From: Kiritimatiellia bacterium
Lineage (GTDB): Bacteria; Verrucomicrobiota; Kiritimatiellia; RFP12; UBA1067
Assembly (NCBI GenBank): GCA_041673345.1
Contig: JBAYXX010000004.1
Coordinates: forward strand, 4,607 to 68,606
DNA length: 64,000 bases
Reading direction: 5' to 3'
Shown here one piece after another: positions 1 to 64,000 of the stretch (positions are counted from its first letter, which is position 1; each line of letters opens with the position of its first letter). The notes under the pieces are model-generated. The model was given only the letters and a program-made list of their open reading frames with translations, had not been told where the DNA came from and searched no databases. Made by a program: the position numbers and the translations under genes.

Positions 1-533
1 TTTTCAAGTAGTTCGGCTAGGAGCGCGCGGTTATTGACATGGATGAAATAAGCATCCTCTGGGAGGCCCATGTTCTGGAGGGCCATGACTGAGGCGGCGA
101 GAATTTCAATTTCGGCGGAGATGTTATCCTCGCCGATAATATCCATGTTCCACTGGTAGTGTTCGCGTTTGCGTCCGCGGGTCATGCGCTCATAGCGGAA
201 GCACTGGGCAGTTGTATACCATTTGACCGGAAAATTCAGCCGGCCCTGGCGGGCGGCAATCATGCGGGCCAGGGTGGGGGTCATCTCTGGGCGCAGTGCC
301 AGTTTGCGTCCGCTTTTATCTTCAAAGTGATAGATTTGATCAGCGACCTCCTCGCCGCTTTTACGCTGCAGGAGCTCGAGTGATTCAACCACACAGGCAT
401 CATAGGGCTGGAAGCCGTAGGCTGCTGAGGCTTTGCGCCATGCGTCAAAGACCCTATTGCGCAGGCGCATGTCTTCGGGGTAGAAATCGCGCATACCGCG
501 CGGGGGGGCGAAAGACGGGGGGGTGTTGCTCAT
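1..533 (-). CDS. hisS: Histidyl-tRNA synthetase, N-terminal part (gene runs off the left window edge)
   Basis: Manual minus-strand translation from the ATG at 533 gives MSNTPPSFAPPRGMRDFYPEDMRLRNRVFDAWRKASAAYGFQPYDACVVESLELL...LALRPEMTPTLARM...CFRYERMTRGRKREHYQWNMDIIG. The RGMRDF, LRPEMT and FRYER..GR.RE..Q motifs are typical of HisS. It is absent from the ORF track because the window truncates it. Confidence 0.85.
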   Translation of the reverse strand, partial: MSNTPPSFAPPRGMRDFYPEDMRLRNRVFDAWRKASAAYGFQPYDACVVESLELLQRKSGEEVADQIYHFEDKSGRKLALRPEMTPTLARMIAARQGRLNFPVKWYTTAQCFRYERMTRGRKREHYQWNMDIIGEDNISAEIEILAASVMALQNMGLPEDAYFIHVNNRALLAELLE

Positions 534-539
534 AGTTTT

Positions 540-618
540 TAGGGAGTTGGAGGGGTTAGGGGGCTAGGGGTTAGGGAGTTGAAGGGGTTAGGGGTTAGGG
601 AGTTGAGGGGGTTAGGTG
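540..618. repeat. G-rich imperfect tandem repeat (unit ~16-17 bp, TAGGGAGTTGARGGGGT, with embedded GGGGTTAGGG)
   Basis: Read directly: tagggagttggaggggt / tagggggctaggggt / tagggagttgaaggggt / taggggt / tagggagttgagggggt / taggtgg. It starts 7 nt upstream of the hisS ATG, on the opposite strand. Confidence 0.9.
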
Positions 619-651
619 GCAAAGTTAACGCTGGTGAACGGGGCTGGTGTG

Positions 652-714
652 GTAGTCGAGTAAGTCGAGGTAGTCGAGGTGGTCGAGTAAATCGAGATAA
701 CCGAGAGACTCGAA
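652..714. repeat. 9-bp tandem repeat (GTAGTCGAG-like), 7 units
   Basis: gtagtcgag taagtcgag gtagtcgag gtggtcgag taaatcgag ataaccgag agactcgaa, read directly. Confidence 0.9.
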
Positions 715-763
715 GTGCTAACGGATACAGTTAATTCACATGCGTATTAATGCGCTAACAATC

Positions 764-1111
764 TCACAGGGGTGTGGGCGGTGGATTATCCAGCATTTCG
801 CGCATGCGTTTGCCGGGTTTAAATTTAATGACCTGCCGATTGGGAATGCGCACCTCGTTCTCCGGTTTGTTGGGGTTACGGCCAATACGTCCCTTACGTT
901 CAACCTTCTCAAAAACACCAAAATCGCGGAACTCAATGTGTTTGTTCTCACCGAGCGCGTCGATAATGCCATCGAGGGTCAGTTGTAGAATAGCTTGAAT
1001 CTGTGGCAGTGACAAGCCTTCGTGGGCGATGGCTTTGTTGGCTGCGATATAGGCTACCAGCTCTTTTTTTGTCAGTGAGGTTCCAGGGCCGAATTTTGTC
1101 TTTTCAATCAT
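764..1111 (-). CDS. HU/IHF-family DNA-binding protein
   Basis: 115-aa ORF. LTKKELVAYIA...LDGIIDALGENKHIEFRDFGVFEKVERKGRIGRNPNKPENEVRIPNRQVIKFKPGK matches the HU/IHF fold signature (R.GRNP.T.E...I......v.FKpgk). Confidence 0.9.
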   Translation of the reverse strand: MIEKTKFGPGTSLTKKELVAYIAANKAIAHEGLSLPQIQAILQLTLDGIIDALGENKHIEFRDFGVFEKVERKGRIGRNPNKPENEVRIPNRQVIKFKPGKRMREMLDNPPPTPL

Positions 1112-1184
1112 GTCAATATCCTCTTTATTAGTGTGTCTTGGTTCTCTAACCGATTATTGAGAAGTTACGTTTTACGTGGCTTGT

Positions 1185-2903
1185 TTAAGGTTGGCACTGG
1201 GCGAACAGCTTGCTGGTCAGCTCTGTGATACAGTTGGTTGCACTCTCAACGCTTGTTGCGATTGTCTCCTGGGAGCCGCGTTGCTTGACCTCAATGGTGT
1301 TGCCCGCCAGGCCTCGGGCACCTACCACTACACGTACTGGGCAGCCGATCAGGTCAGCATCCTTAAACTTTACGCCAGGGCGTTCGGCGCGGTCATCAAT
1401 GAAAACATCGAGATGGTTGTTGACCAACTCTTGTTCCAGCTGCGCAACAACGTTGTTTGCATGATCGTTGGAGGGATCCAGATTCAGGATGGTCACAGCG
1501 AACGGAGCAACCGAGATGGGCCATACGATGCCGTCTTTATCGTTGCTTTGTTCGATTACAGCCTGCAAGGTACGGGTTACACCAATTCCATAACACCCCA
1601 TTACCATTTCCAGACTTTCGCCGTGATCATTCAGGTACTTGGCATCAAAAGACTCAGAGTATTTGGTGCCTAGTTTGAAGACGTGTCCAACCTCAATGCC
1701 GCGCTTCATTTGTAGTTTTTTCTGGCAGCGCGGACAGCAGTCCTCTGCCTGCACTATCACAAGGTCTTCATACGCAGTGATCTGTGCATCGCGCTTAAGA
1801 TCGACATTGCGGATATGAAGATCGTTTTTATTCGCACCGGCGGTAAGGTTGGTCGCATTTTCAAGAGCGATGTCCGCATAAATGCGGGTTGTGAGGCCAA
1901 CTGGTCCGGCAAAGCCGACCGTCGCGCCGGTGACAGCTTGAATAACAGAGTCATCCGCCATAGTCAATGTTTTTGCCCCTAGAATCCGTTTCAGTTTATG
2001 TTCATTGAGCTCTTGATCGCCAGGGATGAGTACCACAACCGGCTGCTCATCGGCCAGACAAATCAGGGTTTTAATAAACTCCGCGGGTTGGCATTTCAGG
2101 AAGGCGGCCAACTGGTCGATGGTTTTGATGGCGGGGGTGGGGATCTCTTCGATCGCCGGGCAGGAAGTGTGAGATTTTTTTGGTATAAAACGTTCGGCCT
2201 TCTCCTGGTTAGCAGCGTAGCCGCAGGCAGGGCAGTCAATGACCCCATCCTCACCGGAATCAGCGAGCACCATGAATTCGTGGGACCATTGGCCGCCGAT
2301 ATCACCTGTGTCGGCCTCGACTGGGCTGGCATTCAGACCGCAGCGTTTGAAGATACGCACATAGGCATCGTACATGGCTTTGTAGGAGGTGTCGGCCTGC
2401 TCCATGGTGGTGTCGAAGCTGTAGGCATCCTTCATAATAAACTCTTTGGCGCGCATCAGGCCGAAGCGTGGTCGGATCTCATCGCGGAACTTGGTCTGGA
2501 TCTGATAGACAGTGCAGGGCAGCTGGCGGTATGAGTTTATCTCAGCGGCGAGCAGTTCGGTGACAACCTCCTCATGGGTCGGGCCCAGGGTCATCAATCG
2601 TCCGGCGCGGTCTTTGAGCTTAAACATTCCGGGGCCCATGGTTTGAAGGCGGCCAGAGCGTTCCCAGATTTCGGCGGGCTGAAGGGCTGGCATCAGGATC
2701 TCCTGGGCTTCAGCACGGTTCATCTCTTCACGGACAATGGTGATGATTTTCTGCAGAGAGCGTAGTCCTAGAGGCATGAAGGTGTAGAGTCCACCTGAAA
2801 GTTTGCGCGCTAGTCCAGCGCGGATCAGCAGTTTATGACTGTTGATTTCAGCGTCCTGCGGGCTTTCCCGCAGGGTATTTAAAAGTGTTCGCGTCCAGCG
2901 CAT
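1185..2903 (-). CDS. proS: Prolyl-tRNA synthetase (bacterial type with insertion/editing domain)
   Basis: 572-aa ORF. The N-terminus MRWTRTLLNTLRESPQDAEINSHKLLIRAGLARKL, class II motifs (FRDE.RPRFGLMRAKEF) and its length fit bacterial ProS. Confidence 0.95.
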   Translation of the reverse strand: MRWTRTLLNTLRESPQDAEINSHKLLIRAGLARKLSGGLYTFMPLGLRSLQKIITIVREEMNRAEAQEILMPALQPAEIWERSGRLQTMGPGMFKLKDRAGRLMTLGPTHEEVVTELLAAEINSYRQLPCTVYQIQTKFRDEIRPRFGLMRAKEFIMKDAYSFDTTMEQADTSYKAMYDAYVRIFKRCGLNASPVEADTGDIGGQWSHEFMVLADSGEDGVIDCPACGYAANQEKAERFIPKKSHTSCPAIEEIPTPAIKTIDQLAAFLKCQPAEFIKTLICLADEQPVVVLIPGDQELNEHKLKRILGAKTLTMADDSVIQAVTGATVGFAGPVGLTTRIYADIALENATNLTAGANKNDLHIRNVDLKRDAQITAYEDLVIVQAEDCCPRCQKKLQMKRGIEVGHVFKLGTKYSESFDAKYLNDHGESLEMVMGCYGIGVTRTLQAVIEQSNDKDGIVWPISVAPFAVTILNLDPSNDHANNVVAQLEQELVNNHLDVFIDDRAERPGVKFKDADLIGCPVRVVVGARGLAGNTIEVKQRGSQETIATSVESATNCITELTSKLFAQCQP

Positions 2904-3066
2904 GTGGGTGGGGTCCTTCCTAACCTTAAACCTGATAAGAAATTAAGGTTCTATTTCAACGGAATTTTGCTTTTTAATCAAGAGAAAAATTCAAAATAAA
3001 AACACTTGCGTTAAAAGACAATAAAAGAGAGAATTAAGAGTTGCTAAAAGGCATATTAGGAGTGTA

Positions 3067-3939
3067 ATGAATTTGAGGGAAAAAGGGTTCACGTTAATTG
3101 AGTTACTGGTCGTCATAGCGATCATAGGCATGCTGTCAGCCGCGCTGGTTTTGACATTCTCAAAGGCGGGAAGCATGGCGCGGGACATGTCATGCAAGGC
3201 CAACCTGAAAAACTTAGGGCAGGCCGCGATGGCCTATTCTGTGCAGCATGGGCATTTTCCTGAAGCCTACTCCTATGAATCGGAGAGCATCGGAATGTTT
3301 CAAGGAAGGCTTTCCAGAGTGTTTAATGAGCGCAAGGGCTGGGTAAACTGGACTGGCGCTGGCAGATGGACGAACACAGATTCGCAGGGAGGCCTAATGG
3401 ATCCGCCTACGATTACAGGTAAGCTGGCCTATGAGTCGATTACCAATGGCACCTTGTGGGCTGACACTGGCAAGGATCTCTCCACCTATCTGTGTTCCGC
3501 CTATAAAAAGGCTGCTAATACCGCAGGAGAAAAGGATGTGTGGCGGTCGTATGTGATGAACCACCGGTTCCACTGGCATCATCGCGGCAACAACATCGGG
3601 CTGAATATGCATTGGATCAGTCGCTTTACGGTGAGCGGAAACAAGGATACTGACCGTAGCGCAGAGATGGTTTTAATGTTTGCGGAGCTGCCGGCGAGCA
3701 ATATCGACACCTCGGAGGCGGCTGCGGATGGCAAGCTTGATCCACATAATGACAATGAACATATTGGTTTTAATCACCAAGTTGGAAAGCGCAATGTCGC
3801 GCATGTTGTTTTTGCGGATGGACATGTGGGAGTGCTGATGGAGCCTGTCGGTGCCAGCGAGCCAGATCTGCTGGACCTTACCAAGGATCTCTGCGATGGT
3901 AAGGCTATTCGAAAAGAGGTGCTCCAGCGAATGCGGTAA
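3067..3939 (+). CDS. Prepilin-type N-terminal cleavage/methylation domain protein (type II secretion pseudopilin-like, DUF1559/H-X9-DG-like C-terminus)
   Basis: N-terminus MNLREKGFTLIELLVVIAIIGMLSAALV (a G|FTLIE prepilin peptidase site plus a hydrophobic helix). The C-terminus ...NHQVGKRNVAHVVFADGHVGVL resembles the H-X9-DG motif of the expanded PVC pseudopilin-like family, though here the spacing is longer. Confidence 0.85.
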   Translation: MNLREKGFTLIELLVVIAIIGMLSAALVLTFSKAGSMARDMSCKANLKNLGQAAMAYSVQHGHFPEAYSYESESIGMFQGRLSRVFNERKGWVNWTGAGRWTNTDSQGGLMDPPTITGKLAYESITNGTLWADTGKDLSTYLCSAYKKAANTAGEKDVWRSYVMNHRFHWHHRGNNIGLNMHWISRFTVSGNKDTDRSAEMVLMFAELPASNIDTSEAAADGKLDPHNDNEHIGFNHQVGKRNVAHVVFADGHVGVLMEPVGASEPDLLDLTKDLCDGKAIRKEVLQRMR

Positions 3940-4025
3940 GAGCATTTTGTTGGTATGTTTTATGCCTATAATAGAGTAGGTTAGTTTTGAAAAGGTGCTG
4001 GAATAAACACAGTGTGGGTTTTAAT

Positions 4026-7000
4026 ATGAGATTTTACGTTAATATTTTTTATTCGCTGGTGCTGACAGCGGTATTCAGCTTGAGCGCAGCCGCGCAGTAT
4101 ACGGTGCTGCCTCCTGAGCGTATTATGCAGTTTGACGACTATGACAGCCCGCAATGGACGCATACAGGTGAAGTTGCGCCACCCAAAGGTGGCCAGCTCT
4201 TGAAGTACGGGACATTTCACACTCAAACTAATGGATGGCGTATATCTGAGGCCAGAACTGGTTATGCAGGGGGTTACGGGGTAGTCGTACCGCCGAAGGT
4301 GCTAGCAAATTACGCATGTAATCTAAGGAATCGCGCAGGGGCATTTATTGAGTCTCCTCTCTATCAAGATGGTGTGGGAACGATCTATTTTGAGACAGTT
4401 AACTCATTCCCATACGCTCCTGTTTATTTGCATGTGTATATAACAACAAACATGTTTGATTATAGTGAGTGGAAAAGTGTTGAATTGGGAGCGGCAGAGG
4501 GCGGAAGCATCTCCAATGTGTGGCATGAGATTGATGTTCTGAGTCTGAACTATACCGCGCAAGGTCAGTTTAGACGATATGTCAACACTCAGAACTATCG
4601 AGGAAAAATCAAGGTGAAGTTAGTCAGAGAGCTAAATAACCCTGATTATACAAGTGCGGATTATGATTTCTTGGTTATTGACAACATTAGGATCTCGGCT
4701 CCACCGACTGATGTGGAGATCGTTAAAACAGAGGTGGTCAGCAATCCAGGTTATCCTAATGTTGGCGCTGACTTCACGGTGCGTTGTCATGTGAGCAACA
4801 CGGATATGTTTGTGCCGACAACGAACCGCACGGTGTCTCTGGTGCATCGCTGGCGTTATCTTACGCAGCAGGTGGATGCTTGGCAGACCAACCAGATGGA
4901 GCATATTGCAGGTACTGTTGATGCCAACGGTAACGATGTGATCTACGAGTGTACCATCTCCGCTCCAGACCAAACCGGCGATATTGAATACTACTATATC
5001 TGTGTTTTCGGGGGCTATGTGTATAAGTCGCTGGATTACACCGGCTTGCCCCACACTTACCCCTCGGAGAATCTCTCCCCGCAGGTGTTCCGTGGAAATG
5101 CCGCTGAAGAGGGGGAGTTCACGCTGCGTCTGCGCGAGTTTATCTCCGAATACGGCGCGGTCTATGTTGTCAGCGACCAGCATCCCAAGCCGATTAAGAT
5201 GGAGTTGGTGGGCGACCATGACTGGCGCGGCATGGTGCCGCTCACCAACAACGCGCCAATGAATCTGAGCTGGAGTCTGATGGCGACAGGGGAGTATTTG
5301 CAGGATGCCGAGAGCTATGAGACCAATCGCACCTACTGGAGCGCCGGCACCTCGGTGAGCGGTACAGCGCCTAACCTGCCCTATGGGGGGCTCTTGGTTG
5401 AGACCAATGCGAGTGGCCGCCTGACAGTAAAGATTGAGGACACTGGCTACATGATGGTTTCATTCAAAAGCGATACGAGAGAATTCCTGATCAGCCGTGC
5501 CCAGTATCAGAACTTTAATCTCTGGCCAGCGCGCGATGATTACTTTTCAGAGAGCAGCGGTCAGGCTGACAAACAGCAGTTTGAGAACACCTTTAATGAT
5601 TGGCCTTTGAGTCAGGATCGGGTTTTCTTTGAGCCCTTCACGGCGTATGTGTCAAACACAAATGTGTTTCAGCGTGATCCTTTTAAAACGCCGTCGGATT
5701 GGGCCGCCGGCAGTGCAGCCTATGTCTCAGAGCGGATACTGGACTTAAATCACGGTCCAGCGGGCATTAACAACTACCGCAACCTGGCACTGCGTCTCAA
5801 AGGCGGCGACCCAGTGCTTGGCTTGGGGTATGTTCATAACATGCGAGCCACCCTGCCGGATGGGGTGAAGCAGATTAAATTCAAGGCGCGGGTGGGCCAG
5901 AAATCTGACAATACTCAGATTTGCTGGCACCGTGATTATTTTACAAAAAACAACTATGTGGTTAAAGTTATTGCTGGAGCTGGGGAAAAATCTCCGGAAA
6001 ACCCGTCGATATCTGTGATTTTTTACTACCAGGACCCCCAGAACTTCTATGAGTTCCGTGTGGTGCAGCGAGCTAATTCGGCAGATCGGCGCGGCAGTGT
6101 CAATGACAGGCGGGCAGACCTCATTCTTTATAAGTGGATTAACGGGGTGGCGTATGACTTGAAAAGATCGAGCCCAACCTCCAACATTGATTTAAGCTCT
6201 GCGATTGATGTTCAGGTTGGAGTTTATAATAAGAGTGCAACCGAGACTTATTTGAAATGCAAGTATGGTCTTCCAGCCTCTGCTATAACCTTGGATTACA
6301 CTGATTCAAGCGCCCCCTTCGTGAAGGGGACATTTGGCGTGCTTTCATCAGAGTGCTTCTCTGGTTTTTCGAAGATGAGCCTGGAAAACTCCAATGCCGC
6401 GGGCGATCCAGTCACACCTAAGATTGATGTGATCGGGCCCACTCATACTGAAATGACACCAGCGCAGATGAGCGGTTGGTTTGTTCCCGCAGGAGCATTC
6501 GAGTTCAATCTGGCTGTCTCCCGTCCCGGTATTTACAAGGTGAAACCGAATCAGAAGCTGGATGTGTATCTGCAGGAGACAGACTATGACATTAATTCGA
6601 CTGTGGAACCCTCCGCTTCGGGAACCTCAGCGTGGAAGAAGCTGACTCAAATCAGCGTGAATAGTTATGAATATGCCGATGTGTCGCTGGATATTAAGAG
6701 ATGGAAGGCGCATTTTGTGATGCTGCAGGTGGGCGCGGATGGTAGCGATGTGGCCGTGGATGAGCTGGAAATCCGCTCGTGGCATGGTCAGGAGATCGGT
6801 GAAGGAGCTAGCAAGAATAAGGAGTGGCTGGCCTCGGAGGCTTGGATTGTCTCCAATGGTGTTGGTGCCGCCGCCAATCAGGTGATGCACCTGGATCATA
6901 TTCGGGCTAACCCTGCTGAGGATCAGGCGGTTCAGTCGCCTTTGATGCAAAACGGTATGGGATTGATGGAGTTTGATTATCGCGTACTGCAGGCACCCGC

Positions 7001-9572
7001 CAAGTTGACTGTGCAATATAAGGAGCAGCGTGGGGGGGACTGGGTTGATGTGAGCAGCATTACAGTCACTAATGTGACTGAATGGGCACATTTGACCGCC
7101 TATCTGGGATCGTTTGAAGCCGGCAGGCTTAGAGTGCTGAACCAGCGCACAGCCACAATCACCAATGCAATGGTGGAGATCAACAATGTAATTGTCTGGG
7201 ATGAGCCTTTTGTGGATGACAAATCCTGGACTGCTTACAACACCATGATTACCTCGGCTGATCCAATGCGTCTGCTGCTGGATAAGAGCAAGGGGTGTTT
7301 CCTGAACAACAGCGAGACCGCAGGTGCCAACCCTTCGCCCATGGACAGGGATGTTCCGTATCTTAGGAGCCCCGCGCTAGTCACAGGTCTGGGAACGCTG
7401 ACCTTCAAGGCGCGGGCCTATGACCCAGGTCAACCGGGGACTCTTTATGTTTACGCCTCAACCAATGGATGGAATCTGGCACGTGAGTTTTGGGTTTTGG
7501 TCTACCAAGTTGACAACATTGATCATAAATATTACCAGACATACAGCTTCAAGCCGATTGAAGGGGCCAAATATGATGCGATCCGTTTAGAGACAGAGAT
7601 TGGACCGAGCGTGAAACGAGTCTGCGTTGAGGAGGTTCTTATCGCAGAGCCTGTGCATCCAGGGTTTGATATTGTCAATGTCCAGTTACGGTTGATTGAT
7701 AGTGAAGGGGGGCTGGGTCCTCGCCACCAGCCATTGGCTTTCGAGGATGTGCATGTTGAGGCCATGGTTGCTAATCAGCAGCTTTCACCCTCCAATATAG
7801 TCCTGTACGTGAGTTATTATGTCGGCGATGATGTCTGGGGCGTTGACAACTGGCCGGCAGAGGATGTTGTCACCAAGCGGATGCACCCGGTGGCAGGTGA
7901 GGCGAATCTCTATCGAACCAGAGATGACGATGGCGGTGTGCCAGGGCTCTCACAAAGCCTGATTGGCGGCATTGTGGGACAAACTGAGAGCGTGGTCGTG
8001 CAGTACCGTGTCTGGGCCAGCTACATGGGAGGCATTCCGCTCTTTAAGTATCAGAAGAGGGAGGCGTTTCAAACCCCTGCCTGGTATTATCCAATTGATC
8101 TCAATGTGCAGCGCAGTGCTGAGGGCTGGTCTCCCTACTACATGGTTTACGGGGTTCCTGAGCAGTCGGTCTGGGTGAATGAAATTAACGTGGGTGATGT
8201 CAGGTATGACGCAAACTACAACCAGATTCACGGTATCTGGGAGTGGGCGTATATTGAGATAGCAGTGCCGGCCTGGCTTGATCTTGGAGGCTGGAAAGTA
8301 GATTTGGTCACTCAGAACAGCTACACAACACATACCATCCAGATTCCACAGGGGCTGCCAGACCATACGTTAGTCACCAATGGCTACGCCTTCTTTGTGA
8401 TATCAGAGTCCAAGCGGCCGAGCGCGCAGACACCTATGTTACCTAAGTCAGACTTTGGTTATGCCGGGCTGGGTGCCGCCTTGCCGAGGAATGTTCCGGG
8501 TGGGATACGGTTGCGCAGGCCGGAGGGGATGTATGAGCAGGCGATCGCCTTTGATGATGCGAAGTACAATGGTTATGGAAGCAGTTATAGCGGTCGGTCC
8601 TGGGCTGAAAATGATCCGGAAGGGAAATTCGTGTATGTGGGCGCGGAGCAGAGAGAGGGATCGCTTTCTCGAATAGGCGATGGCGATTCCACTAATACTT
8701 GGGTCTATCCGCTCTTCCCGCAATGGACTCCTGAACATGCGGATTTTGCCAAGAACTATACCCCGGGAATGCCCAACGGCTTACAGCCGTTGCCAAACGG
8801 TGATGCACTCTTCCCGGGGACCTCCAACGCACTGATCAACTCAAGCGTCACGCAGTTGAAGGGAACTCAGAACGGACGCCGAGTCTTAAATTACTCCTTG
8901 CGTTTGCCCATTGGGACAACGACTAACATTGTTTATGATATTGATGATTGGTATCGCCTGGTCTCGCTCAAATCAAATAATGTGGAGCAGTTGCCGCCTG
9001 CGAGTGCCCTCACGAATTACAAATATGATGTGGTGCAGATTCAGGGTGGCACGACTCTGACAGCGAAGATCAACCTGCGCGAGGACTTACTGGAATATCA
9101 GAATGACTATGAAGTGTTGAACTGGGTCTTGGGCTTTACCGAAGGCCCGTTGATTCCAATGTTTTATAACGGCAGGAATCTGACGCTTAAGGAGCAACAC
9201 TGGCTGGATGCGAATCCAACGGCCTCCAACGAGTTCCGTTGTGTGATCAGAGATTTTTCGCTGGACGCCGCGACAAACCTGTACGTCCGCCTGGAGATGA
9301 AGTTGAACGAGGCTAATCTGGAAGAAATTCAAGGGGGAGCTGTTCTCAAACTGCAGTCAAAAAAGAATCTCACTGATAATAAGTGGGATATGCTTGCCCA
9401 GTTTTATCTGACACCTGCTTCATTTGATAGCAATAATGAGTGCCGTGTGTATGTCAAAAACCCATTCGGATACATTGTGACTGAATATGATCAGGGCAGG
9501 CTTTTCCTGCGCTGGGTGATTGAGATGGATGACCCCCGTGTGATAATTCAAAAGCTGGAAAATACGCCTTAA
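4026..9572 (+). CDS. Giant secreted protein (~1848 aa) with repeated beta-sandwich-like modules and a lamin-tail-domain-like segment; function unknown
   Basis: One uninterrupted ORF. I chose the internal ATG at 4026 because it yields a signal peptide MRFYVNIFYSLVLTAVFSLSAAAQ. The track start at 3987 is a TTG with no signal peptide. See findings for the module signatures. Confidence 0.8.
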   Translation: MRFYVNIFYSLVLTAVFSLSAAAQYTVLPPERIMQFDDYDSPQWTHTGEVAPPKGGQLLKYGTFHTQTNGWRISEARTGYAGGYGVVVPPKVLANYACNLRNRAGAFIESPLYQDGVGTIYFETVNSFPYAPVYLHVYITTNMFDYSEWKSVELGAAEGGSISNVWHEIDVLSLNYTAQGQFRRYVNTQNYRGKIKVKLVRELNNPDYTSADYDFLVIDNIRISAPPTDVEIVKTEVVSNPGYPNVGADFTVRCHVSNTDMFVPTTNRTVSLVHRWRYLTQQVDAWQTNQMEHIAGTVDANGNDVIYECTISAPDQTGDIEYYYICVFGGYVYKSLDYTGLPHTYPSENLSPQVFRGNAAEEGEFTLRLREFISEYGAVYVVSDQHPKPIKMELVGDHDWRGMVPLTNNAPMNLSWSLMATGEYLQDAESYETNRTYWSAGTSVSGTAPNLPYGGLLVETNASGRLTVKIEDTGYMMVSFKSDTREFLISRAQYQNFNLWPARDDYFSESSGQADKQQFENTFNDWPLSQDRVFFEPFTAYVSNTNVFQRDPFKTPSDWAAGSAAYVSERILDLNHGPAGINNYRNLALRLKGGDPVLGLGYVHNMRATLPDGVKQIKFKARVGQKSDNTQICWHRDYFTKNNYVVKVIAGAGEKSPENPSISVIFYYQDPQNFYEFRVVQRANSADRRGSVNDRRADLILYKWINGVAYDLKRSSPTSNIDLSSAIDVQVGVYNKSATETYLKCKYGLPASAITLDYTDSSAPFVKGTFGVLSSECFSGFSKMSLENSNAAGDPVTPKIDVIGPTHTEMTPAQMSGWFVPAGAFEFNLAVSRPGIYKVKPNQKLDVYLQETDYDINSTVEPSASGTSAWKKLTQISVNSYEYADVSLDIKRWKAHFVMLQVGADGSDVAVDELEIRSWHGQEIGEGASKNKEWLASEAWIVSNGVGAAANQVMHLDHIRANPAEDQAVQSPLMQNGMGLMEFDYRVLQAPAKLTVQYKEQRGGDWVDVSSITVTNVTEWAHLTAYLGSFEAGRLRVLNQRTATITNAMVEINNVIVWDEPFVDDKSWTAYNTMITSADPMRLLLDKSKGCFLNNSETAGANPSPMDRDVPYLRSPALVTGLGTLTFKARAYDPGQPGTLYVYASTNGWNLAREFWVLVYQVDNIDHKYYQTYSFKPIEGAKYDAIRLETEIGPSVKRVCVEEVLIAEPVHPGFDIVNVQLRLIDSEGGLGPRHQPLAFEDVHVEAMVANQQLSPSNIVLYVSYYVGDDVWGVDNWPAEDVVTKRMHPVAGEANLYRTRDDDGGVPGLSQSLIGGIVGQTESVVVQYRVWASYMGGIPLFKYQKREAFQTPAWYYPIDLNVQRSAEGWSPYYMVYGVPEQSVWVNEINVGDVRYDANYNQIHGIWEWAYIEIAVPAWLDLGGWKVDLVTQNSYTTHTIQIPQGLPDHTLVTNGYAFFVISESKRPSAQTPMLPKSDFGYAGLGAALPRNVPGGIRLRRPEGMYEQAIAFDDAKYNGYGSSYSGRSWAENDPEGKFVYVGAEQREGSLSRIGDGDSTNTWVYPLFPQWTPEHADFAKNYTPGMPNGLQPLPNGDALFPGTSNALINSSVTQLKGTQNGRRVLNYSLRLPIGTTTNIVYDIDDWYRLVSLKSNNVEQLPPASALTNYKYDVVQIQGGTTLTAKINLREDLLEYQNDYEVLNWVLGFTEGPLIPMFYNGRNLTLKEQHWLDANPTASNEFRCVIRDFSLDAATNLYVRLEMKLNEANLEEIQGGAVLKLQSKKNLTDNKWDMLAQFYLTPASFDSNNECRVYVKNPFGYIVTEYDQGRLFLRWVIEMDDPRVIIQKLENTP

Positions 9573-9595
9573 AAATGAGGCACTTCATAATGCGC

Positions 9596-9742
9596 TCAAA
9601 CGCCGCGCAGGGTTTTGACAATAAAGCCGAGCAGAATCAGCAGCGCAACGACGATCAGGGCTTTGCGTTCACTGGGTGTCAGCCAGGTGAACAGCGGCGT
9701 GCGCTTCCCTGGGAAGAGATCATGTGTTTTTTTGGAGTCCAT
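9596..9742 (-). CDS. Candidate 48-aa single-pass membrane protein (below the ORF-track length cutoff)
   Basis: Manual translation: MDSKKTHDLFPGKRTPLFTWLTPSERKALIVVALLILLGFIVKTLRGV*. It has a polar N-terminus and one clear TM helix. GAAGGA lies about 12 nt upstream of the ATG. It sits in the gap between the giant gene and leuS. Confidence 0.35.
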   Translation of the reverse strand: MDSKKTHDLFPGKRTPLFTWLTPSERKALIVVALLILLGFIVKTLRGV

Positions 9743-9848
9743 CTCAATTGATTCCTTCTCTTTTGTACTCCCTAATCCTCTTATTTCTGAACTGGCAGAG
9801 GTTGCATCAGTATGATACTATATTTTCCCAAAAGCATGGGATATTAAT

Positions 9849-12419
9849 ATGACAAACAATGAATACGATTTTGCGGCCATAGAAAAAAAATGGCAGTCTT
9901 ACTGGGAGGAACATAAAACATTCAAGGTGAATGATTTTGAGGAGGGTAAACCAAAGTTTTACTGTCTCGATATGTTTCCTTACCCCAGCGGCGCCGGCTT
10001 GCATGTTGGCCACCCCGAAGGTTACACTGCCACCGATATACTGTGTCGCTACAAGCGTATGTGTGGTTACAATGTGCTGCATCCAATGGGGTGGGACGCG
10101 TTCGGCCTGCCAGCCGAGCAGTATGCGGTTGAGACCGGCACCCATCCGGCGGTGACCACTGAAAAAAATATTAATAATTTCAGGAAGCAGATCAAGGCGC
10201 TTGGGTTCAGCTATGACTGGGATCGGGAAATCAACACTACTGATCCAGGTTATTACAAGTGGACCCAATGGATCTTTACCAAGCTCTATGAAAAGGGACT
10301 TGCTTATATTGCTGAAGCCCCGGTGAACTGGTGCCCGACACTAGGAACTGTGCTTGCCAATGAGGAAGTGATTAACGGACGCAGTGAGCGCGGAAACCAC
10401 CCAGTGGAGAGAAGGCCCATGCGGCAGTGGATGCTGCGTATCACTAATTATGCTGAGCGCCTGTTGAATGACCTCGATGATCTGGATTGGCCGGAGGGCA
10501 TCAAAGAGATGCAGCGCAACTGGATCGGCAGATCAAACGGTGCTGAGGTTGAATTTGAAATTGCCGGAATCGAAAAATCAGTGATGGTTTATACCACTCG
10601 CCCTGATACGCTGTTTGGTGCCACCTATATGGTGCTCGCCCCCGAACATGAGCTGGTGGAGCTGGTGGTCAGCGACGAGCAGCGCGCCGCCGTGGCTGCG
10701 TATTGCAAGGCCGCAGTTTTTAAAAGTGATATGGACCGCACCGAATTGAACACCGACAAGACCGGAGTTTTCACCGGCGCATACGCAATCAACCCTGTGA
10801 CAGGCGGAAAGATTCCTCTCTGGATTGCCGACTACGTGCTGATCAGCTATGGCACGGGAAGTATCATGGCTGTGCCCGCGCATGATGAGCGTGACTTTGA
10901 GTTCGCCAAAAAGTTTGATATTCCTGTTAAATGTGTTATCACCCCGGATGCCGCGAGCGCGGCGGCTCAGGGCGTGAGTGTCGAGGCAGTGCTGCGCGGT
11001 GAGTGTAGCTGGAGCGGTGCAGGCACGATGATCGACTCCGCAAATGATTGCGGCCTGGACATCAATGGGCTGGAGGTTGCGCAGTCGATTGCACGGACGA
11101 TTGAGTGGCTCGAAAAGTCAGGCATCGGCAAAGGGGCGGTTAAGTATAAACTGCGCGACTGGCTGTTCAGCCGCCAGCGCTACTGGGGTGAGCCATTCCC
11201 GTTGATCCACATGGAGGATGGCAGCACCAGGCTGGTTGCGCAAAGCGACCTGCCGCTGACGCTGCCGGAGATGCAGGACTTTAAACCGAACGCGGATGGA
11301 GCCCCTCCCCTGGCTAAGGCAACTGAGTGGCTCACCTATGTTGATCCTGTCACTGGCCTGAAAGGGCGGCGTGAAACCAATACCATGCCGCAGTGGGCCG
11401 GTTCCTGCTGGTATTACCTGCGTTACATTGACCCGCACAACTCCGAGGCCGCCTTTGACCAGGCAAAAGAGCGCTACTGGATGCCGGTGGACCTCTACGT
11501 GGGTGGTGCTGAGCACGCTGTCTTACATCTGCTTTACGCGCGTTTTTGGCATAAAGTCCTCTTTGATCTAGGTTATGTCTCTACCTGCGAGCCATTTAAA
11601 AAGCTGGTCAACCAGGGGATGATTCTGGGTATCTCCTATAAGGATAGTCGTGGAACACTGGTTCCCATGGAGCAGGTTGACATGCGCTCTGAGGGTGTCT
11701 TTCACACTGAGAGCGAGGAGCGGTTGGTTGAGTTTCCCGCCAAAATGTCTAAATCATTGAAAAATGTTGTTAACCCGGATGATGTGATTTTTGAGTACGG
11801 CGCTGACAGTATGCGTTTGTATGAGATGTTCATGGGGCCTCTGGAAGCGGTTAAGCCTTGGAACACCAAAGGCGTTGAGGGGGTGTTCCGCTTCTTAAAA
11901 CGCGCCTACCGTATGGTGGTTGAACAGACTTTGACCGATGAACCGCTCGACGAAGATGGGCTGCGCGTTTTGCATGCGACCATCAAAAAGGTCACCGACG
12001 ATCTGGAGTCCATGAGCTTCAACACCGCGATCAGCCAGATGATGATCTTCGTCAACAACTTCTCGGGCAGCCAAAAGACGCTCAACCGCCAGGCGGCCGA
12101 GACCTTTGTGTTGCTGCTCGCTCCCTTTGCGCCGCATGTGTGTGAAGAGCTGTGGGCGCACCTGGGCCACAACACAACCCTCGCTTATGCCCCCTGGCCC
12201 CAGTATAATGAGGATTTTATCAAGGTAGCCCAGGCGGAGGTGCTGGTGCAGGTCAATGGCAAACCCAAAGCCCGCATCATGATGGAGGCGGATCTGGGCG
12301 AGGAGCTGATGCGAGCGGCCGCGCTGGAGGGCGAGGCGGTACGCACGGCGATCGGTCAAAAAAAGATCGTCAAGGTGGTTTGTGTGCCTAATCGTCTGGT
12401 TAACATTGTGGCACTCTAA
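9849..12419 (+). CDS. leuS: Leucyl-tRNA synthetase
   Basis: 856-aa ORF with [18 protein letters not shown] (HIGH region), KMSKSLKN (KMSKS) and a CP1 editing domain. Confidence 0.97.
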
Positions 12420-12480
12420 AACATCTTTGTCGCGAACTTTGCCGGAGAGAGCGTCTGTTCGGTTGCAATGCGAGTCGCAG

Positions 12481-12535
12481 CTGTAGGGCTGCCGGCCGTG
12501 ACCGCGCCAACTGCGGTCACGGCCAGCGGCTACAG
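12481..12535. repeat. 55-bp hairpin, compact member of the CTGTAG...CTACAG inverted-repeat family
   Basis: ctgtagggctgccggccgtgaccgcg ccaact gcggtcacggccagcggctacag. The arms match the termini of the 115-bp elements at 17575 and 24800. It lies 60 nt downstream of the leuS stop, so it could also act as a terminator. Confidence 0.8.
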
Positions 12536-12549
12536 TGCTTCGTAAAAAC

Positions 12550-12630
12550 GTAGGTCCGATTTCCAATCGGGCATGTCCGGTTGGAAACCGGACCTACTGA
12601 AACTCGGCTTCGCCTTTGGTTGACGACACT
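12550..12630. repeat. 48-bp palindrome GTAGGTCCGATTTCCAATCGG.CATGTCCGGTTGGAAACCGGACCTAC plus adjacent TGA..TCGGCTTCGCCTTTGGTT module (copy 1)
   Basis: Read directly. A near-identical ~80-bp copy lies at 14226-14303 and a half copy at 56072-56092. Confidence 0.9.
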
Positions 12631-13047
12631 AAACCCTGATAAACATTCGATAGGCAACTTTTTTGAAAGAACAAGTAATTGTTCTTTTGAGCCAGCTAAA
12701 CGGCTCATGTGGCAGCAACGCACGTTTGTGGGACAATTAGACCCACTTTGGTGTGACACCGCAGCTCCGTCTTTTACCAAATGAGCTGATTAGAATGTGT
12801 TTTAGTCGAAAAAGGAGTGATTTGAGCGGCACGATTAAGCTGGTATGGTACTTGCTTTAAAAAGTAACGTTGTCACATTACGAGTAAGGAATCAGAGGTC
12901 AGAATTCAGGATTCAGAAGGTAGCGGGCTACGCGGCTGCGCCGCGAAAAAACGGTTACTTTTCAATAACCGGTTAGAGAAAATAACACGCTGAAGCGTGA
13001 ACAACAAACGGTTGCTGCGTAAGGTTTGTTGTCCAGCCTTTAGGATG

Positions 13048-13250
13048 TTCCATTTGAGGTTATAGGCAAGCCCGCCGCGGGGCGCGCTGCGAAAAAACGA
13101 TGGGGTAACTCGACGGTCAAACGCATCGGAGTCGGGGTCGGTATCGGAATCGGGGTCGACCTAGTACGTTTTTCGATACCGATTCCGATAGCGACCCCGA
13201 CCCCGAGTTACAGACACGAAACTGTGACAAAATGGTGAGTTATAGGCAAG
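13048..13250. repeat. Single inverted copy of the 188-bp repeat unit that is arrayed at 55420-55950 (bounded by GTTATAGGCAAG)
   Basis: The reverse complement of 13048-13250 aligns by eye over its whole length with 55489-55690. It contains the ~85-bp GGGGTCGGGGTCGGTATCGGAATCGG...CCGATTCCGATAGCGACCCCGACCCC imperfect palindrome at 13124-13207. Confidence 0.9.
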
Positions 13251-13270
13251 GCAATAAAGTCAGGAAAACT

Positions 13271-13966
13271 ATGTATTTTTTTGATCCAGTGTATTTGATA
13301 ATGATGCTGCCAGCTATCATATTGGCAGGTGTGGCATCGTGGCTGGTGAAGTCGACCTTTAACAAATACTCTAAAGTGGCGGCCTATTCCGGTATGGATG
13401 GCGCTCAGGCAGCGGAGCGCATGATGCAGCGTAATGGCATTTATGATGTGCGGATTGAGCAGACGAACGGGTTTCTTTCGGATCACTACGATCCAACAAA
13501 AAAAGTCCTTCGACTTTCTCCAGGGGTTTATAATTCGAATTCATTGGCCGCGATTGGTATTGCCTGCCATGAGGCGGGCCATGCCTTGCAGCATGCCAAC
13601 AGTTACGCGCCGTTGGTTTTACGCACTACACTGGTGCCGGTAACAAACATCAGCAGCTCGCTCTCCTTCTATGTTCTGTTGGCAGGTATGCTGTTTAGGT
13701 TGCCGGGGTTGATGTACATTGGCTGCGCTATGTTTGCCGTGGCGTTTATTTTTTCGCTGGTCACCCTTCCGGTGGAGTGGGATGCGAGTGTCAGAGCCAA
13801 GCAGTACATTGTCAGCTCCGGGATCGTATCACCGGGTCAGGAGGCAGACTCAGGGAAGGTGTTGAACGCCGCTTTTTTAACATACGTGGCCGCAGCCGTA
13901 AGTTCGTTGCTTACGCTGCTTTACTACTTGATGCGCACCGGAATTTTGGGCAGTCGTAGGGATTAG
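13271..13966 (+). CDS. YugP-type putative neutral zinc metallopeptidase (membrane-associated)
   Basis: MYFFDPVYLIMMLPAIILAGVASWLVKSTFNKYSKV..., HExxH as CHEAGHALQH, and C-terminal TM helices. I chose the ATG at 13271 (preceded by caggaaaact). The track start at 13232 lies inside a repeat element. Confidence 0.85.
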   Translation: MYFFDPVYLIMMLPAIILAGVASWLVKSTFNKYSKVAAYSGMDGAQAAERMMQRNGIYDVRIEQTNGFLSDHYDPTKKVLRLSPGVYNSNSLAAIGIACHEAGHALQHANSYAPLVLRTTLVPVTNISSSLSFYVLLAGMLFRLPGLMYIGCAMFAVAFIFSLVTLPVEWDASVRAKQYIVSSGIVSPGQEADSGKVLNAAFLTYVAAAVSSLLTLLYYLMRTGILGSRRD

Positions 13967-14225
13967 ATTCGTGCGGTGTACGAACGGCATAGCGCATAGC
14001 GCATAGCGTAACAGGCATGAGGATGAAACGGTATGCGAACGAGCAACCGCCTTCCCTCGACGCTCTGCGCTATGCAAAACAGAATTTTAACCACCGGCAA
14101 CATGTTTTTAAGGACCGACATGTTTGCCTTGTCCTTTGGTAAGGGGTTAAGTCCGCGCGGAGCGCGGAGTAAATAAGTGCGCGAGTGCGTTAGTGAAGAG
14201 GTCGAGCCTTTTGTGTGGGAGCAAC

Positions 14226-14303
14226 GTAGGTCCGATTTCCAATCGGACATGTCCGGTTGGAAACCGGACCTACTGAGGTTCGGCTTCGCCTTTGGTTTAC
14301 GAT
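14226..14303. repeat. 48-bp palindrome plus TGA..TCGGCTTCGCCTTTGGTT module (copy 2, same orientation as copy 1)
   Basis: gtaggtccgatttccaatcggacatgtccggttggaaaccggacctactgaggttcggcttcgcctttggtttacga, against 12550-12630. Confidence 0.9.
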
Positions 14304-14486
14304 GCTGTGCGACGATGCTGGTCGACGATTTTTAAGGGCGGAGTTTTGAATCGTAATCCGCTATCGCTTGCCATGCCGAACGACTGGAAGGCGGGTCGCA
14401 CAGCATCGTCAACCGATGCCGCTCATTGAGTGGCTACTATATCAAAAACGAAGTTTAAAATTATTATAAAAAAGGAAAAGCAACTG

Positions 14487-16424
14487 ATGAGCAGTAAAAA
14501 GAAGTACACTTTCAAGGCTGAGATTCAGCAGGTTCTGGATCTTGTCGTTCACTCCCTTTATTCCAAGAAAGAAATTTTTCTGCGGGAGTTGATCTCCAAT
14601 GCCTCTGATGCCATTGACCGCGCGCAATATGCCGGTTTGACGGACAAAAGTATTGTCGCTGACGCGCCAGAGTGGAAGATCGATATCATCGCCGATAAGA
14701 AGGCTGGGACGCTGATGATCTCGGACAACGGCATGGGTATGAGTGAAGAGGAACTTGATAAAAATCTCGGCGTGATTGCCAGCTCTGGCACCCAGGCGTT
14801 TATAAAGGCGCTGCAAGACAAAAAAGAGGTCAATGTTCCGGAGCTGATCGGACAGTTCGGGGTCGGTTTTTACGCGGCGTTCATGGTTGCAGAAGATGTG
14901 ACTGTCATCTCCCGCAGGCGCGGTGATGAGAGCGGGCAGGCGGTTAAGTGGAACTCAACCGGTGACGGTACATATACCCTCGAGTTCTCTGAACGAGAGG
15001 CCCCGGGAACAACGATCACACTGAAGATGCGGGAAGACCAGCAGGAGTATCTTGACAGTTGGCGCATCCGCGAGCTGGTGAAAAAATACTCGAATTTCAT
15101 CGCTTATCCCATTTGCTTTGAGGGGGTCGAGGCAGAAGCCAAAGAAGATGCGGAGTCCAAAGAAGATGCGGAGTCCAAAGAAGATGCGGAGTCCAAAAAG
15201 GATGCGGAGCCTTTGAATGCAATGACAGCCCTTTGGAAGCGTTCCAAGAGCGATGTTAAAAAAGAGGAGTATAAGGAGTTTTACACTCACCTGACTCATG
15301 ATCACCAGGAGCCTTTGGAAACAATTCATCTCGCAGTCGAAGGCGCGGTTGAGTTCCGCGCGCTCCTCTTTCTGCCACGGCAGGCTGGCTTTGACTTGAT
15401 GATGCCGAATCAAAAGCATGGGTTGAGCCTCTACGTGCGCAATGTTCTGATCGGCTCCGAGTTCGAAATGCTGCTGCCTGAGTATCTGCGTTTTGTCAAA
15501 GGCGTGGTTGACTCAAGCGATTTGCCGCTGAATGTCTCGCGCGAGATGTTGCAGGATGATGCGGTGGTGCGTAAGATCAAGAGCAATATCACAGGCAAAA
15601 TCCTCAGTGCCTTGGCTGAGATGATGAAGAATGAACCAGCACAGTACAAACTCTTCTATACTGCGTTTGGCCGAATTCTCAAAGAGGGCTTGCACAGCGA
15701 CTGGAGCAACGCCGATAAGCTGAAAAGTCTGCTTATGTTTCCATCCGCAGCAACCGAGGAGGGATATTTGATCTCTTTGCAGCAGTATGTTGACGCAATG
15801 CCCCAGGATCAGGGAGCAATCTATTATCTGCCATCAGAAGATCTGCTCACAGCCCGTCAATCTCCGCATCTGGAAACACTTTCTGCCCGCGGCTATGATG
15901 TTCTCTTGTTTGTTGATCCGGTTGATCAGTGGATTGCTCAGTCGCTGACTGAATTTGATGGGAAGAAGATTGTTTCTATTGACAAGGGCAACCTAGAACT
16001 TGGCGATGAAAAAGAGCAGGCGCAGACTAAAAAAAAGCTGGAAGACGCTTCGCCCGAATATAAGGTGTTGATCGAATTTATTCAGGAGCAGCTCAAAGAT
16101 GAGATCAAAGAGGTGCGTCTGACCCCGCGGCTCACTGAGTCGCCGTGCTGTCTGGTGGCGGATGAAAACGCGATGAATGCCAGCATGGAGAGGTTGATGC
16201 GCGCCATGAATCAGGAGGTGCCTAAGCAGCTGCGGTTGTTGGAGCTTAATCCAAACCACCCGTTGATCAAAAAGATGAAAGCAATGGCAACCGAGAGTGC
16301 GTCGGCGGAGCGGCTGGCTGATTATGTTGAGTTGCTCTATGGCCAGGCATTGCTGGGAGAGGGATCGGCGGTGAAAAACCCGCAACGCTTCACGCGGCTG
16401 ATCTCAGAGTTGATGGTGAAATAA
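14487..16424 (+). CDS. htpG: Molecular chaperone HtpG (Hsp90 family)
   Basis: FKAEIQQVLDLVVHSLYSKKEIFLRELISNASDAIDR (Hsp90 N-terminal ATPase signature) and GQFGVGFYAAFMVA. I chose the ATG at 14487, preceded by aaaaaggaaaag. The track start at 14430 adds a non-homologous Lys-rich extension. Confidence 0.95.
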   Translation: MSSKKKYTFKAEIQQVLDLVVHSLYSKKEIFLRELISNASDAIDRAQYAGLTDKSIVADAPEWKIDIIADKKAGTLMISDNGMGMSEEELDKNLGVIASSGTQAFIKALQDKKEVNVPELIGQFGVGFYAAFMVAEDVTVISRRRGDESGQAVKWNSTGDGTYTLEFSEREAPGTTITLKMREDQQEYLDSWRIRELVKKYSNFIAYPICFEGVEAEAKEDAESKEDAESKEDAESKKDAEPLNAMTALWKRSKSDVKKEEYKEFYTHLTHDHQEPLETIHLAVEGAVEFRALLFLPRQAGFDLMMPNQKHGLSLYVRNVLIGSEFEMLLPEYLRFVKGVVDSSDLPLNVSREMLQDDAVVRKIKSNITGKILSALAEMMKNEPAQYKLFYTAFGRILKEGLHSDWSNADKLKSLLMFPSAATEEGYLISLQQYVDAMPQDQGAIYYLPSEDLLTARQSPHLETLSARGYDVLLFVDPVDQWIAQSLTEFDGKKIVSIDKGNLELGDEKEQAQTKKKLEDASPEYKVLIEFIQEQLKDEIKEVRLTPRLTESPCCLVADENAMNASMERLMRAMNQEVPKQLRLLELNPNHPLIKKMKAMATESASAERLADYVELLYGQALLGEGSAVKNPQRFTRLISELMVK

Positions 16425-16553
16425 AGCAGTAAACAGATGCGATTCGAAAAAAAACTGACGATCTGGATAACAGAGGGTATGAGCGATGAGCAGTGTTTAA
16501 GGAATATTGCTGACGCTCTTTTTTGCTGAAAATCAAAAGGAAAGGGATTAACA

Positions 16554-17543
16554 ATGCAACTCAAGAGAAGATCATTTATTAAGGGAGCAGCTTTTGCTGC
16601 GGTGGGAGCAACGGCTTCGCGTGGTTCTCAGGCTGCGGCGGCAGATACGAAACAGATTTTTAAAACACAGTTATATAAATCGCACATCAAACCCAGAGCC
16701 ACGGATGAACTTTGTCAAAAGTTGATGCAAGTGGGCATCACTGGTCTGGAGTTGACAGACAAGGGCGTTTCCATCCAGGAGGCGCGTGCAGGCAGAGTGC
16801 TGGCAGAGAAGCACGGTATGACCATTCACTCGTTTATGGGAGGGTGGGCCTCGCTGGGTGAGAGTGACTCTGGCAAGCGTCAGCAAGCTGTGGAGAATGT
16901 AAAAAACTGGATACGCACTGCGGCGGCCTATGGGGGATCAACCATGCTGCTGGTTCCCCACCGGATTGGTGGCGCTATGCCGCAACCAGCTGATTTTAAG
17001 ATTGACTTTGACCCTGCCACACTGATGATCAAAGGTGTGGTTGATGGAGATAACACACCTTATAAGAAGTATATTGAGGAGCACAACAGCGTGACTAACA
17101 ACTCAATTGACTCCATTAATCAACTGATTCCAGTGGCAGCCAAAGAGGGGGTGATCATTGGAATTGAGAATGTCTGGAATAATCTGTGGGTCAAACCGGA
17201 GTTCGCCGCAGCTTACCTGAAAGCCTTTAACAGCGTCTGGGTCAGCCAATATTTTGATCTGGGCAATCACACCCGTTATGATAAGCCTGAAAAATGGCTG
17301 GACGTGTTTGGCAGGAGTATCGCGAAGCTGCATATCAAAGATTTCAAGATCGAACGCGGTGCAAAAAACGATGGTGCCTTTGTGCCGATTGGCAAAGGCT
17401 CGGTTGACTGGGTTGCGGTCAGAGGCGCCATCGAGCGTGCGGGATACAATGGCTGGGTCAGTATTGAGAGCGGTGGCTGGAACGATGAGGAGCACAGCCG
17501 GATTTTAGATAGTATCTTTGCTGGTCGCGGTGCCGGGATTTAG
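16554..17543 (+). CDS. Tat-exported xylose-isomerase-like TIM-barrel protein (sugar phosphate isomerase/epimerase family)
   Basis: Twin-arginine signal MQLKRRSFIKGAAFAAVGATASRG. Body motifs (IGIENVWN..., HIKDF, GKGSVDW) fit the AP-endonuclease-2/xylose-isomerase-like fold. Confidence 0.8.
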   Translation: MQLKRRSFIKGAAFAAVGATASRGSQAAAADTKQIFKTQLYKSHIKPRATDELCQKLMQVGITGLELTDKGVSIQEARAGRVLAEKHGMTIHSFMGGWASLGESDSGKRQQAVENVKNWIRTAAAYGGSTMLLVPHRIGGAMPQPADFKIDFDPATLMIKGVVDGDNTPYKKYIEEHNSVTNNSIDSINQLIPVAAKEGVIIGIENVWNNLWVKPEFAAAYLKAFNSVWVSQYFDLGNHTRYDKPEKWLDVFGRSIAKLHIKDFKIERGAKNDGAFVPIGKGSVDWVAVRGAIERAGYNGWVSIESGGWNDEEHSRILDSIFAGRGAGI

Positions 17544-17574
17544 GCACTTTTAATCAACAGCAGCTAGCGCAGCA

Positions 17575-17689
17575 CTGTAGCCGCGGGCCGTGACCGCGGT
17601 TGGCGTGTTTATGGCCAGTCGCCAAGCGTCTCGGCTCGCGAAGCACAGCACTTTCGTTTGCCGGCGCGTTCACGGCCCGCGCCCTACAG
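17575..17689. repeat. 115-bp element with ~28-bp terminal inverted repeats (CTGTAGCCGCGGGCCGTGACCGCGG ... CCGGCGCGTTCACGGCCCGCGCCCTACAG), MITE/REP-like, copy 1
   Basis: Read directly. A second 115-bp copy lies at 24800-24914, with conserved termini and a partly conserved core (...CGGTTTGCGAAGCAC.ACA.T.TCGTTTG.CGGCGCG...). Confidence 0.85.
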
Positions 17690-17721
17690 TTTCAAACCGA
17701 AAATTGCGCTCATTCAAAACT

Positions 17722-17808
17722 CTCGACTCCCATCGATTCCCTCGACTCCCATCGATTCCCTCGACTTCCCTCGACTTCCCTCGATTCCCTCGATTCCTTC
17801 GATTCCCT
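17722..17808. repeat. 9-10-bp tandem repeat TCGAYTYCCY, ~9 units
   Basis: ctcgactccca tcgattccc tcgactccca tcgattccc tcgacttccc tcgacttccc tcgattccc tcgattcct tcgattccc. Confidence 0.9.
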
Positions 17809-17857
17809 CCCACTCTCTGCCCTGCCCGGAATTCAATCAACTATTTGAATTTTGTTG

Positions 17858-17887
17858 TTTACATACTGACCTAAAGGTATGTATAAT
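17858..17887 (+). promoter_or_regulatory. Sigma-70-type promoter candidate for the tetR gene, with an overlapping palindrome (possible operator)
   Basis: TTTACA (17858-17863), an 18-bp spacer, then TATAAT (17882-17887). The inverted repeat ACATAC (17861-17866) / GTATGT (17877-17882) fills the spacer. The ATG is at 17916, preceded by GGAGCGGAGAG. Confidence 0.5.
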
Positions 17888-17915
17888 ATCCGCTATTTAC
17901 AAATGGAGCGGAGAG

Positions 17916-18527
17916 ATGGCAAGGCGAACCAAAGCGGAAGCTGCCAAGACAAGACAGAAAATATTGAAGGCAGCCAGAGATTTGTTTTCAAAGAAAGGCT
18001 ATGATAGAACCACCTTTGAAGATATAGCGCACCGTATTAATCTGACCAAGGGTGCGGTCTATTGGCATTTCAGAAGTAAGCCGGAGCTTCTGCGTCAGTT
18101 GGTTGTCTACAGCATTGATCAAGCTACTGGTGATCAGCGTATTATTGATTTTCAGCCAGGGAGCTTTGAGGAATTGAAAAACGGATTAAAGGAGTGGATG
18201 GCGCGTATCGTGACGGTCCCTCAGAACAGGCAACACGTTAAGATGCTTCTGGCACTGGATTGGTCACGTCCCGCGCTTCAGGGGGTGAGGGCGCAGTTTA
18301 AAACATTGGATAACAGCGTTATCAATGTTACCAGAACGGCACTTCAGAGAATGCAGCAGTGCGGTGAAATCAGAGCTGATGTGGATGCTCATAACGTGGC
18401 CTATGCGATAGGACTCTCGTGGATTGGAATTTTACATTGCCAGTTGAGTGCGGGTGGTAAGGATTATGATGTCAACACAGTGATTGATTTTTTGATGGAG
18501 TCAGTGGGGGAGCGTATTTTGGCGTAG
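17916..18527 (+). CDS. TetR/AcrR-family transcriptional regulator
   Basis: MARRTKAEAAKTRQKILKAARDLFSKKGYDRTTFEDIAHRINLTKGAVYWHFRSK is a canonical TetR HTH. The track ORF start (17658) translates the upstream tandem repeats and was rejected. Confidence 0.9.
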   Translation: MARRTKAEAAKTRQKILKAARDLFSKKGYDRTTFEDIAHRINLTKGAVYWHFRSKPELLRQLVVYSIDQATGDQRIIDFQPGSFEELKNGLKEWMARIVTVPQNRQHVKMLLALDWSRPALQGVRAQFKTLDNSVINVTRTALQRMQQCGEIRADVDAHNVAYAIGLSWIGILHCQLSAGGKDYDVNTVIDFLMESVGERILA

Positions 18528-18571
18528 GGGCGACACCTGTGTCGCCCTCGTATGGCGACATGTATGTCGCC
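18528..18571 (+). promoter_or_regulatory. Two tandem GC-rich palindromes sharing GGCGACA/TGTCGCC arms, between tetR and the efflux operon (terminator and/or operator)
   Basis: GGGCGACA cctg TGTCGCCC (18528-18547, starting 1 nt after the tetR stop) and GGCGACAT gt ATGTCGCC (18554-18571). The adaptor gene ATG is at 18599. Confidence 0.45.
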
Positions 18572-18598
18572 CAGTTATGAATTTCAAGGAAGATTAAT

Positions 18599-19846
18599 AT
18601 GAAAGAAGAAGAGAAAACAGAGCATAAAGGTTTGAAAAACGAGCATCCAATTGCAAAATTTTTCGGAGTTTTGTTCACGGCGGCGTGTGCTTTTGTGATT
18701 GGATGGATTGTAAAGGGAATGATTCCTGAGCGTCCCATGGGCATGCCGCCTGGCATGATGCCTCCTGCCGCGGTTGATCCGCTGGTGAAAGTGGAAAGTG
18801 CCGAGTTTGGGATTTTGAACCCTCCGCTCAAGTTTATCGGCCATGTCGAGCCAGTGCGCGATGTTGATCTGACAGCGCGGATCTCCGGCTATGTGACCAA
18901 AGTCAATTTTGTGGAGGGCTCAATCGTCAAGGAGGGCGAGCTGCTCTTTGAAATCGATCCCGAGCCCTACGAGGCTACTGTCGCGGTTAGAAAGGCTGAA
19001 ATTGCTCAAGCTCAGGCTGAAATGGAGCGGGCACAGAGCTATCTCAATCGGCTGAACGCCTCTGACGCGCGTGGCATTTCACAGGCTGACCTGGATACCG
19101 CGCTCAGCGATGTCGCTGGAAGCAAGGCGAAAATCGAGCAGACCAAGGCTGTTCTACTGCTGGCTGAAATCGATTTGAAACACTGCCGGATTATCGCTCC
19201 GATTGATGGCAAGATTGGCCGTACGCTTGCCCATATCGGTGATTACGTCGCACCTGCGGCCGGAACTCTCGCACGTATTGTTCAGGTCGATCCAATTCGG
19301 GTTGTCTTCTCTGTGACAGACCGCGAGTATGTCGGTATCCGTGAAAAAATTGCTGAGGACCAATTGGATCAAGAGCTGCGCCTGCGTATCCAACTGCCGA
19401 CTGGCACAATACCTGAGATTGTGGGGGAGCGTGACTTTGAAGATAACGAGATGTCGGCCACCACTGCCACGTTGCCCGTCCGGGTTAAATTTGACAACAA
19501 AGATGGATTGCTGATCCCCAATAGCTATGTAACTGTTCTGGTTGACGCGCAAGCGCCTGCTCAATATCCGGTGGTCTCCCAGAGTGCTTTAGCCGCAGAT
19601 AAAGAGGGCGATTTTGTCTATGTGGTTGGTACAGATGAGAAAGCGCACAAGCGCCGAGTACAGATTGGCGATGTTGAAAATGGGCGGGTTGAGCTGCATC
19701 AAGGAGTCAGCGTTGGTGAGCGTGTCGTAATTCAAGGACTTCAAGGACTTACCGACGGCGCGACGGTCAGAGTCTTTGTTGAGACTCCCGTCCCAAAGGC
19801 TGCTGAACCTGAGGCTGTTATCAATGAGGGAGTGGCCCTAAAATGA
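18599..19846 (+). CDS. RND efflux periplasmic adaptor (membrane fusion protein)
   Basis: 415 aa with an N-terminal TM anchor, a HlyD/barrel-sandwich pattern ([29 protein letters not shown]), and a coiled-coil hairpin. Its stop overlaps the next ATG (ATGA). Confidence 0.9.
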
Positions 19847-22800
19847 TTTCACAAATATTCATTGAACGCCCCCGTTTTGCAATGGTGATCTCTGTTGTGC
19901 TGACACTGGCCGGTGTGCTCGCAATGAAAACGATGCCAATCACTCAATATCCGGAGGTGACACCCCCTGCGATTCAGGTGCGCACTCGTTTTCCCGGCGC
20001 CAACGCCCGCGAGGTTGCCACAACCATCGCCATCCCGCTGGAGGAGGAGGTTAATGGAGTGGATGATATGCTTTATATGTCCTCCTCCTGCGACGATTCC
20101 GGCAACTATAATCTGACAGTCACTTTTGAGGTTGGCTCTGATCGCGATATGAACATGGTCAAGGTTCAAAACCGTATTCAGCAGGTTCTTCCCCGCCTGC
20201 CGGTGGAGGTGAATGACCAAGGGGTGACAGTGGAGAGCCGTTCAACCAGTGTACTTGGATTTCTCAACATACGCTCACCGAATCACACGCAAGAGCGTCT
20301 GAGTATGAGCAACTATGCTTATGACTACATTGTCAAGGAGTTAAAACGTGTCCAAGGTGTCGGCGGTGTTAATGTTTATGGGCCGATGCTCAGCATGCGT
20401 GTCTGGTTGGATGCCGCGCGCTTGGCCGCGTTAGGCCTCAGTACCGAAGATGTTATCGCCGCCATTCGCTCCCAGAATTTACAGGCCGCGGTGGGTAAGA
20501 TCGGAGCGGCACCGACCGTCGGCGATGCTCAACGCTTTTTTGCGCTGCAGGCAACAGGGCGCTTGAATGATCCCAAGGATTTTGAGGAGATCGTTGTGCG
20601 CACCGATGCCGGCGGCGGTGTACTGCGTCTCAAAGATGTTGGACGGATTGAGCTTGGCGAGTCGAATTACGGGTTTAGCGGCAATTACAATGGTGCGGCA
20701 GCGGTCTCGATTGGATTGGATCAGAAGCCAGAAACAAACGCAATCGAAACCATGGATCGACTGCAGGAGCTACTAGTTGACCTGCGCAAACGTCTACCGG
20801 ATGACATGGAGCTATTTTCCTCGTATGACGCAACCCAGGTGGTCAGGGCCTCAATCAAGGAAATTTCCGCCACACTGCTGCTCACCTTTGGTTTGGTTGT
20901 GATTGTCTGCTACCTCTTCCTGCAGGACTGGCGCGCCACACTGGTGCCGTTGTTCACGATTCCGGTCTCGCTCTGCGCAACCTTTGGTGTGCTGTCGGTT
21001 CTGGGCTACAGCATTAATACGCTGACTTTATTTGGACTGGTGCTGGCGATCGGGTCGGTGGTGGACGATGCCATTGTGGTGGTTGAGCGTGTTCAATATC
21101 TGATGGTCGAAGAAGGGCTTGGCCGCAAAGAGGCCACTGTGCGCACCATGCACGAGGTAACCGGGGCGGTGATTGCCACCACGCTGGTGCTGCTCGCGAT
21201 CTTTGTGCCAGTCGGGTTTATCTCGGGTATTACCGGCAAGATTTATCAGCAGTTCGCTGTAACCATGTCCGCTGCAATCTGTTTCTCGACCGTCAACGCG
21301 CTCACCTTGAGCCCAGCACTGTGCGCCACGGTTTTGGGTAAACCCAAACCGCATAAGCGTGGACCGTTCGCAATTTTTAACTGGGGACTCAATCTGTCAC
21401 GTGGTGGATATGTCAAGATCTCCGGGTGGCTGGCACGCCGGGTCGGTTTAACTCTCCTCTTCCTGTTGCTATTCGCATTGCTCTCCTTCAAGTTATTCAG
21501 CATAACTCCTACCAGCTTCCTGCCGGAAGAGGATCAAGGCGTGATTTTTGTAGATGTGTGTTTGCCAGAGGGAGCCGCTAAAGTCAGAACCGAGGCGATA
21601 ATGGAGCAGGCCTCTAAGTTGATTCGTGATGACGAAGGGGTCAAGTTTGTACTAGGAATCACTGGCTTCGCGATCATCAGCGGTCGGTCAGAGAACACCG
21701 GGCTGATGGTGATCGGACTCGACCAATGGGAGGATCGCAAACGAGGCGACCTGAGTGCGAGCGCGATTATGGATCGCTGTCGTGTCAAGTTCGCGGCGAT
21801 CCCTGGGGCGGTTATCAATTGCTTCATGCCGCCAGCAATTCCCGGCATGGGCACCAGCAATGGGATGGATGTGCAACTGCAGGCGCTTAAAGATCCCGAC
21901 CCAGCGCGACTCGAGGGCGAGATGAACAAAATGATCGGGGTTCTGAATGCCATGCCTGAGGTGATGATGGCCTTCAGCGGCTACAATGCACGGACTCCCG
22001 CGCTGAAGGTGGAGGTGGACCGCGTTAAGGCCGAGTTGATGAATGTGCCGGTTAGTGCGGTGTTCGCAACACTTCAGAATTATCTGGGCTCGCGTTACGT
22101 GAATGATGTCAACATTGGGACACAGGTCAACCAGGTGATTATCCAGTCGGAGTGGGAAGGGCGTAACAACCCGGATGACATCCTCAAGCTTTATGTTAAA
22201 AGCACTAGCGGGGCGATGGTTCCCTTGGGTTCGCTGGTTATAATTGAAAAGACACTTGGCCCACGTACCGTCTCGCGCTACAACCAATTTCCGAGTGCTG
22301 GGATCACGGTGATGCTGATGCCGGGTGTGAGTTCAGGGGGAATGATGGCCAAGGTCGAGCAGGTAGGGGCCGAGGTGCTGGACCCGGATTACACTTTCTC
22401 CTGGTCGGGCATGAGCTTCCAGGAGCAGCGGGCCGCTGGGCAGACCGGTCTGTTGCTGGTGATGGCGTTGATCTTCGGTTACCTTTTTTTAGTGGCGCAG
22501 TATGAGAGCTGGACCATCCCGCTGCCGGTTATGTTATCGGTTGTTGTGGCCACGTTCGGCGCACTGGCGGGATTGATGCTAACGCGGACATTTTTGAGTA
22601 TTTATGCGCAGTTGGGGTTGATCCTGTTAGTGGCGCTGGCCAGTAAGAACGCTATTTTGATTGTCGAGTTTTCTAAGACGGAGCGGGAGAAGGGGCGCTC
22701 CATTGTGGAGGCCGCTGTGAACGGCGCCCGCGAGCGTTACCGTGCGGTTTTAATGACCGCCTTCACCTTTATTTTAGGGGTGCTGCCAATGGTGTTCGCA

Positions 22801-22968
22801 ACCGGCGCAGGCGCGGCCAGTCGCCGTTCGATCGGCATCACTGTGTTCTATGGAATGGTGGCAGCCACGCTAATGGGAATTATTCTGGTGCCTGGTTTAT
22901 ATGCCCTCTTCCAGACATTCCGTGAAAAGATGCGCGATGTCAGAGAGAAGATCATTGGAAAAAATTAA
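19843..22968 (+). CDS. RND efflux permease (AcrB/HAE1-like)
   Basis: 1041 aa. [45 protein letters not shown] (TM4 motif), and 12-TM/two-loop architecture. Confidence 0.95.
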
Positions 22969-22977
22969 AGGTTGATC

Positions 22978-24387
22978 ATGAGTAAAAATATTTTCACCGC
23001 AGGCCTATGTATGGGGCTATTTCTTTTGCTGGCCGGTTGTAAGGCAGTCGGCCCAGATTACCAGCAGCCAGATTGGAAAGAGCCAACTCTAAGCAATATC
23101 AAGCACGTTGAAGGCGCGGCGATAACGCCTGCGGAGATCACGGATTGGTGGCTGGTTTTTGACGACCCGGTTCTCACCAATCTGGTCCAGTGCGCCCTTG
23201 CCAATAACCTGACCCTGGCGGATTCCCTGGCACAGATCCGTGAAGCGCGGGCCCGCCTCGGTGTGAGCAGAGCAGGACTGCTCCCTGAGGTGGACGCGCG
23301 TGGTGCCTACGAGCGCTTCCGCAGCAGTGAGAGCATGGGATTTGCCAGAGACGGCGATCACTATCAGGCGGGCTTTGATGCCCGCTGGGAGCTTGATCTG
23401 TTCGGTCGCCGCCGCCGCTCAATTGAAGCTGCGCAGGCTGCCTTTGATGCCTCAAGCGCCACCTTTGAGCATCTTTGGGTGGTGGTGGCTGCGGAGACGG
23501 CCAAAAGCTATTTGCAATACCAGGAATTGCAACGCCGGATTGAAGTTGCCGAGAGCAATCTAGTGCTGCAGCGCGACACTCTGGAGATTCTGATCTCCAG
23601 AGCGCAGGCCGGCATCGGAGACGAACTCGCTGTGGAGCAGGCGCGCTATAACCTCGAACGCACTCGCGCCACGCTGCCAGGTCTGCGTAGCGGGATCGAT
23701 CAGACGCTCAATGCTCTCGCCGTGCTCACTGGTGTGATGCCAGGTGAGCTGGGGGTGGTTGTCCAACCCGACATCCGTATGTTAACCGCACCCTTACGGA
23801 CGCTGGCTGGCATACCCGCATCAGCCCTGCGCCATCGTCCGGATATCCGTGCCGCCGAGCGCGCCCTGGCGGCGCGTTGCGCCGAAATCGGGGTGGCCGA
23901 GGCCGATCTCTACCCCACCTTTGCCTTGGGTGGTGCCATTGGCTTGGAGTCGCTGGAAGCCAATGATTTCTTCAAGGATGAGAGCAAGTTTTTCTCGCTC
24001 GGCCCCTCGGTTTCGTGGCCAATATTCAGAGGCGGCTCTATCCGTGCTCAGATTGAGATTAAGAAAGCACTGCATGAGCAGGCTTTTATTAACTATGAGG
24101 CAACTGTGTTGGATGCAGTAGCTGAACTGCGTAATGTGCTCAGCGCCTATGCGCATGAGTATGAGCGACTGGACGCATTGCAAAAGGCCGCTGCCGCCGC
24201 CCGCAGTGCTGTGGCAATTGCCCAGGATAAATACAAGCAGGGGCTCGCGGATTTCAATAGCGTGCTGGATGCGCAGCGCTCGCAGCTGACCTTTGAGGAA
24301 CTGGTTGTGATCAGCCAATCGCTGACCACCAGAAACCTGATTGGTATCTACAAAGCCCTGGGTGGCGGGTGGGAACCGCTGGAGTAG
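22978..24387 (+). CDS. Outer-membrane efflux lipoprotein (NodT/OprM family)
   Basis: Lipobox LLLAGC, then ...GPDYQQPDW. Tandem OEP repeats, C-terminus ...LIGIYKALGGGWE. I chose the ATG at 22978; the track begins at a TTG two codons upstream. Confidence 0.9.
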   Translation: MSKNIFTAGLCMGLFLLLAGCKAVGPDYQQPDWKEPTLSNIKHVEGAAITPAEITDWWLVFDDPVLTNLVQCALANNLTLADSLAQIREARARLGVSRAGLLPEVDARGAYERFRSSESMGFARDGDHYQAGFDARWELDLFGRRRRSIEAAQAAFDASSATFEHLWVVVAAETAKSYLQYQELQRRIEVAESNLVLQRDTLEILISRAQAGIGDELAVEQARYNLERTRATLPGLRSGIDQTLNALAVLTGVMPGELGVVVQPDIRMLTAPLRTLAGIPASALRHRPDIRAAERALAARCAEIGVAEADLYPTFALGGAIGLESLEANDFFKDESKFFSLGPSVSWPIFRGGSIRAQIEIKKALHEQAFINYEATVLDAVAELRNVLSAYAHEYERLDALQKAAAAARSAVAIAQDKYKQGLADFNSVLDAQRSQLTFEELVVISQSLTTRNLIGIYKALGGGWEPLE

Positions 24388-24500
24388 GTCTTCCCGTCGG
24401 GGCCGCGGATCCTTGTCTCGAACCTCGTCTCCTTCGCCTATCCCTGATCACTACTGTTTGATTAGGATTACGATTAGGATTGTGAGTAGGCGGGATGCAC

Positions 24501-24538
24501 ATCTCAATCTCAATCTCAATCTCAATCTCAATCTCAAT
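24501..24538. repeat. Hexanucleotide microsatellite (CTCAAT)x6
   Basis: at ctcaat ctcaat ctcaat ctcaat ctcaat ctcaat cc, read directly. Intergenic. Confidence 0.95.
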
Positions 24539-24799
24539 CCTTGTCCAGGAAGGTCATGCCTCAGGTTGACGATAGCGGCGCTGATACTGGTTGACGATTC
24601 CCCGCATGTTACCAATCGTCAACCAGCATCGTCGCACAACATCGTCAACCAATGCCGCTCATAGAGCGGCTACTGCACCGAACAATAAGACTTGCAAGCC
24701 AGCCTGTATTTCAAAGTGCAGCGCATGTGTAGTAGTCGCTCTATGAGCGACACCGAACGACAACTCGTGCAAACGGCTTGTAATCCGCCCTGCGCAGCA

Positions 24800-24914
24800 C
24801 TGTAGCCGCGGGCCGTGACCGCGGGTGGCTCGTTTGTTGTCAATTGTCAATTACTTCGGTTTGCGAAGCACCACACTGTCGTTTGTCGGCGCGTTCACGG
24901 CCCGCGCCCTACAG
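24800..24914. repeat. 115-bp TIR element, copy 2 (same family and orientation as 17575-17689)
   Basis: ctgtagccgcgggccgtgaccgcgggtgg...gtcggcgcgttcacggcccgcgccctacag. Confidence 0.85.
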
Positions 24915-25276
24915 CTCCGTACAGCCTGAATCATGCGACGGACTTGTTCCTTGCGGCTCGCATCTGTATGTTGCAAAACAATTCAGCTTGATAATATTTT
25001 GTAGATTAAATGTTAGTGTTGATTGTGGTCGGTCTTGATAATCGCTGAATTGCATGCCTGTGCGTCGCACACAGGCAAATGCGTATCAGTCGCTAATTGA
25101 CGAGGCGGATCACTTTTCAGGGACTCCGAAACCCACCATGTGGACAAGGCTGGATTTAATAATTTAAGCAGTAAATCCTGAAATCCAGACGTGCCACGGC
25201 GTAACCTCCGGCGTAGACGGGTTATCTTGTGCGTACCGTGCAAAACATGATATAATCACCGCAGTTTAAGAGGTGA

Positions 25277-25399
25277 ATGATGAGTGAGGCATTAAAAGGA
25301 CGTTATATAAATTTTTTCACGGACTTTGGTTTTAAACGGTTGTTTGATTCTGAGCCGACGAAAGTGTGTTTGATCGATTTTCTCAACTCTCTGCTAGAG
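25277..25399 (+). pseudogene. 5' remnant (~41 codons) of an Rpn-family / PD-(D/E)XK (PDDEXK_2) recombination-promoting nuclease gene
   Basis: MMSEALKGRYINFFTDFGFKRLFDSEPTKVCLIDFLNSLLE matches the conserved N-terminus of this family (..YINP..DFGFKKLFG.E.NK..LIDFLN.LL). It is preceded by TATAAT (25251-25256) and AGAGGTG. Homology stops exactly where the convergent oxidoreductase gene ends (25394). The rest of the 88-aa track ORF is antisense to that gene. Confidence 0.55.
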
Positions 25400-26584
25400 T
25401 GTTGGTATGGGTGGCACCACCAGCTGCGTCCATTTGATGGCCGGCGTGTTTTCATCATAGGAGGCGAGGTTTTCAAGCACGGTGTGGACAAAAGCCACGG
25501 CGCGCAAACCTTTTGGCACGGTTGCAAAGGCGGCCTTCTCTAAAACAATTGCTTTCGGATAGCGCAGATACTCAAAGAAGCTGTTGTAGCACTCCGCCAG
25601 CGCGTTGATATACGCCTCTTCATATCCAAAAGGTGCGGGCTCATTTGACTCTGAGAGTGCTCGAAAAGAGGGGCCAGCTTCAAACACCTCACTCTCGCCT
25701 TCAACTGTGCGTAAGGTTAATTTTTCAGGGATCCGCTGACTCCATTCAAGAGCGCCTTTATCACCGTAGATCCGGATGTGGATACCGTCACTCTCACCAG
25801 TGGCGATTTGACTTGTTAAAAAGACACCGCGGGCCCCATTTTCAAACCGCGTCAACACAGTTGCGTCATCATCCAAGATCCGTCCGGGAATCGAGGCGCG
25901 CAAATCAGCGTTGACCTCGGTGATCTCCAGTCCTGTTAGCCACTCCGCCAGATAAAAGCAGTGTGCGGCATGATCCACCAGGCACCCTGCCGGTCCGCAA
26001 CGCCTAGGGTCAGTGCGCCAACTGGCCTGTTTGTGGCCATCTGTCTCAAGCCGTTTGGCCATCCACCCCAGTTGATACTCCACCACAACCTTCCGGATGT
26101 TGCCAACAGTATTCTTGTTATGAATCAGAGCGTGGGCTCTCTGAAGCACTGGATATCCTTCATAGGGGATGGCAATGCCGTAGATCAAATTCTCGTCGCG
26201 TGCCCGACGGCTCAGGTTCAGGGCTTCGTCAAGGTTACAGGAAAAGGGCTTCTCGCTCAATACTGGGTATCGAGCGTCAATGGCGGACATGGCAATCGGA
26301 TAGTGCATGGTGTTGGGGGTCAGAATCACAACCATTTGCATCCGTTCTTTAGCAGGCACGAATCTCTCACGTTTAAACATGTCACGGTAGGTGCCGTAGA
26401 TACGCTTGAGGGGCAGCTGAAATTTTTTGCCTGATTCAAAGGAGCTGTGTCTGGTACTGCCAAACGCTCCGCAAACAATCTCGCCTTCACCTTGTTTTTT
26501 GATCGCGGCTCTATGCACTTGGCCCATAAAAGAGCTTTCGCCCCCGCCTGCTAAGCCGATCCGTATTTTTTGATTATCACTCAT
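25394..26584 (-). CDS. Gfo/Idh/MocA-family NAD(P)-dependent oxidoreductase
   Basis: 396 aa. N-terminal Rossmann segment KIRIGLAGGGESSFMGQVH... and VVILTPNTMHYPIAMSAIDARYPVLSEKP (the EKP motif). Confidence 0.85.
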   Translation of the reverse strand: MSDNQKIRIGLAGGGESSFMGQVHRAAIKKQGEGEIVCGAFGSTRHSSFESGKKFQLPLKRIYGTYRDMFKRERFVPAKERMQMVVILTPNTMHYPIAMSAIDARYPVLSEKPFSCNLDEALNLSRRARDENLIYGIAIPYEGYPVLQRAHALIHNKNTVGNIRKVVVEYQLGWMAKRLETDGHKQASWRTDPRRCGPAGCLVDHAAHCFYLAEWLTGLEITEVNADLRASIPGRILDDDATVLTRFENGARGVFLTSQIATGESDGIHIRIYGDKGALEWSQRIPEKLTLRTVEGESEVFEAGPSFRALSESNEPAPFGYEEAYINALAECYNSFFEYLRYPKAIVLEKAAFATVPKGLRAVAFVHTVLENLASYDENTPAIKWTQLVVPPIPTL

Positions 26585-26683
26585 TTAAAACCTTTTATCG
26601 TTTAAATTTAAATAAAAGCAGCAAAAAAACTCTGCTCCATGTTCAATATGTTAAACAATTACTTATGTGTTTGCCAGCAAAAT

Positions 26684-27484
26684 TTATAGCTCTTTTGAAA
26701 TAAGTATCGCTAAGGCTGTGTTTTGCAAAACCTGGGAGTCGTTGATGCCGTTCCAAAAGCCACCTCCAAGCGGATCAATCTTTTGGGTACTGATAATTTT
26801 TCGGGCAAAAATCCTGCGCCAGTCAACTCTTTGGCCTTGGGCTTTGACCAGTTGCCCCCGCCCCACTCGATTGATTACCCTTGCATCCAGCCACATCTGC
26901 AGCATACTGGTGTTCCCTGCGGTCAGTTGATGAGCGAGCGATTTGTAGTACTCTTGCGATGCCGCCAGCACTGTATCCTCAGGCTCCAGCAAGGCTAACC
27001 CAAGGAGCAGTTCGCGTTGCAAGATTACATCAACAGGCGACAGGGCCAGTTTTGGTTCTTTGAGCCAAGCGCAGTTCCGCTCTGCAGCGCAGCCGGTTGT
27101 GCCTGTAACTCTCAATGCCGCGGCACTCCAGACGACTGCGGAAAAATTAGTCAAGGGCTGAACGCTAGATCGCTCTTCAATATATTGTAAGGCAGCATGG
27201 AGTGTGTTGGTCAGCTTTAGGTTGTTTTGTGATGCGAATGCCAGCGCGCACAGCGCGGTGGTTTCAAGCTTGCTGAATCCGCCCCAACTGCCGTCTGTGT
27301 TCTGTTGAGTTTTAATCCAATTAACGCCCAAATCAACGGCGCGGTCGAGTTCCTGTTGGATGGAAATATCCAGTGAGTCGCCAGACTCACGGAATTTCCG
27401 CAGTGGCAGACCCTTTTCTGCAAAAGCAGAAAAACAGATGCCAATGCTTAACAATCCGTGGATTATAGTAGTTTTTAAATTCAT
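26684..27484 (-). CDS. Secreted prenyltransferase/squalene-cyclase-repeat (QW-motif) protein
   Basis: Signal peptide MNLKTTIIHGLLSIGICFSAFA. QW motif RAVDLGVNWIKTQQNTDGSWGG followed by ETTALCALAFAS. Confidence 0.7.
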   Translation of the reverse strand: MNLKTTIIHGLLSIGICFSAFAEKGLPLRKFRESGDSLDISIQQELDRAVDLGVNWIKTQQNTDGSWGGFSKLETTALCALAFASQNNLKLTNTLHAALQYIEERSSVQPLTNFSAVVWSAAALRVTGTTGCAAERNCAWLKEPKLALSPVDVILQRELLLGLALLEPEDTVLAASQEYYKSLAHQLTAGNTSMLQMWLDARVINRVGRGQLVKAQGQRVDWRRIFARKIISTQKIDPLGGGFWNGINDSQVLQNTALAILISKEL

Positions 27485-27810
27485 GCTGGTGCTTGTCTAT
27501 AACTTCAAATAGGTTAAGGGGTTTTCCCTATGTTTTTCTCTTTGCCTACAACTCGGGGTTGCTATCGGAATCGGTATCGAAAAGCAAAAAAGATCGACTT
27601 CATGACTTCACGACTTCCGATTTTTATGCTGCCATTTTCACGCATAGTACTGTTTCTGTTGAACCCTGAAATATAGCCGTTGATAAGATCCGAAAATTTA
27701 TGTATAAGTGTATTCATGCGCCGTGCTCCTTTGTGATGTTGATTTGAAAAATTATTATAAGAAGATTTCAACGCATTTTAAAGGATATATTGTTAAACAG
27801 GAGAATTTTG

Positions 27811-28344
27811 ATGAGTTTGTTGCTTGCCGCTGGATGGTTGATCTTTCTGACTTTAATACCAGGCTTGGAGGCGCGTATGTCCCTGCCCTTCGCATTTTTT
27901 AACAGCTCTGTCAGAGAGGCGCTTGGACTGCCGTTGGCGATCACTATCTGCCTGCTGACTAATCTGCTGGTGGGCTTGATGACCTTCTGGTTGATGGGTC
28001 CAGTGGTGCAACTGTTCAGGTGCTGGCCTTTCTTTGAGCGACGCATCTGGCCCCATTTTGCGAAAACTCAGGATAAGCTGCACCCCTATGTAGCGAGATA
28101 CGGCGAGTGGGGGCTCGCGCTTTTTATCGGCATTCCTCTGCCCGGCACAGGGGCGTACACCGGCGCGTTTGGCGCATTTTTGCTGGGGTTTGATAAACGC
28201 AGGTTCTTTCTTGCCAATCTTTTCGGGGTGCTGCTGGCTTGCACCACCATCACGGCTATCTGCTTTTTAATCGAAAAAGGAGCGGTCGCTGAAGATAGTC
28301 TCATCAGAAAAGTCTTTATCAAGGAATTTGTCGATCATGAGTGA
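27811..28344 (+). CDS. Small polytopic membrane protein (COG2426 / putative small multidrug-export-like family)
   Basis: MSLLLAAGWLIFLTLIPGLEARMSLPFAF...GIPLPGTGAYTGAFGAFLLGF.... ATG at 27811 preceded by AGGAGA. Four predicted TM segments. Confidence 0.6.
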   Translation: MSLLLAAGWLIFLTLIPGLEARMSLPFAFFNSSVREALGLPLAITICLLTNLLVGLMTFWLMGPVVQLFRCWPFFERRIWPHFAKTQDKLHPYVARYGEWGLALFIGIPLPGTGAYTGAFGAFLLGFDKRRFFLANLFGVLLACTTITAICFLIEKGAVAEDSLIRKVFIKEFVDHE

Positions 28345-29332
28345 GAAAGTGCCGAAGGTTGGGCGTGGGTTGAGCCTGTTATCGGGGGGCTTGGATAGTC
28401 AGCTGGCGATCTGTATTCTGCGTGAGCAGGGGCTGCATATGGAGGCAGTTGTTTTCCAGAGCCCATTTTTTAAAATTCAGGCTGCCAAAAGCGCGGCTGT
28501 TGATATGGGTGTTAAACTGCATATTGCCCCGTTCACACGCGATATCCTGGATCTGATCAAAGATCCACCCCATGGATTCGGCGGCAACCTAAACCCTTGC
28601 ATTGACTGCCATGCGCTCATGATTAAACGCGCGGGCGAGATGATGCGATCTATGGAATTTGATTTTGTAGCCACTGGTGAGGTCTTAAACCAGCGCCCCA
28701 TGTCGCAACGCCGGGCAGCACTGGGAATGGTCGCGCAAAGCTCTGAGCTGGCAGATCATCTGGTGCGTCCGTTAAGTGCCTTGCTACTGGAGCCAACGCA
28801 ACCGGAGCTGAATGGCATTATTGACCGTTCTAAGCTGCTAGGCCTGAACGGCAGGGGGCGTAGGCCGCAGATGGAGCTGGCAAAAAAATTCGGGCTCAAG
28901 AGTTACCCCTCGCCCTCCGGGGGGTGTCTGTTGACTGAGAGCGGCTTCTGCAGGCGGCTGAATGACATGCGTAATCGCGGTGCTCTCGATAATGAACGTC
29001 TGGTTTGGATGCTCCTGTATGGACGTCATTTTGCGTTGCCGGGTGGCGGTAAGTGCATTGTGGGCCGCGATAATCGCGACAATGCGGCCCTGGAGCAAGC
29101 GCGTCAGCTCGAGGATGTGATGATTCACACAGTCAACATCCCAGGCCCGACCGTCTTACTGCCCTTAGGCAGCACCCCAGCGGACATTGAGTTGGCTGCT
29201 TCGATCTGCGCCTCTTATGGTGATCATGGCAGTGCCGTAGAGGTAGTGGTGCGCATTCATAAGGGTGAACATACTGTGGAGCAAAGCGCACATGTAGTTG
29301 ATCGTAAGCTGTTCAAAGAGATGATACTTTGA
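28337..29332 (+). CDS. PP-loop ATP pyrophosphatase of the ThiI/MnmA tRNA-sulfurtransferase type, lacking an N-terminal THUMP domain
   Basis: SLLSGGLDSQLA (SGGxDS PP-loop), NPCIDCHALMIKRAGEMM and FVATGEVLNQRPMSQ (ThiI-like TGE.LGQ..SQ). The ATG at 28337 overlaps the upstream stop (28344) by 8 nt. Confidence 0.65.
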   Translation: MSEKVPKVGRGLSLLSGGLDSQLAICILREQGLHMEAVVFQSPFFKIQAAKSAAVDMGVKLHIAPFTRDILDLIKDPPHGFGGNLNPCIDCHALMIKRAGEMMRSMEFDFVATGEVLNQRPMSQRRAALGMVAQSSELADHLVRPLSALLLEPTQPELNGIIDRSKLLGLNGRGRRPQMELAKKFGLKSYPSPSGGCLLTESGFCRRLNDMRNRGALDNERLVWMLLYGRHFALPGGGKCIVGRDNRDNAALEQARQLEDVMIHTVNIPGPTVLLPLGSTPADIELAASICASYGDHGSAVEVVVRIHKGEHTVEQSAHVVDRKLFKEMIL

Positions 29333-29431
29333 GCTTTTAGTTTGCCAGACTTAAAAGTCCGACATCCTTTTAAATTCGAGTCCCTTCAAGCTCCCAATTA
29401 AAAATTTCAAATAATCACTTGAAGCGCATGT

Positions 29432-30097
29432 ATGAAAAATGTTATTGTCTTTCTCATGGAAAAAAAATCGGAAATCACTAAGGAACGCATTCTGCTGGTC
29501 GCCGCCGAATTGTTTGCAGGACATGGCTTTCAGGGGACCACGCATCAGATGATCTGCTCTCAGGCAGAGGTCAATATTGCCGCGATTAACTACCACTTTG
29601 GCAACAAGGAGACTCTGTATCTTAAGGTCTGGAAGTATCTATTTGCGTTAGGCATGCAGAATTATCAGGAGTTTGTAAATGATGCTGATTCTCCGGAGGA
29701 GCAGTTGCGCTCGTTTATCAAGTGGCGTGTGCGTAGTGTGATCGCCGCTGGCCCAAGAGGTTATCTCTCGCAAATTTTCCGGCGTGAAATGAACAAGCCT
29801 TCACCGGTTTTTGATCAGATACAGGTGCTCTATCTGAATGAGAAGCGCGCTTGGTTTTACGCTTTAATCTCCAAAATTGTGGGGCATGATCTTGATGCCA
29901 GCACCATCACCATGGCTGCTTTCTGTATTCACAGCCCGTTGGTTCATCTGGTTGAGATTCAGGAGGCGCTGAAGGCGACTCAGGAAGGTGCGTTAAAGCA
30001 GGGGCTGGCACAGTTTTGGGAGGATCCCGAGGCTTTGGCTGAGAGTATCTACACCTTTGCGGTTGCCGGTTTAAAGGAGCTCAGGCGTAAAATTTAA
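29432..30097 (+). CDS. TetR-family regulator (CerR/YbiH-like C-terminal domain)
   Basis: KERILLVAAELFAGHGFQGTTHQMICSQAEVNIAAINYHFGNKETLY is a TetR HTH of the subgroup with the AAINYHFG motif. An alternative start is at 29456 (MEKKSE...). Confidence 0.9.
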   Translation: MKNVIVFLMEKKSEITKERILLVAAELFAGHGFQGTTHQMICSQAEVNIAAINYHFGNKETLYLKVWKYLFALGMQNYQEFVNDADSPEEQLRSFIKWRVRSVIAAGPRGYLSQIFRREMNKPSPVFDQIQVLYLNEKRAWFYALISKIVGHDLDASTITMAAFCIHSPLVHLVEIQEALKATQEGALKQGLAQFWEDPEALAESIYTFAVAGLKELRRKI

Positions 30098-30107
30098 TGC
30101 TGTGATC

Positions 30108-31547
30108 ATGAGTTATATTTTCAAAATAGCGGCGGTCCTCTCCCTCCCTCTGATAGCTTTTCTGTGTGGCTGTGATTCGTTGAGGCCCGCGCCGCGCCAC
30201 CGTGCTTTGGAATCAGGCGTTTTACCGGAGCAGTTCTCATCTGTGGCAGCTACGGCGGAGCAGAGCAATACAGTCGTTCGGCTTTCTGTGCCTGACCGCT
30301 GGTGGCAGTTGTTTGAGAGTAAGGAGTTGAATACTCTGGTTGCAAGCGCATTTACCAATAACCTTGATCTGGCAACCGCCGCAGCTCGATTGCGCCAGGC
30401 GCGTGAGCGCAAGATCATCGCAGGGGCACCCGGCGATTTGCAACTGAGCGGGCGGGCGGGGGCAGGGGTTGATAAATCCGGCAAGACCAGCGGGGGTATG
30501 AGTGTTGATCGGACGCAGGAGTCCTACTTCGCGGGGCTGACCGCTGCTTATGAGTTGGATATCTGGGGCAGAATCTCCTCCGCCGAACGGGCTGCGGAGC
30601 TGAGCTATGCGGCCACTGATCAGCAACTGTCCGCGACGGCGTTACTGATTTCCGGCGAAATTGCCCGCAGTTGGTTGCAACTCAAGGTTGTCTTGTTGGA
30701 GATGGCGCTGGTGGGGGATCAGATCGCGACCAGCACTCAGGCGCTCCAATTGCTCCAGGTGCGCCAGCGCGCCGCGCTCTCCGCTGCGGTGGATGTCTAT
30801 CAACAGGCGAGCTTAGTGGCCGCACTGGAGCGGTTGCTGCCGCAACTGGCAGAGCAGCGCGATGATCTTCACATGCGGCTTAACCTTCTGTTGGGTGCGC
30901 CTGCGTCAGCCCCGTTGCCTGTGATGGTGATAGTTGAGCCGCTGCCAGTGCTCGCCTCTTTTCCTGAGTGCGGCATGCCCGCTGGTCTGCTGGCGCGCCG
31001 TCCGGATGTTCAGGCGGCCTGGCTCAAGCTCCAGGCGCAGGAGTGGAGTGTTGCGTCGCGACAGGCCGAGCGGCTGCCGGCATTGACTCTGACCGGCACA
31101 CTGAATTTCGAGGCGAATGAGATAGCGGATGTTTTTAAAAACTGGCATCTCAATCTGGCTGCCGGGCTGCTGGGGCCGATCCTTGATGGCGGGCGGCGGG
31201 CGGCAGAGGCGCGGCTGGCCCATGCTGTGGCAGATGAAAGTTTTATCGCCTACACCGATGTGGTTTTGCGGGCAGTTCAGGAGGTGGAACAGGCAATCGT
31301 GCGTGAGCGCAACCGCCGTGAGTATTTGGACGCAGTTGAAAATGAGATTGAGCTGAATGATAAGACGCTCTCGGAGAGCACCAACCGCTATCGTAAAGGA
31401 CTGATGGAGTATCTGAATGTGCTGACCGCACTCTCGACCAAACAGCTTTCAGAGCGTCGACGGCTGGCAGCGCGGAGCTCTGTAATATTAAACCGCATGG
31501 CTCTCTATCAGGCGCTTGCCGGTCAATGGGTTTTAAAGGATGAATAA
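30108..31547 (+). CDS. Outer-membrane efflux lipoprotein (NodT family)
   Basis: Lipobox AFLCGC. Duplicated OEP repeats. C-terminus ...MALYQALAGQW. Stop and next start overlap (TAATG). Confidence 0.9.
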   Translation: MSYIFKIAAVLSLPLIAFLCGCDSLRPAPRHRALESGVLPEQFSSVAATAEQSNTVVRLSVPDRWWQLFESKELNTLVASAFTNNLDLATAAARLRQARERKIIAGAPGDLQLSGRAGAGVDKSGKTSGGMSVDRTQESYFAGLTAAYELDIWGRISSAERAAELSYAATDQQLSATALLISGEIARSWLQLKVVLLEMALVGDQIATSTQALQLLQVRQRAALSAAVDVYQQASLVAALERLLPQLAEQRDDLHMRLNLLLGAPASAPLPVMVIVEPLPVLASFPECGMPAGLLARRPDVQAAWLKLQAQEWSVASRQAERLPALTLTGTLNFEANEIADVFKNWHLNLAAGLLGPILDGGRRAAEARLAHAVADESFIAYTDVVLRAVQEVEQAIVRERNRREYLDAVENEIELNDKTLSESTNRYRKGLMEYLNVLTALSTKQLSERRRLAARSSVILNRMALYQALAGQWVLKDE

Positions 31548-32713
31548 TGGATAAAAGAGCGAGTATATTGGTGTGGATACTGCGTTTCACGTTGCCGCTG
31601 CTTGTGATTTTTGGCGCAATCAAACTCTATCAGTATCAACTGGCCACTGCGCCGCAGCAGGCGCGTGTGAATCCTCAAGAGCGCAAGGTGTTCGTGAATG
31701 CGGTGACAATGCGGCGGCAGAAGAAAGTTGTCTCTGTGCGTGCCACGGGAACGGTCGTGCCAGTGGAGCGGGTGGCGTTACAGGCGCGTGTTGCGGGCGA
31801 AGCACTGAAGTTGCATCCGAATTTTGAGCCAGGGGAGATCATTGAAAAGGGCGCGGTGATCATCACCATCGACCAGGCCGATTATCGTCTGGCAGAACAA
31901 CTGGCTCAGAGTCAGTTGGTGCAGGCTGAGTATGAGTATAAACTTGAGCTGGGATATCAGGAAGTGGCGCAGCATGAGTGGAAGATGATCGAAGACAAAG
32001 CGAGTGCCACCGAGCTTGAAAAAGAGTTGACACTGCGAAAACCGCACTTGCAAAAGGTGGAGGCCAAGGTCGCCTCAGCTAGGAGCGCGTTGGAGCAGGC
32101 GCAGCTGAATCTGGCGCGCACCTTCGTGACCCTGCCCTTTGATGCGTTGGTACTGGAGCGCACAGTTTCAATGGGCTCACAGGTCAGCCCTCAGAGCCAA
32201 CTCGGGGTTTTTGTGGATGCCTCTTGCTTCCGGGTTGAAGTGACGGTTCCCTTTGATCAGATCGGCTGGATCAAAATGCCTTCTAAAGATGTCCCTGGTG
32301 CTTCAGTACAGATTACTGCCTCCGGCGGGTCGAGCGGCAATGCCCTTTGGCAGGGGGTAGTCACAGGGCTGGCGCCTGAGATTGAGAGCCGCGGGCGCAT
32401 GGCGCGACTGCTGGTGGAGGTGGCAAACCCTTTGGCCGGAGAGGTGCCTCTGCTGTTGAACAGCTTTGTCTCGGTTGCGATCGCCAGCCGCGAATTGAAC
32501 GATGTTTTTGTTATCCCTGCTCGGGCTGTTCATAATGGCGAGGTTGTTTATGTGATGAACACGGAGTCGCGCGTGATTTTCAAGACGATCGTTGTGATCT
32601 GGCGCGATCAAGATTGGGTGGTGGCGGAATCCGGACTGGAGGGGGGCGATGTTTTGATTGTCTCCGATGTTCCGGCAGCTGTGCCCAATATGCGGGTTGA
32701 GAAAATTGAGTAG
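31547..32713 (+). CDS. RND efflux periplasmic adaptor (HlyD-family MFP)
   Basis: 388 aa with an N-terminal TM helix, a lipoyl-like motif (LQARVAGEALKLHPNFEPGEIIEKGAVIITID), and a coiled-coil hairpin. Confidence 0.9.
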   Translation: MDKRASILVWILRFTLPLLVIFGAIKLYQYQLATAPQQARVNPQERKVFVNAVTMRRQKKVVSVRATGTVVPVERVALQARVAGEALKLHPNFEPGEIIEKGAVIITIDQADYRLAEQLAQSQLVQAEYEYKLELGYQEVAQHEWKMIEDKASATELEKELTLRKPHLQKVEAKVASARSALEQAQLNLARTFVTLPFDALVLERTVSMGSQVSPQSQLGVFVDASCFRVEVTVPFDQIGWIKMPSKDVPGASVQITASGGSSGNALWQGVVTGLAPEIESRGRMARLLVEVANPLAGEVPLLLNSFVSVAIASRELNDVFVIPARAVHNGEVVYVMNTESRVIFKTIVVIWRDQDWVVAESGLEGGDVLIVSDVPAAVPNMRVEKIE

Positions 32714-32772
32714 GGGCGAAAAATCTTTCGCCCTGATGAACCCTGATGAAATGATTGCGAAAAATCTTTCGC
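32714..32772 (+). promoter_or_regulatory. Twin intercistronic hairpins (GGGCGAAA aatc TTTCGCCC twice) flanking a CCCTGATGAA direct repeat
   Basis: Hairpin 1 at 32714-32733, hairpin 2 at 32757-32772, CCCTGATGAA x2 at 32731-32750. They lie between the adaptor stop (32713) and the pump ATG (32789). Confidence 0.6.
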
Positions 32773-32788
32773 CCCAACAGTTAAACCA

Positions 32789-35700
32789 ATGACATACTTA
32801 AAAGACAGAGTGCTCACCAAAGGACCTGTGGCATGGATGGCCCGAAATCCGGTTGCCTCCAACCTGGTAATGCTGGTGGCGATCACTGGCGGGCTGCTGA
32901 CTGGCTTTTCAATCAAGAAAGAGGTTTTTCCTGATTTCGCGCTGGATTTTGTGACTGTATCAGTGGCTTATCCTGGGGCTAGTCCAGAGGAGGTGGAGCG
33001 CGGAATCGTGACCGTGATTGAGGAGAATCTACGCGGTCAGGAGGGTGTTAAAGAGGTGACGGCCAGCGCCATTGAGGGACGGGGCTCAGTGGTCGCCGAA
33101 CTGATGGAGGGTGCTGACCGGCAGAAGATCTATCAGGATATTCAGCAGGAGATCTCCCGTATCACCACCTTTCCAGAGGATAGCGAGCGGCCAGTGGTCG
33201 CGCTCTCCCTGCGTCGGCGCGATGTGCTTGACTTTGTGCTTTACGGCGATGTTCCCGAACAGGTGCTGGCCGAGCAGGCGGAGATTATCAAGGATCGGCT
33301 GTTGGAGAATCCTGGGATTACACAGCTCTCCCTAACTGGCATTCGCCCCTATCAAATTACTATCTCGCCCTCGCGCGACACACTGCGGGCCCATGGTCTG
33401 ACGCTTAAAGATATTGCAGCCCGTGTGAATGCCCTTGCCGTTGAACTCCCTGGGGGAGGGATTAAAACCACGGCGGGCGAGATTTTGCTGCGCATGGATG
33501 AGCGGCGTGATTACGGGGACCAGTTCGCGTCCCTTCCGGTAATCACTGGCAGCGATGGCTCGATTGTCTATTTGCGCGATATTGCCGAGATCAAAGATGG
33601 CTTTGATGAGGAGACAGAAAAATTTGTCTCCTGGAATGGGGCTCGCGCCGTTATGGTGAACGTCTACCGTGTTGGTAAGCAAACTCCAATTGGCGTGGTT
33701 AAAGCAGTGCGTGAGGTGCTGGCCGAGGTGCGGGAGGAGCTGCCGCAGGGGCTTGAGATTGAAGTGCGGCGTGATCGTTCCAAGACCTATCAGCAGCGCT
33801 TTGAATTATTGATGAAAAATGGCGCAATCGGCCTTATGCTGGTATTGCTGATACTGGGACTGTTTCTTGAACCACGTTTGGCGTTCTGGGTGATGATGAG
33901 CATCCCAGTCTCGTTTTTGGGTGGCTTACTGCTACTGCCTTTCTTTGGTGTCTCGGTGAATGTGATGTCAATGTTCGCATTTCTGATTGCTCTGGGTATT
34001 GTGGTGGATAACGCGATTGTGGTGGGCGAGAATGTCTTTGAACATCGGCAGAGCGGGGATGATCCGATGTTCGCCTCCATCCGCGGCACCCGCGAGGTGG
34101 CGATGCCGGTCACGTTCAGTGTGCTGACCAATATTGTGACTTTTATTCCGCTTCTGTTTCTGCCGGGGGTGATTGGTAAAATTTGGGCTATGGTGCCTGT
34201 GGTGGTGAATCTGGTGTTCATGATCTCGCTGATGGAGTGCGTGTTTGTTCTGCCAGCGCATCTGGGGCATCTCAAGCTTAATAATCGTTTCGCTTTTGCA
34301 CGCTGGTATAAAAAATTCCAGGAGAACTTTAATCGGGTGTTCTTTGGTACTATCAATCGGGTCTATCAACCAGCGCTGAGGTTCTTGATTTACTGGCGCT
34401 ATCTGGTGATCGCATTGAGCGTGCTACTGCTGGTCGGGACCATTGGCTACGTGAAGAGCGGGCGGATTGGGATTGTGGATATGATGAGCGTGGATGCCGA
34501 TTTCGCGGCGGCAACTGCTGTCCTGCCCTATGGGTCTCCGATTGAAAAGACATTTGTTGTGCGCGACCGTCTGGTCAAGGCTGCCACAAAGGTCGCGGCC
34601 GAGCATGGTGGCACCAATCTGGTGTTTGGCGTTTACGCGTATGTGGGCGGCTCTTTTAACGGTGTCTCTGGTGGGCATGTGGTGATGGTGGAGGCGCATC
34701 TTACCGATCCAGATGTGCGTCCTATCTCAACTCCGGAGTTCACCAGGCTGTGGCAGCAGGAGATGGGCGTGATGGCAGGCATTGAGACCATGCTCTTTGA
34801 GTCCAACCGTGGCGGCCCAGGCAGTGGATCTTCGCTGAGTGTCGGCCTCCTGCATAATGATATTGGGATGCTTGAGGCGGCTGCGTCAGAGCTGTCCCAG
34901 AAGCTGGAGGAGTTTCCGATTGTCTTTGACATTGATGACGGCTTCGCGGATGGAAAACCGCAGTTTAATTTCAAGATGCTGCCAGAGGGCATGGCACTGG
35001 GCTTGACAGCTTCGGATGTCGCCCGTCAGGTGCGCTCCGCTTTCTATGGGGCTGAGGCTTTCCGTCAGCAGCGTGGACGCAATGAGATTAAGGTTCTGCT
35101 CCGGCTGCCAGAGGCTGAACGTCTCTCCGAATATGATCTGGCGCAGCTCATGATCAAAACTCCCTCCGGCATTGATGTGCCACTACGCGATGTGGCTTCA
35201 GCCATGCGCGGCCGGGCCTATACCTCCATCAACCGTCTGGATGGACGCCGCCTGCTGACAGTCAGTGCCAACGTCAATCCACGCAGTGAATCAGAGCGCA
35301 TCCTGGCTATTATCCTTAAAGATACTTTGCCTGAGTTACAGCAGAAATATCCGGGCCTCACGCAGGTCTTCCGTGGCAAGCAGAAGGATATCCGCGAGGG
35401 CATGGGGGCCTTAGTCAGAGGTTTCATCTTTGCTCTGCTGGTTGTCTATGTGCTGCTGGCCATTCCGTTCAAGAGCTACACTCAGCCTTTGATCATCATG
35501 ACCTCCATCCCCTTTGGCATTGTGGGCGCAGTGCTCGCGCACGTGATGTTGGGCTACCCGCTCAGCATGATCAGCATTATGGGTATTGTGGCGCTGGCTG
35601 GTGTGGTGGTCAACGACTCACTGGTGCTGGTTGACTACGCCAACAATGAGGTCAGTCGCGGTGTTGGAATCAAAGACTCGATTATCAACGCTGGCTTGCG

Positions 35701-35926
35701 CCGTTTCCGGCCCGTGTTGCTGACCACCCTGACCACCTTTCTCGGGTTGGCGCCGATGATCTTTGAGACTTCGCGCCAGGCGCGGTTCATGATCCCTATG
35801 GCCATCTCGCTGGGCTTTGGTATTCTCTTCGCCACCCTGATCACCCTTGTGCTGGTGCCTGCGCTATATGTGACCATCGAGGATCTGCATCGCGCCTGGG
35901 ATAAAATTTACGGTAGCCCTCACTAG
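32789..35926 (+). CDS. RND efflux permease (AcrB/AcrD/AcrF superfamily)
   Basis: 1045 aa. ARNPVASNLVMLVAITGGL, LIALGIVVDNAIVVGENV (TM4), and a second-half repeat with VALAGVVVNDSLVLVDY. Confidence 0.95.
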   Translation: MTYLKDRVLTKGPVAWMARNPVASNLVMLVAITGGLLTGFSIKKEVFPDFALDFVTVSVAYPGASPEEVERGIVTVIEENLRGQEGVKEVTASAIEGRGSVVAELMEGADRQKIYQDIQQEISRITTFPEDSERPVVALSLRRRDVLDFVLYGDVPEQVLAEQAEIIKDRLLENPGITQLSLTGIRPYQITISPSRDTLRAHGLTLKDIAARVNALAVELPGGGIKTTAGEILLRMDERRDYGDQFASLPVITGSDGSIVYLRDIAEIKDGFDEETEKFVSWNGARAVMVNVYRVGKQTPIGVVKAVREVLAEVREELPQGLEIEVRRDRSKTYQQRFELLMKNGAIGLMLVLLILGLFLEPRLAFWVMMSIPVSFLGGLLLLPFFGVSVNVMSMFAFLIALGIVVDNAIVVGENVFEHRQSGDDPMFASIRGTREVAMPVTFSVLTNIVTFIPLLFLPGVIGKIWAMVPVVVNLVFMISLMECVFVLPAHLGHLKLNNRFAFARWYKKFQENFNRVFFGTINRVYQPALRFLIYWRYLVIALSVLLLVGTIGYVKSGRIGIVDMMSVDADFAAATAVLPYGSPIEKTFVVRDRLVKAATKVAAEHGGTNLVFGVYAYVGGSFNGVSGGHVVMVEAHLTDPDVRPISTPEFTRLWQQEMGVMAGIETMLFESNRGGPGSGSSLSVGLLHNDIGMLEAAASELSQKLEEFPIVFDIDDGFADGKPQFNFKMLPEGMALGLTASDVARQVRSAFYGAEAFRQQRGRNEIKVLLRLPEAERLSEYDLAQLMIKTPSGIDVPLRDVASAMRGRAYTSINRLDGRRLLTVSANVNPRSESERILAIILKDTLPELQQKYPGLTQVFRGKQKDIREGMGALVRGFIFALLVVYVLLAIPFKSYTQPLIIMTSIPFGIVGAVLAHVMLGYPLSMISIMGIVALAGVVVNDSLVLVDYANNEVSRGVGIKDSIINAGLRRFRPVLLTTLTTFLGLAPMIFETSRQARFMIPMAISLGFGILFATLITLVLVPALYVTIEDLHRAWDKIYGSPH

Positions 35927-36329
35927 TTGCTATTCTCTCAACTCCTGTCGTAAAAAACAAGAAGTTCAGACAGTCGCCGTCATAAGTTGTTGAGTTAAAA
36001 TATAGCGATTAGTCTTCGGTGCTTTCTTAATTAAACCATGCGCTCTTAACAATCGTAGACGAGTTAATAATTTTCTTACCCCAAATTTTCTTACCTTAAA
36101 ATTTTTCCTCGCAGAGCGGCAGAGCTCGCGGAGATTCGCGGGTAAAAAAACCTGAGAACGCTGTGCCTCTGTGAGATATAAAAAACGTGCACAAAAGGCG
36201 GGATGCCTGTGCTACTTTTTTATAACCTTCATTGCAACTTCTCAATAAATCGCTTTTAAGCAGGCTTCTGTCTTCGCGCTTCGCAGCTACGCCGGACACA
36301 GAAAGCCTGTACTACAAACTTCGTTTTCC

Positions 36330-36450
36330 CAAACGCGCGGCGTTTGTTAATAAAGCAGCGGGCTCTTAACCATGCAACCTTCAATGAAAACGAAAAGCTT
36401 CCGCATATGACATAAACTCAGCCGGTTGTGGCGAAAAGCTGCTTTAGCAG
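36330..36450. repeat. ~120-bp interspersed repeat (AAACGC..GCGTTTGTTA...AGCGGGCTCTTAA..CAACCTTCAATGA...AAAAGCTGCTTTAG), copy 1
   Basis: Aligns by eye with 56125-56243 in the same orientation. Confidence 0.8.
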
Positions 36451-36636
36451 TACGTCTCATTTTATGAACCTTTCTTTTATCGCATGAGAGTACTGAGTTC
36501 GGAATTCTTCGCGCAGCTTTGGCTCTCCCAGCGGGTTTTGGGTCGCTGTTGTGCCACGTTGCTGTCTATTAAGTTATAAAATGCGATGGATGACTACAAT
36601 TGTATGCACTTTTTTGAAAAAAGTGATCATTTCAAA

Positions 36637-36665
36637 TTGACCAAAAGCCGCAGTTAAGGTATAAA
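36637..36665 (+). promoter_or_regulatory. Sigma-70-type promoter candidate immediately upstream of the TPR gene (predicts a leaderless or near-leaderless mRNA)
   Basis: TTGACC (36637-36642), a 17-bp spacer, TATAAA (36660-36665). The ATG at 36673 is only 7 nt after the -10 element, and there is no SD sequence. Confidence 0.4.
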
Positions 36666-36672
36666 GCTAACC

Positions 36673-39600
36673 ATGAGTAATATTAGATTTCATAGATTTC
36701 TGTTGTTATCGATCATAACCACCTTTGGTTTTGCTTTCGCTACAAGCCTAGTAGCGCAAGAGTCCAAGGTTGATGCGGAGTTAAAAGAGGAACTCAAATA
36801 TATTGAGTTGCTTCAGCAAATGCGGATGCCGGACATTGCGGAACAGGTGATTGCCGATGTTAAGAAAGCGTATCCTGAGGCTGGACCGCAGCTTAAGGTA
36901 CGTGAATTTCAGGGTCTGCTGTGGCAGGGCAAGTTCGATGAGGTCAAGGTTCAGATTGACGCAATACCGGACAAGAACAGCTCTGAGTTCTGGGCGTTGA
37001 CACTGGCCATGGCGGATGCGTATTACGCTTTTCAGCGCTATGCCGAGGCGGACAAGCTCTATCAGGAGTTCTTTAAAAAAGTGGCTAAGCCCTCCGAAGC
37101 GATGCACTCCTTTTATCGAGACTCGGCCTATAAGTACGCGCAGATGTTGCTTTATTTGGGGAAGGACGCGGAGGCGCTTAAGGCTTACAAACTGCTGTCC
37201 AATGTAAAGCTGGAAGAGGACCGGGAGCGGAATGTCAATGCGGACATGGCTGAGCTGATGCTGAAACTGGCAGTTGATCTTAAAGACAAAGCCGCCAAGG
37301 CTGCGATGCTGAAAGAGGCCGAGGTGCTGGTGGATAAACTGCTCTGGAAGCAGGATGTCTGGTTCGGTAAAGCGATTGTCATGAAGGCCCATGTTGCGAT
37401 GTTGCGGGATGATATCAAAGGGGCGCAGGCGCTGGTGGAAAACTACATGCCGCAGCTGAAGATTATCCATGACTCGCTGCTGGAAGACGATCCGGACGGC
37501 ACACGGGGCTGGCTGCGGATGAGCCCGATGCCTGAGTGTCGGTATCTGTTGGCGGTTTTACTGCTGGATGAGGCCAAGGCGGAGATGAAGAAACCCGCTC
37601 CTGATGAGGAGCTGATCAAGGGTTATTTTTTGGGAGAGCGCGATCCCAAGACCAAGAAACGTGCGAACAACGGGGCTTTCAACCACTTCATCAATGTGTT
37701 TATCCGTTTTCCTGAGAGTCAGTGGGCTGCCGATGCTGGCGAGCACTCGGATGAGATTCGTAGTATTATTAAGGATCGTTACAATGTGGATGTGCGTACA
37801 CCAGTGACACCGCAGCAGATGGAGCGGGTACGGACCATGCAGTTTGCGGGGGCCAATTTGTTGTTCAGCCAGAATAAATTTAAAGAGGCGGCGGAGAAGT
37901 ACCTGATTGTAATAAACCAGTTCCCGGAGTCTATGGAGTCGGTCAACGCACTCGGCAATCTGGCGATCTGTTATATTGAGGGCGGTGCCGATGATGAGCT
38001 GATGGCTGATGCAGTGGTGGGGCATCTCTCTGAACGTTTTGCTGTCAAGAAGGATTTAATGAAGGCCGCTGGTGATCAGGTGCGCAAGATCGGGGATTAT
38101 TATGGCAACAATAATCGTGATGACAAAAAGCGCGAAGTTTACACAATGTTCTTCCGCGATTACCCAACGCATTATGCCGCGAGTCAGTTGGTCATGAGCT
38201 TTGCAGAGCGTGAGTTCAAAGCAGAGAACTATGTTGGCGCCAAAGCCTATTATGACAGGGTGATCACTGAGTACAAGTCTTCCACCTATTATCACGACGC
38301 GTTGAACCGGATCACGCAGATTTACAGGGCTGAAGGGAACTTCTCTAATGAGCTGAGTTCACTGGAGTTTTTGATTGACGAGCTGCAGAAGAGCGAGCGG
38401 CCTGGTCATAATCTGGTGGTCGCGAAGTTTCGCCTAGCCGATGTAGAGCGCTCTTATGGCTCGCTGCTGCTGAAGTCAGGTGCCACCAACGAGACCGATG
38501 AAGCGGTGCTGCAGGAGGGGGCTCGTTTGCTGACAAAAGCCGCGCTCAGCTTTGATGCGGTCGCTAAAATGCTGGCCGACCCAACTCCCTATCAGAAGAA
38601 CGCTGAAGAGACCGAGCGCAACCAGCAGATGCGGGAGATGGCCACTTTCACCAAGGGTGTTGCACTATCACAATTGCAGTACCCCAAGGACAAACGGACG
38701 ATCTACCGCAGGCTGTCGATTGCAGCGTTTGAGGCTTACCTGACCGCTTTTCCCAAGAGTAAGTATTCACCCAAAGCTCAGTTGCAGCTCGGTACGTTGT
38801 ACACAGTTCTTGCCGGCAACGCCACCGAGGAGCGTGATCAGAACGAATACAAGGAAAAAATCCAGAAAGCTTTTGAAGCGCTCAGCAAAAATTACCCTGA
38901 CTCCGAGGAGGCCAAAAACTCTGTTCCGATGCTGGCAGCGAGTTTGATTGAAATGGGGTTGCGCGGTGAGGGCGTGGCTAAATACCGTGAGATGTTCACT
39001 GGGGGCGGCAAATACACGCCAGGGCAGTACAACGCGGCTGGCAATGCCCTGCTGCAGTCACAGGAGTACGCGCTGGCTTTAGAGGCTTACAACAAGGTGC
39101 TGGCGAACTCGAAGGAGTTTGCGCTGATTGCCGAGGCCAAGTTAGGTAAAGCCAAAGCGTTGGTCGGCCAAAAGCAGTACCGTGAGGCGCGCAAGCTGTT
39201 GGCGGCCTATGTGGTCGATCCCGAACTTTCAAAGTTAGTGCAGGTGGTGGATGCCCATATGCTGTTAGCTGACGCGGCCAGTGAGGAGGGCAAGACCGAG
39301 GCAGACAATGAGCTGCGTAAAGACCTCTTCAACCAAGCGGTCGATTCACTTAAACTGGTGCGGGGTTACCGCAAGACCAAAGCCGAGATTGCCGAGATCG
39401 ATTTGGCCACTGGCAATATGCTGGTGCGCAAGATGGAGGCAGAGAAGAAGCTTGGTCTGAATGATCAGGCGGCTGAGACACGCGGCACTGCGATTGTGGC
39501 TTTTATGATAATTATCGACCGGTTTGATCCAGGCGACGCCATTTTGTCACCCTATCTGGAGAAGGCCTACTTTGCCTTCACCCCGCTGCTGTTGGAGCAT

Positions 39601-39714
39601 AAAGCCTATGCCCAGGCCGTGGATGATTGTGAAACATATCTCAGGCTGTTCCCGCAGGGGCGCTACGCGACTGATATGCAAAACTGGCTCAATCAGGCGA
39701 AGATCGGGCAGTAA
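36673..39714 (+). CDS. Large secreted tetratricopeptide-repeat (TPR) protein
   Basis: 1013 aa. Signal peptide MSNIRFHRFLLLSIITTFGFAFATSLVAQ. Recurrent TPR-like A..Y..G.Y..A...Y/F segments throughout (e.g. AMADAYYAFQRYAEADKLYQEFF, AEREFKAENYVGAKAYYDRVITEY). Confidence 0.85.
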   Translation: MSNIRFHRFLLLSIITTFGFAFATSLVAQESKVDAELKEELKYIELLQQMRMPDIAEQVIADVKKAYPEAGPQLKVREFQGLLWQGKFDEVKVQIDAIPDKNSSEFWALTLAMADAYYAFQRYAEADKLYQEFFKKVAKPSEAMHSFYRDSAYKYAQMLLYLGKDAEALKAYKLLSNVKLEEDRERNVNADMAELMLKLAVDLKDKAAKAAMLKEAEVLVDKLLWKQDVWFGKAIVMKAHVAMLRDDIKGAQALVENYMPQLKIIHDSLLEDDPDGTRGWLRMSPMPECRYLLAVLLLDEAKAEMKKPAPDEELIKGYFLGERDPKTKKRANNGAFNHFINVFIRFPESQWAADAGEHSDEIRSIIKDRYNVDVRTPVTPQQMERVRTMQFAGANLLFSQNKFKEAAEKYLIVINQFPESMESVNALGNLAICYIEGGADDELMADAVVGHLSERFAVKKDLMKAAGDQVRKIGDYYGNNNRDDKKREVYTMFFRDYPTHYAASQLVMSFAEREFKAENYVGAKAYYDRVITEYKSSTYYHDALNRITQIYRAEGNFSNELSSLEFLIDELQKSERPGHNLVVAKFRLADVERSYGSLLLKSGATNETDEAVLQEGARLLTKAALSFDAVAKMLADPTPYQKNAEETERNQQMREMATFTKGVALSQLQYPKDKRTIYRRLSIAAFEAYLTAFPKSKYSPKAQLQLGTLYTVLAGNATEERDQNEYKEKIQKAFEALSKNYPDSEEAKNSVPMLAASLIEMGLRGEGVAKYREMFTGGGKYTPGQYNAAGNALLQSQEYALALEAYNKVLANSKEFALIAEAKLGKAKALVGQKQYREARKLLAAYVVDPELSKLVQVVDAHMLLADAASEEGKTEADNELRKDLFNQAVDSLKLVRGYRKTKAEIAEIDLATGNMLVRKMEAEKKLGLNDQAAETRGTAIVAFMIIIDRFDPGDAILSPYLEKAYFAFTPLLLEHKAYAQAVDDCETYLRLFPQGRYATDMQNWLNQAKIGQ

Positions 39715-39753
39715 GTAAGTGAATGGCAAAGAGATTTGAGGAATAAAAAAGGA

Positions 39754-40563
39754 ATGAGTATGAGAAAAAGTATTAGAACAGTTCTTTTGACAGCACTGCT
39801 GCTGGTGGCAGGTGCTGGGATGGCTGCTGTGCAGGGCACAATTGTCACGACTGATGGTAAAAAACTTGACGGCGAGATTGTCTGGAAAATCCGTGAGAAA
39901 GCCTATGGCATTAGTGCGTCAGGCGCGGGTAATATTGAGCTGGCGCTGGAACGGGATAAGGTTGCGCGGCTAGTCATCCCCAAGCCGGCGGAGTTGACTG
40001 CAGTGGAGGCGAATTTGAAAAAAGGCGAGGGTGCCGCTGCCGCTATTCCTGTGTTGAATAAAATCATCAATGATTACTTCATGCTCAACTGGGACAGGCC
40101 TGCAACACGCCTGCTGGCCGAGGCTTATGTCAAAAACAATGATGTCGCTAATGCGATTAAGGTTTGCGAACGGGTGATTGCGACTGATCCGACGGCGGCC
40201 TATCAGGGTGATATGGCGCCAGCCTACTGGGCGGCACTGTTGATGGGTGACCGAATTGCCAAACTGGATGATCTGATTACGCAAGCGGTGAAAAACGCGG
40301 ATCGTTCCGCCTCCGCCTTCGCGTTGATTATGCGTGGCGATATGATCATGAAAGCCGGCGACACCAATGAGAGTGCCAGTAAAGCTTTGCGTGATGGTTA
40401 TCTGCGCGTGGTTACGCTTTACAGCGGAATCAAAGCCGCGCAACCGGAAGCGTTATATAAGGCGGCCAAGTGCTTTGAAAAACTGGGCCATTCATCTCGC
40501 GCTGATCAGATGCGCACAAAGTTGAAAGGGGAGTACGGCTCTTCTGAGTGGGCTCTTAAATAA
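39754..40563 (+). CDS. Secreted TPR protein (CpoB/YbgF-like size and position)
   Basis: Signal peptide MSMRKSIRTVLLTALLLVAGAGMAAVQG. TPR-like helices (LLAEAYVKNNDVANAIKVCERVIATDP; ALYKAAKCFEKLGHSSRADQM). Directly upstream of exbB/tolQ. Confidence 0.75.
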   Translation: MSMRKSIRTVLLTALLLVAGAGMAAVQGTIVTTDGKKLDGEIVWKIREKAYGISASGAGNIELALERDKVARLVIPKPAELTAVEANLKKGEGAAAAIPVLNKIINDYFMLNWDRPATRLLAEAYVKNNDVANAIKVCERVIATDPTAAYQGDMAPAYWAALLMGDRIAKLDDLITQAVKNADRSASAFALIMRGDMIMKAGDTNESASKALRDGYLRVVTLYSGIKAAQPEALYKAAKCFEKLGHSSRADQMRTKLKGEYGSSEWALK

Positions 40564-40659
40564 ACAGCAGGCGTGCCCCGGGCGGGGTATGCACAACAGT
40601 TTTGTTAGTCAATAAGCTAACTTTTAAAAACACGAGTAATAAAAACACAAGAGGTAATA

Positions 40660-41448
40660 ATGAAAAGACTGATTTTGTCAGCAGTAGTGTTCACAGGGTT
40701 AATACTTGGGAGCGCGCCGGTCATGGCGCAAGATGCGGATGCAGCGGCCGCGCCAGCCGCAGAGGGCGTATTGGTCGCTGAGGGAGGCGCCGCAGGGGTC
40801 AGACAGGCACCTCAAGCCGGTTTCTGGGCTGTGATTGTGGGCTCAGGTTGGCTGGGGATGGTTTTGTGGGCCGCGCTACTTGGCTGCGGCGGCACGGCAG
40901 TGTACTTTATCGTCGACTGCTCAGTCTTGATCCGACCGCAGAAAGTCATGCCTGAGACGCTGATCAACCGCGTGAAAGAGGGGATGTCCGAGGGCGATGT
41001 GATGAAAGCATTGCAAGCCTGTGAGTCAGAACCGGGACCGCTGGCCAATATTCTGACCGCTGGTTTTTCGCATGTGGAAGAGGGCTTCGATATTATCCAG
41101 GAGTCGATCATCGCCGCCGCTGATTTGGAGACCGAGCGCTTGATGCAGCGTCTGACCTGGATCTCAGTCTGCGCCAACCTCTCGCCCATGTTGGGTCTGC
41201 TGGGTACAGTGCAAGGCATGATCATGAGTTTCGCCACTCTGGCCACTGGCGCCCCTGATGTCGGTGCCTTGGCGATGAACATCTCGCAGGCACTCTGGAC
41301 AACTGCGGCCGGTTTGGCGATTGCGATTCCCTCGATCACCTTTTATTACAGCATCCGTAACAATGCCAACCGTCTGATCCTGCGTATGCAGGCTATGACC
41401 ATGGAGCTGATTAAAGACCTGCGTAACGTCGAGGTTGTCAGCGATTAA
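40660..41448 (+). CDS. exbB: MotA/TolQ/ExbB proton-channel family protein
   Basis: 262 aa with an N-terminal signal-like segment, three TM helices and the family motif PMLGLLGTVQGMIMSF. An ExbB versus TolQ assignment cannot be made from sequence alone. Confidence 0.9.
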   Translation: MKRLILSAVVFTGLILGSAPVMAQDADAAAAPAAEGVLVAEGGAAGVRQAPQAGFWAVIVGSGWLGMVLWAALLGCGGTAVYFIVDCSVLIRPQKVMPETLINRVKEGMSEGDVMKALQACESEPGPLANILTAGFSHVEEGFDIIQESIIAAADLETERLMQRLTWISVCANLSPMLGLLGTVQGMIMSFATLATGAPDVGALAMNISQALWTTAAGLAIAIPSITFYYSIRNNANRLILRMQAMTMELIKDLRNVEVVSD

Positions 41449-41607
41449 ATCTCATCCGTGGCGGCTGCAACCCTTGGCTGGGTTACAGTTGGCCACTTGA
41501 TAACCGGATTGTTATATTTTAAAGCGCGGCAGTTGGGCTGGCACTTGTGGCGGCCTGACTGCGAAGTGTGAATTTCACTGCCATTTGGTAGACAAAGGAA
41601 CCGAACC

Positions 41608-42045
41608 ATGCACAAAAGAAGACAGAGCTCAACTGAGACGTGCGATATAGATATGACGCCTATGATTGACGTTGTGTTCCAGTTGATTATTTTCTTTGTA
41701 GTCACTCTTAAAATGACATCTGACAAGAATGAGGATATCGTTCTGGAGGATGGCAAGCATGGCGTGACGTTGACCCAGGATAATATGCCGCCAACCACGC
41801 TCGAAATTGAGCTGGGACGGAGAGGACGCATCTCGATTCATAACGCGACACTGTCGAGATATCAACTGCAACAGATCTTACGAGCCCGCGTAAACCGCAA
41901 CGGAAATGAGTTTCCCGTGTTAATTCGCGCTGACCGCAAAACCCAGCACGAAAAGGTGCGCGAGATTATGGACATCTGCACGGGTGTGGGAATCTGGAAG
42001 CTGTCGTTCGTGGCTGTTCAAGAGCATAAAGCGAAAAGAAAATGA
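41608..42045 (+). CDS. exbD: ExbD/TolR-family biopolymer transport protein (1 of 2)
   Basis: DIDMTPMIDVVFQLIIFFVVT is the canonical ExbD/TolR N-terminal TM motif. 145 aa. Confidence 0.9.
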   Translation: MHKRRQSSTETCDIDMTPMIDVVFQLIIFFVVTLKMTSDKNEDIVLEDGKHGVTLTQDNMPPTTLEIELGRRGRISIHNATLSRYQLQQILRARVNRNGNEFPVLIRADRKTQHEKVREIMDICTGVGIWKLSFVAVQEHKAKRK

Positions 42046-42064
42046 TAAATGCTAGGAGGCTGAC

Positions 42065-42469
42065 ATGGCTTATGTGAGAAAACGGAATAAAGGAGAGACT
42101 CCCAAGCTGGACATGACACCGATGATTGATGTTGTGTTTCAATTGTTGATTTTCTTTATTGTCACAATTAAACAGGAGGACATCCTCTCAAAACTATCCG
42201 CGGCGCGTCCGGCTGCGGATAAAAATGCGCGACCTGACAAGAAGCCCGACTTGATCACAATCGTGGTCGCGCCTCAGGGATTTGTTTTTAATGGGCGGAT
42301 TGTCTCTCTGGATGAGCTTGATCGCAGGGTCAAACGTTACTCTGACCTGAGTAAGACGGCGATGATTGTTATTAAATGCACCGCCGACTCACCGCATGCT
42401 TTTCTTGTGCAGTCGCTGGACATCTGCAACAAGCATGGCATGACCAACCTGTCGATCTTCAGCATCTGA
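42065..42469 (+). CDS. exbD: ExbD/TolR-family biopolymer transport protein (2 of 2)
   Basis: LDMTPMIDVVFQLLIFFIVT. 134 aa. Confidence 0.9.
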   Translation: MAYVRKRNKGETPKLDMTPMIDVVFQLLIFFIVTIKQEDILSKLSAARPAADKNARPDKKPDLITIVVAPQGFVFNGRIVSLDELDRRVKRYSDLSKTAMIVIKCTADSPHAFLVQSLDICNKHGMTNLSIFSI

Positions 42470-42489
42470 CAAGAGAAGGGCGGAACACT

Positions 42490-44073
42490 ATGGTTTTCAA
42501 TGAGGTAGATACGAATCTCGCGGAGATTGCCGAGATGTATGGTAATGAATCTTACCTCAAGCGGATGAGAAAGCTTTTCACTGGCTTGAAAGCGCCGCGC
42601 GATTCCAGAGCTTACAAAGTGGCGATGATTGAAATACAACGCCTCTCCGCCCCAATCTCGGCTATTCTGATGCCGCTGCTCTCAGTTATGCTGCTGATTG
42701 TGTTGTCAAATGCTTCGGTCACCGATGACCGGATTATTGAGACGCAGATCATGGAAGCTGAGGAAATGCAGGAGCTGACGGAGATTGAAGTCATGGAAAA
42801 ACCCCCTGAAGATATGCAGCAGATCGATATCGACATGCCCGTCGATACCCCGGATGTGAGCGTCGAGAATGTGCAGGACACCCCTATGAGTCCTCAGCCA
42901 CAGGCGTTTGACACGGTCATGACTGTGAAAAGCCCGGTGATTCTCAAAAACATCTACGGTTCGACGCGTAACACCGGCACCCGCGGCGCCTCACTGGCCC
43001 GTTTCGGCGGCGACAAGGATACTGAGGATGCGGTGATGCGGGCACTGCGCTGGCTCAAGAAAAACCAGAATCAAGATGGAAGCTGGAGTAGACACAAGGT
43101 TGCTATGACCGGCCTTGGGGTGCTGACCTTCCTGGCGCACGGTGAGAAACCCGGAGATTCACCGGAGTTTGGTGAAACTGTACGCAAGGCACTGGAGTAT
43201 CTTTTGAAGGTGCAGCGTGCTGACGGCTTGCTGCCAGGCGGAGGTAGCAACTATGATCACCCCATTGCCACCTACGCGCTGTGCGAGGCATACGGCATGA
43301 CCCTGAACCCGAATGTCAAGGAGTCCGCTGAAAAGGCGCTGGATCAGATCATCAAAGGACAGCACCCAACTGGCGGCTGGACCTATAAACTGTTTCCCGG
43401 CATCGAGGAAAAGACCGGAAAATACCGTGATGACACCTCTTATATGGGATGGTGCGCTCAGGCGCTTAAGGCTGGCAAGCTGGCGAAGCTCAATGTTGAA
43501 GGGCTGGATAAGTCAATCCAGACTGCAGTCAAGGGATTCAAGGCCAATGCGGCTCCGAACGGCGGCTTCGGCTACTGTGCGCCTGGCAGCGGTGGCTTGA
43601 CAGCTGTGGGCGTGCTGTGTATGCAGCTGCTGGGGGCCGGTAACGACACCTCGGTGCGTAAATCACAGGAACTAATGGATGGGTGGAGTATCGGAGAGTT
43701 TGACAAAGACAACAAAGTTGGCAAAAGCTCGCAGTATTATTTTTACTATGCGACCCAGGCTAAGTTTCATGCAGGTGGTAAGCGCTGGACCAATTGGAAT
43801 AACGAGATGAAACCGATTTATATCAAAGCCCAGAAGGTTATGAAAAATGCGATCAAGGATATGAACGGCAAAGATTGTGACATTGGGTGGTGGGAGAATA
43901 TTGACGCGCACACTGATCGCCCTGTGATGGACACCTGTCTGGCAGCACTTCAACTGATGGTTTACTACCGGAACCTGCCCACCACCAGCCGCGAAGCGGT
44001 TCAAGTTGAAGTGGAGATCGAGGCCTCCTCAACTGACACCGGAGATATCGAGGTCGATGTCGGGAATCTGTAA
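42490..44073 (+). CDS. Inner-membrane-anchored protein with TonB/TolA-like topology and a periplasmic QW-motif (squalene-cyclase/prenyltransferase-like) domain, paralog 1
   Basis: I chose the ATG at 42490 (MVFNEVDTNLAEIAEMYGNESY...), which matches the start of paralog 2. The track start at 42376 lies inside exbD. It has a TM helix LSAPISAILMPLLSVMLLIVL, an acidic/Pro linker EAEEMQELTEIEVMEKPPEDMQQIDIDMPVDTPDVSVENVQDTPMSPQPQ, and QW motifs RALRWLKKNQNQDGSW and KALDQIIKGQHPTGGW. Confidence 0.75.
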   Translation: MVFNEVDTNLAEIAEMYGNESYLKRMRKLFTGLKAPRDSRAYKVAMIEIQRLSAPISAILMPLLSVMLLIVLSNASVTDDRIIETQIMEAEEMQELTEIEVMEKPPEDMQQIDIDMPVDTPDVSVENVQDTPMSPQPQAFDTVMTVKSPVILKNIYGSTRNTGTRGASLARFGGDKDTEDAVMRALRWLKKNQNQDGSWSRHKVAMTGLGVLTFLAHGEKPGDSPEFGETVRKALEYLLKVQRADGLLPGGGSNYDHPIATYALCEAYGMTLNPNVKESAEKALDQIIKGQHPTGGWTYKLFPGIEEKTGKYRDDTSYMGWCAQALKAGKLAKLNVEGLDKSIQTAVKGFKANAAPNGGFGYCAPGSGGLTAVGVLCMQLLGAGNDTSVRKSQELMDGWSIGEFDKDNKVGKSSQYYFYYATQAKFHAGGKRWTNWNNEMKPIYIKAQKVMKNAIKDMNGKDCDIGWWENIDAHTDRPVMDTCLAALQLMVYYRNLPTTSREAVQVEVEIEASSTDTGDIEVDVGNL

Positions 44074-44077
44074 TTAT

Positions 44078-45304
44078 ATGCTCTTTTCTCTTTTTTTGGC
44101 GCTTAAATATTTGAAACCCAAACGCACCGTCACATCAGTGGTTTCTCTGATCTCGGTGCTTGGTGTTGTGCTGGGTGTGGCGATTATCATTATTGTGCGC
44201 GCTGTGATGACCGGCTTTGGTGACATGTGGCAGGAGAAGATTCTGGATTTCAAGCCCCATATCATCATTCGTTCGTTTGCGGGCGGGGTCATTCAGGACG
44301 AGGAGGCCCTCTGCCGCAGATTGGAGCTGGTGGAGGGGGTCAAGGCCGCCTCCCCGTCACTGGAAACCAGAGTGCTGGTGGAAAATCATCGGCGGGTGGT
44401 GGCCCCGGTGCTGATCGGTGTGGATCCGGTGCGTGCAAAGAGTATTATGAAACTGGAGCACATGCAAGCAGGTGAGTTTGATGTGACCGGTGATGCAGTG
44501 GTGCTGGGCACTGACCTGGCGCAGGAACTCGGGGTGGGGGTCGGTGACGATCTGCTAATCTACTCGCCCATGAATCTGGTTTCCACGGATGAGGTCTACT
44601 TTCCAGACCGCTTGAACGTCAAAGGGATCTTTGAGTCAGGGCAGCGCGACTTTGATTCCGGGTACATAATCACCTCACTGGCAGTGGCGCGTGATCTGAT
44701 GGGTATGAGTTCAGGGGTTTATTCCATTCATCTCAAGACTGAGCAACCCGCCAATTTTGAGTTCTTCAATAAGATTGTGGGACGGGTGGAAGATATCACA
44801 CCCAATTTTCGGGTTCAGACCTGGCAGGAGATTGACCGGCAGATCTTTAATGCGCTGGCGGTTGAAAAAAACATGATGGTGATTCTGCTGATGTTTATCA
44901 CGGTGGTTGCGATTTTCTGTGTCACCAACACCTTGATTGTGTTGACAGTGCAGAAAACCGATGAGATCGGCCTGCTCAAAGCACTGGGTTTTTCCTCGCG
45001 TCAGGTGATGGGCGCTTTTGTGATTTACGGCTGGATCCAGTGCCTGATCGGAACTCTGCTGGGAATTGTCGCCGCTTTTTTGATATTGTACAATTTGCAG
45101 TCCATGGTGGATGGCCTGGCCCTGCTGGGAGTGGAGGTTTTTCCCAAGGCGATCTACGGGCTGAATGCGATCCCCTGGCGGATTATTCCCTCCGAGGTGG
45201 TGAATGTGGCGCTGTCGGTGATCCTGTTCTGCACGGTCGCCAGTTTTCTGCCCGCCTGGAGAGCCGCACGGATGGATCCGGTGGTTGCGCTGCGTAAAGA
45301 GTAG
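44078..45304 (+). CDS. LolC/LolE-family ABC transporter permease (MacB-type periplasmic domain + FtsX)
   Basis: MLFSLFLALKYLKPKRTVTSVVSLISVLGVVLGVA is a typical LolC/E N-terminus. C-terminal FtsX helices, ending ...PAWRAARMDPVVALRKE. The ATG at 44078 is 4 nt after the upstream stop. Confidence 0.85.
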   Translation: MLFSLFLALKYLKPKRTVTSVVSLISVLGVVLGVAIIIIVRAVMTGFGDMWQEKILDFKPHIIIRSFAGGVIQDEEALCRRLELVEGVKAASPSLETRVLVENHRRVVAPVLIGVDPVRAKSIMKLEHMQAGEFDVTGDAVVLGTDLAQELGVGVGDDLLIYSPMNLVSTDEVYFPDRLNVKGIFESGQRDFDSGYIITSLAVARDLMGMSSGVYSIHLKTEQPANFEFFNKIVGRVEDITPNFRVQTWQEIDRQIFNALAVEKNMMVILLMFITVVAIFCVTNTLIVLTVQKTDEIGLLKALGFSSRQVMGAFVIYGWIQCLIGTLLGIVAAFLILYNLQSMVDGLALLGVEVFPKAIYGLNAIPWRIIPSEVVNVALSVILFCTVASFLPAWRAARMDPVVALRKE

Positions 45305-45362
45305 AGTTGCGGATGACGGCAGGCGGGTGATCGCAGGCCGTTGCCGTAGAAAGAAACGATCA

Positions 45363-46037
45363 ATGCTGGAAGCGAAAAATTTATTTAAAACCTATACTCT
45401 GCCCCATAAGCAGGTGAGTGTGCTGCAGGGCGCCGGGATAGCCGTGCGGGAAGGGGAGCGCGTCGCGGTTGTCGGACGCAGCGGCGCGGGTAAAAGCACT
45501 CTGCTGCATGTGCTGGGCGGCTTGGATCGCCCTGATTCCGGCGATGTGATGATTGATGGGGTCTCGCTGTATGGGATTTCACGGCGTAAAAGAACGGCGG
45601 TGCGAGCCGCTCGGATTGGTTTTGTTTTTCAGTCATACCATCTTCTGCCGGAGATGGATGTGACCGAGAATGTGATGCTGCCAGCCATGACTGGGGTTCT
45701 CAGAATCAAGCGCCACGAGATGCGTACGCGCGCGTTGGTGCTGCTGGCGCGGGTGGGACTGAGTGATCGGGCCAGCCATATGCCCATGGAACTCTCAGGC
45801 GGAGAGCAGCAGCGTGTCGCACTGGCGCGGGCGCTGATTAATAACCCGGCGCTGGTACTGGCCGATGAGCCGACCGGCAACCTGGATAGTAAAACCGGCT
45901 CGCAGGTGATGGATTTGCTTTTTGAGCTCTCCAGCGCCAACAAGTCTGCATTGATCATGGTCACCCACTCAATGCGGAGCGCGGCGCTGTGCGACCGAAT
46001 ACTTGAGATTCAAGACGGTTTGCTGGTGGGGGCGTGA
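45363..46037 (+). CDS. lolD: ABC transporter ATP-binding protein, LolD-like
   Basis: [11 protein letters not shown], Walker [10 protein letters not shown], signature [15 protein letters not shown], Walker [14 protein letters not shown] chose the ATG at 45363; the track's upstream extension is Arg-rich and non-homologous. Confidence 0.85.
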
Positions 46038-46085
46038 AGGCCTTAAAAATGATACAGTAAAAAGAACAAGGGGTTATCCCCTCGG

Positions 46086-46139
46086 CTGGATATTTGCAAC
46101 AAGCATGACATGACCAACCTGTCGATCTTCAGCATCTGA
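46086..46139 (+). pseudogene. Relic of the last 17 codons plus stop of exbD, carried along by a segmental duplication
   Basis: ctggatatttgcaacaagcatgacatgaccaacctgtcgatcttcagcatctga, against 42416-42469 ctggacatctgcaacaagcatggcatgaccaacctgtcgatcttcagcatctga (LDICNKHGMTNLSIFSI*). No upstream exbD body is present here. Confidence 0.85.
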
Positions 46140-46159
46140 CAAAAGAAGGGAGGAACACT

Positions 46160-47893
46160 ATGAGATTCAATGAGGTAGATACCAATCTCGCGGAGATTGC
46201 CGAGATGTATGGCAATGAGTCCTATATCAAGCGGATGAAAAAGCTTTTCACAGGCTTGAATGCGCCGCGTGATTCCAGAGCTTATAAAGTGGCGATGATT
46301 GAGATACAGCGCCTTTCCGCCCCGATTTCGGCTATTCTGATGCCGCTGCTCTCAGTTATGCTGCTGATTGTGTTGTCAAATGCTTCGGTCACCGATGACC
46401 GGATTATTGAGACGCAGATCATCGAAGCTGAGGAGATGCAGGAGCTGACGGAGATTGAAGTCATGGAAAAACCACCTGAAGACATGGCGCAGATTGATAT
46501 CGACATGCCTGTCGATACCCCGGATGTGAGCGTCGAGAATGTGCAGGACACCCCCATGAGCCCTCAGCCACAGGCGTTTGATACGGTCATGACCGTGAAA
46601 AGCCCTGTGATTCTCAAAAACATCTATGGCTCGACGCGCAACACCGGCACCCGTGGAGCCTCGCTGGCCCGCTTCGGCGGCGACAAGGAGACCGAGGATG
46701 CGGTAATGCGGGCGCTGCGCTGGCTCAAAAAAAATCAGAATGACGATGGGAGCTGGAATAAAAATAAGGTCGCCATGACCGGTCTGGGGGTGCTGACCTT
46801 CCTAGCTCACGGTGAGAAACCAGGGGACTCGCCGGAGTTTGGTGAAACCATACGCAAGGCGCTGGAGTTTCTGCTGAATTCACAGCAAGCTAATGGCTTG
46901 CTGCCCGGCAACTACGATCACCCCATAGCCACCTACGCACTGTGCGAGGCCTATGGTATGACCATGAATCCGAATGTCAAAGAGGCCTCTGAAAAGGCAC
47001 TGTACCATATCATCAAAGGACAGCACCCAACTGGCGGCTGGACCTACAACCTGTTTCCAGGTCCCAGTGCCGAGACCGGAAAATACAGGGATGACACATC
47101 CTATATGGGGTGGTGTGCGCAGGCCTTGAAAGCCGGCCAACTGGCGAAGCTCAATGTGGATGGGCTTGAAAAGGCGATGAAGCTGGCTATTAAGGGTTTT
47201 CAGGCCAATGCGGCTCCCAACGGTGGTTTCGGATACTGCGGACCTGGACGTGGAGGACTCACGGCAGTTGGGACATTATGTATGCAGCTTTTAGGTGCTG
47301 CTAACAAATCGGAGGTCAAGGAATCACTCAAGTTGATGAATGAATGGGTGCCGACGTTCTCACAATATGAACCGGTCCAAGCATGTATAAAACAATTGAA
47401 GCCAGAAGATCTAATCAAGCGTGACACATCAGGAAAACCGGTTCTGGATGAAAAAGGAAAACCAGAAAAACTGGCTCCCATGGCTGTGGCAAAAAGTAAG
47501 CTTATTTCAACAGCTGATCCGGCTGAAAAAATGTTTTATACGGCATCGGCGCAATACTATTTTTATTACGCGACGCAGTGCAAGTTCCATGAGGGTGGCA
47601 GGCAGTGGAATAACTGGAACAAAGAGATGAAACCAAGGTATACCAAGGCGCAGAAAGTACAGAAAAACGGGATTAAAGACCATAAAGGAAAAGACCAGGA
47701 TATTGGCTGGTGGGAGAATGCTGACCATGCCTCTGATCGTCCGGTGATGGACACTTGCCTGGCAGCGCTGCAGCTGATGGTGTACTATCGGAATCTACCC
47801 ACTACCAGCCGCGAAGCAGTTCAGGTTGAAGTCGAGATCCAGGCCACCTCAACCGACACCGGAGATATCGAGGTCGATGTCGGGAATCTGTAG
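46160..47893 (+). CDS. Inner-membrane-anchored QW-motif protein, paralog 2 (with a ~70-aa replacement insertion)
   Basis: 577 aa, MRFNEVDTNLAEIAEMYGNESY.... Same TM helix, linker and QW motifs as paralog 1. The first ~185 aa differ at about 7 positions and the last ~52 aa at 2 positions. The middle is more diverged. Confidence 0.8.
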   Translation: MRFNEVDTNLAEIAEMYGNESYIKRMKKLFTGLNAPRDSRAYKVAMIEIQRLSAPISAILMPLLSVMLLIVLSNASVTDDRIIETQIIEAEEMQELTEIEVMEKPPEDMAQIDIDMPVDTPDVSVENVQDTPMSPQPQAFDTVMTVKSPVILKNIYGSTRNTGTRGASLARFGGDKETEDAVMRALRWLKKNQNDDGSWNKNKVAMTGLGVLTFLAHGEKPGDSPEFGETIRKALEFLLNSQQANGLLPGNYDHPIATYALCEAYGMTMNPNVKEASEKALYHIIKGQHPTGGWTYNLFPGPSAETGKYRDDTSYMGWCAQALKAGQLAKLNVDGLEKAMKLAIKGFQANAAPNGGFGYCGPGRGGLTAVGTLCMQLLGAANKSEVKESLKLMNEWVPTFSQYEPVQACIKQLKPEDLIKRDTSGKPVLDEKGKPEKLAPMAVAKSKLISTADPAEKMFYTASAQYYFYYATQCKFHEGGRQWNNWNKEMKPRYTKAQKVQKNGIKDHKGKDQDIGWWENADHASDRPVMDTCLAALQLMVYYRNLPTTSREAVQVEVEIQATSTDTGDIEVDVGNL

Positions 47894-47968
47894 CGCGCAG
47901 ACTTGTGCTTTTGGGCAAAATCCTGTATGATATCCAGCCTTTTACAAAAAGATAGGCAAGGTTAAGCG

Positions 47969-48985
47969 ATGAAACAGTATAAAGTTGGTTTAGTGGGGAT
48001 TGGTGCCGTTGGCACTGAAATGATTAAGGTTTTGCGTCAGCGTAATTTTCCGGTGAGCGAGATACGGGTGCTGGCCACCCGTGAGCGCGATGAGGAGATT
48101 GCCGGCGAGATTTTTCATGTTCAGGTGGCAAGTCCCGAGGCCTTTGATGGCTTGGATATTGTTTTGTTCGCAGGCACTGAGGGTGCCAAGGGTGCCTCCA
48201 TGCAGTATGCAAGGGAGGCCGTTAAACGCGGATGCGTGGTGATTGACAACGGTGATGACTTCCGTATGGATGATAGTGTGCCGCTGGTGATCCCGGAGAT
48301 CAACGGAGATGCGCTGGAAAAACACCAAGGGTTGATCGCCAATCCGAACTGCAGCACAATCATCACTTTGATGGGCATCGCTCCTTTGCATCAGGTAGTT
48401 CCAATGAAACATATGACAGCTGTGACATTCCAATCAGTCAGCGGCACCGGGCGCGATGCAGTCGATGAACTGGAGCAGCAGGTGCAGGATTACGCCGCTG
48501 GTCGCAGCTCTGAGCCGCAGGTCTATCGCTACCCAATTGCATTCAATGTTCTGCCGCAGATTGGCGGGCCTAAGCCCGAGATGCCAGGCTTCACCAGCGA
48601 AGAGGCCAAACTGACCTTTGAGTCGCGCAAAATTCTGGGTGTGCCGGATCTCAGGATTGCCAGCACCTGTGTGCGGGTTCCTGTTTTCTATGCGCATTCA
48701 GTGGCGGTGCATGCCGAATTCAAGGCGCCGATGACTCCCGCCAGGGCGCGTGAAATTTTGAGCGCCGCCGCAGGCGTTAAGGTCGTGGATGATCTGGCCG
48801 CTGGTCAGTATCCAATGCCGATCACTATTGGTGGCGGCGATGATGTTGGTGTGGGACGTATCCGCGTGGACCCAAGTGTGGAGAACGGATTGGCATTGTG
48901 GTGTTGCGGCGACAACATCCGCAAGGGTGCCGCTCAAAACGCAGTCCAGATTGCGGAAGAGCTGATCAGACGCGGTTTGATCTAA
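47969..48985 (+). CDS. asd: Aspartate-semialdehyde dehydrogenase
   Basis: 338 aa. VGLVGIGAVGTEM (NAD(P) binding), active-site IANPNCSTI, SVSGTG. Confidence 0.93.
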   Translation: MKQYKVGLVGIGAVGTEMIKVLRQRNFPVSEIRVLATRERDEEIAGEIFHVQVASPEAFDGLDIVLFAGTEGAKGASMQYAREAVKRGCVVIDNGDDFRMDDSVPLVIPEINGDALEKHQGLIANPNCSTIITLMGIAPLHQVVPMKHMTAVTFQSVSGTGRDAVDELEQQVQDYAAGRSSEPQVYRYPIAFNVLPQIGGPKPEMPGFTSEEAKLTFESRKILGVPDLRIASTCVRVPVFYAHSVAVHAEFKAPMTPARAREILSAAAGVKVVDDLAAGQYPMPITIGGGDDVGVGRIRVDPSVENGLALWCCGDNIRKGAAQNAVQIAEELIRRGLI

Positions 48986-49314
48986 AAAGTGTGATGCTTT
49001 TTAAGAGCATAGCGCATAGCGCAGAGGGCATAGCGCAGCTTTTGTCGCTTAGGCGACTAGAAAGAACAATTAATTGTTCTTCCCCAAAAGTTGTTTGTCG
49101 AGCATTAAAAGGCGTTTAGTGTAGTAGTCGCTCTATGAGCGACATATGCCGCTCGTAGAGCGGTTGGCCAAATTCCAGGCCGCTCGTAGAGCGGTGTCGG
49201 TTGACGATGCTGTGCGACGATAGCGGATTACGATTAAAAACCCCGCCCTTGAAAATCGTCGACCAGCATCGTCGCACATCATCGTCAACCAAAGGTGACG
49301 CCAAATGGCGGTTG

Positions 49315-50304
49315 CTATGCCCAGCGAATCGCCATGGCACCCCAGGTCAGGCCGCCACCGAAGGCATCGATCACCAGGATGTCGCCGGGTTTGAGGCGCT
49401 CCTGTTCGACCGCTTCGCAGAGTGCGAGCGGCACTGTCGCTGCGGAGGTGTTGCCGTACTTTTCTATATTTATAAAAACTTTTTCAGGTGGCAATTTTAA
49501 CCGCTTTGCCACAGCGTCGATGATGCGAATGTTCGCCTGGTGAGCAATCAGGAGCGAGACATCCTCGGAGGTGAGCCCAGCTTTAGCGAGCACTGAGAGC
49601 GCCGCCTCATTCATATGGCGGACCGCATTTTTATAAACTTCGTTGCCGCTCATGCGCGTGGCCCGCAGGGTAGGGGTGCCGTCGGGGTTGATGTATTTAC
49701 GGCTGCCGCTGTTGGGCAGCACCAGCAGATCCTGGAGCGCTCCGTCGCCGCCGAGTTCCATGGAGAGTACACCTTTGCTCGCATCGTCGCTGACGGTGAA
49801 GAGCGCCGCCCCGGCACCGTCTCCAAACAGGATACAGGTGTCGCGGTCACTCCAATTAATGACTGCGCTGTTGATCTCTGAGCCAATCACCAGGATGTTT
49901 TTCATCAAACCGGATTTAATCATGCCCCAGGCCAGAGCCGCGGCGTAAATGAAACCAGTACAGGCGGCGGCCACATCCAGAACCGCGGCGTTCGTTGCGC
50001 CGATATTATGCTGCACCAGACAGGCCACCGAGGGATAGGCGGTGTCCGGCGTGGTTGTGGCGACAATAATAAAATCGATCTCTTTGGCATCAAGGCCAGC
50101 CATTTGGATGGCACCCTGTGCGGCGGTTGTGGCAAAGGTGGAGTTGTACTCACCGTCCTGCGCAATGCGCCGCTCTTTGATGCCTACACGCTTTGAGATC
50201 CACTCGTCGGAGGTGTCGACCATCTGCTCTAGATCAGCGTTAGTCAAGCGTTTTTCGGGGAAAGCTTTGCCAACTCCGATAATTTTTGCGGTTAAACTCT
50301 GCAT
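49315..50304 (-). CDS. fabH: 3-oxoacyl-ACP synthase III
   Basis: 329 aa. AAACTGFIYA (active-site Cys), IAHQANIRI, EKYGNTSAATVPLAL. Confidence 0.93.
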   Translation of the reverse strand: MQSLTAKIIGVGKAFPEKRLTNADLEQMVDTSDEWISKRVGIKERRIAQDGEYNSTFATTAAQGAIQMAGLDAKEIDFIIVATTTPDTAYPSVACLVQHNIGATNAAVLDVAAACTGFIYAAALAWGMIKSGLMKNILVIGSEINSAVINWSDRDTCILFGDGAGAALFTVSDDASKGVLSMELGGDGALQDLLVLPNSGSRKYINPDGTPTLRATRMSGNEVYKNAVRHMNEAALSVLAKAGLTSEDVSLLIAHQANIRIIDAVAKRLKLPPEKVFINIEKYGNTSAATVPLALCEAVEQERLKPGDILVIDAFGGGLTWGAMAIRWA

Positions 50305-50560
50305 AATTGATATTCCTGCAAACTGTGGTCTGCTCTTTGGTTAGAGACCTATTTCTACTAAATGACTTTTTATTATAGTAGATTTTAGCTGAGAGAACAA
50401 TACGCCATTTTAGGACTTTCGCACTTGCTGAATTGTAATATGAAATACGACAACACATTGGGTAAAAAAATGTCCCATGCAACAATACCTCTCAACAGAA
50501 ATTCTTCAAAAAATTGGAGAAAGGTGAAGCCGAACGTCAGCGACAAAGCTGGCCTATTGC

Positions 50561-50642
50561 CCGGGGTCGGGGTCGCTATCGGAATCGGTATTGAAAAACG
50601 CATAAAAACGACCCCGATGCCGACTCCGACACCGACTCCGAG
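50561..50642. repeat. Copy of the ~85-bp GGGGTCGGGGTCG...CGACCCCGA imperfect palindrome
   Basis: ccggggtcggggtcgctatcggaatcggtattgaaaaacgcataaaaacgaccccgatgccgactccgacaccgactccgag. Compare 13124-13207, 55535-55622 and 55722-55809. Confidence 0.85.
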
Positions 50643-50832
50643 TTGCATGGCAGCACCTATCGACTGCGAAACCGACCTTCATCCAGCACATGCCGCTCAC
50701 AGAGCGGCTACTACACTGTCGGCTGGCACCGTTACTTGGACCCAGTTTCAATTTTGTGCCATTCTGACGCAATTTCAGACAACATGTCGCTGGAAATCAA
50801 TGCAAATCATTATTTTTGCGCCCTTTTCAGGT

Positions 50833-50848
50833 TGGCACAAGATTAGCA
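50833..50848 (+). promoter_or_regulatory. Sigma-54 (-24/-12) promoter candidate upstream of htrA/degP
   Basis: TGGCAC aagat TAGCA has GG (50834-50835) and GC (50846-50847) separated by exactly 10 nt. There is one mismatch to the TGGCAC-N5-TTGCA consensus. It is on the + strand, about 158 nt upstream of the ATG at 51006. Confidence 0.4.
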
Positions 50849-50899
50849 TATCAGGTTGTACTGATGGAGAGACAGCAAGTTTTAATAAACAGGTCCGTT

Positions 50900-50970
50900 T
50901 GGCCATAGCACGATCCGTTCCGTCAGTTTAAACTTGAGCGGTTGCTGTCTTCCGGAAAGTGCTATGGCCA
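50900..50970 (+). promoter_or_regulatory. Long hairpin in the putative htrA/degP 5' leader
   Basis: tGGCCATAGCAC (50900-50911) pairs with GTGCTATGGCCa (50959-50970). An inner TTCCG/CGGAA pairing extends the stem. It ends 36 nt before the ATG. Confidence 0.5.
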
Positions 50971-51005
50971 GTTTGATGAATTTTTAGTGAAAGGGAGATC
51001 GACCA

Positions 51006-52454
51006 ATGAGAGAAGCTATAAGTATAAGAAACGGCGTTATCGCCGGGATGTTGTTAGTTGCCACCCTGAGTGTCAGCTTTAGTGCCAGCGGCGTAGCTGT
51101 TGATTTCACCAAGGGGTTTTCGGCGGTAGCCAAAGAGGCGACCCCGGCGGTGGTGTTTATTAAGGTGGAGAAAAATGTTCCCATGCGAGGTATGCGGCAA
51201 TATGGAAATCTCTTCGATTTCTTTGAAGAGGCTTTCCCGCAGAGATTTCAAAACCCTCGCGGCGGTGCGCCGAACACTCCGCAGGGTGGGAAAAACCCCC
51301 GCACCTACAAAATGATGGGCCAGGGATCTGGTTTTCTCATCAGCAAAGATGGATATATCCTGACTAACACCCATGTAGTGGGCGACATGGATAAGATCAC
51401 AGTCAAACTGGCCGACGGACGCGAGTTCCCCGCTCAAAGAATTGGGGCTGACTCACGCACCGAGGTCGCTCTGATTAAAATCGAGGCCGATGACCTTCCC
51501 TTTCTCAAGACCGGTGATATCAACCAGCTTGAGATCGGTGAGTGGGTGATTGCCATTGGCACCCCATTTGGACTCAATAAGACACTAACAGTCGGAGTAG
51601 TGAGTGCTAAAGGACGCACTAATATCGGAATTACCGACTATGAGGACTTTATCCAGACCGATGCCGCGATTAATCCAGGTAACTCCGGCGGGCCGTTACT
51701 GAACATTAATGGTGAGGTGATCGGCATTAACACCGCCATCTTCAGTCAGAGCGGCGGTTATATGGGCATTGGCTTTGCCGTGCCGATTGACATGGCGCTT
51801 GAGATCAAAGAGCATCTTGTCGCAAGTGGATATGTGAAAAGAGGTTACATTGGTGTTTATCTGAATCCAGGCGATGTCACCCAGGAGATGGCGCGCTCCT
51901 TTGGCTATGACCAATCCGGGGGTGTTCTGATCGCTGATGTGATGGAGGATGGGCCAGCCGCTAAAGCCGGCATCAAGAGTGGCGACATTATGATTGAGCT
52001 TAACGGAGAGAAAATCAAAGATAATCAGAGCTTTCGTAGCAATGTGGCACGGATCATGCCTAATAGAAAAGCGGAGTTTGTAATCATCCGTGACGGCAAG
52101 CGCAAGAAGGTCAGCATTGAGGTCGACTTGATGCCGGGTGATGAAGTTTCCGCTGAGAGTCAGGATCAGATTCTTGATAAAGTTGGCTTCAAGCTGCAGA
52201 GCCTGAATGCGGAAATTGCCGAGCAACTGGGTTACAAAGCTGAAGAGGGCTTGGTTGTCACAGAGGTTGATTCAGGATCAGATGCAGAGCGCCAGGGGCT
52301 GAAGGTGGGTATGCTGATCCTTGAGGTCAACCGCCAGAGCGTCAAGAGCCTCGGTGAGTTTGAGCAGGCAGCGCAGAAAGGCAAGGGCGAGCGAATGCTC
52401 TTGAGAGTGAAAGCAGGCAAGGCGACTATTTTTATTAACTTGAATTTTTCATAA
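51006..52454 (+). CDS. htrA: HtrA/DegP/DegQ-family periplasmic serine endoprotease with two PDZ domains
   Basis: 482 aa with a signal peptide. Catalytic-triad context TNTHVV...D...GNSGGPLLN. Two PDZ segments (GVLIADVMEDGPAAKAGIKSGDIMIELNG; GLVVTEVDSGSDAERQGLKVGMLILEVN). Confidence 0.93.
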   Translation: MREAISIRNGVIAGMLLVATLSVSFSASGVAVDFTKGFSAVAKEATPAVVFIKVEKNVPMRGMRQYGNLFDFFEEAFPQRFQNPRGGAPNTPQGGKNPRTYKMMGQGSGFLISKDGYILTNTHVVGDMDKITVKLADGREFPAQRIGADSRTEVALIKIEADDLPFLKTGDINQLEIGEWVIAIGTPFGLNKTLTVGVVSAKGRTNIGITDYEDFIQTDAAINPGNSGGPLLNINGEVIGINTAIFSQSGGYMGIGFAVPIDMALEIKEHLVASGYVKRGYIGVYLNPGDVTQEMARSFGYDQSGGVLIADVMEDGPAAKAGIKSGDIMIELNGEKIKDNQSFRSNVARIMPNRKAEFVIIRDGKRKKVSIEVDLMPGDEVSAESQDQILDKVGFKLQSLNAEIAEQLGYKAEEGLVVTEVDSGSDAERQGLKVGMLILEVNRQSVKSLGEFEQAAQKGKGERMLLRVKAGKATIFINLNFS

Positions 52455-52530
<76 letters not shown>

Positions 52531-52565
52531 CTTAAGTTATATTTAGACCACTCCTGTCATGCAGA

Positions 52566-52600
52566 GCCGGGATCCGTAAAAAGATCCCGGCCTTTTTGTG
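52566..52600 (+). terminator. Rho-independent terminator candidate
   Basis: GCCGGGATC cgtaaaaa GATCCCGGC followed by CTTTTTGTG. It is ~110 nt downstream of htrA. Confidence 0.7.
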
Positions 52601-52800
52601 CTTCTGCTATTGACAACGCTCGGCAAATGATTGAGAATCATCCCCCTGTTGGATATAATCGCTGTTTGTTGTTCACGCTTCAGCGTGCTCTTTGTTCTCT
52701 AACCGTTGGTTATTGAGGAGTTACGCTTGTTGCCCGTTGGCTGGGCAGTTTACGCGAGACGCCTTTTTTGGGTGGTACCAACAAGTTGGAGGGGTGATTT

Positions 52801-53391
52801 GTGACTGACGCGTCATTTTTCGGGTTATATGAACATTTGACAGGCAACCCGTGGCTGCTGGGTTTGATTATTACGCTGGGGGTCTGTTTTCTGGAGGACC
52901 CCGGCCGCTGCGTTGTTGGCTTGTTGGTCGCAACTGGTGATATCAGTTGGTGGCTTGCGTTTACCGCCATGATCGCTGGCAGCCTGCTGGGAGATTTCGG
53001 GCTCTATCTGATCGGACGCTATGCGATCATTTTTTGTATCAACCTAAGATGGATCAACGCTGAACGCGTGGAGCAGATGCAGGGATACTTCTCGCAGCAC
53101 GCTATCAAGGCATTGGTTGCCGCGCGTTTTTTGCCAGGGGCGCGCACCTTTGCCTACATCACAGCTGGCGTCACGCATTACGGGATTATTAAGTTTCTGG
53201 TGATTCTCACCGGCGCGGCCGTGGCGCAGGCTTTGATCTTTCTTTACGCCACCGGATTGATTGGGGAGCGCTTTCTCATATACCTGGAGAACAAGAACAT
53301 GCGCTGGGCTGCGGTCGGGATGATCTTAGCGGTTATTATCGCGGTACATTTTGTAATTAAAAAGATGAAAAAAAATTATAAAAAAAATTGA
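52801..53391 (+). CDS. DedA/VTT-domain inner-membrane protein
   Basis: 196 aa. GTG start preceded by GGAGGGGTG. FLEDPGRCVVGLLVATG...GSLLGDFGLYLIGRY...ARFLPGARTFAYITAG is typical of the DedA (SNARE-associated) family. Confidence 0.8.
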   Translation: MTDASFFGLYEHLTGNPWLLGLIITLGVCFLEDPGRCVVGLLVATGDISWWLAFTAMIAGSLLGDFGLYLIGRYAIIFCINLRWINAERVEQMQGYFSQHAIKALVAARFLPGARTFAYITAGVTHYGIIKFLVILTGAAVAQALIFLYATGLIGERFLIYLENKNMRWAAVGMILAVIIAVHFVIKKMKKNYKKN

Positions 53392-53399
53392 TTTTACAC

Positions 53400-53428
53400 T
53401 TGCAAACATTATAAAACTTTCCTATTAT
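53400..53428 (+). promoter_or_regulatory. Sigma-70-type promoter candidate for the 53555 gene
   Basis: TTGCAA (53400-53405), a 17-bp spacer, TATTAT (53423-53428). This predicts a leader of about 120 nt before AGGAGGG and the ATG at 53555. Confidence 0.4.
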
Positions 53429-53554
53429 AGGAACCAACGAAAGAATGGTCTTGAAAAATGCGGTCTCCCCAAAAGACTTAGCGTCGGACAAGATTTGCTA
53501 ATTCGCGGTTATTCATTGAGAATAACTGCAAAACATATGTTAGGAGGGTTTATA

Positions 53555-54997
53555 ATGAACCTGACTTTAAAACAGTTGTTTAAATTCGGAGCAGTCTGTG
53601 TGAGCGTTTGTGCGCTCAGCGCTTCTGCTGTGGATTATGTGTCGGACTCATTCGAAGCTCCTGAAGGCTCTGATGAACTCGCAATAGGCGAGTACAAAAG
53701 AGTTATCTCAGGTGTTAACGGTGAGTATACAAATCTGGCTTGGGTTGCAGGAATTGACGATACCTCAAGATTGGTTCCCGTCAATGCAGCTTATGCTGAT
53801 ATTGTCGGTGAAGGACCAATTACAAACGGTGCCAAATTACTGATGCTCAAGCTGGAGACAGAAAACGACACGCTTTCGCGTGCTGTGACGAATGAGCTGA
53901 GCATTGAGACTGCGACCGTTTATATTGACACACTGATTCAATTCACGCCGAGTGACGAAGCACCGTCGATTAATACAAACGCCGGTACGGATGTGAAAAT
54001 TGCGCTGTATGTCAATGCCGAGTCAAATCTCGTTGTCGTCTCTCAAACATACGAAGAGCTAACATATTACACCAAAGGGATGGCAACCTCAGAGATTGAC
54101 CTCGGATATCCGATTGATCCAGAGAAATGGTACAGATTGACAATGAGAGTTGTCTATGATGATCCTGATAGACTGACGGATATATGGGTCGATGGAGAGC
54201 TGGTTATACACACTAATGGTTATGATATAGCTAATGCCTGCATGGGAGGAAGCTCTTTCGTGAACATTAACTCAGGTGCTGATGATATCAGTTTCATCAG
54301 CTTCCAGGGAACTGGTTCGCTGGATGAGCTGGTGGTAACGGATGAGGAGCCGCCCATACTGAGCACTCCGTCCATTATCAAGCTGACGCTGGTTTCAGTA
54401 GGTGGGACTGTAATATTCTCGCCTGAAGGAACTGCTGACTCCGGCGTTGAGGTCACAATGACTGCGGGTGACTGGTACGAGATTATTTCTGTTACCGGCC
54501 CGATCAATGAAGACCTCTCTAGCTTCTTGCCTGCGAAGGCTATCACTAACGTGCTGACCGCAGGAGCGGATTGCTCGGTGACAGCCACAGTGGCAAAGGT
54601 CAGTAGTGGTAGCATCACAATTGGCGGCATAGGGTATGATCTGGGCACGGTCGCAACTTGGGCACTCGCTAACAGCATTGCTGAAGGCGGTCTGGTACCA
54701 GCCGATATGGATGATTACCTCCTTAACGTTGGCCCAGGGACTGATGCGACGATTGAGATCAAGTCCATCGTGGTTGACAAGGACACAGGCAAAACAACGA
54801 TTACAGTTGGTTCCAGTGAGCCGCTTGTTGACTTCACTAAGCTCAATGGAACGGTGTATGTTTATACAACAACCGATCTGGCCGTGCCGTTCGCACTAAC
54901 AGAGAAGAGTGTTGTCGAGTTGACTCCGGATGTTGATAAAGCGACACTGGAGATCACAGTTGTCTCGGATGAGTTCATCAAGGCTGTTGTGAAATAA
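53555..54997 (+). CDS. Secreted protein of unknown function (~480 aa) with an N-terminal LamG/concanavalin-like region
   Basis: ATG at 53555 preceded by AGGAGGG. Signal peptide MNLTLKQLFKFGAVCVSVCALSASA. ...KWYRLTMRVVYD...IWVDGELV...ISFISFQGTGSLDELVVTD resembles the end of a LamG-type jelly roll. I cannot assign the C-terminal half. Confidence 0.7.
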   Translation: MNLTLKQLFKFGAVCVSVCALSASAVDYVSDSFEAPEGSDELAIGEYKRVISGVNGEYTNLAWVAGIDDTSRLVPVNAAYADIVGEGPITNGAKLLMLKLETENDTLSRAVTNELSIETATVYIDTLIQFTPSDEAPSINTNAGTDVKIALYVNAESNLVVVSQTYEELTYYTKGMATSEIDLGYPIDPEKWYRLTMRVVYDDPDRLTDIWVDGELVIHTNGYDIANACMGGSSFVNINSGADDISFISFQGTGSLDELVVTDEEPPILSTPSIIKLTLVSVGGTVIFSPEGTADSGVEVTMTAGDWYEIISVTGPINEDLSSFLPAKAITNVLTAGADCSVTATVAKVSSGSITIGGIGYDLGTVATWALANSIAEGGLVPADMDDYLLNVGPGTDATIEIKSIVVDKDTGKTTITVGSSEPLVDFTKLNGTVYVYTTTDLAVPFALTEKSVVELTPDVDKATLEITVVSDEFIKAVVK

Positions 54998-55034
54998 GAC
55001 AAAAAGTTCTGTTTTAACTTACATAACTGACATA

Positions 55035-55072
55035 CAAGGGTCTGCGGTTCACCGCAGGCCCTTGTTGTTTTT
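55035..55072 (+). terminator. Rho-independent terminator candidate
   Basis: CAAGGGTCTGCGG ttca CCGCAGGCCCTTG followed by TTGTTTTT. It is 38 nt after the stop at 54997. Confidence 0.75.
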
Positions 55073-55419
55073 AATAAACACCTCCATCTTTAAACCCCTT
55101 CAATCTTTTGACTTTTTAACCCTTGCTATGCGCGCACGGAGCGCGGAGAGAGGCTGCGCCTTCGGCTTACGATAGCGGCGGCGATGACGACCGACGATTT
55201 TCAAGGCCGTGATTTTTAATCGTAACCCGCTATCGCATGTCACGCCGAACGATTGAAAGGCGGGTCTCGTCCAAAGCCGCTCTGTGAGCGACACTAAACA
55301 TGCAAGGCCGCTCATAGAGCGGCTACTACACCGAACGACAACTCTTGCATTCCGTAGTGCAGCGCATGTGTAGTAGTCGCTCTGTGAGCGACACACCGAA
55401 CGACAACTTTTGCATTGTT

Positions 55420-55950
55420 CCTTGCCTATAACTTGACCTCTTTGGTCTAGTTACCCTAGCGTTTTTTCGCGGCGCAGCCGCGCGGAGGGCTTGCCTATAA
55501 CTCGACCATTTTGTCACAGTTTCGTGCCTGTAACTCGGGGTCGGGGTCGGTATCGGTATCGGTATCGGTATCGAAAAGCGTACGAGGTCGACCCCGATTC
55601 CGACCCCGACCCCGACTCCGATGCAGCTGACCGTCGAGTTACCCCATCGTTTTTTCGCGGCGCAGCCGCGCGGCGGGCTTGCCTATAACTTGATCACTTA
55701 GTCGTAGTTTCGTGTCTCTAATTCGGGGTCGGGGTCGGGATCGGAATCGGTATCGGTATCGAAAAGCGTACGAGGTCGACCCCGATTCCGATCCCGACCC
55801 CGACTCCGATGCAGCTGACCGTCAAGTTACCCCAGCGTTTTTTCGCAGCGCAGCCGCGCGGCGGGCTTGCCTATAACTCGGCCATTTTGTCGCAGTTTCG
55901 TGCCTATAACTCGGGGCCGGGATCGCTATCGGCATCGGTATCGAAGGACG
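55420..55950. repeat. Tandem array (~2.7 copies) of a 188-bp composite repeat unit
   Basis: The landmark GTTACCCC recurs at 55450, 55638 and 55826 (period 188). CTTGCCTATAAC recurs at about 55421, 55489, 55677 and 55865. Each unit contains the GGGGTCGG...CCGACCCC palindrome. Confidence 0.9.
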
Positions 55951-56124
55951 CACGGAAATGTTCTCCAACCTCCGGCTTATCTCTTGCAAGGTACGCCACA
56001 GTCCAGGCTACGGGTCGTTTTTTTGACCTGATGACCTGGTGACTCGGTGGCATTGCTTACTGACCCGAACTCCGATTGGAAATCGGACCTACGCTGCTCC
56101 CGCGCCAAAGGCGCGACCTCCTCC

Positions 56125-56243
56125 AAACGCATAGCGTTTGTTACTGTAACAGCGGGCTCTTAAGCATCCAACCTTCAATGAGGGCGCGTAACTTTCGCAC
56201 ATTACGCAGACTCAATTTAGCTTCAGGCAAAAGCTGCTTTAGT
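56125..56243. repeat. ~120-bp interspersed repeat, copy 2 (see 36330-36450)
   Basis: aaacgcatagcgtttgttactgtaacagcgggctcttaagcatccaaccttcaatga...aaaagctgctttag. Confidence 0.8.
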
Positions 56244-56249
56244 GCGCTC

Positions 56250-57242
56250 TCAGCGATCAAACTGGCCGTCAAAAGCAATATTGCTTGGTTTGAAATCCAC
56301 GCAGCGCACAAAATCGCATGATTCCTCGGCGCCATGACAGCGATCCATACGTGAGTCCTCCCACTCAACTGAGAGCGGCCCAGTATACTTGATGTCATTC
56401 AATGCGACAATAATCTCCTCAAAGTTAATATCGCCATGACCCAGCGAGCGAAAATCCCAGTAGCGGCGCGGATCAGCGAACTCGGTATGGCCGCCAAAGA
56501 CACCCACGCTGCCATCGCCATGACTCCACCAGGCATCCTTCATGTGAACATGGAAAACGCGCTCAGGGAAGGTGCGCAGGAACTTCACATAATCAACGCC
56601 TTGATATCCTAGATGCGAGGGGTCGTAGTTAAAGCCAAAGGCCGGATGGTTATCCAGAGCGTCCAGCGCGCGTTGCGCTGTGGCGATATCAAAAGCGATC
56701 TCTGTTGGGTGGACCTCCAGTGCGAATTTAATCCCCAGCTCAGCATAGTAATCCAGAATAGGCTTCCAGGTCTTTGCGAACTCCTTGTAGCCTGCGTCGA
56801 TCTGACCTGGCAGGCAGGGCGGGAAGGAATAAATCAGATGCCAGATAGGCGAGCCGGTAAAGCCATTGACTACACTCACACCTAGGTTTTTAGCGGCTTT
56901 AGCGGCATTTTCCTGCATTTTGATCGCCCATGCGCGCGCTTTTTTGGGGTCTCCCTTGCAACTTGCGGGAGCAAACGCATAATGACGCGCGTCAATGGGA
57001 TCACAAACAAGCTGCCCGGAGAGATGATTGGAGATCGCCCAGCAACCCAGGCCATGCTCCTCGAGCAACGTGCGCTTGTCATCGCAGTACTTCTGGCTTT
57101 TAGCGGCCTTATCAAGCTCAATATGATCGCCCCATGTGCAGAGTTCAAGCCCATCATAGCCAAAGTCGCTCATCATTTCACAAACCTGTTTTAAAGGAAG
57201 GTCTGCCCATTGACCCGTAAAGATTGTCACATTTCTCGCCAT
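56250..57242 (-). CDS. Xylose-isomerase-like TIM-barrel protein (sugar phosphate isomerase/epimerase family), cytoplasmic
   Basis: [35 protein letters not shown]...[12 protein letters not shown]...[10 protein letters not shown] chose the ATG at 57242, preceded by AAGGAG. The track start at 57260 is 6 codons upstream. Confidence 0.8.
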
Positions 57243-57363
57243 TATCTGCTCCTTTAGCATTTAATCTGTCTATATGAAATTACTCTATAGCACTCGCCAC
57301 AATGAAATTAAGTATAATAGACGATAGCGGTTCAGTTCAATCCAAATCATCCGGTAAAACCGA

Positions 57364-58377
57364 TTATTTATGTGCCGAAACCAGCCAATGCGGCATTGGG
57401 GGCGGCACCTGCGTTGTTTCACACCCCTTAAAGCCAGCCTCTTGCAGCCATCCATAAAGCTCTTTGTCTGAAAACACCCAGCCATTCTCAGCCGTCAACG
57501 CCATGTTCACCGCAAAAAGCGCGGAGAACTGTGGCGAGGTATGGCTCTCGTCGGTCATCATATCCAGAATATAGATCACACCGCCAGGCTGAAGGGCGGC
57601 ATAAGCGCGTTTACAAATATCTAAGATCATCGCTGGCGATTCCTGATGCAACGCTCCGAAAATCGTGACCACATCATAGGCCTGCTCGTCGTACACATCC
57701 ACGTGGTAATCCCCTGCGCGACACTCAACTCGCTTCGCCACGCTGCTCTGAGCAACCAAAGTGACTGCTATGCGGGAGATAGCCGGCAGATCAACTGTCA
57801 CACAACTCAACTCTGGATGCGCTTCCGCCATTAAAACCGCATATGTTCCCGGGCCGCCTGCCAGATCAAGCAGACGGCGGCGGCCCTCGAGCTTTAAAAT
57901 CGGTACCACGGAGCGGCCTATTCCCAACGCGCGTCCGTGCATTGACAAGACAAAACGGCTGGTGCGCCCGTCATCGCGTCCGAGATGCCCCTCCGGGTCT
58001 GTCACCGGCTTTCCGCTCTTGACTAGTTGGCTCAAGGCACCCCAGGCTGCATAGACATCCTGATTGTAACGAATGGCCTTGCCCAGATCATGCGGCGATC
58101 CTTTCACCAGCACCGCCCGGGCGGCATCGGTATTGCAATAGAGCTCATCTGTTTTGAGCAGCAGCCCAGTCGCGGCACAGCCGTCTAAGAGCAAGCGCAT
58201 ACCGCGTTTATCCGCCTCACAGCGTTTTGCAATCAGCTCCAATGCCGCACCACCCGCTCCCAGCTGCTCAATTACACTGAAAACATCATGCTCTAGGGCC
58301 GCAAACAAAATGGCCGACCGATAATACGCGCTGGCGCAATCCACAATCCCTTGGACAGAGAGTTCGTTTTCACACAT
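57364..58377 (-). CDS. Class I SAM-dependent O-methyltransferase (Methyltransf_2-like, with N-terminal dimerisation/winged-helix part)
   Basis: 337 aa. SAM motif I LLDLAGGPGTYAVLMAE. Overall layout as in small-molecule O-methyltransferases. Confidence 0.75.
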   Translation of the reverse strand: MCENELSVQGIVDCASAYYRSAILFAALEHDVFSVIEQLGAGGAALELIAKRCEADKRGMRLLLDGCAATGLLLKTDELYCNTDAARAVLVKGSPHDLGKAIRYNQDVYAAWGALSQLVKSGKPVTDPEGHLGRDDGRTSRFVLSMHGRALGIGRSVVPILKLEGRRRLLDLAGGPGTYAVLMAEAHPELSCVTVDLPAISRIAVTLVAQSSVAKRVECRAGDYHVDVYDEQAYDVVTIFGALHQESPAMILDICKRAYAALQPGGVIYILDMMTDESHTSPQFSALFAVNMALTAENGWVFSDKELYGWLQEAGFKGCETTQVPPPMPHWLVSAHK

Positions 58378-58418
58378 TTTACACCTCTTTATTTGGTAAT
58401 ATCATATTACAGAACCGC

Positions 58419-58802
58419 TTACATTTTAACTGCAGGGAACATCGCCTCGTAGTGCGGCATCGGCGCGAAGATCCCACCACTTTTTTTATAGTAATCCGCG
58501 ACCTGATCGAACGCCCCGATTTTCTTGATGTGGTCAATCAGACGCATCAGCGTTTCTTTTTTCTCGTAGCGTCCGTTGGCGTCGAAGTAGTACGGCAATT
58601 TGCCGCTTTTTGTGTACGGTGTGCGGTAGCCGTCGAGCGCCGCGTGAATGGCGCTCACACGCGCCATATCCTTCTCCAGCATCTCCTCCTGCGTGCCCGG
58701 CTGACCAATCTTGATTTTCATAAAGAAGGAGCCTTGCTCCACCTCCGCTTTGATTTCCTTAATCGGAATGTTATAGGCCATCAGCGGAATCGCCACGATC
58801 AT
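58419..58802 (-). CDS. 127-aa ORF resembling only the central barrel segment of an enolase-superfamily (MR/MLE) enzyme; possible gene fragment
   Basis: FFMKIKIGQPGTQEEMLEKDMARVSAIHAAL...LPYYFDANGRY resembles the KxK strand, the D..R..A.R helix and the first metal-ligand strand (vDaNg.y). The N-terminal capping domain and the remaining barrel strands are absent. Its ATG overlaps the upstream stop (ATGA). Confidence 0.4.
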   Translation of the reverse strand: MIVAIPLMAYNIPIKEIKAEVEQGSFFMKIKIGQPGTQEEMLEKDMARVSAIHAALDGYRTPYTKSGKLPYYFDANGRYEKKETLMRLIDHIKKIGAFDQVADYYKKSGGIFAPMPHYEAMFPAVKM

Positions 58803-59743
58803 CTCACAATCCCGTGCTTCGCGTATTGCGACGTAAAGAAATCACATTCGTGTTTCAGCTTGCGCAGCGCGACTGCACGCCGCTCGGCTTCAGGCAACAC
58901 CTGCTCCGCCTTCGTGAACAACTCCCACTCGCAGTGGACCGTAGCCGGACCTTTGACACTAAATTCCTTCACCAACTCAAAATAGCGCTTCCACGGCACA
59001 ACTCCTTCGCCCCCAAACACAACCTTGCGCTGCCGTTTCTCCGCCATCATCCAGCTGAAATCTTTCAGACAGGTGCTACGGATATAAGGTTCGATTAGCC
59101 GCATACCCGTTACCCACGAATCGCTTATTTCAGCAAACGCATGATGGATGTCATACTGACAGCCGATCCACTGCGGGTCCAGCCCCTTGAGCACCGTGTG
59201 CAAATCCCATATCACACCGCCGAAATTACGCTCGCTCATACCTGCGTGGTTCTGGTAACACCCCGTGAGTCCACATGCCCTGTTGAGTTTTTCGAACGCT
59301 TCAAATGTCCCGCGTAACTTTTCAAGTTCGTCCTCAACACTCCGTTTGTCGTCATAGCGAAGATAGCCCATGCGGTAGACCTTGACCCCGCACTGCGCCG
59401 CCGTCTTTAACACGCGATCAGCTAACGGGTCGCTAGCCGAGGCGATCGACGTGACGATCATCTCAATCTTCAACCCTTGTTTGCGTGCGGCTTCGACTGC
59501 CCGCGGCAGATCCTGCTCCACGTTCTCGAGCGAAACATGTCCCTTCGGACGCACGGTCAAGTCGATACCGCCGTAACCGGCCAGCGCGAGCATCTCCGCC
59601 AGCGCATCATAGTCCAGCCACTGAAGTGACTTTGAGAAACAATTCAGAGAGGCTTTCTTTGAAGCCACCTGTGCCCGCGCCGCTTGCGCCAGTGTTCCTC
59701 CAGCCGCCAATGTCACAGTCGTCAAAAAATCTCGTCGTTTCAT
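58799..59743 (-). CDS. Tat-exported xylose-isomerase-like TIM-barrel protein
   Basis: I chose the ATG at 59743, giving the twin-arginine signal MKRRDFLTTVTLAAGGTLAQAARA. Body typical of the sugar phosphate isomerase/epimerase fold (GYGGIDLTVRP..., YQNHAG). Confidence 0.8.
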   Translation of the reverse strand: MKRRDFLTTVTLAAGGTLAQAARAQVASKKASLNCFSKSLQWLDYDALAEMLALAGYGGIDLTVRPKGHVSLENVEQDLPRAVEAARKQGLKIEMIVTSIASASDPLADRVLKTAAQCGVKVYRMGYLRYDDKRSVEDELEKLRGTFEAFEKLNRACGLTGCYQNHAGMSERNFGGVIWDLHTVLKGLDPQWIGCQYDIHHAFAEISDSWVTGMRLIEPYIRSTCLKDFSWMMAEKRQRKVVFGGEGVVPWKRYFELVKEFSVKGPATVHCEWELFTKAEQVLPEAERRAVALRKLKHECDFFTSQYAKHGIVR

Positions 59744-59969
59744 GTTTACCCTTTCTCTAAAAAATCGGACGAATCGAAACAACCGACTGCTTCGATTCTG
59801 TAATGCAGGTTTGGCTTAAGCCAAGGAACAACCCAAATAGCTTCACCATAGCACTAAGATTAACACAAAAATAGTTTACCCATTTCCCCTCCCAAATGCA
59901 ACAGTAAAAAAATTATGTAAAAAAATTATGCTATAATTAAAGTTCGCGACAAAGAGAAGAAAACAAGAA

Positions 59970-60956
59970 ATGAACGAAACCTCAAATAAAAACACCCATG
60001 TCACTTCCAACGGTCTATGGAAGTTCGCTGCTGGCTGCATTGACGCGGCGGTCGCGTTGGGAGTTTTTTTCACCTTTGCCGCGCTTCTGGGCCGGTTTCA
60101 CTGGATGCTTGATATCTTCAGTCAGGTAAAGCAGACACTGGCACTTTGTTTTCTGGGATTCGTGATCTACAAATTCATCTGCGGCAGCTACCGAACAGCG
60201 GCTTTGGCGCTGATCCCGCTAATGCTGAACGCAGTTCCTCCACTGCTTCTATTCCTACCGCAGCAGGCGCGGATTGCACCTAGATCCCCTGTAAAGATTA
60301 GAATTCTGCAAGCCAACGTGCTTTCGTCCAATCACAATTTTGAGGCCCTGCTTGAGTTGATCCAGCAATCTGATCCTGATGTGATTGTGCTGCAAGAAAT
60401 CACCCGACAATGGCTCAGGGAGCTGGTCGTCCTCAAAACAGAGTACCCAGTGAGCGCGGCCTTCCCGCGTGAGGATAATTTTGGTGTGGCAACCTTCTGC
60501 CGATACACCAATGCAACCGCACGAATTCTTTTTCTCAGTGATCCTAACATGCTTCCGCGCTCCCGCGTTGATCTGAGTGTGAACAACAAAACATTGACCG
60601 TCACCGGTGTCCACCTGCTGCCGCCTTTGGGCCACGCTTATTGGAGTGAACGCAACTGGTATGCTGAAAAATTGGCGGCAGAACTGGCCCAGATTGACAA
60701 TGCGCAGATTGTCACTGGCGACATGAACAACGCCCCTTGGGCAGCGCGGTTTAACGATTTCACCAAAGCCAGCGGACTGCTTGACTGCGCCCAAGGCAGA
60801 GGCGCGCTGGCCACTTGGCCAACCTTTCTTCCGCCAGGGTTCCGGCTGCCGCTGGACCACTGCTTTCACTCAAAAGATGTGATTATCACAGCCCGCCGAC
60901 GCGCCTCGAAAATTGGGTCGGATCATTTTCCAATGGTGATCGACGCTGAGTTCTAG
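59970..60956 (+). CDS. Endonuclease/exonuclease/phosphatase (EEP) family protein with N-terminal membrane anchor
   Basis: 328 aa with three N-terminal hydrophobic helices. IRILQANVLSSN..., DVIVLQEI, C-terminal [13 protein letters not shown] (EEP catalytic His motif). Confidence 0.85.
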   Translation: MNETSNKNTHVTSNGLWKFAAGCIDAAVALGVFFTFAALLGRFHWMLDIFSQVKQTLALCFLGFVIYKFICGSYRTAALALIPLMLNAVPPLLLFLPQQARIAPRSPVKIRILQANVLSSNHNFEALLELIQQSDPDVIVLQEITRQWLRELVVLKTEYPVSAAFPREDNFGVATFCRYTNATARILFLSDPNMLPRSRVDLSVNNKTLTVTGVHLLPPLGHAYWSERNWYAEKLAAELAQIDNAQIVTGDMNNAPWAARFNDFTKASGLLDCAQGRGALATWPTFLPPGFRLPLDHCFHSKDVIITARRRASKIGSDHFPMVIDAEF

Positions 60957-62356
60957 CAGGAGTGCCGCCCATCATGCTCTGGCAGATCAATCCCCAGCGC
61001 GCGGATTTTGCGGAAGAGCGTAGTCTTGTGGATCCCCAGCTCTTTGGCAGCCGCCAGGCGATTACCGCCTGTGCGTTGCAGTGCCTCGCGGATGGCCCGT
61101 GCGTCGAGCGCCTCGCGGGCCTCGCGCAGCCCTTTCGCACTGGAACCAACACGGCTGATCCCGAGGCTCGTCAACGTCTCCGGCAGATGGATTAAGTCGA
61201 TGCGCCCTGATCCGCACAGGATAAAAGCGCGTTCAATGATATTCTCCAGCTCGCGCACGTTGCCTGGCCAGCTGTGCGCCATCAACAACGAGAGCGCCTC
61301 AGGCGTGATACCGGCAACTGTCTTGCCCTGCAAGCGGTTGAAATGATCAATGAACTGCTCCACCAGTAACGGGATGTCCTCCTGACGGCTGCGGAGTGGC
61401 GGTAGATCAATGCGCACCACGTTGACCCTGTAATAAAGATCCTCACGGAACGCACCCGTACGACACTCTTCCAAGAGATCGAGGTTGGTGGCAACAATCA
61501 CCCGCACATCCGCCTTCTCGGAGCTTATTGAACCGAGCGGTTCGTAAACGCGTTCCTGAAGCACACGCAGTAACCGCACCTGCAGCGCCGGGCTGATCTC
61601 GCCAATCTCATCGAGAAGCAGCGTGCCGCCCTTGGCTAGCGCGAAACGTCCAGGCTTATCCTTGTTCGCGCCGGTAAAGGCACCCGCCTTGTAGCCGAAA
61701 AGTTCCGACTCCAGCAGTGTATCTGGCAGCGCGCCACAGTTGACAGCCACAAAGGGCCCGCCAGCCCGCGGACTGAGCGAGTGCAGCGTACGCGCCATCA
61801 GCTCCTTACCGGTGCCTGTCTCGCCCTGAATCAGCACCGTGCTGGGGCTCGCCGCAATCGCAGGCAGCACCTCGAACAGTTTCTTCATCGCAGGGCTGTG
61901 ACTGACCAACTCGCCCACACGCACACGCCCTGCCAGCTCGCGGCGCAATGCGTCAATCTCCGAAAGATCACGAAATGTCTCAGCGCCGCCAATCACAACA
62001 CCATCCGCATCCTTGAGCACAGCCGTTGAAATGCTGATTGGAATCCGATCTCCCTCGGCGTTGATGATATAGCCAGATTTACCGATGATCGGACGCCCTG
62101 TTTTTAACGTCTGTTGCAGCGCGCACTCCGTGCCGCACATGCTGGAGCGAAAGACCTCAGCGCAGCGCTGGCCGATCGCCTCCTCGCGCGGCACTCCGGT
62201 GATCTCCTCCGCCGCTCGGTTAAACGAGGTCACGCGCCAATGCTCATCCACAGTAAACACCCCATCCGAAATACTCTCCAAAATCGCTTCAGTGACATTG
62301 AGGTCGCTGGCATGGGTGCTACATTTGGAGGTCAACGGTTTTTTATCAAATTTCAT
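60953..62356 (-). CDS. Sigma-54-dependent transcriptional activator (PAS sensor - AAA+ - Fis-type HTH)
   Basis: 467 aa. PAS-like N-terminus ([30 protein letters not shown]), Walker [22 protein letters not shown] loop, ESELFGY, C-terminal HTH ([16 protein letters not shown]). No receiver domain. Its 3' end overlaps the convergent EEP gene by 4 nt. Confidence 0.93.
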
Positions 62357-62430
62357 TTCCCTTCAGTATGCTCTTTTTCGGAGTTTTCCTCAAGTCACTT
62401 TTTTGCGACTTTTTTGCGACGGAAGTTTAG

Positions 62431-62466
62431 GATTGTGATTAAGATTAAGATTAAGATTAAGACTAG
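62431..62466. repeat. Hexanucleotide repeat (GATTAA)x4, flanked by degenerate units
   Basis: gattgt gattaa gattaa gattaa gattaa gactag, read directly. It lies between the Sel1 gene and the sigma-54 activator gene. Confidence 0.95.
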
Positions 62467-62490
62467 GAGGGGAAATTCTTTTCCCTCCTA
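62464..62490 (-). terminator. Hairpin overlapping the Sel1-gene stop codon (possible terminator)
   Basis: TAGGAGGGGAAA ttc TTTTCCCTCCTA. On the minus strand it is followed by gtcTTAATCTTAATCTTAATC, which is only moderately U-rich. Confidence 0.4.
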
Positions 62491-63957
62491 ATCGTTGGCC
62501 CAGGTGGAGTAGCCGTTAATGGTCAGCCACTCGGCAGCGCCCACATGGCCGCGCCGCGCTGCGTCCCGGCAAAGTTTGGCCGCGTTAACATGGTTGCAGG
62601 AGACTCCGCGGCCATACTCATACATCATCGCTAAGTTATAGACAGCTTCCACGCAGCCGCCACGCGATGCCTTACGAAACCAGTCGACTGCCATATCATA
62701 GTTCCGGGTGACACTTTCGCCACGTAAATACATCATACCGAGATTGTTTTGCGCCAATGGAAAATCAGCATCCGCTGCAATACGATAGAATTTTTCCGCC
62801 AGCTCGTAATTTTTCTCCAACCCTTTGCCTCGATAGTACATTGTTCCAATCGCATTCACTGCAAAGGAATTCTTTTGTTCCGCAGCTTTTTGATACCAGC
62901 GCAACGCCCGATTATAATCTTGAGGAACCCCCAAACCATCTTCGTACATCTGGCCAATCGCATACCGCGACATAGCGTGTCCCTGAGCGGCTACTCCGCT
63001 AAACCATTCCAGTGCCTGCTTGTAATCCTGCTCCACGCCTTGACCGTCCCGATAGATCACGCCGAGCTTAAAGGCCGCCTCCGGGTGGCCGGCCTGCGCA
63101 GCCTTATGATACCACTGCGAAGCGGCCTCAGGGTCTTGCGTTCCGCCCATCCCGGTTGCAAGCATAAAAGCCAGGTTATACTGTCCATCCGGGTTGCCGC
63201 TCAGCGCTGATTTATGATACCACTGGAGCGCCTGCTGTAAATTTTTTTCAACCCCCCGCCCCTGCTGAAAGAACCAGCCAAGATTGTTCATAGCGTCGGA
63301 GTGCCCTTGAGCAGCGGCACGCTGATAAAGGTGATAGGCCATATCGTCATCCTGCGGCACCCCATGATTCTGAGCATAAAGAGTTCCCAGATTATACTCA
63401 CCAATGGAATTCGCCTGCATGGCCGCCTGACGGAAGTACCCGGCGGCTCTCTCATAGTCCTGCTCAACCCCCTCCCCGCGGTAGTAGACCATGCCCAGCG
63501 CATTCTGCGCCAGAGCACTCCCCTGCTGGGCGGATTTTTCCAGCCAGAAGCGGGCATCCTCTTTGCTATTCAAATTAAATTCGCAATCCAGCCCGATCAG
63601 ATATTGCGCCATAGAATTACCTTCCTCAGCGTGGGTAAGCATATAGATACGCCCCTCTGTGAGGTATTTGTTTTGAAGTTCCCGCGGCAATGCGCAAAGT
63701 GGCTCCTGCTGCGCATAAACTGCCATTAAAAATCTGAAAAACGGTTCGCCGCGCTCAGCCATCAAACGCACTTTAGCCGCCGCCTTTTTGAATTCATTCA
63801 GGCTGCCGGCACTGCGGCTGCTGACAAAAAGGTCCACTGAGTTTTTCAGATCCAATGCGGCTTGATGAGCCGCATTTGGAGCTTCCGCTTCAGTGGCCAT
63901 GCAAAGACCGCAAGCGAAGGTCATGGCGAGTAGAGTTAAAAAATGTTTAATCGACAT
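62488..63957 (-). CDS. Secreted Sel1-like repeat (SLR) protein
   Basis: About 12 tandem ~36-aa repeats with the SLR signature (e.g. AQNALGMVYYRGEGVEQDYERAAGYFRQAA; AMNNLGWFFQQGRGVEKNLQQALQWYHKSA). Signal peptide MSIKHFLTLLAMTFACGLCMA. I chose the ATG at 63957; the track uses a GTG 4 codons upstream. Confidence 0.9.
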   Translation of the reverse strand: MSIKHFLTLLAMTFACGLCMATEAEAPNAAHQAALDLKNSVDLFVSSRSAGSLNEFKKAAAKVRLMAERGEPFFRFLMAVYAQQEPLCALPRELQNKYLTEGRIYMLTHAEEGNSMAQYLIGLDCEFNLNSKEDARFWLEKSAQQGSALAQNALGMVYYRGEGVEQDYERAAGYFRQAAMQANSIGEYNLGTLYAQNHGVPQDDDMAYHLYQRAAAQGHSDAMNNLGWFFQQGRGVEKNLQQALQWYHKSALSGNPDGQYNLAFMLATGMGGTQDPEAASQWYHKAAQAGHPEAAFKLGVIYRDGQGVEQDYKQALEWFSGVAAQGHAMSRYAIGQMYEDGLGVPQDYNRALRWYQKAAEQKNSFAVNAIGTMYYRGKGLEKNYELAEKFYRIAADADFPLAQNNLGMMYLRGESVTRNYDMAVDWFRKASRGGCVEAVYNLAMMYEYGRGVSCNHVNAAKLCRDAARRGHVGAAEWLTINGYSTWAND

Positions 63958-64000
63958 AATCAGGCACACTCCTAAAAAATTTCTTCTGCATCCTATCTAA

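What the first reader, a model, noticed from the sequence alone, without database searches (positions are those of the whole stretch)
42416..47893. Segmental duplication of the QW-anchor gene that dragged along a 54-nt exbD tail, with mosaic (end-conserved, centre-diverged) identity
46086-46139 reproduces the last 17 codons and stop of exbD2 (42416-42469) with 4 substitutions. The same spacer and RBS follow (acaagagaagggcggaacactATG versus acaaaagaagggaggaacactATG). So the unit [exbD 3' end + QW gene] was copied to a position downstream of lolD. Similarity ends at the stop codons (44071 and 47891). At the protein level the first ~185 aa differ at only about 7 positions and the last ~52 aa at 2. 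The toroid core is clearly more diverged. In copy 2, roughly 47342-47552 replaces GWSIGEFDKDNKVGKSS with a ~70-aa Lys/Pro/Glu-rich segment (EWVPTFSQYEPVQACIKQLKPEDLIKRDTSGKPVLDEKGKPEKLAPMAVAKSKLISTADPAEKMFYTASA). This pattern suggests either gene conversion homogenising the anchor/linker and C-terminal tail, or strong constraint on the parts that contact ExbBD while the ligand-facing toroid diversifies.
Basis: seen in the sequence. Interest (0 to 1): 0.65.

Follow-up and report, generated by a model that had tools for sequence, protein, structure and literature searches.

The report
Recombinant second QW gene, exbD relic
A Kiritimatiellia genome has a second gene for a membrane-anchored, ExbBD-linked toroid protein that recombination patched together from three sources, next to the stump of a deleted exbD gene; this is a clear but mechanistically ordinary case of gene conversion and gene decay.

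Summary
46085-47238 and 47550-47892 repeat 42415-43577 and 43730-44072 at 87% and 80% identity. The protein ends are near-identical, the centre is diverged, and copy 2 is 50 aa longer.

The "duplication that dragged an exbD tail" reading does not hold. Two related genomes (L002, L097) carry an intact 132-133-aa exbD3 plus a second QW gene at the same place, between lolD and asd. That module is therefore old.

In the window, exbD3 is a dead relic at 46053-46139. Its 5' ~35 nt are fused in frame to the last 54 nt at a GCTGGAYAT motif that occurs as a direct repeat in exbD2.

The mosaic is real at silent sites (max chi-square 46.8, permutation maximum 21.1), so recombination produced it, not selection alone.
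- From the relic junction to about 47057-47210, and from about 47744 to the stop, copy 2 is copy-1-type. It includes a 95-nt identical run.
- The centre belongs to a "long-loop" allele class found in single-copy orthologues of other Kiritimatiellia.
- The centre has aberrant GC3 (0.33-0.44 versus 0.63), which suggests import.
- The "70-aa insert" is a conserved loop that is confidently modelled as folded.

The mechanisms are known kinds. Interest is moderate.

The parts
36673..41448 (+). Head of the conserved operon: large TPR protein (36673-39714), small TPR protein (39736-40563), ExbB/TolQ-like protein (40660-41448)
   Evidence: Pfam and NCBIfam hits. The same gene order occurs in dozens of Kiritimatiellia loci.
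41608..42469 (+). ExbD1 (41608-42045) and ExbD2 (42065-42469). ExbD2 contains the 9-nt direct repeat GCTGGACAT at 42106 and 42415.
   Evidence: PF02472 hits. Repeat positions. The second repeat copy is exactly where similarity with the copy-2 locus begins.
42490..44073 (+). QW copy 1, 527 aa: N-terminal transmembrane helix, disordered acidic/Pro linker, alpha/alpha toroid with the short loop, conserved C-terminal tail
   Evidence: It is orthologous to L002_c1 at 87% aa with uniform silent divergence.
44078..46037 (+). LolC/E-like permease (44078-45304) and LolD-like ATPase (45363-46037), lying between the two QW genes
46053..46085 (+). 5' piece of the exbD3 relic. In frame it reads YSKKNKGLSPR(LD), an ExbD N-terminus. 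It has no Shine-Dalgarno sequence, and the only nearby ATG (46049) is out of frame (ATGATACAGTAA).
   Evidence: 24/30 ungapped and 28/39 identical to nt 10-48 of L002 exbD3, versus <=62% to any exbD2. The local score of 30 only equals the maximum of 100 shuffles against the whole L002 locus (mean 21.8). The frame is continuous with the tail.
46085..46139 (+). Deletion junction (GCTGGATAT, 46085-46093) followed by the 3' 54-nt exbD tail, which reads LDICNKHDMTNLSIFSI*
   Evidence: 52/55 identical to W exbD2, 48/53 to L002 exbD2, and 39/47 to L002 exbD3. It has the structure expected from a deletion between the two GCTGGACAT repeats.
46140..46159 (+). Spacer with RBS (AGAAGGGAGGAAC), copied together with the tail
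   Evidence: 2 substitutions in 20 nt versus 42470-42489.
46160..47893 (+). QW copy 2, 577 aa, intact and under purifying selection (overall dN/dS about 0.13)
46160..47057 (+). Copy-1-type 5' tract, continuous with the tail and RBS. It covers the anchor, the linker and the first part of the toroid, and includes a 95-nt run identical to copy 1 (46328-46422).
   Evidence: pS 0.03-0.5, at or below the W/L002 orthologue level. Bootstrap for (W_c1,W_c2) is 100% for aa 1-185. For aa 186-345, copy 2 lies outside (W_c1,L002_c1), which has 85% support. Identical run.
47057..47743 (+). Diverged centre with a long-loop-class core. The low-GC3 core is about 47210-47560, and the loop itself (aa 397-463) is 47348-47548.
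   Evidence: Breakpoints. Over aa 361-525, best matches are long-class orthologues at 71-73% aa (L016/L017, P0042) versus 41% to copy 1. Bootstraps place that segment with L010 or with L016/P0042 and never with copy 1. The aa 300-360 flank has no clear closest relative. GC3 of aa 361-525 is 0.442 against 0.627 +/- 0.047 for neighbouring genes. Loop pLDDT is 79-92.
47744..47893 (+). Copy-1-type 3' tract, covering the end of the toroid and the conserved disordered tail
   Evidence: 2 differences in 52 aa. pS 0.41. The clade (W_c1,W_c2,L002_c1) has 82% bootstrap.
47894..48985 (+). Right junction with the asd promoter-like spacer and asd (47969-48985). The sequence directly after the stop codon is shared with L002.
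   Evidence: W reads TAG-CGCGCAGACTTG... and L002 reads TAG-AGTGCAGCCTTG..., followed by the conserved spacer. In the single-copy relatives L005 and L007, asd follows lolD directly.

Best explanation
**Context.** The window comes from a Kiritimatiellia genome. It carries the class-wide operon TPR-TPR-ExbB-ExbD1-ExbD2-QW-LolC-LolD. QW is an inner-membrane-anchored protein with a disordered linker and an alpha/alpha-toroid head.

**An old second module.** A second module, exbD3 + QW2, with its own upstream spacer, lay between lolD and asd in the common ancestor of this genome, L002 and L097.

**Three changes in this lineage**
1. The spacer upstream of exbD3 was lost. exbD3 collapsed to a dead relic of about 90 nt. 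Its first ~12 codons are fused in frame to its last 17 codons at the motif GCTGGAYAT (Leu-Asp). That motif occurs twice as a direct repeat in exbD2 of this genome, which points to slippage or a microhomology-mediated deletion of about 300 nt.
2. Copy-1-type sequence overwrote the locus from that junction rightwards through the RBS and about 900-1050 nt of QW2, and again over the last ~150 nt. This is ectopic gene conversion from the exbD2-QW1 locus, or from a very close relative's copy of it. It dates to roughly the split from L002, and at least one later exchange left a 95-nt identical run.
3. The central ~350-690 nt carry a different allele class with a folded ~67-aa loop. Their GC3 is abnormally low, so they were most likely imported by homologous recombination from a lower-GC, L010-like relative.

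**Result (inferred).** QW2 is an intact chimera, probably co-transcribed with lolD. It has the QW1 anchor and linker, so it presumably docks on the ExbB-ExbD1-ExbD2 motor and no longer needs its own ExbD3. It also has the QW1 tail and a foreign toroid face.
For: **Layout in relatives**
- L002 and L097 have lolD, a spacer, an intact exbD3 (132/133 aa) and QW2.
- L002_c2 and L097_c2 form their own lineage (bootstrap 97% and 87%), and W_c2 never joins it.
- A seven-protein NJ tree puts L097 basal to (L005,(L099,(W,L002))) with 100% support, so the module is old and L005 lost it.
- W and L002 share the sequence directly after the stop codon of the second gene.

**Relic**
- The 5' piece matches L002 exbD3 at 24/30 and 28/39 and reads as an ExbD N-terminus in frame with the tail.
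- The junction lies at the GCTGGAYAT repeat.

**Recombination**
- Silent-site max chi-square is 46.8 against a null maximum of 21.1, and the orthologue and paralogue controls are flat.
- Two-breakpoint maximum likelihood gives 2*dlnL = 105.
- The segment trees conflict.
- pS of the copy-1-type tract (0.10-0.47) is about that of the W/L002 orthologues (0.22-0.56).
- There is a 95-nt identical run.

**Centre**
- It is homologous to the long-class loop of single-copy syntenic orthologues.
- GC3 is 0.33-0.44 against 0.63. This drop of 0.19 compares with 0.04-0.07 for the same segment in other genomes.
- pS is lowest against L010.
Against: - No donor closer than 71-73% aa was found for the centre in the searched collections, so its import is inferred from composition and phylogeny only.
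- Segment B (aa 186-345) is not sister to W_c1. The clade (W_c1,L002_c1) has 85% support, and copy 2 lacks their GGS triplet. Part of the copy-1-type tract may therefore come from a close relative rather than from the resident copy 1.
- The nucleotide match of the 5' relic is short. Its score of 30 only equals the maximum of 100 shuffles against the whole L002 locus. Its weight rests on position, orientation and reading frame.
- The order of deletion and conversion, and whether they were one event, cannot be resolved.
- The link between anchor type and ExbD3 is inference. In other lineages, extra QW copies without their own ExbD have N-termini only 43-92% identical to copy 1.
Confidence: 0.72

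Rival explanations
1. One-piece xenologous replacement. The whole stretch from the exbD tail to the stop codon came from the exbD2-QW1 locus of an unsampled sister lineage whose QW has a long-loop centre, as L010 has among its short-loop relatives. It replaced most of the resident exbD3-QW2. Only a later small patch (aa 57-115) was converted by the resident copy 1.
For: - For aa 186-345, copy 2 lies outside (W_c1,L002_c1), which has 85% bootstrap, and it lacks their shared GGS.
- pS to W_c1 and to L002_c1 is about equal, a trichotomy.
- L010 shows that short-clade-type flanks with a long-class centre exist in nature.
Against: - GC3 of the flanks equals the host value (0.63-0.67) while the centre is 0.33-0.44. 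The centre would be compositionally foreign in such a donor too.
- aa 1-185 and the last 52 aa group with W_c1 (bootstrap 100% and 57%).
- No such lineage was found.
Confidence: 0.17
2. A recent segmental duplication of [last 54 nt of exbD2 + QW1] landed in an empty lolD-asd spacer. The toroid centre then diverged faster and gained a 70-aa insertion.
For: Similarity begins abruptly inside exbD2 and ends at the stop codon. The ends are nearly identical.
Against: - An intact exbD3 + QW2 sits at the same site in L002 and L097.
- An exbD 5' remnant lies upstream of the tail.
- The "insert" is 59-73% identical to the loop of orthologues in other genomes.
- Silent sites in the centre are saturated, while the flanks are at the orthologue level.
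Confidence: 0.04
3. Selection only. A uniformly old paralogue pair in which purifying selection keeps the ExbBD-contacting ends alike while the toroid diversifies, without recombination.
For: dN/dS is low everywhere (0.03-0.15). The ends are the most conserved parts of the family.
Against: - Synonymous divergence differs about 3-30-fold between blocks and the breakpoints are significant. The orthologue controls are flat.
- The non-coding spacer and the dead exbD tail are also conserved.
- The segment phylogenies conflict.
Confidence: 0.03
4. Assembly artefact. The metagenome assembler joined reads of two strains or of the two paralogues into a chimeric copy 2.
For: The source is a metagenome-assembled contig. 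The paralogues share repeats.
Against: - The longest identical run is 95 nt, shorter than the k = 141 implied by the ENA contig's name (k141_234229).
- Copy 2 is encoded identically on a 31-kb ENA contig, and the database records a 76-kb contig carrying the same protein.
- The reading frame is intact.
- The relic is consistent with L002 and L097.
- No population that could have supplied the centre was seen.
Confidence: 0.04

Closest known systems
Concerted evolution of bacterial paralogues by ectopic gene conversion (for example tufA/tufB in Salmonella and E. coli; from general knowledge, not tested here)
   Same: Two paralogues in one genome are kept alike over defined tracts by recombination. 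Silent sites are homogenised and tract ends are sharp.
   Different: Here only the ends are homogenised. The tract runs past the start codon into a neighbouring gene remnant. The centre resists conversion because it belongs to a different allele class with a 50-aa length difference.
Mosaic genes built by inter-species homologous recombination (for example penA or pbp2x in Neisseria and Streptococcus; general knowledge)
   Same: A central block of foreign ancestry with deviant composition lies between native flanks in an intact gene.
   Different: The recipient is a paralogue of an uncharacterised ExbBD-linked protein. The donor is unsampled and the selective agent is unknown.
Putative vWA-headed periplasmic force transducers encoded after TPR-tolQ-tolR-tolR in PVC bacteria, including the Kiritimatiellota species Tichowtungia (PMC12204202, section 8)
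   Same: [quoted passage not shown] Same three-part build: a transmembrane helix, a disordered linker and a globular head.
   Different: The head is an alpha/alpha toroid rather than vWA. The transmembrane helix has no His/SHLS motif. That paper does not mention this family.
Class II terpene cyclases and prenyltransferase beta subunits (the database names for these proteins)
   Same: Alpha/alpha-toroid fold with QW-like repeats.
   Different: Scores are far below the family cut-offs (38 bits versus 323-431). The proteins have a periplasmic membrane-anchored build and sit in an ExbBD operon. An enzymatic role is unsupported.

Membership tests
ExbD/TolR (PF02472), applied to the 46053-46139 element | Complete protein of about 130 aa with an N-terminal transmembrane helix carrying the conserved Asp (..MIDVVF..) and a periplasmic domain | tested here: not met
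   Only the codons before the helix and the last 17 codons remain. There is no in-frame start or Shine-Dalgarno sequence. It is a gene remnant, not a gene.
Ectopic gene conversion between paralogues | Heterogeneous synonymous divergence with significant breakpoints, absent from orthologue controls | tested here: met
   Max chi-square 46.8 versus a null maximum of 21.1, with flat controls. Two-breakpoint 2*dlnL = 105.
Ectopic gene conversion between paralogues | The converted segments group with the resident paralogue rather than with orthologues of the recipient | tested here: met
   For aa 1-185, (W_c1,W_c2) has 100% bootstrap. For the last 52 aa, it has 57%, within an 82% clade with L002_c1. 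W_c2 never groups with L002_c2 or L097_c2.
Ectopic gene conversion between paralogues | The donor is the copy in the same genome for the whole tract | tested here: inconclusive
   For aa 186-345, copy 2 falls outside (W_c1,L002_c1), which has 85% support, and it lacks their GGS. The donor there may be a close relative, or the event may be as old as the W/L002 split.
Horizontally imported recombinant block (mosaic gene) | Phylogenetic placement with another lineage plus deviant composition | tested here: met
   The centre groups with long-class orthologues (L010 41%, L016/P0042 32%, copy 1 0%). GC3 of aa 361-525 is 0.442 against 0.627 +/- 0.047.
Horizontally imported recombinant block (mosaic gene) | An identifiable donor lineage with near-identical sequence | tested here: not met
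   The best matches are 71-73% aa.
TonB/TolA-type force transducer (for the QW proteins) | Encoded with ExbB/TolQ and ExbD/TolR; N-terminal transmembrane helix, extended disordered linker and globular C-terminal head | tested here: met
   Operon. In the model, the helix is aa 40-74, the linker aa 75-173 has pLDDT < 50, and the head aa 174-544 has pLDDT about 90.
TonB/TolA-type force transducer (for the QW proteins) | SHLS/His motif in the transmembrane helix and a TonB_C or TolA domain III head | tested here: not met
   The conserved helix motif is QRLSAPxxAxxxP, with no His. The head is an alpha/alpha toroid.
Squalene-hopene / class II terpene cyclase | Full-length match above the curated cut-off | tested here: not met
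   TIGR01787 scores 38 bits against a cut-off of 322.7. TIGR01507 scores 35 bits against 431. Only single QW-repeat stretches match in Pfam.

The most novel reading that the evidence does not exclude
QW proteins may be exchangeable heads of a TolQR/ExbBD-type motor that stands in for TonB/TolA in Kiritimatiellia. Their anchor-linker, toroid-loop and tail modules would be shuffled between paralogues and between species. On this reading, the window captures a module swap. QW2 received the QW1 anchor, which made its dedicated ExbD3 dispensable, and it received a foreign ligand-facing loop cassette. That would imply diversifying selection on what the motor pulls on or binds, such as a substrate, an outer-membrane partner or a phage.
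Probability: 0.25. Interest if true: 0.7.

Novelty: new member of a known kind. Interest (0 to 1): 0.42.

Why it matters
The mechanisms are textbook ones: gene conversion, deletion between short direct repeats, and inter-lineage recombination.

The case is still useful because it concerns an uncharacterised protein family that is conserved across Kiritimatiellia. The family occupies the TonB/TolA position of an ExbB-ExbD-ExbD operon, in a phylum whose member Tichowtungia aerotolerans was reported to lack discernible TolA/TonB homologues (PMC12204202).

The recombination boundaries divide the protein into natural modules:
- the anchor and linker, together with the upstream RBS;
- the toroid core with a variable loop;
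- the conserved disordered tail.

The loss of exbD3 in the same genome in which QW2 acquired the QW1 anchor gives a testable hint about which part of QW talks to which ExbD.

The case also shows that the "insert" and the "dragged tail" are misreadings that only comparative loci can correct.

Tried and rejected
- **Rfam scan of the window.** It found nothing.
- **Protein search with the 166-aa centre.** It returned only fragment-sized proteins at <=60% identity, so it did not help to find a donor.
- **Metagenome scan seeded from the centre.** It found no relative closer than 72%.
- **Is copy 2 the orthologue of L002's second copy?** Rejected. Identity is 37% in the N-terminal part and 67% in the core, and the two never group together.
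- **Is the low GC3 of the centre only a Lys-rich composition effect?** Rejected. The same segment in L010, L012 and L016 drops by only 0.04-0.07, against 0.19 here.
- **Do QW copies without their own ExbD always keep a copy-1-like anchor?** Not supported as a rule. Identities range from 43% to 92% in other tandem arrays.
- **Promoter and terminator scan of 45800-48100.** It gave nothing on the + strand above shuffle expectation.
- **Foldseek against the PDB.** It gave only generic alpha/alpha-toroid matches and no specific function.
- **Literature searches.** They found no description of this ExbBD-QW family. Only the analogous vWA family appears.

Full report
**1. What is in the sequence**

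The + strand of 36.6-49 kb encodes, in order:
- a 1013-aa TPR protein and a 275-aa TPR protein;
- an ExbB/TolQ-like protein;
- two unlike ExbD proteins;
- a 527-aa "QW" protein (42490-44073);
- a LolC/E-like permease (44078-45304) and a LolD-like ATPase (45363-46037);
- a second, 577-aa QW protein (46160-47893);
- asd.

blastn confirms the repeat. 42415-43577 matches 46085-47238 at 87.2%, and 43730-44072 matches 47550-47892 at 80.1%. The 20-nt spacer with the RBS recurs with 2 substitutions. The proteins differ at 7 of the first 185 residues and at 2 of the last 52.

**2. The mosaic is real and lies at silent sites**

- Nei-Gojobori windows were used. pS here is the fraction of synonymous sites that differ. 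It is 0.03-0.5 for aa 1-320, 0.8-1.0 (saturated) for about aa 340-510, and 0.4-0.5 for the last ~60 codons.
- A max chi-square test on codons that encode the same amino acid gives 46.8, against a permutation maximum of 21.1.
- The same test is flat for the orthologue pairs W_c1/L002_c1 and W_c1/L005 and for the L002 paralogue pair.
- A two-breakpoint likelihood scan places the diverged block at 47057 (47042-47063) to 47743 (47731-47776). Mismatch is 32% inside and 10.5% outside.
- Purifying selection alone cannot produce this pattern. It also cannot conserve a dead exbD tail and a non-coding spacer.

**3. Related loci change the interpretation**

The proteins carry NCBI names from Kiritimatiellia metagenome-assembled genomes. 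Copy 2 is encoded identically on a 31-kb ENA contig.

The operon TPR-TPR-ExbB-ExbD-ExbD-QW(-LolC-LolD) is conserved in dozens of Kiritimatiellia contigs.
- The closest genome, L002 (GCA_028686345.1), is 86-88% identical in nucleotides across the locus. It has the same two-copy layout, but with a 756-nt spacer and an intact 132-aa exbD3 directly upstream of its second QW gene.
- A more distant contig, L097, has the same arrangement.
- L005 and L007-L009 have lolD followed directly by asd.
- A seven-protein NJ tree gives (L097,(L005,(L099,(W,L002)))) with 98-100% support. The exbD3+QW2 module therefore predates the L097 split and was lost in L005.
- L002_c2 and L097_c2 form their own divergent lineage (bootstrap 97% and 87%). 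They are only about 37% identical to first copies in the anchor and linker. The window's copy 2 never groups with them.
- W and L002 share the sequence immediately after the stop codon of the second gene. The site is therefore the same.

**4. The exbD fragment is a deletion relic**

- Upstream of the 54-nt tail, 46053-46082 matches nt 10-39 of L002 exbD3 at 24/30. The match extends to 28/39. The same stretch is at most 62% identical to any exbD2. The nucleotide score alone is marginal: 30, equal to the best of 100 shuffles against the whole L002 locus.
- Read in the frame of the tail, the element spells YSKKNKGLSPRLD|ICNKHDMTNLSIFSI*. This is an ExbD N-terminus joined to an ExbD C-terminus at a Leu-Asp motif.
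- exbD2 of this genome has the 9-nt direct repeat GCTGGACAT at exactly those two places, 42106 and 42415. Deleting between them would give ...TPKLD|ICNKHG....
- The left edge of the copy 1/copy 2 similarity (42415/46085) coincides with the second repeat.
- The relic has no Shine-Dalgarno sequence, and the nearby ATG is out of frame (ATGATACAGTAA). L002 and L097 share a conserved 71-nt element just upstream of exbD3, and it is absent here.
The tail is what remains of a full gene.
- The tail is 94% identical to exbD2 but only 83% to L002 exbD3. It therefore lies inside the copy-1-type tract. The 5' piece lies outside that tract.

**5. Ancestry of copy 2 by segment**

- **aa 1-185:** sister to the window's own copy 1 (100% bootstrap).
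- **aa 186-345:** within the W/L002/L099 group but outside (W_c1,L002_c1), which has 85% support. Copy 2 also lacks their GGS triplet.
- **aa 361-525:** among long-class proteins, with L010 at 41% or L016/P0042 at 32%, and never with copy 1.
- **Last 52 aa:** with W_c1 and L002_c1 (82%).
- **Silent divergence.** pS of the copy-1-type parts to W_c1 (0.10-0.47) is about that between the W and L002 orthologues (0.22-0.56). It dips to 0.03-0.10 around aa 57-115, where a 95-nt run is identical. There was therefore a conversion about as old as the W/L002 split, plus at least one later exchange.

**6. The "insert"**

- The 70-aa Lys/Pro/Glu segment aligns residue for residue with a conserved loop: WxPxFSxYxPV..IKQLKPEDLIKRDKSGKP.LD..GK...VAK.KL....EKMFY.
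- This loop is present in single-copy, syntenic orthologues in other Kiritimatiellia, namely L010/P0037, L011, L012, L016 and P0042. Identity is 59-73% aa.
- The short loop of copy 1 is the other allele class. L010 shows that both classes occur within the window's wider clade.
- In an AlphaFold model of copy 2 (48-sequence alignment, pTM 0.65), the loop is modelled confidently as a folded excursion of the toroid (pLDDT 79-92). The linker (aa 75-173) and the conserved C-terminal tail (aa 545-577) are disordered.
- GC3 falls to 0.33-0.42 over aa 361-463, with the core at nt 47210-47560. It is 0.44 over aa 361-525. The rest of the gene is at 0.63-0.67, and neighbouring genes average 0.627 +/- 0.047 (minimum 0.533).
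- The same segment in L010, L012 and L016 drops by only 0.04-0.07.
- Together with the lowest pS being to the low-GC genome L010, this points to import from a lower-GC, long-loop relative.
- No donor closer than 71-73% was found.

**7. Mechanism**

Shown:
- an old exbD3+QW2 module at this site;
- a dead exbD relic fused at a direct-repeat motif;
- recombinant ancestry of copy 2 with significant breakpoints;
- an intact copy 2 under purifying selection (dN/dS about 0.07-0.13).

Inferred:
- the deletion arose by slippage or microhomology;
- the flanks arose by ectopic gene conversion from the exbD2-QW1 locus;
- the centre arose by homologous recombination with foreign DNA;
- copy 2 is now transcribed by read-through from lolD;
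- after receiving the QW1 anchor, copy 2 uses the ExbB-ExbD1-ExbD2 motor, which made exbD3 dispensable.

The last point is weakly supported. Other tandem QW arrays are also mosaic. In L075, copies 1 and 3 are 80% identical in the N-terminal part and 100% in the toroid. In L091, one pair is 92%/77% and another is 61%/90%. However, copies without their own ExbD can have N-termini only 43% identical to copy 1.

**8. Rivals**

- **One-piece import from an unsampled sister lineage.** It explains segment B and the missing GGS, but not the compositional break inside the gene (about 0.17).
- **A fresh duplication into an empty site, selection only, and assembly chimera.** Each is contradicted. For the chimera, the longest identical run is 95 nt, against the k = 141 implied by the ENA contig's name. 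The same protein is also encoded on a 31-kb contig and recorded on a 76-kb one.

**9. Comparison with what is known**

- The processes are classical: concerted evolution of paralogues, mosaic genes, and deletions between short repeats.
- The gene family is not characterised. Databases call it terpene cyclase or prenyltransferase, but scores are ten-fold below the cut-offs. Fold search gives only generic alpha/alpha toroids.
- Its build and neighbourhood match the putative vWA-headed force transducers described next to TPR-tolQ-tolR-tolR genes in PVC bacteria, including a Kiritimatiellota species (PMC12204202). Here the head is a toroid and there is no His/SHLS motif. It therefore works like, but is not a member of, TonB/TolA.

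**10. Verdict**

Gene conversion is supported. The dragged-along tail, the novel insertion and simple divergence are not. This is a well-resolved but mechanistically ordinary case, with added value as a natural dissection of modules in an unstudied ExbBD-linked family.

Noticed in passing
window 44071-44080: QW copy 1 and lolC are only 4 nt apart (TAA-TTAT-ATG). Relatives have 110-280 nt here, so this genome has also lost that spacer.
   Followed up: partly
L002 9600-9790: The QW1-lolC spacer of L002 holds four or five tandem copies of a ~37-nt unit (AAGTATATCCGCCGCTATGCGGTGGATGATTGCAA).
   Followed up: no
L002 12466-12534 and L097 11118-11188: A 71-nt stretch, 73% identical between the two genomes, lies just upstream of exbD3. 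It may be the module's own promoter. It is absent from the window.
   Followed up: partly
L075 8310-13696; L091 6928-11857; L080 12262-13302: Other Kiritimatiellia carry tandem arrays of two or three QW genes that are mosaic in the opposite or the same sense. In L075, copies 1 and 3 are 80% identical in the N-terminal part and 100% in the toroid. In L091, pairs are 92%/77% and 61%/90%. L075 and L080 also have anchorless 346-aa toroid-only copies.
   Followed up: partly
window 47792-47890 (copy 2 aa 545-577) and 43972-44070 (the same tail in copy 1): The C-terminal ~33 residues (...EAVQVEVEI.A.STDTGDIEVDVGNL) are predicted disordered (pLDDT 32-46) yet are among the most conserved parts of the family. 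This may be a docking peptide, and the operon encodes two TPR proteins.
   Followed up: no
window 46067-46084: The relic contains a GGGG-N4-CCCC hairpin. The scan scored it as a minus-strand terminator-like site. The same inverted repeat lies within the coding 5' end of L002 exbD3.
   Followed up: no
window 27179-27595 (- strand): A weak tblastn match to copy 2 aa 108-238, which spans the linker and the first toroid helices (25.7% over 144 aa, E = 3e-5). It may be another toroid-repeat protein in the window.
   Followed up: no
loci L017, L045, L051, L084 and others: Several contigs with this Kiritimatiellia-type operon are labelled Lentisphaeraceae, Akkermansia or Verrucomicrobia in their records. 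Many genomes also hold further QW paralogues on other contigs, with no operon genes detected beside them in the fetched flank.
   Followed up: no
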